Shown piece by piece: positions 1 to 64,000 of a stretch of DNA of 64,000 bases; the first letter of the stretch is position 1; every line of letters begins with the position of its first letter. The DNA is from Salpingoeca rosetta. Its lineage: Eukaryota > Protista > Choanoflagellata. The notes under the pieces are model-generated. The model worked only from the letters and a program-made list of their open reading frames with translations, did no database searches and had not been told where the DNA came from. The position numbers were made by a program, and so were the translations under genes. The DNA lies in assembly GCA_033442325.1 (NCBI GenBank), contig JAWQFM010000010.1:625382-689381 (forward strand), written 5' to 3'.

Positions 1-115
1 TCGTGGCTGCGTCTTCACTCTCAGGGCGGGGTGTTTGTTTGTGTTGGGAGCGTATGTCTGTGGTGGGAGTATGTATCAGAGATGATACAAGAGCGGGAGT
101 GTCATGTAAAGAGTA

Positions 116-151
<36 letters not shown>

Positions 152-410
152 GGTGGGAGGGGTGGGCCGGGAAGGATGGATAGGGGGGTGCTTGGTGTGC
201 TTGGTGTGTGCTTGCTATGATGCTTGGTGTGTGCTTGCTATGATGCTTGGTGTGGCTCGTGGGTGGTGTTGTTCATTTCACATCATCAGTTGGATGTGTG
301 AGGAAAAAAGAAGAATCTGCCACTGGCTGGCCATCACATGCAAGAGAGGATGGGCAGGTCGGGAATCATAAAACCAACTTGTAGCCCCACAAACATAAGC
401 AAGAAGAGCA

Positions 411-483
411 GGGTCTGTGGCCAAGCTGGTAAGGCGTTGGTCTCGTAAACCAAAGATCGAGGGTTCAAATCCCTCCAGGCCCT
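411..483 (+). tRNA. tRNA-Thr (anticodon CGT)
   Basis: 73-nt cloverleaf: acceptor GGGTCTG/CAGGCCC, D-arm GCC..GGC, anticodon stem TTGGT/ACCAA with loop CTCGTAA (CGT at 444-446), T-arm GAGGG-TTCAAAT-CCCTC, discriminator T, oligo-T terminator ~14 nt downstream. Confidence 0.95.
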
Positions 484-2385
484 TTGTTCTCTTTCCTTTT
501 TGCCTCTCCCAGGCCCCATCTCTCTCTCCCCTTCTCTCCCTTCTCTCTCTCTCTCTCCCTCTCTCGTAAACCAAAGATCGAGGGTTCAAATCCCTCCAGG
601 CCCTTGGTTCTCTTTCCTTTTTGCCTCTCCCAGGAGAGGCCATCCTTTGCGCTCTCCATCCCTTCTCTCTCTCCATCCCTCTCTCTCCCTCTCTCGTAAA
701 CCAAAGATCGAGGGTTCAAATCCCTCCAGGCCCTTGGTTCTCTTTCCTTTTTGCCTCTCCCAGGAGAGGCCATCCTTTGCGCTCTCCATCCCTTCTCTCT
801 CTCCATCCCTCCCTCTCTCGTAAACCAAAGATCGAGGGTTCAAATCCCTCCAGGCCCTTGGTTCTCTTTCCTTTTTGCCTCTCCCAGGAGAGGCCATCCT
901 TTGCGCTCTCCATCCCTTCTCTCTCTCCATCCCTCCCTCTCTCGTAAACCAAAGATCGAGGGTTCAAATCCCTCCAGGCCCTTGGTTCTCTTTCCTTTTT
1001 GCCTCTCCCAGGAGAGGCCATCCTTTGCGCTCTCCATCCCTTCTCTCTCTCCATCCCTCTCTCTCCCTCTCTCGTAAACCAAAGATCGAGGGTTCAAATC
1101 CCTCCAGGCCCTTGGTTCTCTTTCCTTTTTGCCTCTCCCAGGCCTCATCTCTCTCTCTCTCTCTCTCTCTCCCCTTCTCTCCCCCTCTCTCTCTCCCTCT
1201 CTCGTAAACCAAAGATCGAGGGTTCAAATCCCTCCAGGCCCTTTGTTCTCTTTCCTTTTTGCCTCTCCCAGGCCAACCTTTGCCTCTCCCAGCCCATCCC
1301 TTTGCTCTCTCCCTTCTCTCCATCCCTTCTCTCTCCCCTTCTCTCCCTTCTCTCGTAAACCAAAGATCGAGGGTTCAAATCCCTCCAGGCCCTTTGTTCT
1401 CTTTCCTTTTTGCTCCCTCTCTCCATCCTTTGCTCTCTCCCTTCTCTCCATCCCTTCTCTCTCCCCTTCTCTCCCTTCTCTCGTAAACCAAAGATCGAGG
1501 GTTCAAATCCCTCCAGGCGCTTGGTCTCTTTCCTTTTGGCCTCTCCCAGGCCCCATCTCTCTCTCCTCGTTCTCTCCTTCTCTCTCTCTCTCTCCCTCCT
1601 CTGTAAGCAAAGGACAGAGGGATCAAATCCCTCAAATCCCTCCAGGCCCTTGGTTCTCTTTCCTTTTTGCTCCCTCTCTCCATCCTTTGCTCTCTCCCTT
1701 CTCTCCATCCCTTCTCTCTCCCCTTCTCTCCCTTCTCTCGTAAACCAAAGATCGAGGGTTCAAATCCCTCCAGGCCCTTTGTTCTCTTTCCTTTTTGCTC
1801 CCTCTCTCCATCCCTTCTCTCTCTCCTTCTCTCCCTTCTCTCTCCCCTTCTCTCTCCCTCTCTCGTAAACCAAAGATCGAGGGTTCAAATCCCTCCAGGC
1901 CCTTGGTTCTCTTTCCTTTTTGCCTCTCCCAGGCCCCATCTCTCTCTCCCCTTCTCTCCCTTCTCTCTCTCTCTCTCTCCCTCTCTCGTAAACCAAAGAT
2001 CGAGGGTTCAAATCCCTCCAGGCCCTTGGTTCTCTTTCCTTTTTGCCTCTCCCAGGCCCCATCTCTCTCTCCCCTTCTCTCCCTTCTCTCTATCCCTCTC
2101 CATCCCTCTCTCGTAAACCAAAGATCGAGGGTTCAAATCCCTCCAGGCCCTTGGTTCTCTTTCCTTTTTGCCTCTCCCAGGCCCCATCTCTCTCTCCCCT
2201 TCTCTCCCTTCTCTCTCTCTCTCCATCCCTCTCTCGCAAACCAAAGATCGAGGGTTCAAATCCCTCCAGGCCCTTTGTTCTCTTTCCTTTTTGCCTCTCC
2301 CAGGCCATCCTTTGCTCTCCCTCCCTTCTCTCCCTTCTCTCCCCCTCTCTCGTACTTGGTTCTCTTTCCTTTTTGCTCCTTTGTC
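484..2385 (+). repeat. Tandem array of tRNA-Thr 3'-halves (~120-150 bp units, 14 copies including one degenerate, plus a core-deleted terminal remnant)
   Basis: CTCGTAAACCAAAGATCGAGGGTTCAAATCCCTCCAGGCCC recurs at ~564, 694, 818, 942, 1072, 1202, 1353, 1481, 1601 (degenerate), 1738, 1863, 1986, 2111 and 2234. Each copy is followed by a trailer with oligo-T and a CT-rich spacer. Confidence 0.95.
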
Positions 2386-2866
2386 TTGAACGGTGTGTTG
2401 CACGGTGTGTTGTGTTGGTTGCTTTTGCGTTGTGGCTTTGTACTGCGTGCCTGCGGTGGTGACCTCGTTGCCTGCAAGCAAGCACGCACGCAAAACGGCC
2501 ATCCACAGCGGCACATGGAGACTTAGAGAGGACACGCATTTATTGCCTTCAAACCATGCAGGTACATCACCAACACACACGCGCACGCGCACACACGCAC
2601 ACACGCACGCGCACGCGCACACACACGCACACACGCACGCGCACGCGCACACACACGCACACACACACACGCACACACACACACACACACACGCACGCAC
2701 GCACACGCACACACACACACACACACACAGATCACTTTGCAAATTGAAAGCAGAGAACAGAGGGGGTAAGGAGTAAGTCGACTGAGCACCAGCAGACTGA
2801 ACCAACAGGGGAACCGAGAAGCGATAGGTAGTGGCTCTGCAACCCTTGCACCCGAGGGAGCTGCAA

Positions 2867-3343
2867 TCACGCCACCGTACTGTCCAGTGTGCACTTGTTT
2901 GCCTCTCGTACCAGCTTCACTGCGTGCCCGACCTTCACGCCGGCATTCTTCAGCATGTCCTTGGTCAGGTCGTTATCCTGCACAGAGGCCACCAGCACCT
3001 CAAGGGAGTCGATGCCATGCTCCAACAGCGCCGACTCGACGTGCGGCAGCAGCGAGTGCTGGTCGAGCCAGTGCACCAGCTCAGGCTCAAAGGGTGACAA
3101 GGAGGAGAAAGAAGAAAAGGCAGTCGCGGGCGGTGGGGTGACGGAGCTTGGAGAAGAAAACGACAACGAGAAGAACGACTGCTGACGCGAATGGTCAATA
3201 ATGGGTGGAGTGCAACACAGCGTGAGCGATAAGCAGCATAGGAGACGAAAAGACGTGCATTAACACCCACATTCACCCACCCACACCCACACCCACACCC
3301 ACACCCACACCCACACCCACACCCACACCCACACCCACACCCA

Positions 3344-3425
<82 letters not shown>

Positions 3426-6400
3426 AACACAAACACAAACACATGGTCACAAGTCCCCCCCCCCCACACACACAAAAACAAACGCGCTTACCTGCGTGGA
3501 TCGACGTGCAGACCCTGGTCCCTGCGCTGCGTGCTCGTCGCTTCTCGCAGAGACAACGACTTGGCGCACTTTCTCTTCAATGTCGCGCAGCTGCGACGTG
3601 CGGTCCTCAGTGGCATCCAGTGCAACGACGGCGTCAATGTCGAACAACGACGCCACCACTTGGCGCACGGTCGTGTGCTGCTGTGGTGGGGGCAGGTGTA
3701 GAACATGCGAAAAGTACTGGTCCAATGCTGCCGCCGTCTCCTTGCTCACAACATCGGGCAGCGACTCGGCCAGCCGTTTCATGGGCTCAAGTGAGTCATA
3801 CTTGCTTGCCTCTACCCTGCTCATGTTGCTGCTGATCTTCATATCGTGCCACGCGCTGCCCACCATCACAGGCACGACGCGGCGGAGGCGGATCAGTTCG
3901 TGGTTGAGCTCGACCTCACCCAGCGCCAGCATCGTCATCCACTCCAGCAGCACGTTGTCGCAGTAGTCTGCTTCCTGCAGCTGCGTCATCTGCATGATGG
4001 TGGCAGCAGAGACAATGGGGCAGGCCACCAGGCTCAGCCCTATCGCCGTCATGAACGACAGTTTGAAGTTGAGGCCCGTCTCCAGGTTGTTCGCGTCCAG
4101 GAACGCAACCAGGTTATGCTGTTCCAAGCGCGGGTGTAGCGCTATCACCAGCCCGCTGTTCGCCCGCTGCCTATGGTGGTGTGTGTAGGTGGAGGGGGAA
4201 GAAGGGGGGGGGGAAGTGAGGTGAAATGTTGTGCTGCAGCAGTAGTGGGTGGAAGTGACCGACAGACAGACAGACAAATAGATAGACACGCACACAGACA
4301 CGCACACAGACACGCACACACATGCACACACACAGACACGCGCACACACACGCACACACACTCATACACACACACACAAACCTCACCTGTAGCTGATGAA
4401 GACGTCGTACTTGTCCTGCAGGCCGAGAACGGGCGAGAGAGAGCCGTACTTGGTGACCAGGTCATCGGGCGACAACAGCTGCTCGTCCACCCACATGTCC
4501 TGCTTGCTCTTGTGGTGGTGCAGCACATCCTCAAAGAACAGCAGCGTCTTGTCGTCAAATGGCAGCAGGAGGCTGCTCTTTAGCTCGGGGTAGCGCTCTC
4601 TTATGGCCTCGCTGATCATGGTGTGCAGCATGTGCAGCATGGCGCGTGGCTGTGCACTCGTAATCTTCATCTTGATGCCGCCAACAGCCGGCACAAGCCG
4701 CAGCTCCAGCTTGGTCGACTCCATGAAGCAGACGGCGTGGGTGCGGCTCAGCTTGGGCGCCTGAGATGCGCCGTGCTGTGCATGCGCCATAACATGAGCC
4801 AGCACAACGGTGAAGAGGCCCTCTGGCAGGAACGACGCGTGCTGTGCATTTTCAACTTGCACGCTCGCACTTCGCTTGAACTGCTTCAGACTGAAGGTGA
4901 CGTAGGCTGTCTTCTCCTCATAACCAACGTATGGGTTGACCTGCTGTGCTGCCGTCGTGCTAAGCGACACGGATGCCATCTCGCTGTTGTTGTGGCGAAT
5001 CGTCATCGGCAGGATGGCAGGGACCAGGTACTGCTGGTGCCCGGGACTGCTGCCCTTGCTGCCCTTGGCTGTAGCATTTTCACCGTGGCCAGAGTTGGTG
5101 CGTGCGAGTGCTCTGCGGCTGTCCACCAGCTTGGGTGGGGAGTACTCAACACACAGCCCGTACTGCATCATGAGGCGCAGGAACGGCATTATCAAGTTGC
5201 TGTCCACGTCCCTCCACAGCACATCCAGCAGGCGGCGATGCAGGATACCGCGGTCAAGGAGGTCGTCCCACAGCTGCGCGCCAACGGCCCTCGCCTCGCC
5301 ATCCCGCGCATCGTAGTGCAGGTCAAAGTTGCGGATGACGCGCGTCATCGTGTCCACCGCCCACTGCGGACTCAGGATCACACAATCATCCATGCCTGGC
5401 ACGCTGTCGTAGTACAGCACCATCGAGTACAGGTGCAGGAACTGAAGGCAGGCCCTCGTCTCGTCACGCGTGCGCAGCCCACACGTGCGCGCAATATCCA
5501 CCACCTCATCAAACGTGAGCAGCGGTCGATTGTCGTCGCGGGCGATGGTATGGAGCTTGTCGTAGAGGTGGAGGTACGGCACGGCCACCTCCTGGCTTAC
5601 GTACTCCTGCGCCAGTGCTGTGGAGGAGATAGTCTGGCGCAGGTCCTGGATCATGGGGTCGTTGATGGACTTGGTGTTGTCGACGGGCCAGAACCACAAG
5701 CCGTGCTTGTCGTTGTGAATGACGCCAGGGAAAGCGGGGTTGTGGCGCAGGCGGCTGTACAGTTCGCGTGAGATCTGCTCATGCTGCTTCCGCTGACTGA
5801 CCACATCAGCGAAGGTGCCGACGATGAGGACGGGTGCGCCTTTTGCATGGAGGTGGAGGGAGGAGAGCCAATGCTCCATAAACTCCCACGTCTCAGCTCG
5901 GTTGCTCTCATCTTGGTGCAGCAGGTCCTCCATGGAGAACACCAGCAGGTACACCGCGTACCTGGTGTGTGTGTGTGTGCGGTGATGAAGGGAGAGGTGA
6001 ATGGAGGAGAGGTGGTGGAGGGACTGCAAGCAGGCAAACACGCACACACACATATACACGCACACATACATACATACAGATACACAGACACACAATGCAC
6101 GCAGACACACGCACACACACTCAAACACACAGACACACACGCACACATACACGCACACAACCTGAACTCACTCTGTGAGGAAGAAAGGGTGGAAGATGTA
6201 GAAGGTGGACTGACCGCCCAGGTCAAAGATCTTGAAAGTGACCCTGGTGTTGCCCTGGCCCATGACGGCTTCCACGTTGAACTCTTTGATCGCCTTCTCC
6301 ATTTCCTTCGCAGTCATGCCGGTCGTGGCGGTGGTGCTGTTCTCGTGAGTACCAGCATCATTCTGGTGGCAAGGATCGGGGTTGGCCTGCTTCTTGGGCG

Positions 6401-6716
6401 CAGGTGCTGGGGCATGAGACGTATCCTTGGGCCTTGGGACGGTCGATGTTGACGTGTGGGTTGATGGCCGTGGCCGCGTCTCCATTGACTGCTGTGACTG
6501 CTCCTTCTTCGACTTTGAACCCGTCGCCTTTGGTGCCTTCTCGGCTTCCTGTTGCCGCTGTTGGTGTTGGTGTTGGGCGATGCGGCTCTCGAGGTCCATT
6601 TTCGCCGTCATCATCGCCTGCTTCATCTCCCAATCCACGCCTGATTCCTGCGCCAGCGCCGTTCCACAGAGACTGCGCATCAGCTCCGAGATCTCCGCAT
6701 TCAGCTCCTGCAAAGG

Positions 6717-6761
<45 letters not shown>

Positions 6762-9700
6762 TGTGTGTGTAACGCTTGTGCGAGGGGATGATCGTGTCAA
6801 CCACCACCTCTCTTCACACCCATGCGTCGCACACATCACATGCTCGCACCAGACAAGGGTACACACCTGCCAGTCGTGAACGTCCATTGATTCGACAATG
6901 ACGGCGAGGTCGGTTGAGGCGGCGCCAAGGGTGGAGTGCTCATGCTTGTTGAACATGTGACCCATGAGCGAGTGGAACGTGCTGGTCTTCCCGGCGCGCC
7001 CCTGACCAATGAAGATGAGTTTGGCCCTGCCCGCCATGGTCGCGTTGAAGCGTGCTATGACCTCCCGCATGCGCTGCTGGAGACGCTTCCTGCGCGCCTG
7101 CTCGGGCTGCTGCTGATGGTGGTGCTGGTGATGGTTGTGTGAGACAACATGATTATGCTTGATACGAGACCACGGAGAGCGTGATGAAGGAATGGCATGG
7201 GTGACGTGATGCATTTGCTTGTGCGTTGCTGGCAAGCACTTGTCAAATCACTCACGTCTTGCGCTGTTTGTTCTTCTTGCTTCGGTCCGGCGGCAGGAGT
7301 GGGCGCAGGTGGCTCTTGTTTTGGCTGCTGTTGCTGTTGTGGTTGCTCCAAAGGCTTGCCGCCTGGCTTCAGCCCTTGGATGCTGGTGATGGCAGTATGA
7401 CCGCTGGCCTGTGCCACATCATAGGGCCTCTCTCCCTGCGTGTGTTGCAAAGGTAAAACGCATGAGTTGAGGAAGGAGGGAAGCAGGGAGAGGGGGAGGA
7501 CACAGCACAAGCAATTATGGTAGTTCGTTAACGCCGGCCAGATCGTGAACGTCCATTGATTCGACAATGACGGCGAGGTCGGTAGAGGTGGCACCAAAGG
7601 TGGAGTGCTCGTGCTTGTTGAAGCTACGGCCCATGAGCGATTTAAAGGTGGAAGTCTTGCCGGTGCGCCCCTGGCCAATGAAGGTGAGCTTGGCCCTGCC
7701 CGCCATGGTGGCGATGAAGCGCGCAATGATCTCTCGCATGCGCTGCCGAAGGTGCTCCTTGCGCACCCGATCAGGCTGGTGGAGGCAGAAAAAGCAATGG
7801 TGACATGGTGGCGTGAGTGGGTGAGCGACATTGTGTTGGGAAACAGAGCATGAAGAGTATGATTGACATGGGTGGTGTGATGCGCATGGGCTCACGTTGC
7901 TTGCATGCAAGCACGATCGCCGCCACTTACGTCTTGTACAGCTTCTTCTTGCTTCTTCTGGCGTTGCCGCTGCTGTTGCTGCTGCTTGCTGCCGGCTTGA
8001 GCCCGTCAATGCTGGTGATGGCGGTGTGCCCGCTGGCTGTCGCCACATCATAGGGTGTCTCTCCCTGGGCATGTTTGAAGTGGAAAGCGAGAGGCTTGAG
8101 TTGCCAACGGAGAGGACGAGGAAGAGAACAGACTGAGAGAGAAGACAACGCAACGCAAGGAAGCAGTGCCCACACCGTCGACATCAGCAAACGAAGCGGA
8201 TCACCTTGTTGTTCTTGATGAAAATGTTCCCGCCCTTCTTAAAGAGCAGCCTCGCGATGGTGGGCTGGTTGTGCCTGCAGGCAACGTGCAGCAACGTATT
8301 GCCCTGTTTTGGGCGAGTGCATGAAATGGGGCAGGGTCGCGTGGTGAGAATCCCTGTAAATGAACACGCCAGGCATGAAAAGCGGAACCCCTGAACCCAG
8401 TGCCTCGACTTACAAGCACACACTGCACACACCTCTTCATCTTGCTGGTTCATGTCTGTGTGGCCTTGGTTGATGAAGGAGCTGACAGCTCGAGCGTCAC
8501 CACTCTTACAGGCGGTGAACAGTTGCTGCTGCTGTTGCTTCTTCTCCTCGCGGGCTGTGAAGAAGGCTGCCTTGCCCTCGCCATCCTCACCCCTTCAATC
8601 ACACACAAGATGAGACACTGTCACCGAAAGAGCAAAGCAACGAGCGAAATGTGGCCAGAGGGAGCGAGCGCAGACAGCAACGAGTTGGAATGGAAAGTAG
8701 TGAGTTGACTGACCAATCGCCTGTGCCGAGCGCTCGATTGATGGGCAGTGCAGTACCAAAAGCGCGAGCGGTGGCAGTGGAGTTTTTGTGAAGCCTGAAC
8801 AAGGAGGTGTGATGTGACATGGATGTGTTTGACAAAGGAGAAATACGGTCAGGGAATCGATGGTTGTGAACGTGTGCAAGCAATCAGGGAACAACAAGTG
8901 CTATGGTCCGTGCAGAGAGTGGTGATTGGTCACACGCATCCACAGCAATGAGAGTTGTTCGTGAGGGCTCTGCACCACAATCGACGTACCAGAGGTTTTT
9001 CAGCGTGCGGTTCTGGTCCATGGCAGCTCCCAGCGCGGTGCCACCAACAGGGGTGATGGAGTTGTTGAACAGGCTGCAAGTGGCCAGCAGGTATGATGGT
9101 CGAGGATAGAAAGTGGAGAAGAGCAACGATCGTCAGCGTCAAGGGGCAGGGTCACTTGGTGGCACTCATGACACTGTGGAAGGTGGCAGGGTTCTGGCAA
9201 ACCAGGCACACAGCACACAGCAAGGGACATCATGCATGGATGGCAGTGCGTCGATTTTGACACCGTGAATACAGCAACAAGGCCGCAAGGTCGTCAAGAG
9301 GGGCATCCACTAACACAAGCGTTTCGAGGGTGGAGTTATCCTTCAACACCTCAGCCAACGCCACGGCGCCCACATCGCTGATATGATTGTTGATCAAGCT
9401 GTCAGCCCAAAGAGAGGATGATAAGGGGATGGTAGTGCGCATGGTGAGAGGGAGTGGTGAGTGTGACAAACGCAGTGTGCAAGCAGCTGCAAAGTCTGCG
9501 GGAGAAGGGGAGGGTTCACACCGCCATGCGAGCACGCGTGCCGGCAGAGGGTGGTGTTCCATGTAGCTGTTCTTCATACCCAAGTCCCGTGAGGGTCGTG
9601 TGGTGCTTCAGCATTTCCGCCAACGCCACGACGCCCTGGTCCCTGATGGAGTTGTCGTGCAGGCTGAAAATAGGCAATCACCCGGGGGGGGGGATCTCAC

Positions 9701-9995
9701 CCAAAGTGTACAAGAAGAGACGTTTGAGTGTGGGGGAGGAGACGGGGCAGCATGCAACAGCAGCAACCAACGCAGTCAGCCATGCATGTCACACACGACG
9801 TAGGTCCACGTCACCACGTACACGAGCGTGTTGAGGCAGGTGTTGTCCTTGAGTGCCTCGGCCACCGCACGCGCCCCCCTGTCGCCGAGGCCAGCATTAT
9901 GCAGGCTGAAGTCACACGAGGAAATGAGAGGAAAGACATGAGAATGGAAGTCACAACCTGAGCGAACACGCTCATGGTGGCTGGTTTGGGTGATC

Positions 9996-10082
<87 letters not shown>

Positions 10083-10363
10083 ACCTCCGGGCCAGAAAGA
10101 TACACCCCAAGCTCACAGAAACAAGGACAAACAAGCAAAGAGGACAAGCCAAGCAAGCAAACAGGTGAATGTCCTTGTTCCCTTTCTCCAACAAATGCGT
10201 GCATGCTCCAACCTATCGTTTGGCTGCTTTGCACTCACCTCACAGCGTCCCCACATGTGTTGTTGGCGACGGCCCTGATCTTGTCCTTCACCTTATCTTT
10301 TAGCTTTGTCTGTGCCAGCAAGGCCTCCACCTCCTCCCTCGCCCTCTTCTCTCCGCCGGACAT
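2867..10363 (-). CDS. Multi-exon ROCO protein: RI-like LRRs, ankyrin repeats, ROC GTPase, COR, TIR, SAM
   Basis: ATG at 10363 (MSGGEKRAREEV..IRAVANNTCGDAV). LRR exons such as LHNAGLGDRGARAVAEALKDNTCL. Ankyrin GNTLLHVACRHNQPTIARLL. P-loop GQGRAGKT, G3 FDLGGQ, G4-like VLIVGTFAD. COR region VILSPQWAVD. TIR YDVFISYR...AFLD...DNVLLEW. SAM-like LVHWLDQHSL...GVKVGHAVKL, stop at 2867. Confidence 0.85.
3263..3440. repeat. Intronic (CACACC)n and (CA)n microsatellite
   Basis: Direct reading. Confidence 0.9.
7515..8070 (-). pseudogene. Degenerate or alternative duplicate of the last-ankyrin exon and ROC P-loop exon inside the ROCO gene
   Basis: GETPYDVATASGHTAITSIDGLKP and GRAKLTFIGQGRTGKTSTF..VESMDVHD duplicate ~6866-7440. 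This copy reads GATCTGGCCGGC where the other reads GACTGGCAG|GT, so the donor is lost and the frame runs into a stop at 7515. Confidence 0.6.
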
Positions 10364-10779
10364 GGCTGCTGTTGCTGCAAAGTCGTTGGGTGCAGGACGC
10401 GGATTCTTCTCTTCCCTTTGCCTTGCTCTTTGTGTGGCCTACCCTGTCTTCTCTTGTCTGCTCTCCCCTGTGTGGCTCTGCTCTGCGCTTAATCTTGGGA
10501 CTGGGTGCTGCGACTGGTGTGGCGAAGGATGGATGGAACTGGAACGGACGCGACGCACTAGCACTTGAGTGAAGACTTGAAGTACTTGTTCTTGATGTGT
10601 GAGTACTGTCACCCCACACGCTGATTCCGCAGATTTGCTTGCTTGCTTGTTGCTTGCTTTCTTGGGGCGTTTTCACGCGAGAAGTACATGAAGGCTTCAG
10701 CGACGCATCCAGCAGTAGAGCGGGACATGCTTTCCTCTTTGTTGTGCATTTCCCAGCAGGAGAGGGAAGGGAGAGAGGC

Positions 10780-11555
10780 AAAGGATGGCCTGGGAGAGGC
10801 AAAAGGAAAGAGAACCAAAGGGCCTGGAGGGATTTGAACCCTCGATCTTTGGTTTACGAGAGAGGCATGGAGAGAGAGAGAGAAGAGAGAGAAAGGGGAG
10901 AGAGAGATTGGTCCTGGGAGAGGCAAAAAAGAAAAGAGAACCAAAGGGCCTGGAGGGATTTGATCTCCTCGATCTTTGGTTTACGAGAGAGGAATGGAGA
11001 GGGATAGAGAGAAGGGAGAGAAGGGGAGAGAGAGATGGGGCCTGGGAGAGGCAAAAAGGAAAGAGAACCAAGGGCCTGGAGGGATTTGAACCCTCGATCT
11101 TTGGTTTACGAGAGAGGGAGAGAGAGAGAGAGAGAAGGGAGAGAAGGGGAGAGAGAGATGGGGCCTGGGAGAGGCAAAAAGGAAAGAGAACCAAGGGCCT
11201 GGAGGGATTTGAACCCTCGATCTTTGGTTTACGAGAGAGGGAGAGGGAAGGGGAGAGCGCAAAGGATGGCCTCTCCTGGGAGAGGCAAAAAGGAAAGAGA
11301 ACCAAGGGCCTGGAGGGATTTGAACCCTCGATCTTTGGTTTACGAGAGAGGGAGAGAGAGGGATGGAGAGAGAGAAGGGATGGAGAGCGCAAAGGATGGC
11401 CTCTCCTGGGAGAGGCAAAAAGGAAAGAGAACCAAGGGCCTGGAGGGATTTGAACCCTCGATCTTTGGTTTACGAGAGAGGGAGAGAGAGAGAGAGAAGG
11501 GAGAGAAGGGGAGAGAGAGATGGGGCCTGGGAGAGGCAAAAAGGAAAGAGAACAA
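10780..11555 (-). repeat. Tandem array of tRNA-Thr 3'-halves (6 copies), inverted relative to the left array
   Basis: GGGCCTGGAGGGATTTGAACCCTCGATCTTTGGTTTACGAG at ~10820, 10946 (variant), 11072, 11195, 11306 and 11436, separated by GA-rich spacers. Confidence 0.95.
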
Positions 11556-11628
11556 AGGGCCTGGAGGGATTTGAACCCTCGATCTTTGGTTTACGAGACC
11601 AACGCCTTACCAGCTTGGCCACAGACCC
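11556..11628 (-). tRNA. tRNA-Thr (anticodon CGT), identical to 411-483
   Basis: Exact reverse complement of the 411-483 cloverleaf. Confidence 0.95.
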
Positions 11629-11887
11629 TGCTCTTCTTGCTTATGTTTGTGGGGCTACAAGTTGGTTTTATGATTCCCGACCTGCCCATCCTCTCTTGCA
11701 TGTGATGGCCAGCCAGTGGCAGATTCTTCTTTTTTCCTCACACATCCAACTGATGATGTGAAATGAACAACACCACCCACGAGCCACACCAAGCATCATA
11801 GCAAGCACACACCAAGCATCATAGCAAGCACACACCAAGCACACCAAGCACCCCCCTATCCATCCTTCCCGGCCCACCCCTCCCACC

Positions 11888-11956
<69 letters not shown>

Positions 11957-12025
11957 CACACGCACAGACACACACACACACACACAGAACACACGCACAC
12001 AAACAACAAACACAGCAGCCCAGCC

Positions 12026-13582
12026 ATGAGAGGGAGGACGCAGCCCATGAAGCTGATTGCCGGCCGCCCCTTGCGCGGGCCGGGCCGCGTCGCCTCCGCG
12101 GCTCGCGCCGCAGAGGTCGGCTGCCAGCACCAGATGGACAAGCTCTTTGACTGCTGGAAGCGAAACGACTTTGACGACACACAGTGCTCCAAGCTCATCC
12201 ACGCATACATGCGCTGCCTCTCCCAACAGGTGCGGTGTGCTTTGTGGCTGGGGTGTGATGGGTTGAGCGTTGTTTGGTGCATGGTGCATGTGTGCTGGTT
12301 TGTGGGTGGTTTGTGGGTGGTGGCTGTATTCTGCGTGTTTGTGTGCTGTTTGTGTGCTGTTTGTGTGCTGTTTGTGTGCTGTTTGTGTGCTGTTGTGTAG
12401 CGGTGGTGCGTGGTGTACTGCGCGACAAGCGCACCACACACACACACACACATCATCATCATCATCATCNNNNNNNNNNNNNNNNNNNNNNNNNNNNNNN
12501 NNNNNNNNNNNNNNNNNNNNNNNNNNNNNNNNNNNNNNNNNNNNNNNNNNNNNNNNNNNNNNNNNNNNNNNNNNNNNNNNNNNNNNNNNNNNNNNNNNNN
12601 NNNNNNNNNNNNNNNNNNNNNNNNNNNNNNNNNNNNNNNNNNNNNNNNNNNNNNNNNNNNNNNNNNNNNNNNNNNNNNNNNNNNNNNNNNNNNNNNNNNN
12701 NNNNNNNNNNNNNNNNNNNNNNNNNNNNNNNNNNNNNNNNNNNNNNNNNNNNNNNNNNNNNNNNNNNNNNNNNNNNNNNNNNNNNNNNNNNNNNNNNNNN
12801 NNNNNNNNNNNNNNNNNNNNNNNNNNNNNNNNNNNNNNNNNNNNNNNNNNNNNNNNNNNNNNNNNNNNNNNNNNNNNNNNNNNNNNNNNNNNNNNNNNNN
12901 NNNNNNNNNNNNNNNNNNNNNNNNNNNNNNNNNNNNNNNNNNNNNNNNNNNNNNNNNNNNNNNNNNNNNNNNNNNNNNNNNNNNNNNNNNNNNNNNNNNN
13001 NNNNNNNNNNNNNNNNNNNNNNNNNNNNNNNNNNNNNNNNNNNNNNNNNNNNNNNNNNNNNNNNNNNNNNNNNNNNNNNNNNNNNNNNNNNNNNNNNNNN
13101 NNNNNNNNNNNNNNNNNNNNNNNNNNNNNNNNNNNNNNNNNNNNNNNNNNNNNNNNNNNNNNNNNNNNNNNNNNNNNNNNNNNNNNNNNNNNNNNNNNNN
13201 NNNNNNNNNNNNNNNNNNNNNNNNNNNNNNNNNNNNNNNNNNNNNNNNNNNNNNNNNNNNNNNNNNNNNNNNNNNNNNNCACACACACACATACGCACAC
13301 ACACACACACACATACGCACACACACACACACCATCACACACACAATGCTGCCTTCATCACCTGGGCTGGTTCACTGCCATTCTAACACGTCTCCTCCCC
13401 TTTTGTCTTCCACTCACATCCTTGCCTGCCCTCTTGTCTTACACACACACACACACACGCACACACGCACACACACACACACTGCCACGCTCAATCACCA
13501 AACCAACTTGCAGAGCCGCGTGTCACGTTCCACGCCCTTGGATATGAGATCAGCCATGAAGGAGGTCGACCAGCCGAGATAA
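12026..13582 (+). CDS. CHCHD1: Twin CX9C (CHCH) protein, CHCHD1/mS37-like mitoribosomal protein; intron spans an assembly gap
   Basis: C-QHQMDKLFD-C-WKRNDFDDTQ-C-SKLIHAYMR-C after a basic N-terminus. Donor at ~12230. Likely last exon SRVSRSTPLDMRSAMKEVDQPR* at ~13514-13582. Confidence 0.7.
12470..13279. other. Assembly gap (N run)
   Basis: Ns. Confidence 1.
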
Positions 13583-13950
13583 CCTGCGGGAGCTCACAAC
13601 CTTCCCTCCTGCTCCGGCCGTCAATTCCAACGCAACCAGGAGCACACCACCGCAGTGCAGTGATGCCCTTTGCGTTTTTGTTTTTGCTTCTGCCTGCTCT
13701 GCACCTGCCTGCGTCATGCATACTGAACCTCATTGTATCCTGTATGTCGTAGCTGAACGTGTTCTCTTGTCAATACACGCACACCATTCATGCTTGATAC
13801 CATCCAGTGTTCCAGTGGCTTTGGTTATCCCAGTGTATTCAGGCAACAACACTGACCAGCAGTGAAGCGTCAACTTCCCCATCATACAACAACAACAACA
13901 CCCTCACCCCCCCACACACACACAGACAAACAACTCACACAAGCGGCACA

Positions 13951-15150
13951 TCACCACTGCACGTGCACCGCTGTGGGCGCTCCATGGGAAATGATGGTTA
14001 GCGGCTGCCGGCCACCAACGCCACCACCACCACCAGAGATGCATATTGCCGCCGCACCAGTGCTCACCCCAACCGAAAACTGCGATGATGCTGCCATGTG
14101 TGCAGCTGCCAAACCCGCGCCATCATCCACGAAAGGCGTTGCCGTTGCCGTTGAAGGTCTCGGCGCAGCTGTTACGCCGTGGGCGCTGGTGTGCGCGTCT
14201 GCAACTGCTCCCGCTGCTGCCCCTGTTGCTGCTGAAGTGTTGTGTGGGCGTGCGATGGTTGCGATGCTGGTGGTTGTGTCATACTGCCATCCACTCGCGG
14301 CCGCGGTCGCGAATATGTCCAGGAACACGTGGAACGGTAGCACGTCGAAGCTGTGTTGTGCATCAAGGAACGTGAGCTGTGCATTCTGCTTGCACCGGCG
14401 CAGTGTCAAATACGGCAGCAGTGACGTGCGCGCGCACTCCTTCTCCAATGCCTCCAGATATCGCCAGATGTTGAGGCGATCCGAGCACACCTCCATACCA
14501 TACAGGCGGTACAGCTGCTCTGCTGGGCCCGTCACGGACTCTGGGATAATCAGGCTTGCCATGATCTCTTTGGCACTGCCACTGCTGGCGTCACGCACTG
14601 CTGTTTCGCTTGATGCAGCTTTCGCTGCCTTTGCTGCTTTGGATGCTGTCGCTGCTGGCTTCTTTGCGTTTGTCTTCTTGTTGCTGCTCTTCGAATCTGC
14701 GGCTGCCTTGGCCTTGGCCTTGGTCTTCTTTCTGGCGCCCGGTTTGCCTTGATACCGTTGCGCTGCGGCCTCGAGGATGGCGGTTGCTGGGGCGTGGGCA
14801 GCCGTTGCCAGCGAGTGCCAATCTGCTGAGCGCAGGGCGCAGTATGGCTGGCGGCGGTTGCGTTTGAACACCAGCAGCGGCAGCACGTCCTCACGCTCCA
14901 AATGGGCGTGCCGCAGAGTCTGGTTCATGCACCGCCAGAACTGGAGCGTCTCTGTGTTTTTGCATTCGATAGCAAAGGGAAACAGGCCCTGCGCCTCTCG
15001 GGAAAGCAGGAGATCTGCGCCGTTTCGGCCCATGGGCGTGCTGATGATGTCACGTGCTGCAACCGCAGGGATGGCGTCCACCAGCATGGCCTGCACCTCG
15101 CTCTGGAACCGTGCGCCCTTTGCCTTGGCGCTGCGAATGTTTCGTGCCAT
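13951..15150 (-). CDS. Intronless PD-(D/E)xK nuclease resembling phage/archaeal Hjc-type Holliday junction resolvases, with a degenerate second domain
   Basis: SAKAKGARFQSEV...STPMGRNGADLLLS...FPFAIECKNTETLQFW...PLLVFKRNRRQPY matches the phage Hjc-like pattern (KG..E/Q, G.DL, IECKN.E.L..W, P.VV.K.N). Single 399-aa ORF. Confidence 0.75.
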   Translation of the reverse strand: MARNIRSAKAKGARFQSEVQAMLVDAIPAVAARDIISTPMGRNGADLLLSREAQGLFPFAIECKNTETLQFWRCMNQTLRHAHLEREDVLPLLVFKRNRRQPYCALRSADWHSLATAAHAPATAILEAAAQRYQGKPGARKKTKAKAKAAADSKSSNKKTNAKKPAATASKAAKAAKAASSETAVRDASSGSAKEIMASLIIPESVTGPAEQLYRLYGMEVCSDRLNIWRYLEALEKECARTSLLPYLTLRRCKQNAQLTFLDAQHSFDVLPFHVFLDIFATAAASGWQYDTTTSIATIARPHNTSAATGAAAGAVADAHTSAHGVTAAPRPSTATATPFVDDGAGLAAAHMAASSQFSVGVSTGAAAICISGGGGGVGGRQPLTIISHGAPTAVHVQW

Positions 15151-15613
15151 CTCAGCCTCTGTTTCTGTGTGTGTGTGTGCGTGTGTGCGTGCGTGTGTGT
15201 GTGTGAGTGTGTGTGTGCTGTACGTGTTTGAACGGGTGAGTGTGTGTGAATGCCAGGTTGTACGTGTGTGTGCACGTGTGCGTGCGTGTCAAACGTGTAG
15301 GATGCAGTGTTCAGAAGTGTAAAATGAATGAAAAGTACTCCAACCATTCGCATCCATAGCCATGCATGCGTCGCATCTCGCATCTCGCACACAAGAGCGG
15401 ATCTGCGCCCTCACCGGAGTGCACTACCTCACGTCAACTCACTCGCCGTGTTCCGCTCCGTCGAAATTTACTCGAAATCATTCATTAATCGTCACAACTT
15501 CACCCACCGCGCAGAAGAACAGACGCACAAACAGACAGCCACCTGCCGCAGACAGCCTGCCCTCTTCCCATCCCCACTCGCCGTCTCACGTTGACTGTCG
15601 AAGCGCGGGCGCC

Positions 15614-16122
15614 ATGGATGCTGCGGCGTACACGCCTGAGGTGGTCAAGTCGTTGCAGATTGCCAAGGTGTTCGACGACTCCACCAAGGTGATCAATGCC
15701 ATTGATTTCTCCGACAACGGCGAGCAGCTCGTCACCTCCGGCAACGACAACGAAATCCACGTCTACAATGTTCTGGAAGCACAGTGAGTCTCGCGCGTGG
15801 TCTGTGTTTGGTGGGGAATGAACAACAACCCCCGATACGGTCTTCAAAGGAGAAACAAGGCGTCTGTGTGTGTGTGAGCTGCGTGTTACGTGTGGGGTAG
15901 GGAAGAATGGAGCACGCGCTGAACAAGCAGCCGTGGCTGTTGGTTTTGGCGCGCACGTCACTGCTGTGCACACATACACACGCACAACCTCACCCACACA
16001 TTCACACACGCACACGCACATACACACACACACACACATCCACACCACACACGCACACGCGCGCACATACACACATTCACACACGCACACGCACACACAC
16101 ACACACACACCACACACGCACA

Positions 16123-16183
<61 letters not shown>

Positions 16184-17461
16184 AGACGAACAAAGAAAGT
16201 GCCGTCGCAAAAATACGGCTGCAGCCATGTGCGCTTCACACACTCGTCCATGTGCATCCTGCACGCGTCAACACAAAAGAACAGTGAGTGTGCTTGTGCT
16301 CGCCTTTGCTGCTCGCTGCATGTTCTTTACTTCTTCTTCCAAGTCCCCGCTGCCTCTACCCTTCTCATTTGTGTGCCTCTGCCAATTATTACCAGACGAT
16401 GTTCGCTACCTATCTCTGCACGACTCAAAGTACCTTCGCTACTTCAAAGGACACACAGACCGGTGCGATGGTTGTTGGTGTTCAGTGCCCTACATCTTGT
16501 TGCCGTGAGCTTGCTGCACACACATGCAAGCATGAAGAAAGCCACCACACACACACCTAGACTCATCACCACTCATCGCACCCTTATCACCCACTCATCA
16601 CTCATCATACAGGGTGACGAACATTGATATGAACCCAACGACAGATGCCTTTCTCACCACGTCAGACGACTGCACCATGCGTCTGTGGGACTTGAGATCA
16701 GACCACTGCCAGGTGAGACAACGCGAACACCTTGTTGGTCGACACAGCATTGTATTATGTGTGACTCGTTGGCCCCACTCACACAAACTTCTTCGCACTA
16801 CCACAAATACACGAGTACATTTACTCCCGCCCTCTCAAGCACACGCATACACACACATACACACATATACACACGCATACACACACGCATACACACGCAC
16901 ACACTCACCGTCGTTCTTGCGTGCGTGCGCTGTGTCCATAGGGATGTTTGAAGACGGACAAGCCTTCTGTCGCGTGCTTTGACAGCACGGGTCTGGTGAT
17001 GGCTGTTGGCGTGAACGGTTCAAGCATCAACCTCTACGATGCAAGGAAATACGAAAAGGTGGGCATGCCGCAGGGGCATGTGTGTGTGTGTCTGTGTGTG
17101 TGCCTATGTGTGTGTGTGTGTGTGTGCCTCTGTGTGTGCCTCTGTGTGTGCCTCTGTGCCTCTGTGCAGCCTTCTGTGTCAAGGTGGTGGATGGCGAGAC
17201 TGCACACCCCCCCCCTCCTCGCCTGTCCTCAGTCCTTCCCTCCCTCCGTCCTTCTCCTTCCCTCCGTTATGCGCGCCTCTGCACTCACCCCGCACTGCTC
17301 ATCTCTCTTTTCTTTGCTCCTCAGGGGCCCTTTGCCAAGTTTGAGGTGAAAAACAGCCAGAACGCCGGGTCCTGGACAAGTGAGTGGTCGCGTGTTCTGA
17401 CATGATGCGACGTTGCGCAGCGCGCTCACCTGTGAAAACTGCGCACGCAATCACTCATGTC

Positions 17462-17509
<48 letters not shown>

Positions 17510-18129
17510 AACACACACTCACTCACTCCCACATACACACACACACACATACACACAAAACACACACGCTGTACACAGAGCTGCAAGCTTCGCCGGACAG
17601 CCAGCACTTTGCGCTGACGACGGGTTATGGGCTGTCATTCATGATTGACGCGTTTTCGGGGGAGGAGGAGGCTGCGCTTGGCGACCGTGAGCTGGCGACA
17701 GCGGTGGATTTGTCCGCAGACTTCACCCCGTGTGGGCGGTTCTTTGCGACGGCAGGCAAGGGCGGCGTGATCGACATCTGGAACATTGCCGAGAAGAAGA
17801 AGGAGGCACACCTCACACGTGCGTTGATCGCTTGTTGTTGTTGTCAGTGATTAGCATGGTTTTGCTTGCACGTGCATGTGCACGTGTGAACGTGTGCATG
17901 TGCACGTGCGCCTGTCTGCCTGATTGTGGGGGCGTGCACGAGCTGGTCATTTACGTCTGCTGCCACACTTCAACCCCTCACCAATCCTCACCAATCCTCA
18001 CCACTACCTCTACCGACCACCACCGCAGGCCACCACGACGATGTGTCGTGTGTTCGGTTCAACCCCAAGTACATGATGATGGCGTCCACGTGCTCCAACC
18101 TCTGTCTCTGGCTCCCTTCCCCGTCTTGA
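15614..18129 (+). CDS. WDR82: WD repeat protein 82 (Swd2; COMPASS/PP1-PNUTS subunit), multi-exon
   Basis: SLQIAKVFDDSTKVINAIDFSDNGEQLVTSGND, PSQKYGCSHVRFTH, RYLSLHDSKYLRYFKGH, RFNPKYMMMASTCSNLCLWLP*. Confidence 0.92.
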
Positions 18130-18765
18130 CAGCGTCACTTGCGGATGCCTGCAAGAATTTTTTTTTCTTTTCGCTTGTCGCTCTCGTCGCCATGTACATC
18201 GTAGTTTGAACATACACCATTCCGGCCAAGCAAGACTGCCAAGCAAGATGGCACCTTCCCCCTCACCAAACACGCATGCACACACGCACACGCACGCACA
18301 ACCAATACTGTGTGCTGTTACAACTGTTGTTTTAACTTTTGTGCTCGCTTCCAACAGCACCACAGCACCACACAGCACGTGCTGGTCGCGATAACAGGCG
18401 CGCCAACACGGACATGCGTGCACGTGGCACCGTGCGTGTGTGTGTGCGCGCGCGTGTGTGTGTGTGTTGGGAGGAGCGGTGTACAACATCAACACATCAT
18501 CGTCATTCAACAACGGCAGCAGAGGAGAAGGGAAAGAAAGACAGCAGAAAGCACAACAAGTAGCAACGAAGAAAAGGCGAGGCGGAGAGCATGTTGTGCA
18601 TGTGCGTTTGTGCGTTCTCATATGTGCGGGTGGTTGTGGGCATGTATGTGTGGTTGTGCACTTGGTTGTGGTTGTGTCTGTGTCTGTCTCATGTATGAGG
18701 GTAGGGCAAAGAAAGGAAGCAACTCAAGCATGATATGCATGCACGTGCGTGTATGCGAGTGCAAT

Positions 18766-18898
18766 TTACCACGACTTCTTGAGGTCGAAGGTCCACTCCC
18801 ACGCAAGATGTGTCTCGCCATCGTCATCGATGAACTTGCTCTTCACCTTGTAGTGGCCGCGGGCGAGCATGCCAGACGGCATCTGCATATGTGTGTAT

Positions 18899-18993
<95 letters not shown>

Positions 18994-19478
18994 TGAGTGA
19001 GTGAGTGAGTGATTGAGTGAGAGTGTGTGAGTGAGAGTGTGCAAGATATCAACACCATACCATCATTGAGCATGGAACAACAGTGAAGAAAGAGGAAACC
19101 CAGCACAGTGCCAAGTCAGCAGCGACGGGCAGACAGCAACAGCGCCTTCACAATACCGGCGCCACGCATGTACGCACCTCCTGCCAGGGAGTCATTGCAG
19201 TCTGAGTTTCCGGCTTGGGGCCGTAGCTGCCGAGCATGAAGTTGTTCCTCTCAACTACACGCACGCGCACGCACACGCACACACGCACACACACAAAGGA
19301 AGTAAACGAGTGAGCAGCATGGAGGACGTGTCGAGTGCTCTTTCGCCGTGCCAGCTTCAAGCGCATCTTCTCAAGCGACAAGACAGTACATGTGGTGGTG
19401 GTAACTCACCTCGGACGCCCTTGCGGTAGACGGCATCCACATACCGCAGGCCAGAAACGACCTCGTTCTGAATCCTGA

Positions 19479-19541
<63 letters not shown>

Positions 19542-20197
19542 GTATCCATCAGGGACGTGCACAGCTCACGAGCGCCATTGCAGACTCCTCTCCCAAAACA
19601 TTTCCTCCCCGTCACCTTCGCTCTCTCTCCCATCCCGCTGTCTTTGCTTCGCACGCACTTGAAGTCAATCTTGATGCGGTACTGGCAACCCTCCTTGATG
19701 GTGAAGGACTTCTCCTTGAGCGTGGACAGGTCGCCCGTGAGGTCGAGCACGAGGTCCTCGTGGTCGTTTGTGTGGAAGATCATCGCCTGCACAATCACTT
19801 TCCTCGGGTCATCAGTGTCTTCACACACACACGGAGAAGAGGAAGAGGTGTGGTGGAGCGGCACACGGGTACGTGAGCTGGAACATGTACAAAGAAGCGG
19901 CCAGCTCGCAAACACAGATGCAGAGACATGCACGGAAAAGCTGCCAACACACAGGCACAAGCACACAGGCACAAAGCACAAGCAGACACAGACGTAAACA
20001 CACAGACACAGACACACCCCACACACCCACACACACTCTCACTCACTCTTTGCTGTCTCTGCGCCCTGCAGCAGTGCCGCCTTCCAGCGGTTGAGGGCCT
20101 CGTCGTCCTTGTCCAGCTCCTGAAGCGTGCCAAGGTCAACCTTCTTTGGTGCCTGGTAGCCAGGCGTGTTCTCGACCTGAAACTCCTCGTCAGCCAT
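18766..20197 (-). CDS. ARHGDIA: Rho GDP-dissociation inhibitor, multi-exon
   Basis: TPGYQAPKKVDLGTLQELDKDDEALNRWKAALL, FTIKEGCQYRIKIDFK, FMLGSYGPK, PSGMLARGHYKVKSKFIDDD..HLAWEWTFDLKKSW*. Confidence 0.95.
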
Positions 20198-20664
20198 TGT
20201 TGTTCTGGCGGTCTTCTCTCTCTCTCTGTCTGTGGTTGGAAATTGAACGCGTTGGTTGCGTGTGAATGTTTGCGTGTGAATGTTTGTGTGTGTGTGTGTG
20301 TGTGTGTGTGAGCACCAAAACCGTTGTCATTGCCGACCAAAATAAGGGAGGTACACCCACTTCCCTCTCCGTTTTCCCATCCTCCCCCTCCCCCTTCCTC
20401 GCACACACACACACCATCCAACATGCACGCATACCTGTTCTCCTTGTGCTGTGTGAGGTGGTGGGCGGTTATTGAATTGGTCGGTGGTGCCTTTTTTTGG
20501 CTTTGTGTTGCTGTGCTCTCTGTATCCGCCTGTCAGTTGTTTGGATTGCGCTCGAAGGAAAAAAATTCTTTTATTTTGGCCTCTTTTTTTGGCATAAAAA
20601 AGTGTGGGCGCAGCGTCAGCAGAAAAAGTGCTGACTGCCAAGAAGGAGAACGACAGCGGCAGAG

Positions 20665-22305
20665 ATGAGCAGCAGCAGCGACGATGACCTCTACGCAGTG
20701 GAGGATGGTGTGTGCTTGTCGTGGGTGGTCATGTTCTGTGCGTTGTGCCCTGCGCTGTGCTGTGTGCGCTGCACTGCATTGTGTGCTGTGCGTTGTGTGC
20801 TGTGTGCCGCATTTTCCATCGCAGCCTCCCTCTCCCCCTCACATCTTCTCCCTCTCACTCACTCCCTCGCACGCTGGTTTGCAGATGCCACTGGCACCGC
20901 GCCAGAAGCCGCAGCCACTGGTGCTGGCGCCACAGACACCAAACAGGTTGGTGCACATGCTTCCCACCCAACACACGTGCTTGGCATTACGGTCCTGTCT
21001 CTGCTGCTCACATCCCACTCACATCACTCACATCACACACTTCATCACACACATCACTCACACTCACATCACTCACACTCACATCACTCACACTCACTCA
21101 CACTCACACATGTTCCATGTGGCTCAGGTGGAGGACGATGACACCATCGACCTTACTCCCGCCGCCATTCCCGGTCACGAAGACGACGATGAAGACAGCA
21201 GGTCCGAGCACGTGTGCTTGTATGTGTGCGTTTGTGTGCGTCAACTTGTGTGTACACGGGACTGAAAGTGCGAGAATTCGCTCAGGTGTGTGCAGCATCT
21301 CCTCTTCCCCCCCCCCACCCGCTCTTCCAACACACACTCACCCACTCACTCACTCACACACACACACACTCACTCACTCACTCACACACACACACACACA
21401 CACACACACTCGTGCAATCCGCACTGACTGCTTTGCCCATCTTGCTTGCTGTACTTGCAGTGATGAGGAGGTGTACGAAGACACGGCCAACGTGACCATC
21501 ATCAAGGGCGGCACTGAGGAACCAGCCACGACTCAGGCATGGGGTGCCACAAAACCCGACCAACCAGCACAGCCTCAAGCACAGCAACAACAACAACAAC
21601 AGCAGCAGCAGCAGCCGGCGCAGCCTTCGACGCAAGCATGTGAGTGTGTGAGTGTGTGAGTGTGTGAGTGTGTGCGTGCTTGTGCATGTGTTTTGTTGGA
21701 CACTCCACGCCACCCATGAACAGGTTCCTTCGCTAACGCTCTGCTTTCGTCTTACTACTCCTGTGTACTTACTTTTGCTGGCTTGCTGTTTGTCTCTGGC
21801 ACATAGCCGCGCCACAACCCATCCCGACAAAGCCCATTGGTGACGGCTACACGTCCCAGCGGCCTACCAAGAGGTTCAACCTCAACCCCACAGCAATGGT
21901 GAGTGAGAACCGCCTCCTGCACCCCCATCATGATGAGGAGTGCAAGGGTGAGCTGGTGGTGGTCGTGGTCGTTGTTGTTGTTGTTGTTGTTGTGCTCGTC
22001 GTCGTCATTGCCATGGTGCGACGTGTCACACCCACAACCGCCAAGTCACTCACACGTGCTACCTGCTGTGACTGCTGTGACGGCTGTGACGTTTGCACGT
22101 GTCCAGTACAAAGGCGTGAACATCCTCGATTTGCAGCTGGAGAGCTTGCCCGAGAAGCCATGGCGCGAACCAGGTGGGTGCAGTTCACTTGGTGTAGCAG
22201 ACACGTGTATCTGTTCGCAGCTCCTCAATAACAGCAACAGCACCAACTTGCTGACACTGTACACTGTACACGTGTGTCATTCTTTGCACACCCTTACCTT
22301 CGCAT

Positions 22306-22397
<92 letters not shown>

Positions 22398-23134
22398 ACT
22401 GACCGTGTGGGTGCAGGCGCTGACATTTCCGACTACTTCAACTACGGGTTTGATGAGGAGACGTGGAAGGAGTACGCAAAGAAGCAAATTGAGATGCGCC
22501 AGGCAGCAGAGGCCATTCGTACGTTGTAGTTGCGTGTGTGCGTGTGCGTGCGTGCGTGCGTGTGTGTGTATGCGCGTGAACATTTTGTGGTGTGAGTTCC
22601 CTGTGCCAGCATATCACACTGACGTGTGCTCTCATGTGCATGCGGTGGATTATGACAGGCAACGGCAGCAAAGACCAGCAGCAACAGCAACGCTCACAAC
22701 AGCAACAGCAGCAGCAGCAGCAGCAGCGGCAGCAGCAGCAACAAAACCCTGTGCCGCCACAAATGAGCATGCAAATGCCTCAAGGTGCGCGTGGGTGCCT
22801 GGGCGTGAGTTTGCGGTTGAATGCTTGCGGGTGGATCAATCACTTCTCACTCGTTCGATTGTGTGCGGTGCATCTTGCTGCCGTGCATGTGTGTGTGTGT
22901 GCATGTGTGTGTGTGTGTTGACAGGAATGTTTCCACCTGCTCCACCGCCACATATGATGCCGCCACACATGATGCAAGGGTACGGCCTGCAATGCGTCGT
23001 GGTTGTGTGTGTGTGTGTGTTTGTAGGAGTGTTCCTTGTGTTTATACATGTGTGCACGCGTGTTTGATGTCACTCAGCTCCTGGTAGTGCCATCAGCCCC
23101 CGTTCCCACCTCACCCACCAACGTAACAATGCGC

Positions 23135-23210
<76 letters not shown>

Positions 23211-24436
23211 ACAGAGGAATGCCCTTCCGGCCCGGAATGCCGCCAAACATGCATCCGCCGCCACCCATGTACGTGCACAGCAATGTGTGCTTGTCTTCGT
23301 CTGATCCTAAATGCACTCGTCCCGCTGTGTTCCTGGCTACCCCACCCACACACACACACAATCGCTCACTCTCACACTTGCATATATTCTGATGTGCACA
23401 TGCGCCACTGCTCACTCACGTGTGTTTGGTGGATGCAACCCCTTCTTCTTCCTCAACTCCTCTGCCCCTCAGGTCCATGGGCTACCGTAAGTCACGACGC
23501 AATTTGTTGCCGCTGCGCGGCTGCTTCCCACATACACATCCACAAAAAGCAAACGCACTGGAGCAGCTCTGTACCAAGCGTACATGCACTAATCCGTGCG
23601 TGTGTGTGCATGTGTGCATGTGTGCATGTGTGTGTGCACAGGGATGGATCGCCCGCCAATGCCGCCGCCGCCAGGAATGCCGCCATCGGCACCAGGGATG
23701 CGGTCAGTTGTGGCGCGAGCCGGCACACACACACACACACATACACACTACTACACACACACACTACTACACACAGACACACACACACTCACACACTCAC
23801 ACCATCACACGCACACACACACACACTACTACACACACACACACTCACACAGACACACACACAGACAGACAGACACACACACACACACACACCATCCCAC
23901 CATCACACATTGACTCGCCTCTTCTCTCCCTCGCCCAACTGCTGTCTTCGCCAACTGGCTGCAGGCCGCCCCTGATACCTGGCGGCGCCGGCGGGGACAT
24001 GGCACCAGAGAGCAGCGAATACGACCGGGAGCGCAGCGCCGGCAGCAGAGACACCGACAGAGACAGAGACAGGGACGGGTATGGGGAGCGAGACCACGAC
24101 AGAGAGCGGCATGGCAGGGAGAGGGACAGGGAGCGTGAGTCAAGTAGCAGAGACAGACGTGACCGCGACCGTGACCGCGACCGTGATCGTGATCGTGAAG
24201 GATCTGAGCGCCGGCACCACCGCCACCGCCACGAGCGGGAGCACCGCGGCAGCAGCAGCAGCAGCGTCACTGCTGGGGGCGGCGGCGGTGGTGGTGGGGA
24301 TGAAGGGCATCCATATGAGTACCAGCACGCGTACCCACACCCGCACCATCACCACCACCCGTCGCACCATCGCGGGGAGCGTGGGCGAGACCGCTCCTCG
24401 AGAGACCGCGACGACCGCGACGACCGCAGGCGCCCG
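20665..24436 (+). CDS. FIP1L1: Pre-mRNA 3'-end-processing factor FIP1; 3' end unresolved near gap
   Basis: Acidic N-terminus. Fip1 motif [35 protein letters not shown]. Pro-rich region and RD/RE-rich C-terminus. Confidence 0.9.
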
Positions 24437-24552
24437 GTGTGTGTGTGTGTGTGTGTGTGCGTGCGTGTGTGTGTGTGTGTGCGTGCGTGTGTGTGTGTGC
24501 GTGCGTGTGTGTGTGTCTGTCTGTCTGTATCCCTCTGTCTGTCTGTCTCTCT

Positions 24553-24668
24553 TCTCATCTCATCTCATCTCATCTCTTCTCATCTCATCTCATCTCATCT
24601 CATCTCATCTCATCTCATCTCATCTCATCTCATCTCATCTCTTCTCTTCTCTTCTCTTCTCTTCTCTT

Positions 24669-24704
<36 letters not shown>
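24553..24704. repeat. (TCTCA)n / (TCTCT)n / (TC)n microsatellite
   Basis: Direct reading. Confidence 0.9.
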
Positions 24705-24804
24705 NNNNNNNNNNNNNNNNNNNNNNNNNNNNNNNNNNNNNNNNNNNNNNNNNNNNNNNNNNNNNNNNNNNNNNNNNNNNNNNNNNNNNNNNNNNNNNNN
24801 NNNN
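24705..24804. other. Assembly gap (N run)
   Basis: Ns. Confidence 1.
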
Positions 24805-25185
24805 CATCTGTCTTTATGTCTTCTTCCCCTTCATCTTCTTCTATTTTCTTTTATTCTATTCTCTTCCAATTATTTACTTCGCTTCACATCTTATCTACAA
24901 TCTTCTCTTTTCTTCGCTTCTGCCTCAAACAACTCATTACATGTCTTTTCTTCAACTAAACACGTTCACTCGTACACACGCTCTGCTAATGTCTGCTCTT
25001 CTATTCTATTCTATCTCCATCTCCATGCGTGCATTTCCTGTTCCTGTCCAAAACCATGCATCTCGTTCTCATTCGGGCACCATTGCATCTGCGACGACTA
25101 GACGCGGCGCCACCACGATGACAACAGAAAACGTGTGCATGAGTACCGCCAGGGCGCAGTGTGGCGGCGACGGTGACTGGTTTGG

Positions 25186-25231
<46 letters not shown>

Positions 25232-25339
25232 GACACACACACACACACACAACAACAACAACAGCAGCAGCAGCAGCAGCACGCACACAACTGCACCACA
25301 CAGCAGCAACAAAGACAAACAACAACTGCAGGCCCAAAG

Positions 25340-25901
25340 ATGGACCATGCGACGGCGAGTGCGGTGGCAGGTGGGGCTGCCGGTGCGATATCCAGGTTCG
25401 TCGTGACGCCGTTTGATGTGGTCAAGATCCGGCTGCAGCTGCAAGTGGAAGAGGTCAGCCACAGTTCTCTTGGGCGATACCGCAGTTTGCAACACTGTGT
25501 CCGTGACATGTACAAGCATGAAGGCATGGCCAGCTTTTGGAAAGGCCACACCGCATCACAGCTCCTCTCCATCTCCTACGCTGCGGTTCAGGTAAGCTTG
25601 TGTGGAAAGACGAGGGGGGAGGCAGGATGTGTGGTGCACATGGTTTGTGTCCGCAGCGTGTGCTGCTCTGCAAAGCGCCTTGTGTGTCTTGACTTGATCA
25701 CCCTTGTATCTCGGCCAACTGTGCTGTGTTGTCTTGTCTCGCCTCCACACGACAGTTCCCCGTGTTTGAGGGCGTTCGCGACATGCTCACAACAGAACAG
25801 CAACGACTATCAAAAGAAGGTGTGTGTGTGTGTGTGTGGGTGTGTATGTGTGTGTGTGTGCGTGTGCGGAAGTGTGGATGCCTCTGCTCATGTCATTGCT
25901 G

Positions 25902-25974
<73 letters not shown>

Positions 25975-26929
25975 CGTGTGTTGCGCTCACGCGTGCCAAT
26001 GGCGATGCTCACTCCCGATGGCTTTGTACCTCTGGACAGGGGATGTTCGCGCGAACTTTGTGGCTGGAAGCGCCGCTGCAACCGTGGCCACCGTTTGCAC
26101 ATACCCTCTCGACATTGTTCGCACGCGCATGGTCAGCCAAGGCGAACCCAAGGTGTGTCTGCTCTGTACGTGCGTGTGTCTGCTCTGTACGTGCGTGTGT
26201 CTGCTCTGTGCGTGTGTCTGTGTGTCTGTGTGTCTGTGTCTGCTCTGTGCGTGCGTGTGCGTGCATGCGTGCGTGTGCGTGTGTGTATGTCTGCTCTGTA
26301 CGTTTGTGTTTGTGTGCGTTCCCTGCACGTGCTTCATGTGTGAGAGACAGACAAAGACAGAGAGGGTGTGTGTGTGTGTGTGCTTGCTTTCCTTGGGCAC
26401 TCTCATGAGTGTATGTGTCGCGTGCAATGTGAACGTTTTGTTCACATCGACCTCTGTGCCTCCTTTCCTCCCGCCGTGCGCTGTTCCATGCTCCCCCGGT
26501 CTCCCCCTTTTGCTTACCACACATCCAGGTCTACCGCCATGTGCTGCACTCCCTGACATCGATGATTCAACACGAGGGCATCGGCTCTCTCTACAGAGGT
26601 GTGGGCACACTCCATGGCGCATGTAATTGCGTGAATACACTTGCATATGAGCAGCTGGGAAGGAGGTAGTGTCGTTGTGAGCGCGTGCACACTGGTGGTG
26701 AGCGTGGTTCTCCTTCACACACGCACATACACACCTTAACGCAAACATTCACCTTCACATACGCATGTGCATGTGCAGGGTTGGCGCCGACACTGGTTGC
26801 GGTCATCCCGTACATTGGCACGTCCTTCTCCGTGTACATTGGCGCAAAGCGTGCGCTGGCTGCACTCTCACATGACGGACAACGAAACATCTCATCCACC
26901 TTTGAAAAGGCGCTTGCAGGGTACGCACG

Positions 26930-27012
<83 letters not shown>

Positions 27013-27158
27013 TTTGCGTGTATGTGTGTGTAAGTTGCGTGTTTGTGTAAGTTGCGTGTGTGAAGTACGTCATGCAGCCACCTCTTCAACACACCAAACA
27101 CAACATACCCTCACGCACAATGCACACTCACACACACACACTCACTCACACACTCACT

Positions 27159-27190
<32 letters not shown>

Positions 27191-27481
27191 AACAGGGCGA
27201 TATCCGGGGTGGTGAGCAAGACGCTGGTGCATCCGATTGACATTGTGAAGAAGCGGTTCCAAGTGATGGACTTTGGGCATGCGCGGGACAAGTTTGGGTT
27301 TGGCGCCACCGTCCGCTACGAGAGCAGCTGGCACGGCCTGGTGTCGATCCTTCGCCAGGAGGGCGTGCGTGGGCTCTTCAAGGGCCTCACCCCCTCCTTG
27401 GTCAAGGCCGTGCCGTCCAGCATCATCACCTTTCTCGTCTACGACTCTCTTCGACAGCTCCTCATCCACAGCGAGCTCTAG
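25340..27481 (+). CDS. SLC25A19: Mitochondrial thiamine pyrophosphate carrier, multi-exon
   Basis: Three carrier motifs: PFDVVKIRLQLQ, YPLDIVRTRM, HPIDIVKKRFQV. FWKGHTASQLLSISYAAVQF and SKTLV..GLFKGLTPSLVKA are typical of TPC1/SLC25A19. Confidence 0.88.
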
Positions 27482-27542
27482 GCTTCTTTTGCTGTACATT
27501 TGTTACACGCTGCACGTGCTTCTTCTAACTTAAAACAGATAT

Positions 27543-27870
<328 letters not shown>

Positions 27871-28688
27871 CAAAAACAGACCATGTCCGGTGCGCCAAAT
27901 TTGATGTCACCCACATGTAAAAAAAGGATGGAAACTACCACGCTCTATTGTTAAATTCGGTGACGCGATGTCCGTTACAAAAACAAATTTTTTTATTGTG
28001 TCCCCGACCGTTGCTGCTCCCACGACCAACCAACGAACAGCTCCCAACCACCACCACAACACTGACTCACACACACACTGACGAATCGCCACACACGCCG
28101 TTGAACCACCCAACCGTTGTTTGCCCTCTTTGCACGCACGCATGCGAGTCACTTGGGCGACCAATCAACCAACCCACCAACCAACCACCACAACCAACCA
28201 ACACAACCAACCAACCAACCAACCAACACTCAATAGCCAACCAAGCTGCACCAGCCCTCGACAGGCGCACCTGCCGTCATCGCCTTCCAAGCGGCTTGCA
28301 GCCCATTGTGTTTGAGCCAGTCAGTCACACACGCGATTCCCTCTGACTGCGCGTTGGTGCAGCTACCAATCATCCATTCCTCGACAAGAGGTGAGACCAC
28401 CCACCACCCACCACCCACCACCAGGACGCCTTGTTCTCGCTTGCTCTGCGGCGCGCGCTTTTTTGACTTTCGCTTCGTTGTGCATCGCCGTTGGGTCCAT
28501 CCGTTGGCTCGTTCGTTGGCTGCTGGCTAGCTCGCCAAGTCCGTTGTTCGAGTGTGTGATGTGAATCAGCGATTTGGCGATGATGTGACAACTGATTTCT
28601 CTCGCCGCTGTGCCGCTGTTGGACACACGCTCACGCACAACCACCCATCTGACATTTTCACCTGCAACCGACGGGACTGACGAATCTG

Positions 28689-28761
<73 letters not shown>

Positions 28762-29560
28762 AAAGCTGACGCCCCTGACATTGGCCTGAGCTCGCCTATC
28801 CGTCAGGGCAAGAAACTATCGTTTTCCATCCAAGTCTGTGCCTGCCTTTGCGCTCCTCTGCCTTCCCAACGTACGTGCACCTGGCATGTTTTGACTTGTC
28901 GATTGCCGTTGTGACCATTTTCATCTCCCTCTGTGCGTCTGTGCCTTCGGTTGCTCGCCCCCCCCCCCCCGTCTTGTTCCTTCATTAACACACCTCCTCC
29001 TCCTCCTCCTGCTTCATATCCGTTGGTGATTGTTTCAACGGTTATCATTCCCCTCCTCCCCGCCTCCTCTTTCACATTCACTCACTCCACTTTCCTCCAC
29101 CATCAATACCTCTCGACACAACCAACCGTACCTCCTCACTTCTTGGTCTCCTCGACAGACAGCCTACCCCTCAATCGACCAAACCCACTTCTTCCGCTTC
29201 CCTTTCGACACGACCTCAAGCGACGAACCAGCTTCCACCTTAGGTGAGTGGGCCGGTGCCACCATCAACATGGTCATTCCACACCCATCACAAGTGCAAG
29301 GGAGGCACTTCCCGACCACACCGCTCCATCGACAAAGCATTGGCGCATCACCGCACTCTACCACACGCATTTCCCACACTTGTACTCACTCACGTGCTTG
29401 CCTCCTTGCTCTGTCCCTCGCTTGCTTGCTTGGCAATAATAGGACAGACACTAGGGACACACATCACGCTTCACTAGACGAACCAACCCCCTTTTTGTCT
29501 TTCTTTCTCCCGTATCCCACCTTCCATTTCCCCACAACCGACACAACAAACCGAGCAACC

Positions 29561-32085
29561 ATGGACACCGACCAAGCTTCACACCACGGTACCGTGCCAG
29601 AGGGGTTCTTCACCAACATGCCAGATGAGCTCACATCCAACATCCTCGCCTTTCTCGACATGAAAGACCTCTGCCAAGTCGCTCAGGTAATGAGTGCATG
29701 CCCAACATGCAGTGTTGTCTTGTTGATATCGTGTGTGTGTGTGTGTGTGTATGGCAATGCACACGTGTGATGTGTCTTGTCTGTCGACCCGCTTGTGTGG
29801 CATGCACGCCGTTGGCCTTCGACATGGCAGTCTCACAAAGCCGCAACCTCTCACGCCTTTCCTTGCACATTTCTCTCCCTCCCCCCCTCTCTTCCAACAG
29901 ACGTGTCGAAAGATGAACGAGCTCGCATACACACGATCAGTCCTCTCTAAAGTCTCCTTTGAAGGATTGTGGCCCACCAAGGACACGGCAGACGCATTTG
30001 CAAGGTTGGTCTTGTGTGTGTGCTGGTGTTCGTTCACTGCATGTCGAGTGGCTACCTTACTTGTTGCTTGTGCTTTCTTGTTTCACATGGCTTGCGCGTG
30101 TGCTTGTGTTCCAGCACCAACGTCCGCCCGACTACACGCGCGCATGCACGCGCACACACCCTCTCTCACGCAAACTCACACCCTCCCCCTTTCTTTGCAT
30201 GTGACCACAGGGCTGCGGATGCAGGCAACAACGAAGCTGCCCTCAAATATGGCATTGCTTGCCTTTATGGAAAGAGAGGTGCGCACTGCCAGTTACACGT
30301 GGTTGTCACTTGCCCTGTCATTTGCGTGGCACGCCTTGCATGCATCATGCCTGCAGCGTTCTGTTTGGTAGTTGTTTGCTGTAGTGTCCTTTTCTTGCTC
30401 TTTGGACAGAGCACAAACCTGTGCCGCTTTTGCGACAGCTGCTCACATGCTTTGCTTTGTGTGCATGTTCAACCTTGCAGTGGACAGCGATGCCACGACA
30501 GCACTCAAGTATCTGCTGCAAGCAGAGAAGCTGTGTGCGGGCACCACCCCCTTTGTATGGCTTCTCTTCCGCCCGCCATGGACTAACGACACGTGCTCAA
30601 AGGCTTGTGTCTTTCAGCAAATGCACGCCATGGCAGAGGTACGCGCATGCGTGTGTGTCGCGTCGGGTGTTGAAATGTGCGCCTGTAGCTTTTGTGTGTG
30701 TGCGTGTGCTTTGTGTGTGTGCGTGCGTGTTTGTGGTCTCTGGGTTGCTTTGCGTGGTTGTTGGCAGTGCATTCACCTTGCGTTGTCACTTGCGAACATG
30801 CAACCACCCAGGATCCAAGCACAGACCCCCACCTCGCTGGCCGCATGTATTACTGTGTGGCGAAAACCCTCGAGCTTCACGAGGTGCGTGTGTGCGCGTG
30901 TGTGCGCCTGCTTGTGCTCACAAATTGGTGTCATCTCTTGACTGGCCTGCCTGCGCATCCCCGCCATTGCTTGCCCTGCGCTCAACCCCATCCACCGCCA
31001 CCGCCACCACCACCACTTGTTTCTCGTTGCGTGCTGACTGCATTCCTTAGGAGAGAGACGAGCGGGAGGTTGTTGAAGCGCTACAAAAGGCCGAACTGAT
31101 GCACTGCGCAGACGCCGTCCACGACCTCTTTGTCAAGGACCCGACAGCGGTGAGCCAACGCAATCTTTGCTCCTGCTCTTCTTCTCTCCTTTGGGATCAT
31201 TATCATCGTCAGCACACACACGCGCGCACACACACACATATACTGCTGTGCACGTTTGCCGGATGCTCACCGCCTTTGGTCGCTTTCCACGTGTGATTGC
31301 TCAGTACAACGACGATGAGGAGCACTCGTTTACGCGGGAGAAGCGGCTGCTGCAGGCTGCCCGCGAGTGCCCGCGCCTCCGCTTTGCCGCCATCCGCCAT
31401 TTTACGCGCGCGCGCGAGATGTACGAACCAAAGAAGCGCGAGCTCTTCCGTGAGGTGCGTCCACTCGCAGCTTGCTTTCCGTTGCACTGTGTGCATGTGG
31501 GGGGCGGGTGTGCTTGTTGTGCCATTCGGTCCATTATGTGTTATTTGGACGTGCGCATGTGGTTGTTCACGTTGCTTCAAGCCGCTCACCTTACGTTCGG
31601 CCTCCCCTTCGTCACTTTAACCACCACCGCCACCGCTGGCAGACGGTTGAGCTTGGGATGGAGAAGTTGCGGCTGCGGAGTGACGCGCCGCCGCCGGCAC
31701 AGCCCGAGCTGGACAGTCAGGGCAAGATGCGGTTTATCCTCGTCGACTGGCTGCTGGAGGTGGCCAGCCTCAAGATGTACTCCATCGACACGCTGCACTG
31801 CGCCGTGGACATGGTGGACCGGTACCTTGCCACACGCACCATCACCCGCCGCACACTGCAGCTGCTCGGCATCACGTGCATGGTCATTGCCGCGCGCTTC
31901 CTCGAGCAGGACGTCGTCACCATTCGCGAGGCGGCCTGGCTGACGGAGAACACGTACGACTACGAGGACGTGGTGCAGATGGTTGCTGCGGTCCTCGCTG
32001 TTGCTGATGGCCACGTGCGCCGGCCGTCGCCAAACGACTACATCACCATCTTTGCAGAGCTCTCAAACGTACGTCGCGGTCATGC

Positions 32086-32153
<68 letters not shown>

Positions 32154-32959
32154 TTGTGGCCTCTTGCCCATTTCGCTTCTGCCGTGGTGTTCTCACATCC
32201 ATGCGTGTGCGCGTGTTTGTGGTTCTGTCACATTGTCTTTCCTGCCTCCTCAGGTCCCGGTGCACATTCGCTGCTTCATGGACTACGTGTCTGAGTCGTG
32301 CCTGCTGCACCAGCCCACGCTGACCCACGCCCCCGCGGCCCTGGGCGCCGCCATCTACTTTGTCTCCATGCACCTTGTTGGCTGCAAGTCTGCATGGCCG
32401 TCAAGCCTCACCAGCAACTCGGACCTCCGCGTGAGCCACTTTCAGGAGGAGATTATGGAGGTGTTTCGCTGCCTGTTTGTGCGAGAGAAGATCACCGACC
32501 ACCGCGGCCTGGAGCTGCGTGCTGTTGAGGACAGATACACGCGCGCCCTGGAGCGGGGCAACATGCTGCACCTCCGGTTCACGCTCGAGTCACAGACGTC
32601 CGACAACCTGCAGAAGACCATCGACCGACACATTATGGTGCGTCCGGTGTGCGTGTGTGTGTGTGTCTGTGTGTGTGTGTGTTGTTGTGCGTGGAGGCTG
32701 GGATGGTTTCTTGTGAGTTTGTAATCCATTGTGTCGTGTGTGTGTGCTGCAATGGGAATGATTGACGCTGCAGTATCTCACCTGCGACATAATACCACAC
32801 CACCACCCCTCTCTACGCGTGACACGACAGGAGGAGCGTCGGATGATTCGCAGCAGCGCCCAGACGCCAACACCGCCGCTGTCCAAGATGACATCGCTCC
32901 CGCTCCACGAGATCACAAACGTTCCCGCCCGTCCGCCAAAGCCACAGTTCTCCCCGTAA
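29561..32959 (+). CDS. CCNF: Cyclin F (F-box plus cyclin box), multi-exon
   Basis: F-box FTNMPDELTSNILAFLDMKDL. AADAGNNEAALKYGIACLY and PFVWLLFRPPW..TCSKACVF are cyclin-F-type motifs. Cyclin box MRFILVDWLLEVASLK..TLHCAVDMVDRYL..LQLLGITCMVIAARF. Confidence 0.88.
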
Positions 32960-33104
32960 CCCACGCCCACAGTGGTGCCTTCTTCCCCTCCCCCGTTGAC
33001 TTCGTTTTTTTTGGGGGGGGGGGGCGGAAGAGGGAGAGAACTTGCTGGCGTGATTTCTTTCTTTGCTGTTGAGCACGTGTCAAAGGACTGTGCTCATGTC
33101 GTCA

Positions 33105-33141
<37 letters not shown>

Positions 33142-33560
33142 CTTGTTGGTGGTCACAGTGCACATGTATCTATCCGTGCCCTTCCCGCCACCTTGTCAAT
33201 TACTAGATGCCAAACTATGAGCTCGAGCCCTTGACGGGTACGCTTGCCTACTTGCTGCGTGTGTACGTGTGTGTATGTTTGTTTGCCCCTGTGCTGACCA
33301 TGCCATGCTGTCGTTTGTGATTGCATGCGCCCGTCATTCTTCTTGTTCTCTTCGCTGTGTGAGCATGTACATGTGTTCAAATGGTCCATTATTGCCAGGC
33401 TATTCCCCCCGCTTTTCTCACCACAAGCCTTCAAAGAAGCAACAAGTAAACGACCAAGCGTGTGTGAACAACAAGGCCTCACAGGATGTCGAGGACGGTT
33501 GGTTTGTTTGGGGGGGGGGGTGACATGTAAGTGTGCAGGTGTCCTCGAGTGTTTGCAGCT

Positions 33561-35461
33561 TCACATATGGCGGTGGTGTCGGCGTGCGATGCGATTTGCC
33601 CGCCTCTCTGCCGCTGCGTGAACACTCTGCTCAGCCACCGCGTGCGACGCGCGGCGCTTCTGGCCTCCAGTGCCATACTGTTGTTGCTGTTGATGTTGAC
33701 GTTGGTGGTGCTCTTCTTGGTGTTGCTGGTGCTGTTTGTGTTGGTCATTTGCTTCGCTTCTTGCTGCGTGGGTGCGGCGTGCCACTCGAAACTGTGCTTG
33801 CCGGCTGCGTTGCCTGTGCGCATGTAGGGTCTGGACACGGTAGGTGTCTGCGTTGTCAACGTGTGCGAGGAGCTCATCCTGGATGGCTGCACCCCTCTCC
33901 GCGACGCAGCGCTGGTATTCGGGGTCGTGGCGGTACGCGGTGAGGTCGTGGGAGGCGGCGTGTGGACGGTGGATGATGGCGACATCCAGCAGAACACGCA
34001 GCTCGTACCCTTGCAGTCTCAGCGCGAGGACATGCAGCACTTTGTTCCACCCAAACCCGGACAGCCGCTCATCGTACCTAGTGATCGTGACCATGATGAT
34101 GTGCGCGTGCGCGTGTGTGTGCGTGTGTGTATAGGATTCGTGATGAGGACAAGACAGACGAGACTGGCTTGGCTGCAGTTGTGGGATGTGGCGTCTGACA
34201 CCGCCATCATGTTGTACACGGACTCACCAACCTCGTACCTGGGAGCAGTGGCTGGGAGGACGAGGTAGGGCTCGTACCCCGGCTGCCAGTCCACCCGGTA
34301 TGGCTGCTGCTGCTGCTGCGTGGACGATAGCCAGCGTGTCATGTTCGTCGGCGCGTGTCCTTTCTCCCATTCTCGACTGCGAAATGCCCGCAACTCGCCC
34401 TCCTTTGCCAACCTTCGCACGCCATCCACCGTATCTGGGACACGGAACGCATACTCGTCCGTCTCCAGCGCTGGCACCACAAACGCTGTTGCACCTGTAT
34501 CACGTGCGTCCCTGTCATTCAACTGCCGGTGCAAGGTTGCACGGATGCGTGCGTAGGCGTTGCTGCTGATGACAAAGTCTGCATCGAGCATCAGCACGTG
34601 CTCTGTTGTCGCCTCATCCCAGGCAACGTTGCGCATGTAGTTGATGGGATATTCTTCCTCGTGGCCACTGCGTCCCCCACCGGCACCACAATTAGGAGTT
34701 GCTGGCGGAGGACGTGTGCCTTCCTCTCTCCTACCTCGACTGCCCGCGTTGATGTCGTACCCCTCGATCCCCTCACCACCATCAGTATCACCAGTATCAC
34801 CATCACCACCACCACCACCATCAGTGTCAGCAACTCTACCACCATCCCCGCCATCGTCATCGTGGATCCATGAGTAGACGATGTGCACACGCATGACATC
34901 CACCACCTTGTCGCGTGCCTGGTCAAGGAACGTGTCAATGGCACGCGCGTCGCTGAACCTGGCGTACACGCTGAGCGATATTGGGCCGTCCCACTGGCTC
35001 ACCAGTTCGAGCAAGGCAGGCAGTCGGTCGGCTGATGTGTGCAGCAGCAACGTCACGTCTTCGTTGTGAGGAACTCGCCTGACCTCTTGCTCCACGCATG
35101 TCACCTGCCTTTGCCCACCGCCGACATCATCACGACCAGTGTCCGCACGAAAGGCAGTGGCACCACGACCAACATCACCTCCATCTCCACCATCACCACC
35201 ACCACCGTCACCACCGGCATCCCCACCATCACGCCTACTGTCGTCGTCGACACCAAGTTGCATTTGTCGCAGATACACCTGTGCGGCTGCTGCCGTGCTG
35301 TGTGCCATCACCAGCGTTGACGAGGCTGCGTCGTTAACCCTCACACACGTCGGGCCTTTGCACGTGCACTTGAACATGCGCCGTCGTGGTTGTACCATCG
35401 CATAGTTGACGTGTGTGATTGGAGCCTGCCCTTTTACAAGTCGCCTGTGGTCTGAAGGGGG

Positions 35462-35532
<71 letters not shown>

Positions 35533-36883
35533 GCTGTTGTTGTTGTTGTTGTTGTTGCTTCTTGACAACAGCACCACCATCCTTCAGTGCCGTGTCTTGG
35601 CTCAAAGCGCCTGTGCTGTTGTGGCACATAAATGGCACAAGGGATGCAGTGGCGCCGTTCGCTTCCACAGCACTTTGGTGCATGCGCATCAGGTGTGGCC
35701 TGAGCGGAATATCTGCCTCTTGCTTCAGCGGCGAGTTCCAGTGCAAGATGGCAGGCTGCCTCGGTGGCGGTAACCAGTACTGTCGCGGGTGCTGGTGGCC
35801 TTGGTAAGCTGGCATGAGGCATGCTGGCGCTGAGGTGTGGTCGTGGAGCTGCAGATTCCATTCGCAGGGCAGCACGCCGCCCAGCTCCCGATGCTCCAGA
35901 AACACCACGTTGAAAACGTCTTGCTCTGCGAGGGCCGTTGTCGCGCGACGAGAAGCAAGCTGTCGCCGCAGCGCCGTCTCCCACAAGTCCCGCCACCCAT
36001 CCTGGCGCATGTGGGCGAGGTGCAGCGCAAGCACGCCCGTGTTCAACCCTCGGCCGACGGCCGGCCAGATCAGGCTACTGGGGATGCCAGGGAGTGTGCC
36101 CAAGTACCAGTCGCTCTGCTGCAGGGCAGCAGCGAAGAGCCGGCGCTGCTGCTGCTGCTGCTGCTGCTGCGTGCTGTCGTCGAGGCTGTGGAGCCGGTCA
36201 CCGGCGTTGTGGTTGTTGTGCATGTTGCCATTGTTGCTGCCATGAGCGGTGTCGCTGGGGAAGAATGCCAGGCGCCAGAGCTGGCCGATGTCTGCGTGCA
36301 CGCTGAGGTCGGTATCCAGGACAATGACGTGGTCCACGTCTGGCAGCGCGCGTTCAAGCACGAGCTTGGCAAACCCGTAGGCGCCGGCAGTGTGGCGGGT
36401 TGGAATCCACGCCACCTCGTCCAACGCTGGCGTGATGTCGCGGAAGGTGCTGGAGACGCAAGGCAGGCGTGCCTGCAAACCGCCCTGAAGAAAACGCTGC
36501 AGGGAGTGGCGGGCTTCCGCGTCACACACAATGTGCAGATGAACACACACTGTCCGGTGCTGGAGAAGCGAGCGGATGGTGATGGAGGCACCACGTGCAG
36601 CGTCCACACCAGCCACAACCATTGCCACGTGCGCATGCACGGCTGGATTCGTGCTCTCGTCACAGCTCCACCTGCTGTCCTGGGCGCTGCCTCCGCTATT
36701 GCCGCCCTTGCTGAAGTTGCGGGGTTGCCGGCTGCGGTGGTGGGTTCTTGTCGTTGGCGCGGGTTCATCACTGATGTGTGGGGCGTGCACCGCGAGTAAG
36801 ACGATGGTGGTGGCCACGCCGCAGATGAACGAAGCAAGTACAAGCACCATTGCCACCTTCCTCCATCTCCTCTTCATGTGCAT
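33561..36883 (-). CDS. LARGE: LARGE-like bifunctional glycosyltransferase (type II TM, GT8 plus GT49), one intron at ~34079-34235
   Basis: N-terminal TM. GT8: VIVLDTDL, WPAVGRGLNTGV, LAEQDVFN, LPCEWNLQL, ILHWNSPLK. GT49: YPINYMRNVA, MLDADF, AFVVPALE, KGHAPTN, WQPGYEPY, YDERLSGFGWNKV. Confidence 0.88.
35462..35557 (-). repeat. (CAA)n coding poly-Gln tract between the GT8 and GT49 domains
   Basis: (TTG)n on the + strand inside the ORF. Confidence 0.9.
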
Positions 36884-37391
36884 GCTACTCAAAGAGAGAG
36901 AGAGAGTGTGTGTGTGTGTGTGTGCGGAAGGGGAAGATGAAGGTGTACGAGAGGAGGTGGGAGCTGGGAAGAGGGAGGTGAGAAGAGGGCTTTTTGCAAT
37001 GCAGCGTGAGCGCTGTTGTCTGTTGTTGATGTGGGCAGCGGGTGTTGGTCGTGTGTGATGTGTTGTGCCGCGATTCCAAACTTCCAGGAGGGACAAAGAA
37101 CAAGGGTTGTTTTCTTGTTTTGCCACACACGCAGAGGTAATTGTGATTTTGCCACATTGAAAATTGGTGGCAAAAAGCACGTGTGGCGCGAATACGCAAG
37201 AAGCACAAGAAGGCAGGTCCTTCTCTTTGCCTTTTTTCTCTGCGTCGAACGCACGTTGTGTCATCATCCACGCCGCGCTGGCATTGTTGTAACTCGCGGG
37301 TGACAGCGACAAGGGCAGTGCGCACCGCCAGTCACATCACACGGCAAACGCATCTCCCTCTCGTTCTTTGCTGAGAACACCGCACGACAAG

Positions 37392-38644
37392 ATGGGAAAG
37401 AAAGGAGGCGCAGCCGCCAGCGAAAAGGCCGCAGCGGCCAAGGCACGCAAGCAGCTGAAGAAGGAGCTGGAAAAGGCCAAGAAGGAGCAAGCCAAAGAGG
37501 TGTGTGTGTGTGTGCTGTAAGTGTCGATGGGAGAAGGGGGAAAGGAAGAACGGGAGGGTGAAGAAGTGGGTAATGCTTGGGTGGTGTTCTTTTTTTTTTT
37601 GGGGGGGGGGGGGGTCATTTGGGATAGGAGGAGGAGGAGGAGGAGGAGAGTTGGGGGGCTGGCAAGGACTCGTGCTGCTGCTTCTTGGATGACGGAATGA
37701 ATGGCAGGGGGTTGTATGTGTTTCATTCACACGGCTGCTTGGCTGCTTGCCGTCCGTACATCATCATCAGGATGCCAAGTGGGTCGATAACGACCCGAGG
37801 CGGAAGAAGGCAGAGCAGCGCAAGCATGAGCGCCAAGAAAAGCTGGAAGCCCAAGCAAAGCGCAAGGCAGAGAACAGAGCGTTGCTTGAAGAAGAGGAGC
37901 ACCAAATTGAAAAGGAGATTCACAAGGCAAAGGGGAAGAACAAGCCCAACAACCTCAAGAAGGTGAGCATTCGTGTGTGTGTGTGTATGTTTCGTGTGTT
38001 TGTTTTGTGTGTGTGTGTTTGTGTGTGCACGTGTGCGTGTGCGTGTGTTTGTGTTGTGTGTGTGTGTGCGTATTCTTGCATGTGTGCGTTATGTGTATTC
38101 TTGCACGTGTGTGTTATGTGTGTATTCTTGCATGTGCATACCTTTGCATGTGCATGTGTGCTTTCAGTGTACACACGCAAACGTCTTGAGGGTGACAAGC
38201 ACACGTGTGGTTGTTCCAACCCCCCAACCCCATGTCCAGACGCGCCGACTCACATTCTCTCTCTGCCTCTGCACCATCATGCTCGAATTCACAGTCCCGC
38301 GCACAATTGGCACTGCTGAAGGTACGCACGCTGCTTTGCGTCACTCCATCGTTCCTGCGCCTTCATAGTCTTGCACCACAGCACATTGGTCCCCGTCGCG
38401 CTCTTCTCTGCAGCGACCCTTGCTCACTCCTGATGTATGCGAATGCATGTGTACATGCTGGCTTGTTTGTCGTATTGGTGCAACGCCAGATGGAGCAAGA
38501 AAGAGAAGCGAAGCGCAAAGCAAAAGAGGCCGAGCGCGACAAGCAGAAGCTCACTGTCCAGCACTTTGCAGAAGAAAACCCAAACAAGGTGTGTGTGTGT
38601 GTGCTTGTGTGTGTGTGTGTGTGTGTGCTTGCGTGCGTGCGTGC

Positions 38645-38693
<49 letters not shown>

Positions 38694-39294
38694 TGTTTGC
38701 GAAAGCATGGCGGGCATTGGTTGCGCCACTTCTCACCCCACCACCTCCAACTGTTCATCCACAATCACCCCAACACCGCATGTCAGTCCGTTGCCGAGCA
38801 CGTGCAGGAGCAGAACATCACGGAGGCGCGAACAGTGGAGGAGGCCATCAGCGTCCTGCGCATTGGCGGTGCGTCCATGCTCCGTGTTGTTGGTTGGCAG
38901 TGGTGGTCCTGGTGGTGGTCCTGGTGGTGGTCTTGGTGATGGACTCATTGCCTGTCACCGATTGCTTGTGTGTGTATGTATGTGTGTGTATGTGCATTTC
39001 AGGGGCGCAAGCGCTGCCGACCAAGAGAATGTCGTACGCGGAGTTTGAGGAGCAGAACTTGGAGGCCTTCAAGGTGAACCGCTTGGTGTGTGTGTGTGTG
39101 TGCGCGAGTGTCCTGACCAACACAACGTTCCATGTTTTTGTTGCTGGGCGTTTCTCACCCGTCCATGTCACCCCCCACCCGCCCCGCTATGCACGATGCA
39201 GGCGGACAACCCGACGCTGCGGCTGTCGCAGGTGAAGGCTGCTGTCAAGAAGGCCTGGCAGCGCTCCCCGTCAAACCCGGCCAACCAGGCATAG
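37392..39294 (+). CDS. CCDC124: CCDC124/Lso2-family ribosome-binding protein, multi-exon
   Basis: MGKK..KAAAAKARK, DAKWVDND, EENPN, EARTVEEAISVL, YAEFEEQNL, NPTLRLSQVK...WQRSPSNPAN. Confidence 0.9.
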
Positions 39295-40611
39295 GTGCGT
39301 CCATCGTGCTTGCTCATGGTGTGTGTGTGTGTGCATGTGTGCGTGTGTGTGCGCGTGTGTGTGCACATGTGTGTGTGTGTGTGTGTGTGTGGTTTGCATG
39401 TTATGTTGCTTCATACCTGCGCATCTGTGCACGCGTTTGCGCCTGTGGTGGAGAATTTTCGCAATTGTTTATGAGGCAGCTGCTCACGCGTGCTGCTGTG
39501 GTGTCAACACATACACAGACAGGCCAGCAAGCAAGCAGGCGTGGCGTGACTTTAACAACGCTAGTCAATGCTCATACGTCTCTCTCTCTCTCTCTCTCTC
39601 TTTGTCTCTACTTGACCATCTCCACCTTTTCTCCCTCCGACCAATCTCGACTCGGCTGCAGCTCGGAACACCTCTGTTCTCATAGCGCCCACTTTGTATC
39701 CAGCAACAACATGCAACAACAACATGTGTCCTACTTTCGCCACATTCTGTTCCTTCCCTCCCCTGCTTGTTACTCCCAGTGTTTCACGCGTGTGCGTTGT
39801 TCACTGGCACGGGTGCATCGTACTTTTCTTCGTGTGTGCACCGGTTCCTTTGCACGTGTGGCATAGTCCCCGACGTTCCAATCATCTCCACCCAACTCGT
39901 ATATGTCCACTGTTCATGTGTTGCTGGGTTTCAGACCCTCTGACACGTGTGTGTGTGTGCGCAGACATGTGTGCGTAGTCTTTCCTTGTTAGCATCAAAT
40001 TTCATTTCGTCTTGTGTTCACGATAAGTCCTTACCTACACCCCTTATTTGCTTTCCTTATCTCCCTTTGACCTTTACTTTGGCCTGTGCCAACACTTGCG
40101 CAAACACACACACACACTCGGCTCCTTCGTTTGTCCTTACTTCTCTGTTGAAAGCATAGCAGTACATATCACGTAGTCGGTCGTCCAGCATTGTGGAGCC
40201 CCATCAACAAACACCACACAACACGGGGCATGATGAGATGTGGCCAGCAAAGGGATCACACGTCACAAGCACAAACAAACAAACACACACACACACATAC
40301 ACACACACATACACACACACACACACACACACGGTGGTTGCCAGGCGAATGATATGAGGGTGAGGTGTATTGTTTGTAACAACAGCCGTCATGGATACGA
40401 ACACAATTGAACGAGAAGCACTGGTTGCACCGCCAAGCAAACAAGACGAAAAGAAACGCAGACAGACAGGCAGACCGCCAGGCAGAGACGCAGACAAGAC
40501 ACGATACAGCAAGCAAAAGAAAGGTAAACAAGCAGGGGCTTGAACGGATTGTGACATTGGACAGCATCGACATGAATGACGTTGACGCGGAAAGGGGGGG
40601 GGGTGGAGGCA

Positions 40612-42000
40612 TCAGAACGGGACAATGGCGACGACAACAATTGCGACAATCAGCAGGAAGATGCAGCACATCATGCCTGGGATCGTTGGTGTGGCCGTGA
40701 TGGTGGATGGAGATGTGAGCGATACATGGGCGCTTAAACGGTGACGTTGTGGCAAAGCTGGAAACAGGCAGGCAAAAACACAAAAACCAAAACGTACACA
40801 CGGACATATGCACACAGACACAGACACAGACAGACAGACAGACAAAACACAGACACAGATACAAACACAGAGATGTGCGCGCAACAATGTCCGACCTCCT
40901 GCTGCCGCCTTGTTTCGGACGTATTCGACGTGTTGTGTTTCTCGCTTGAGGCGCTTGCTTGTGTGATGCATGCCATCCTCCAAGTCCTCCATCATGTCTG
41001 AGCACCATCACAACAGGCACCATCGAGGCCACATGTTAAGAGAGCGAGAGTTACATTTGTAGGGTTTTTGGAGATGAAAGAGCAAAGAAACGCACGTACA
41101 CAAACAAACACACATCACAGACAGATAGGCAGACAAAGACAGACAGACAGACAGATGCACACACATCACACACACACACAAACAAACAGATGCACACACA
41201 CACACAAACAAACAGATGCACACACACAGACACACAAACAGATGCACACACACACACACACAAACAGATGCACACACACAGACACACAAACAGATGCACA
41301 CACATACACACACAAACAGATGCACACACACACACACAAACAAACAAATACACAGATACACACATAGTTCGTACCGAGTTGATCGTCGACCTCATCGCCA
41401 ATTTGTCGGCCGTAATGTTGCAATACTTTGGCTGTGTCTGCGATGCGCCCGAGCGCCTGGTCTTGCTCTACAATTCAACCAACGAAAAAAAGGCACAACA
41501 AAGGCACATCAAGCACGCGGGACTTGAGTGGTGAGGGAAGACCTGCAGCGCGTCTGTATTGGGAAACGTCACCTTCCTGTGCGCATAACTACGCATCAGT
41601 TGGCACACAAGCACCGCGAGCCACAACCACCCTTGCACAAACGTACGTCCAATCATGTCATCCTCCTCCTGCAACAGCGCCTGGTCATCGCGTGCGTACA
41701 GGTCCGAGTTGTCCTGGTACCGGTTTGGGCGATCCGTGTCGCCAAACGCATTCCTTCGTTAACAGGTGTGTAGGATTGATTGGTTGTGATGTGAGTATTG
41801 GAAGGAAGCATTGTTGGAGCACACAGTTGGGGCGCGGTGGAGCACAGCTAGCAAGACCTTATACACACACGCACACATGCACACACAAAACCACGACCAC
41901 ATGGAAGTACGCACGCCAACCGCCACAAAAGTACACGCTGCGACAGGGACACAACAAACACAAACAAGCACGCATCATACCTCATGTATTCTGATGACAT
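40612..42000 (-). CDS. STX8: Short Qc-SNARE, syntaxin-8-like, multi-exon
   Basis: Spliced reading: [84 protein letters not shown]. Candidate ATG at 42000. Confidence 0.75.
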
Positions 42001-42617
42001 TGTTGCGTTGAATCAACAAAAACACAATTTGGTGTGTGTGTGTGTCTCAACACCCAAACAAACAAAGGTGTCGCTCAACGATGGATGCAGCCGGCCGTTG
42101 TTTGTCTGGTGTCTGTCTGTCAGCAAGACGACGTCGGACGGCGCGACGTGCGTGGATGTGGATGGATGGGTCGTGGTGGACGGAAGCAGCGGCAGCGACA
42201 CCAGCCAGCAACGAAAGCAGAAAGCAGCAAGCCACAGACAGCTGACGAGAAATTGGAAACAACAGCACAAACTGTAGTGGATGACTCATCATTCAACACA
42301 CGTGTGGGAAGCAAGGAACAAAAGGCAGCAACCAGCCACAACCAGCAAGAAGTACGGTGGTGTGCTGTCTTTCCTCTCTGCAAGCAAGTGAGCAGACGAC
42401 CATCACCAACAACGCCGCGGTGTGGTTGTTCCGACAGCAGCAGCAGAGGCTGTGGCGAGTGGTTAGCAGTGGGCTTGCACGGCAGTTGTGCGTGGCACAG
42501 AGTAGAACAGCAGTCACAGCAGCAGTACCAACTGCAGCAGCAGCAGCAGTAGCAGCAGCAGTAGTAGCGGTGCAGCGTGCACGCTTGTCAACAACCACAC
42601 TAGGGCAACCCCCCACC

Positions 42618-45600
42618 ATGTCATCAACAGCCACTGCTTCCACCGCAGAGCGCCCAGCAACCCCAGATGGTGTGTGTGTGCACGCTTGTATGCGTGTGTG
42701 TGTGTTGGAGAAGGGCGTTCAGGTTTGATGGTGCCACACACACACACACACACACACACTCGCGCGACTGCGTACGCGTACTCTCACCTGCGTACGCATG
42801 CACTCACGCTGACCCATCCACCAACACACCCACCCACATTCACATGCAAACAACGCGTGTGTTCAGGCTTTGTGAAGATCACAGAGGGCGAGGCCACAAT
42901 CCTGTTTCCGTCCAGTGATGAAGTGTTTTACAACCCCGTGCAGGTCAGTTGTGGTGTGTCATAAATACCCTGCCACATCTGGTGTTCATCAGTCACGCCA
43001 CATGCACACACACATGCACACACACACACACACGCACGCACACATGTACACACACGCGCACACACACATATGAATGTTCACATGGTCGCCGGTCGCTGGC
43101 GTCTGCAGGTGTTCAACCGCGACCTCAGCACCTGCGTCATCACGGCGTTTGCAGAGCAGTGAGTTGCTATGCTTGGGCAGGCTTCTGTAACACGTGTTCA
43201 GTGCACACAGCATGGCTTGCTTGGAGGTGGTTCCCTTAACGTGGCGATGTCCCTTGCAAGAAATAACAGTCACCTTGGCCTTACATGCATGCTGTTACGC
43301 GCCAACTGTGCGCACGTCATGGTAGGTATCTGAACGAGCGCTCGGAGAAGGCACGAAAGAAGCTCGTTCGGCGCCTGGGCGAACAGAAGAGTGACGAGCC
43401 AGCAGCAAATGCCGCGAAGGGCAGCGACACAGACACCAGCACAGCCACGCCCACCAAGCCATCCTCCTCCTCCTCCTCCTCTTCCACCACAACAGCGACA
43501 ACGACAACGACAACGGCAGCAGCGCCACCAGACGCGTCATCCAGCACATTCCTGCAGGAGCACGCGGCAGAGCACCCACGTCTGGCTGCGTGGCGCGGAC
43601 CGCAGGACGCCGGGTTTGACCGCAGCGAGCACGGCATCTCCGTGCTGGAGGCGCTGGCCGCATCAGGCCTGCGCTCCATCAGGTCGCATACGCGTGCGTG
43701 GGGTGCACGTGCGTGAGCGCATGGGTGTGAATAAAGTGTGTATACAAATGTGTATGAGTGTGTACGAGTGTGTGGAAGTGCGGTTATGTTTTGCGTGTGG
43801 TCTTTTGTAGGCTCTTGGTTTGAGTGCTCACATCATGCTGTTCGGTGCACATGTACACTCCATCACGCCACGCCGCGCTGCTACAGGTATCACAAGGAGA
43901 TCCCGACCATCTCCCGCATCGTGTGCAACGACTTCTCCGAGGAGGCGGTGCAGTCCATTCGGCGCAACGTCGACTACAACCACCTCGACCCGCACCACCA
44001 CGTCATCCCAAACCATGGCGACGCCTGGTAACACACACACACTCACACACATTCACACTCACACACACACATACACACACACTCACACACACACACATCT
44101 CTACATCTCTCTCTCTCTCTCTTTTAGGGGATCACGCTCCTGTGCTTGTGTGGATGAATGTGGCATACAACCGCGAGCACCAAACGTTGTTTTCTAACCT
44201 TCGCCGCCCCTGCACCACCCCACCATCACCCCCCTCCCTCAACCCCTCAACTATGCTCTGGTGGCAGCATGGTGATGCACGAGCACCGGAGCAAAGGCAG
44301 CAAGTTTGACGTTGTTGACCTCGACCCATATGGCTCGGCGTCGCCGTTCCTTGATGCTGCGGTGCAATCTGTCAGCAGCGGCGGCCTGCTGTGCATCACA
44401 TGTACGGATATGGCTGTCCTCTGTGGCAACTACCCGGAGACGTGTTTTGCCAAGTACGGATCCATGCCCGCAAAGCGCCAGCACTGCCACGAAATGGTAA
44501 AACGTGCTGCTGTGTCGTGTTTGTGTGTTTGTGTTTGTGTTTGTGTTTGTGTTTGTGTTTGTGTTTGTGTTTGTGTTTGTGTTTGTGTTTGTGTTGCGCT
44601 GCGTCTCGTCTTCCCACTTGAGCAACTGAATGTCTGACGCCCCCCCCCCTTCTCCGCACACGCTAGGGTGTGCGCACGCTGCTTGCGCTGACGTCCCGCC
44701 TCGCCACCCGCTACGGACGCTACATCCACCCGGTGTGCTTCCATCACTGCACATGTGCACCTCGAGCGTGCCGTGCGCACGCATGTGTTGTGTGTCCACC
44801 TGTGTGTTTGTCAACTGTCGAGCGAGGAGTGTTGAATGTGCTTGTTAAGGCTAATGTGTGTGCTCGTTTTGCGAGTGTTTGTTACCACCTCGCTTATTTT
44901 TGTCACACCACCATCACCACCATCACCACCATCGCGTTGCTGCAGCTGCTGTCGTGCTCGATTGATTTCTACTGCCGCGTGTTTGTGCGTGTGTTTGACG
45001 GCGCCGCCAAAGCGAAGGAGGCATCCACGTGCGTGTCTCCAATTGATTGCTTCTTGTGTGTGTGTGTGTGTGTACGTACGTACCTGCTTCTTGTGTGCGT
45101 GTTTGCGTTTCTACGTCACCATCACGGACTGTGTACGTGAGCGTTGAATGGATGCCCTGTCTGTTCTCCGTCGTAACTGCGCCACACCATGCTACGTTGC
45201 CCCCCCCCTCTCACACCACGCTGTCACCCACACCCATGCCCACACCCCATACCCTCAACCAAAATTGCAGGAAGATGTGCCAGGTGTTCCAGTGCACGGG
45301 CTGCCAGTCGTTCCACGTCGCCCCACTCGGCCGCACCGCCTCAACCAAGAAGTGCGACACACATCTTGGCATGCCATGGCATGCTTTCCTTGGACTGTTG
45401 GTTGTTTGATGCGCGCGTGTGTGCATGCGTGCGCACGTGTGAGTGAGTGTGTCTCGGCCACTGCATGCACACTCCCTCATCATTCGCCCTCACCACCACA
45501 CCGCCGCCACCGCACCTCTTTGCCTGTGCATCCGTGTATGTGTGTGTGAATGTGGCTTCGTGTGTGCAGGGGCGGGACCAAGTACACCCCCGGCCACGCT

Positions 45601-47664
45601 CTTGATATTGGCTCCCACTGCGCAGACTGCGGTCGCATCTACCACGTGAGATTGGCAACCGCCTGGCAGGCAGAGGTGGCGGTTCATGTTCTGGCTGCCT
45701 CTGGCTGCATACGAAGAGCACCTGGCACTTTGAAGTGCCCGCACCTACCTCTGTTTGTGTTTTCATTGTGTATGCGTGTTTGTGCGTCTACGGGTGCATT
45801 AATTGCTGCTGTTCTCACGACCCCTTTTGTGTACCATCTGTCATTGCATCATGTGCAGATGGGAGGCCCGTTTTGGAGCGCCCCCATGCACGACGGCGAG
45901 TTCATTTCAAAATGCCTGGACCACATGTCCTCCAACAAGGGCAAATACGCCACAGAGACGCGCATGAAGGGCATGCTCTCCCTCTGCAAGGAGGTGCGAA
46001 GTGGGGGGGGGAGGTGCGGTGAAGTGAATTATCGATTGCAATGCTCGTGGGGTTCGAATGCCACTCACGCGCACACACAAATACATACGCATACGCACAC
46101 ACATGCACACACATATACACGCACATACATTACATACATTCTCACATCCTCTCTCTCCCACTCTCACGCACTCGCACGCATTCACACACACACACATTCT
46201 CACATCCTCTCTCTCCCACTCTCACGCACTCGCACGCATTCACACACACACACATTCTCACATTCTCACATCCTCATGCATCTTGTTCGTGCACGAAACG
46301 TGTCCTGATGGCAGGAGCTGCCGACACCGCTGTACTACACGGTGAGCGGGATGGCAAGCATTCTTCACTGCCAGTGCCCGCCCCACTCCGATATCAGGTG
46401 CTGGTGGCAACCACAGTTGCAGCACGCGCACGTGTGTATGTATGTGTATGTGTGTGAATGGGACTATGAATCACTCTGCATGCTGTACATGCCTGCTGTG
46501 GCACAACTGACCGCAACAACACCACGTCGAGAACAACACAGACACACAGACACAGACACACAGACACACAGACAGACACATAGACACACCACAGGCACAC
46601 ACACACACAGCTCCTCCTCCTCCCCAACCATTAATGAACGCCACCCCCAACCGCTGTCGATATTTGCTATCGCCGATGCAGGTCTGCGATTGTCAATGCC
46701 GGATATGAGGTGTCGCCGACGCACTGCACCGCGCAGGGCATCAAGACCACGGCCCCGCCGCACGTCATGTGGGACATCTACAGAACATGGGTGCGCCAAT
46801 ATGCAAGTACACTCGCCACTTAAATGCACACACTCTCACACGCACGCACACAGATTGACGCACATTCCACATAAACGCGCACATGCACACGCATAACAGC
46901 GCTGCTATGCAGCGCAAACGTGCTCGTGTTGAATGCACACGCGGTGCTGGGCGTGTGCCAGCCGTTGCTAAATTCCTCTGCCCTCTCCATGCGTATTCAG
47001 GTGCGAAAGAACCCGGTGAGCGAGAAAGTGCTGTCGAAGGACTCACCCGCCTCAAAGATACTCAAGGGAGCACCAACGTCCGTGTCACTGGCCCGTATAT
47101 CTGTGTCCTCACGTCTCCAAATGTGGCTTCATTGCATTGCCTTCTCATCCCACACTCGACTTGTCCTGGCTCACCACATTCCGCGCACGTGTTGTATGTC
47201 CGAATCTCACATACCTCTTCTCCCCCACCCACCCTCCTCTACGCTCCACCTCCCCCACGTGCTTTGTCCCCCCCACGCCACCTTCCCTCCCCTCCCCTCT
47301 CCTCTTGCACCACAGGACGGAGATTGACTTTACATACAACAAGGCAGCGCAGCCCAGGTCCAAGCTTGACGGCCTCGTCCGCTATCCAGAGAACCCGGCG
47401 CCAAACTGGGGTCCAAAGGCCCGCGCTGGGAAGCGGTGCGTTTTCTTGGTTGGCCCAGGGGGGTGAGGGAGGAAGGTAGGGGGTGGGTGCTGCTCTTTGA
47501 GTGGTGAGTGGTTTTGGTTGGTGCGAGGTGCATGTGCACACACCACACCCATCCAATGTCGCTCACGTGCATGCCATGTTTGCGATGTTGTGTCTCATTG
47601 TTGCGTCACCAGCCGGCCCGAAGAGCCCAAGACTGCTTCAAAGCGCGCAGACCACTCTTCTTGA
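42618..47664 (+). CDS. TRMT1: tRNA (guanine26-N2)-dimethyltransferase, multi-exon
   Basis: [87 protein letters not shown]. Confidence 0.95.
44519..44594. repeat. (TTTGTG)n intronic microsatellite
   Basis: Direct reading. Confidence 0.85.
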
Positions 47665-48079
47665 TATGATGTGTGACATGATGTGTGATGTGTGATGTGT
47701 GTGCGTGTGTGATGTGTGATGTGTGTTCGATACAACACACGATCAACATCGTTGCTGGTCTTGCTTGCTTGCTCGAAACCAAATGCCAGCGAATGACATC
47801 ATGTTTTGCGTTTTGTGAAAGATGATCACCATTTTTCGACACGCCAAGCAAGAGACAAGCAACGAGATTTGGGCTGGCAAAGGGGTGTTGTTTGTGTTTG
47901 TTGGAGGCGTGTGCGGACAGCAGTCAGAGCAGTCGGCGCTTTCGCCTGCGCGACTGCAGCGACTGAGCTCGACCGAGCCAACCGTGCGTGAAGAAGAAGA
48001 GGAAGGGAGCCACCCTAACGAAAGACAGGACCTGTGACAACGACACGAACGACTCGCAACTTGGAAGAGGACGTTCAAG

Positions 48080-50332
48080 ATGAAACTGCTGTTGTTACCG
48101 CTCGCGATTGCCTTCATCGCCACCTGCTCGACACTTGTTCGGGGTGAGTGAGTCCTTGAGTCACACACCCTCCTCCCTGCTGTGGTCCTGCTGTGGTCCT
48201 TCTGTGGCCTTGGTCGTGGCGTCGTCTTTTGTTGAAAGGAGGGTGCCACCTGTTGCTCACATCGCGTTCCTGGCCTCTTTCATCAGCTGGGAAGGTATCT
48301 GTGCTGGTGAAGGGTGGGAAGGTCAAAGACAGAGACGGCTGGCCACGTGGGGAAAGCGACCCCGTGGTGGAAGTGAGGGTGCCTGGTTATGCAGGCTGGA
48401 TGCACACGACTGAAGATGAGGACGACAACTCTCCTGCATGGCATGAGACGCTTGAGTTCCCCAACACGGACATCCCATCAACGGTGAGTTGGCGTGCTTG
48501 CATTCTCTGCTTGCGGTTGTTCTTCATTCCGTCTATTCGCCATTCGCTTCACGCTTTTGCTCATCCTGAGCATCTCATTTCTGTATGCAGTTCTCGGTGG
48601 AGCTTCACGCTTTCGATCTGGACGGCTTTTTGTATGTCAACGAATGGGGCGACACGGATGATGTGAGTTCGGTGTCCGATGTAGTTGTGTTCCTACTTTC
48701 TTGATTCCAGCAATGCCTTGCAAGCCAACATGTTGCATCTATCTATTACACCCGCCACGAGTACGAACAAACGTACCATGTTCACGCCCGGTCCCTCGTG
48801 CCTCTCTGTTGCTCTGTTCTGTTTCAACCAAATCAGCTTGGCCGTGACACGGACAGCTTCACGTTCGATGGATGCGACCCGGTTTCCCGCGACCACCGCT
48901 TCGACCTTGACGGTGACAACAAATACATCGACGTCACCATCAACTACACACCAAGTACGCCCCACTGGCTTCTGTGATTGTGCGACTCTATGTGTGTGTG
49001 TGTGTTTGTATGTGCATGTGCGTGCTTGTACGTGCATGTGTGCATGTGTGTGCGTGTGTGCGATCGCGATTCTCTCCATCTTGTTGTGTCCACTTACAAC
49101 ACACACACAACCGGTCACTTGTTTGGCTCGATCTCCTCGCCCAAAGCCGACCTGTGCCTGAGCAACAACGGTGACTGCGGCCCAGCACAATCGACCTCGT
49201 GCACGTGTGTGCGCGATGAAGAAGTGCAATGCCAGTGTTTGGACGGATTCAAGTCTGACACGGGAAAGGACTGCTTTCCCATCGACCCCTGCCAAACGTC
49301 AACCTTTGGTGGATGCGACAAGCAGCACGGAGTGTGAGTGACTGTGTGTTTGGTTGCCCAATTGTGCATTGCTTCTTGATGCATCTTCTTGCGCGCAGAC
49401 GTATGTGTACACGTGTGTGCATCTGACTGAGTGCGCTTTTGCCCTTTGTCTCTCATTCACACTCACCTACATAACACACACGTAAACATACACACACATA
49501 ACCACACACCCACCCACACACATTCACACTCCCTTTCACTCTCACTCTCACACAAACGCCCACTTATCCCCACCCTCACGGCTGCAGGTGCACGTATCTT
49601 GGCCCTGGCGAGAGCAAGTGCGCGTGCAAGGGCGGGTACCGGTTTGCGAGCACGAGTGACCATTCGAACTGCGACCCAATCAACCCCTGCGAGGATGTTC
49701 CAGGCCGTTGTGGCGAAAACTCCCTCTGCGTGTATGATGGTCCAGACAAGTTTCACTGCACGTGTGTTGAGGGTTACGAGTCTGCCAACGCCGAGAACAC
49801 GGACTGCCGGCCCATCAACCCGTGCGAGAAGGAGGGCTACGGCGGCTGTGATGCAAACACGCAGCTGTGTCGCTTCATGGGTCCTAACACGAACGAGTGC
49901 GATTGCAAGCCCGGGTTTGACGGAGCGGACGGCGGCAGCTGCGATGTTGTCAACCCGTGCGAGGACACGCCCACGCTTTGCGGCGACAACTCCACGTGCA
50001 TCTACACAGGACGTGAGTTCATCTGTGTGTTTGTGTGCGTGTGTGCGTGTGTGCGTGTGTGTGCGTGTGTGTGTGCGTGTTTGTGCGTGTACGCAGGCTC
50101 GTGCATGGCTGTTTTCGTTTACACATGCTCAACCCCAAAGCCCAACCGCACTGCACTTCACTTCGCTGCCCTTTCAACCATCATCAGCCGGCACGTCTCG
50201 GTGCGAGTGCCTGCCGGGCTACCACGCACCGCACAACCCCAACAACACAGATTGCCAGCCCGTGAACCCATGCGTCACACACGATGGCACTCCAACAGAT
50301 ATTTGTGGCGTTCACTCAACTTGCTCCTTCAC

Positions 50333-50417
<85 letters not shown>

Positions 50418-52794
50418 TCATTATGTCCGCATTCTGCTCCCTTTGCTGCGTGTTGCAGGAGAACGTCTACCATCATCCTCTCCCCTCACTAACATTGAAA
50501 TCCTACGCACGCACACGCACACACGCGTGCGCACATTCACGCAACAGGTCCTGGGCAGCACGAGTGCACGTGTGACGATGGCTATGAGTCCTCAACAGGG
50601 GCGGTGCGTCATTGTGGCCGTTGCAGACCTGTGTGTGTGTGTGCGTATGTATTTGCATATGTGTGTGTGTGTGTGTGTGTGCCACTGATTGAAGCGCAAC
50701 CGCCTGTCGTACCCATATGTGTCAACATCACTCGCTGCACAGCGTATCAGGCACACACACACACTTGTCTAACCCTTCAACCATCACCTCACAACAACAT
50801 CACCTCACAACAACAACAACAGGCGTGTACGCCCATCAACCCGTGTGAGACGGACAACGGCGGGTGCATCTTCGCCACGTGCGTGTACAGGGGACCGGGG
50901 CAGCACACATGTGAATGCCTGCCCGGATACGACAAGCTCTCACCAAACAGCGTGGAGTGCACGGTGGGTCATGTTTGTGCATGTACTACGTTTGCTGTGT
51001 GTGTGTGTGCGTGTGAATGCTTGTCTTGCGTATGTACTGCGTGTGCGTGGGCTTCGTGTTTGGGTGTTTGGGACGTGTGCGTCCTGTCCGTGTTCTTTCA
51101 ACAACAATCCATTGTCGCATTCACTCCGACCCTCAACCGTTCGCTCATGCGTCTTCTCTTCTCCCTCTAACACGCCTTCAGCCAATCAACCCGTGTAAGG
51201 AAGACAACGGCCAGTGTGGACCTGCATCAACAACGCTGTGAGTGCGAAACAGATTGAGTTGGGCAACGTGTTGAATGTTGGTGCACATGCCCAAGCTGCA
51301 CGAGTCGAAGAGTTTGAAGTGTTTGGTGCACTCACACACACACTCACACACATGCATTCACACACACGCACACGCACACACACACATGCACACACATACA
51401 CACACATACACACATCCACACACAAAATCTCACACGCATACCACACACACACACACACACACACGCACAACACACACACATACACACACACAACATCACG
51501 ACCACAGGTGCATCCACACTGGGCCCGAGATGCGAAACTGCACGTGCCACGAAGGGTACACGTCCACCACGGGGCGCAACTGCTTCCCCATCAACCCATG
51601 CGTCACCGACAACGGCGGCTGCGGGTTTGAAAACTCAACCAGGTCAGTGGCACACGTCGGGGTGCGTTGTTATTCTTCTGTGTGTGCTTCAACCAGTGCA
51701 CACTTGTGGCGCAGTCTGTGGCGCGTTTCACACACACACATGCACCACGACAATCCATCCATCCACCACACTTACCCGAGCGACCCGTTTATCTCCTCTC
51801 CTCAACATGCCAGGTGCCTGTTTGACGGCCCTGACCTGGCTTCGTGTGTGTGCCGGTCTGGCTTTGCCGGCGATCCACCGAACACGCCGTGCGAGGTCAG
51901 CACAGCGCCTGCTCATGCATGCCCTTGCAGTTTGGCGCCACATCGTGCTTCTGTCGCGCCACCTCTTCATCATCTCACTCACATCTCACCCATCCCGTCA
52001 CCATCGCTTCACTGCCTGACCACTCCTCGTCCACATTTTCTCTCCCCTCCCACTCCCCACTTCTTCCATCTCAGCCCGTGGACCCGTGCTCGATCGACAA
52101 CGTGTGCGGGGCAAACGCGGAGTGCACCCGCACAGGGCTGCACACGTACAACTGCAGCTGCATCGCCGGTCACGTGAGCGACAACGGCGGCCGCAACTGT
52201 ACGCCCTCGTCCTCCTTCCTGGCATCAACAGGAAGCATGACTACAACCCTCGACCCGGCTGCGAGCCAGTCCACCGCCACCAGCATCTCCGCTGCCACAT
52301 GGGGCGGCATTGCTGCTGGCGCCGTTGTCCTGGTCGTCATCATCGTCGTCGTTGTGCTGGCCGTGCGGCGGTCCCATGACAGGAAGGTGCTTGATCGCCA
52401 CGCGTCTGGGCCCTCCACATCTGTTGTCAACCCCGTGTACCAGGGCCCGCCGGCCATGGCGCCGGTGCAGCCGGAGTACTCTGCACTCGACGAATCAGGG
52501 CGGGGGCGGTCGTATTCCGCGCACGCGGCAGACCCGATGGTGTACAGCCACCTCTCTCGCAACGGCAGCGGCAGTGGCAGCGCAACCATCGTCGGTGTGC
52601 CCACGTATGCCTCGCCAACCGTGCAGCTGAATGATGAGAGCGATGCATACGACGTTCCACGGAAGGAGCCCGCCAACGCGGCGCGTGCCGGGCGCCTCGC
52701 TGCCAACTCTGGATACGCGGAGCCCCCTCCACGCCGTTTGCTGGCCAACACGGCGTATGAGGACCACACGCTCTCCAGGCACGCAGATGCATGA
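48080..52794 (+). CDS. Type I membrane protein: signal peptide, extracellular C2 domain, ~10 EGF repeats, TM, Tyr-rich tail
   Basis: Signal peptide MKLLLLPLAIAFIATCS. C2-like KDRDGWPRGESDPVVEV..DDNSPAWHETLEF..VELHAFDLD..DD.LG. Ten INPC..NGGC..C.C..GY..C repeats. TM IAAGAVVLVVIIVVVVLAV. Tail with NPVY, YSAL, YSHL, YDVP. Confidence 0.85.
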
Positions 52795-53151
52795 AGGCGA
52801 ATAACGTGAAGGAAGAGGCGAAGGTGAAGGCAAAGGGGGCGAATGTCATGGTTGCGGTGATTGCAGAGAGGTTTCATGGAGAGGGTGAGCAGTTGTGGGG
52901 TGGAATTCGCGTAGACATTGCCATGTTAGCTGATTTGATTGATGGGGCCGATTGATGAGGTTGATGAGAGCTTTTCTGTTAGCTTTGCCGTGTTGTTGAC
53001 GGCGTTGAGTCAAGGGACAGTCATTGTGGTTTCCTACATCTGCTTGCCTCTGCTTGTTGTTTTCTCACTTTGTCCACGGCTACCTTCGCTCCGCTCCCTC
53101 TTTGTGTACGTGTGGTCTACCTTTTATTTGCTTTGCTTCCACCCCTTTCAG

Positions 53152-53268
<117 letters not shown>

Positions 53269-53600
53269 ACGTTTATTGTTCTCATTGGAGGTGGGATGCT
53301 GCCTTTGCTGTGTATTGTTTGTCGCTTGGTGGTGCGTGCTGTGGCTGGGTGGCGCGAGCTCGCAACCCAGCTTAAGAGCTTCGCCCACAACAAACAAACA
53401 GAACAAGCAAGCTAAACCAAACACCTTCATTGTGGACATTTCATGAATGTGTAAGAAAATTTTCGGCGATAACGGTAACCGCCAACCGTTTGAAAAGCCA
53501 CTCTCAATCCACAACAGACAGCAGCGACTCAAAGAGTCCACCAGCCAGCCAGCCACCTCAACTACAGCATCCATCACCCACGCAGCGAGAGCAGCCCAGG

Positions 53601-64000
<10,400 letters not shown>

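What the first reader, a model, noticed from the sequence alone, without database searches (positions are those of the whole stretch)
119..11952. ROCO immune-like gene enclosed by inverted arms made of tRNA-Thr plus tRNA-half arrays
Seen: two identical tRNA-Thr(CGT) genes point toward each other (411+, 11628-). Each has ~260 bp of identical outer flank and is followed inward by a tandem array of its own 3' half (14 vs 6 copies). The ~8.4 kb between them holds exactly one gene, an LRR-ANK-ROC-COR-TIR-SAM protein, while the genes to the right are mostly housekeeping. Known: foldback transposons have long TIRs with internal tandem repeats of unequal copy number; S. pombe mating-type IR-L/IR-R are inverted repeats with B-boxes bound by TFIIIC that act as chromatin boundaries; inverted repeats allow cassette inversion. 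Inference: this is a discrete module that is (a) a TFIIIC-insulated domain for a variable or toxic receptor gene, (b) an invertible or exchangeable cassette, or (c) a non-autonomous foldback-like vehicle that spreads ROCO genes. I know of no described system with this layout.
Basis: partly seen in the sequence, partly recalled or inferred. Interest (0 to 1): 0.9.

Follow-up and report, generated by a model that had tools for sequence, protein, structure and literature searches.

The report
Inverted tRNA-Thr half-gene arrays around ROCO gene
In the choanoflagellate Salpingoeca rosetta, two identical threonine tRNA genes, each followed by a tandem array of its own 3' half, face each other across one immune-like ROCO gene; the layout is real in the assembly and unusual, but it occurs at this one locus only and looks like a local inverted duplication, not a mobile or family-wide system.

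Summary
Two identical tRNA-Thr(CGT) genes converge at 411-483(+) and 11556-11628(-). A 669-nt stretch is 100% identical between the arms. Each tRNA gene is followed inward by a roughly 125-bp minisatellite of its own 3' half, with 14 units on the left and 6 on the right. The 8.4 kb between the arms holds one annotated gene, PTSG_12139 of Salpingoeca rosetta (LRR-ANK-Roc-COR-TIR-SAM).

The units carry the genomic trailer, a T-run and no CCA, so they arose by DNA duplication. The junction sits at a TCTC microhomology between a CT tract and the anticodon loop. The two arrays are colinear; the left has seven extra units.

Ten of at least 28 paralogous ROCO loci (271 kb) carry no tRNA gene and no array. 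Paralog homology stops inside the gene. This argues against a ROCO-spreading vehicle.

Each half-unit has a B box but no A box, so TFIIIC binding is plausible. However, the B box is no better conserved than the trailer, and nothing here tests chromatin.

The module lies on a 12.5-kb contig with assembly gaps on both sides, in a 454/Sanger draft. Copy numbers and the perfect identity are therefore uncertain.

Best reading: a locus-specific inverted duplication of a tRNA gene plus its minisatellite, with a possible but unproven insulator role.

The parts
119..410 (+). Left outer flank: (GT)15 microsatellite, 2.5 copies of a 23-bp repeat, then about 155 bp upstream of the tRNA gene. Identical to 11629-11920.
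   Evidence: 324/324 identical up to the first core start.
411..483 (+). tRNA-Thr(CGT) gene with an A box at 418 and a B box at 462.
   Evidence: (71.3 bits).
484..2375 (+). Left array of 14 units of 121-151 bp. Each unit holds the tRNA 3' half from the anticodon loop, the genomic trailer with a T run and a CT-rich tail. One unit near 1600 is degenerate. A core-less remnant ends the array at about 2344-2375.
2867..10363 (-). CDS span of PTSG_12139 (1446 aa; isoform variant of 1360 aa), an LRR-ANK-Roc-COR-TIR-SAM protein. It is the only annotated gene between the arms.
10780..11555 (-). Right array of 6 units, with a degenerate one near 10940. It is colinear with left units 1, 2, 10, 11, 12 and 13.
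11556..11628 (-). Second tRNA-Thr(CGT) gene, identical to the first.
11629..11920 (-). Right outer flank, identical to 119-410. It runs into a longer (CA)n tract at 11890-12014. The CHCH-domain gene starts at 12027.
12470..13279 (.). Assembly gap of 810 N, 550 bp outside the right arm. A 1,545-N gap lies immediately left of window position 1.

Best explanation
This is a locus-specific inverted segmental duplication, not a mobile element or a family-wide system.

**Step 1 (shown by the sequence).** A tRNA-Thr(CGT) gene acquired a minisatellite on its 3' side by DNA-level tandem duplication of a segment of about 125 bp. The segment runs from the anticodon loop through the 3' trailer and its T5 terminator into a CT-rich tract. 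The join lies where the CT tract meets the TCTC of the anticodon stem-loop, so slippage or unequal exchange at microhomology is the likely cause.

**Step 2 (inferred).** The block of 292-bp upstream flank, tRNA gene and array, with at least 6 units already present, came to lie in inverted orientation on both sides of one ROCO gene. The outer breakpoints fall in GT/CA microsatellites.

**Step 3 (inferred from the pattern of differences).** The outer 669 nt are kept identical by arm-to-arm gene conversion, or by mixing of reads in the consensus. The inner edge units have drifted. The left array gained seven units, or the right array lost them, by unequal exchange.

**Consequence.** The two full tRNA genes are presumably ordinary working Pol III genes. 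The half-units have a B box and a terminator but no A box, so they are not expected to be transcribed. They may bind TFIIIC as a by-product. The enclosed gene, PTSG_12139, is one of at least 28 dispersed LRR-ANK-Roc-COR-TIR paralogs, and it appears to be enclosed here by the accident of location.
For: - **The units are DNA copies, not retro-copies.** Every unit carries the gene's own trailer and T run and no CCA.
- **The junction is at microhomology.** Units end in a CT tract that reads straight into TCGTAAACC; the gene has GGTCTCGTAAACC.
- **The arms are colinear.** R0=L0, R1=L1, R2 resembles L2, R3=L10, R4 resembles L11 (1 mismatch), R5 resembles L12 (6 mismatches), R6 resembles L13 (13 mismatches). 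L3-L9 are extra. The array therefore existed before the arms separated.
- **Divergence is uneven.** There are 0 differences in 669 nt at the outer end against 6 in 127 at an inner unit, Fisher p = 1.5e-5. This fits conversion or consensus mixing of the outer part.
- **Variation sits in the CT tail.** The 40-nt core and the 32-nt trailer are equally invariant. This is what a young, slippage-prone minisatellite would show.
- **The arms are unique to this locus.** There are 0 tRNA genes and 0 cores in 271 kb around ten paralogs and in the other 52 kb of the window.
- **Paralog homology ends inside the arms**.
- **Both outer ends lie in GT/CA microsatellites**.
- **The array is a 77% pyrimidine strand**, a sequence type prone to slippage.
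Against: - Only one draft assembly could be examined, so neither the second arm nor the copy numbers are independently confirmed.
- No other S. rosetta tRNA locus could be inspected. It is unknown whether 3'-half arrays are common at tRNA genes in this genome, which would change the picture.
- A neutral origin does not explain why the arms bracket exactly one gene so tightly, 517 bp beyond its stop codon and 417 bp before its ATG.
- Gaps in the paralog loci could hide repeats that failed to assemble. Examples are 100 N lying 196 bp upstream of the gene in L008, and 9.4 kb of N lying 572 bp downstream of the gene in L004.
Confidence: 0.55

Rival explanations
1. **B-box arrays as paired TFIIIC boundary elements.** The 20 half-units recruit TFIIIC without Pol III. 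Together with the two active tRNA genes, they insulate or loop out the ROCO-TIR gene from its housekeeping neighbours.
For: - Each half-unit keeps the tRNA's own B box (GGTTCAAATCC) and lacks an A box.
- There are 20 B boxes in 3.4 kb of arms, 0 in the other 52 kb of the window and 1 in 271 kb of paralog loci.
- The right arm lies between the divergent starts of the ROCO gene and the CHCH gene (10363 and 12027). The left arm lies between the ROCO 3' end and the start of an Autophagy_act_C gene.
- There is a precedent. The S. pombe IR-L/IR-R are 2-kb inverted repeats with five B boxes each, bound by TFIIIC, at the edges of a 20-kb domain (PMC7474672).
Against: - None of ten paralogs, which have the same architecture and presumably similar regulatory needs, has anything comparable.
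- The B box is no more conserved than the non-tRNA trailer beside it.
- No chromatin or expression data were available here.
Confidence: 0.2
2. **Assembly artefact, in whole or in part.** The outer part of one arm (flank, tRNA gene and first units), the copy numbers, or the perfect identity result from repeat-induced mis-joining or read mixing in the 454/Sanger hybrid assembly.
For: - The module is one 12.5-kb contig with gaps on both sides.
- Both outer junctions lie in GT/CA microsatellites.
- Reads of about 400-800 nt cannot span the arrays, and the identical stretch (669 nt) is about one read long (PMC4054682).
Against: - The inner units of the right array have private substitutions and join unique sequence at about 10780. 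An inverted second array is therefore certainly present.
- The two arms have different unit orders, not mirror copies.
- The assembly used 4-kb, 10-kb and 40-kb mate pairs and manual review.
Confidence: 0.12
3. **Invertible or exchangeable cassette.** Recombination between the arms flips the 8.4-kb segment, or swaps it with another copy, to vary the receptor gene.
For: - 669 identical inverted bases plus further 91-99% matching array stretches, about 8-10 kb apart, are ample substrate for homologous inversion.
- The uneven arm divergence implies ongoing arm-to-arm exchange.
Against: - The ROCO gene's upstream 417 bp lies inside the segment and would flip with it. The arms are near-symmetrical. 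Inversion therefore gives no evident on/off or alternative-product logic.
- No recombinase lies within the module.
- The closest paralog is only about 85% identical at DNA level and shares no flank, so cassette exchange has no donor.
Confidence: 0.08
4. **Foldback-type non-autonomous transposon** carrying a ROCO gene as cargo.
For: The long inverted arms are built from tandem subrepeats of unequal copy number and enclose cargo. This resembles the layout of Drosophila FB elements (from general knowledge).
Against: - No second copy of the arms appears in 271 kb around ten paralogs or elsewhere in the window.
- Paralog homology ends inside the arms.
- The arm termini contain a working tRNA gene and a unique flank rather than transposon ends.
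- No target-site duplication can be read, because both ends lie in microsatellites.
- MITE-Hunter and MITE Tracker found no MITE families in S. rosetta (PMC6875170).
Confidence: 0.03

Closest known systems
S. pombe mating-type boundaries IR-L/IR-R (TFIIIC-bound B-box inverted repeats)
   Same: Inverted repeats of about 1-2 kb bracket a discrete domain. Each carries several B boxes that lack an A box (PMC7474672).
   Different: - Here the B boxes are unmistakable tandem copies of a neighbouring tRNA gene's 3' half, 14 and 6 rather than 5 and 5.
- A full tRNA gene caps each arm.
- The domain is one 7.5-kb expressed-looking gene, not a 20-kb silent region.
- TFIIIC binding and boundary activity are untested.
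tRNA-gene barriers and insulators (S. pombe centromeric imr tRNA genes, yeast ETC sites, human tDNA insulators; from general knowledge)
   Same: Pol III genes or isolated B boxes sit between differently regulated Pol II genes. In S. pombe centromeres the tRNA genes also lie within inverted repeats.
   Different: Those are whole tRNA genes or single degenerate B boxes. As far as my searches and knowledge go, no tandem 3'-half array has been described (searches found none).
Foldback (FB) transposons
   Same: Long inverted arms are made of tandem subrepeats, the two arms have unequal copy number, and unrelated DNA lies between them.
   Different: This is a single locus. There is no dispersed family, the termini are not transposon-like and no target-site duplication can be read.
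Large genomic palindromes with a unique spacer kept alike by arm-to-arm gene conversion (for example the human Y palindromes; from general knowledge)
   Same: The arm sequence is near-perfectly identical around a unique spacer, and divergence is heterogeneous in a way that suggests conversion.
   Different: The arms here are 1-2 kb and made of a tRNA-derived minisatellite. The genes are in the spacer, not in the arms.
tRNA-linked short tandem repeats in Entamoeba, and tRNA-derived SINEs or satellites (from general knowledge)
   Same: tRNA-related sequence is organised as tandem repeats with variable copy number.
   Different: - Entamoeba units contain whole tRNA genes.
- SINEs are retro-copies with the 5' (A-box) part. 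Here only the 3' half is copied, at DNA level, together with the genomic trailer.

Membership tests
Foldback transposon | Long terminal inverted repeats built of tandem subrepeats | tested here: met
   Arms of about 2.2 kb and 1.1 kb, made of units of about 125 bp.
Foldback transposon | Dispersed multi-copy family in the genome | tested here: not met
   No arm sequence in 271 kb of ten paralog loci or in the other 52 kb of the window. The whole genome was not searchable. No MITEs are reported for this genome (PMC6875170).
Foldback transposon | Target-site duplication at the outer ends | tested here: inconclusive
   Both outer ends lie inside GT/CA microsatellites.
TFIIIC-only boundary element (ETC/COC/IR type) | B-box consensus present without an A box | tested here: met
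   20 half-units have GGTTCAAATCC. An A-box-like motif occurs only in the two full genes.
TFIIIC-only boundary element (ETC/COC/IR type) | TFIIIC occupancy without Pol III | not testable with these tools
   Needs ChIP or CUT&RUN in S. rosetta.
TFIIIC-only boundary element (ETC/COC/IR type) | Barrier or enhancer-blocking activity, with a chromatin transition at the element | not testable with these tools
   No chromatin or deletion data are available.
Functional tRNA gene (the two full copies) | Cloverleaf with anticodon, internal A and B boxes and a downstream T-run terminator | tested here: met
   ARAGORN and Rfam 71.3 bits against a cut-off of 29. A box at 418 and 11621, B box at 462 and 11577, and T5 about 20 nt downstream.
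Cryptic, split or permuted tRNA gene (the half-units) | A matching 5' half or a complete cloverleaf recoverable from the unit | tested here: not met
   No tRNA call by ARAGORN or by Rfam at E up to 0.1 in the arrays. No A box.
Retroposed tRNA-derived element (SINE or tRNA retro-copy) | Copy of the RNA (CCA or poly-A tail, no genomic trailer), including the A-box part | tested here: not met
   The units carry the genomic trailer and T run, no CCA and no 5' half.
ROCO protein (enclosed gene) | Roc GTPase immediately followed by a COR domain | tested here: met
   Roc 62.1 bits and COR-A 62 bits. Matches to LRRK2, LRRK1 and C. tepidum Roco structures.
TIR-domain protein (enclosed gene) | TIR domain above the curated threshold | tested here: inconclusive
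   TIR_2 scores 23.4 bits against a cut-off of 28. The SARM1 TIR matches at E 0.0017. Several paralogs carry precomputed TIR_2/TIR hits.

The most novel reading that the evidence does not exclude
A tRNA gene's 3' half has been amplified into paired, inverted B-box arrays. These act with the two capping tRNA genes as TFIIIC-bound boundary or looping elements, enclosing a single ROCO-TIR receptor gene as an insulated domain. This would be a pre-metazoan Pol III-derived insulator, caught at the stage where its origin from a tRNA gene is still legible.
Probability: 0.15. Interest if true: 0.75.

Novelty: new variant of a known kind. Interest (0 to 1): 0.4.

Why it matters
If the arrays bind TFIIIC, this locus would show how B-box boundary elements can be born from a tRNA gene by simple tandem duplication. 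Such elements are known in fission yeast, and isolated TFIIIC sites are known in yeast and human. [quoted passage not shown]

If it is only a neutral inverted duplication, it is still useful in two ways. It is a clean example of microhomology-driven minisatellite birth inside a Pol III gene. It also marks a likely hotspot for inversion and gene conversion. In that case it has no wider consequence.

Tried and rejected
1. **ROCO-spreading vehicle: rejected.** I fetched ten paralog loci (L001-L005, L007-L011). They have no tRNA gene, no core, no arm similarity and a single isolated B-box-like hit.
2. **Independent assembly of the locus: not available.** The exact-protein look-up of the 1360-aa isoform found nothing. 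The 1446-aa isoform is present only in GCA_000188695.1.
3. **Array-derived ORF used as a protein query to find other arrays in public assemblies:** no hit.
4. **Metagenome scans** for the unit junction and for the tRNA core: 0 matches each.
5. **Half-units as cryptic tRNAs or another known RNA family:** nothing from ARAGORN or Rfam. There is one chance-level SCARNA2 hit inside an intron, 22 bits against a cut-off of 48.
6. **Selection on the B box:** tested by comparing variation in core, trailer and CT tail. Core and trailer are equally invariant, so no specific constraint can be claimed.
7. **Literature searches** for tandem tRNA-half arrays, for choanoflagellate tRNA repeats and for S. rosetta ROCO/TIR genes found no description of this layout.
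8. **A genome-wide survey of S. rosetta was not possible.** No tool here holds the eukaryotic genome apart from protein-anchored loci.


Full report
**Source of the window.** The window is from the choanoflagellate Salpingoeca rosetta, assembly GCA_000188695.1, scaffold GL832963.1.
- The Roc-COR exon (window 4386-5960, minus strand) is 100% identical to a protein annotated as a variant of PTSG_12139.
- The locus fetched for the 1446-aa isoform (L006) matches the window over 20,363 bases without a mismatch, in reverse orientation.
- It is not human sequence. It is not a toxin or pathogen gene.

- ARAGORN finds only two tRNA genes in 64 kb. Both are tRNA-Thr(CGT) and they converge, at 410-484(+) and 11555-11629(-). 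Rfam scores each at 71.3 bits.
- The longest inverted repeat is 119-787 against 11252-11920, 669 nt at 100%. It covers 292 nt upstream of the tRNA gene, the gene itself and about two and a half array units.
- A 40-nt core, running from the anticodon loop to the 3' acceptor end, defines the arrays. In the left arm it recurs 13 times after the gene with at most one mismatch, and there is one more degenerate copy near 1600. In the right arm it recurs five times, and there is one degenerate copy near 10940.
- Tandem Repeats Finder reports period 123-130 arrays at 441-2351 and 10787-11598.
- The core and the B-box consensus occur nowhere else in the window.

**Anatomy of a unit.**
- Each unit holds the tRNA 3' half, starting in the anticodon loop. 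It continues with about 32 nt of the gene's own 3' trailer, including a T5 run, and ends in a CT-rich tail of 50-80 nt.
- The trailer and T run are copied and there is no CCA. The units are therefore copies of DNA, not of mature tRNA or tRNA halves.
- The CT tail reads directly into TCGTAAACC. In the gene, the same bases are preceded by GGTC. The repeat junction thus lies in a TCTC microhomology between the CT tract and the anticodon stem-loop. This points to slippage or unequal exchange as the origin.
- The half-units have the B box (GGTTCAAATCC) and a terminator but no A box. The only A-box-like motifs are in the two full genes.
- Neither ARAGORN nor Rfam sees a tRNA in the half-units.
- The array strand is 77% pyrimidine.

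**Relationship of the two arms.**
- The arrays are colinear. The right units, read inward, match left units 0, 1, 2, 10, 11, 12 and 13. Left units 3-9 have no counterpart.
- A multi-unit array therefore existed before the two arms became separate. One arm then gained or lost seven units.
- Divergence is uneven. There is none in the outer 669 nt. There is none or one mismatch in the middle pairs. R5 against L12 has 6 mismatches plus indels, and R6 against L13 has 13. Outer against inner gives Fisher p = 1.5e-5.
- Two explanations fit. One is arm-to-arm gene conversion of the outer part, as in other genomic palindromes. The other is mixing of reads from both arms in the consensus.
- Variation among units is concentrated in the CT tail. 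The 40-nt core and the 32-nt trailer are equally invariant. There is therefore no sign that the tRNA-derived part, and so the B box, is under special constraint.

**What lies between and around the arms.**
- The 8,429 bp between the arms hold one annotated gene, with CDS at 2867-10363 on the minus strand.
- Pfam finds LRR_6, ankyrin repeats, Roc (62 bits), COR-A (62 bits), COR-B (below cut-off), TIR_2 (23.4 bits, below the 28-bit cut-off) and SAM_2.
- The Roc-COR part matches the LRRK2, LRRK1 and Chlorobium Roco structures. The TIR part weakly matches the SARM1 TIR.
- The gene ends 517 bp from the left array and starts 417 bp from the right array.
- Outside the right arm, a CHCH-domain gene starts at 12027. 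It is followed by a small nuclease gene, a WD40 gene and a Rho-GDI gene.
- Outside the left arm lies an Autophagy_act_C gene, about 1.9 kb away by the scaffold's gap estimate. It is transcribed away from the arm.

**Test of the vehicle idea.**
- S. rosetta has at least 28 paralogs of this gene on many scaffolds. They are 66-92% identical to it in the Roc-COR region.
- I fetched ten of them with 10 kb on each side, 271 kb in total. The set includes the closest ones, PTSG_05418, PTSG_12865, PTSG_10437, PTSG_11700 and PTSG_10661.
- None has a tRNA gene. None has the core, or any BLAST similarity to either arm. Together they contain one isolated B-box-like match (L008:9015).
- DNA similarity between the window locus and the paralogs spans window 2871-10466 at most. 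It never reaches the arms at 2350 or below, or at 10780 or above.
- The arms are therefore a property of this locus, not of the gene family.
- A published survey found LTR elements and DNA transposons but no MITE families in this genome (PMC6875170).
- One caveat applies. Several paralog loci contain gaps close to the gene, and arrays of this kind are exactly what fails to assemble.

**Assembly caveat.**
- The module sits on a single 12,469-bp contig. A 1,545-N gap starts immediately left of window position 1, and an 810-N gap starts 550 bp right of the right arm.
- Both outer ends of the inverted repeat lie in GT/CA microsatellites.
- The genome was assembled from roughly 400-nt 454 reads and Sanger reads with Newbler and Arachne (PMC4054682).
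- No read spans a 2.2-kb array of near-identical 125-bp units. The unit counts of 14 and 6 and the perfect 669-nt identity should be treated as provisional.
- The inner units of the right array have private substitutions and a private junction with unique sequence. A second, inverted array is therefore certainly present.
- No independent assembly was reachable.

**Interpretation.**
- The best-supported account has three steps. A minisatellite was born at a tRNA gene by microhomology. The tRNA gene plus its array was then duplicated locally in inverted orientation. Conversion and unequal exchange between and within the arms followed. I put this at 0.55.
- The insulator reading is reasonable on sequence grounds. 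It has B boxes without A boxes, positions between differently oriented Pol II genes, and the S. pombe IR-L/IR-R precedent of five TFIIIC-bound B boxes per 2-kb inverted repeat (PMC7474672).
- It lacks comparative support, because paralogs manage without such arms and the B box shows no special constraint. No chromatin data were available. I put it at 0.2.
- Homologous inversion between the arms is likely to happen at some rate. As a regulatory switch it has no evident logic, because the gene's upstream region would flip with it. I put it at 0.08.
- A partial assembly artefact gets 0.12 and a foldback transposon 0.03.

**Novelty.**
- I found no description of tandem arrays of a tRNA 3' half, in the literature searches or from memory. 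The nearest known things are listed under Closest known systems.
- I rate this a new variant of a known kind, namely tDNA or B-box-bearing inverted repeats and tRNA-derived tandem repeats.
- Interest is moderate. It is a single locus in a draft assembly with no functional evidence.

Noticed in passing
window 13951-15150 (-): A single-exon 399-aa annotated gene about 2 kb outside the right arm. Its first 120 residues are a phage-type PD-(D/E)XK nuclease: Pfam PDDEXK_15 at 30.3 bits, PHROG 244 'RusA-like Holliday junction resolvase' at E 2.9e-17, and about 40% identity to marine cyanophage and Methanoculleus virus proteins. A D...ExK motif is visible. The C-terminal 280 residues are low-complexity. 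No such gene appears in the gene tables of the ten paralog loci. A junction-resolvase-like gene lying next to a large inverted repeat may be coincidence.
   Followed up: partly
window 6874-7112 vs 7543-7781, and 7365-7471 vs 7994-8100: A tandem duplication of about 650 bp inside the ROCO gene repeats the last ankyrin exon and the Roc P-loop exon, at 84% and 75% identity. The annotated protein follows the downstream copy (6138-7450). The upstream copy (7527-8079) aligns at only about 75%, so it is an unused or alternative exon set.
   Followed up: partly
immediately left of window position 1 (L006:20364-21908) and window 12470-13279: Assembly gaps of 1,545 N and 810 N bracket the 12.5-kb contig that holds the whole module. 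Further gaps lie at 24705-24804 and 61443-61567.
   Followed up: yes
S. rosetta scaffolds (loci L001-L011): At least 28 LRR-ANK-Roc-COR(-TIR) paralogs lie on many scaffolds and are 66-92% identical to the window gene in Roc-COR. Two of them (PTSG_11903 and PTSG_02681) lie about 50 kb apart on GL832960.1. This is a large lineage-specific expansion of an immune-like receptor family.
   Followed up: partly
L008:9015: An isolated B-box-like match (GGTTCGATTCC) about 1 kb upstream of paralog PTSG_12865, beside a (CA)n tract and about 700 bp from a 100-N gap. ARAGORN calls no tRNA there. It is probably chance or a decayed tRNA gene.
   Followed up: partly
window 34019-37312 (-): A 1097-aa uninterrupted ORF whose glycosyltransferase domains (PF01501 and PF13896) resemble animal LARGE1/2 xylosyl- and glucuronyltransferases and a Monosiga brevicollis homologue, at about 30-36% identity over about a third of the ORF.
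   Followed up: no
window 2573-2729, 3263-3443, 4270-4378, 6038-6159, 9998-10080: Long (AC)n-type microsatellites fill most introns of the ROCO gene. GT/CA tracts also mark both outer ends of the inverted repeat.
   Followed up: no
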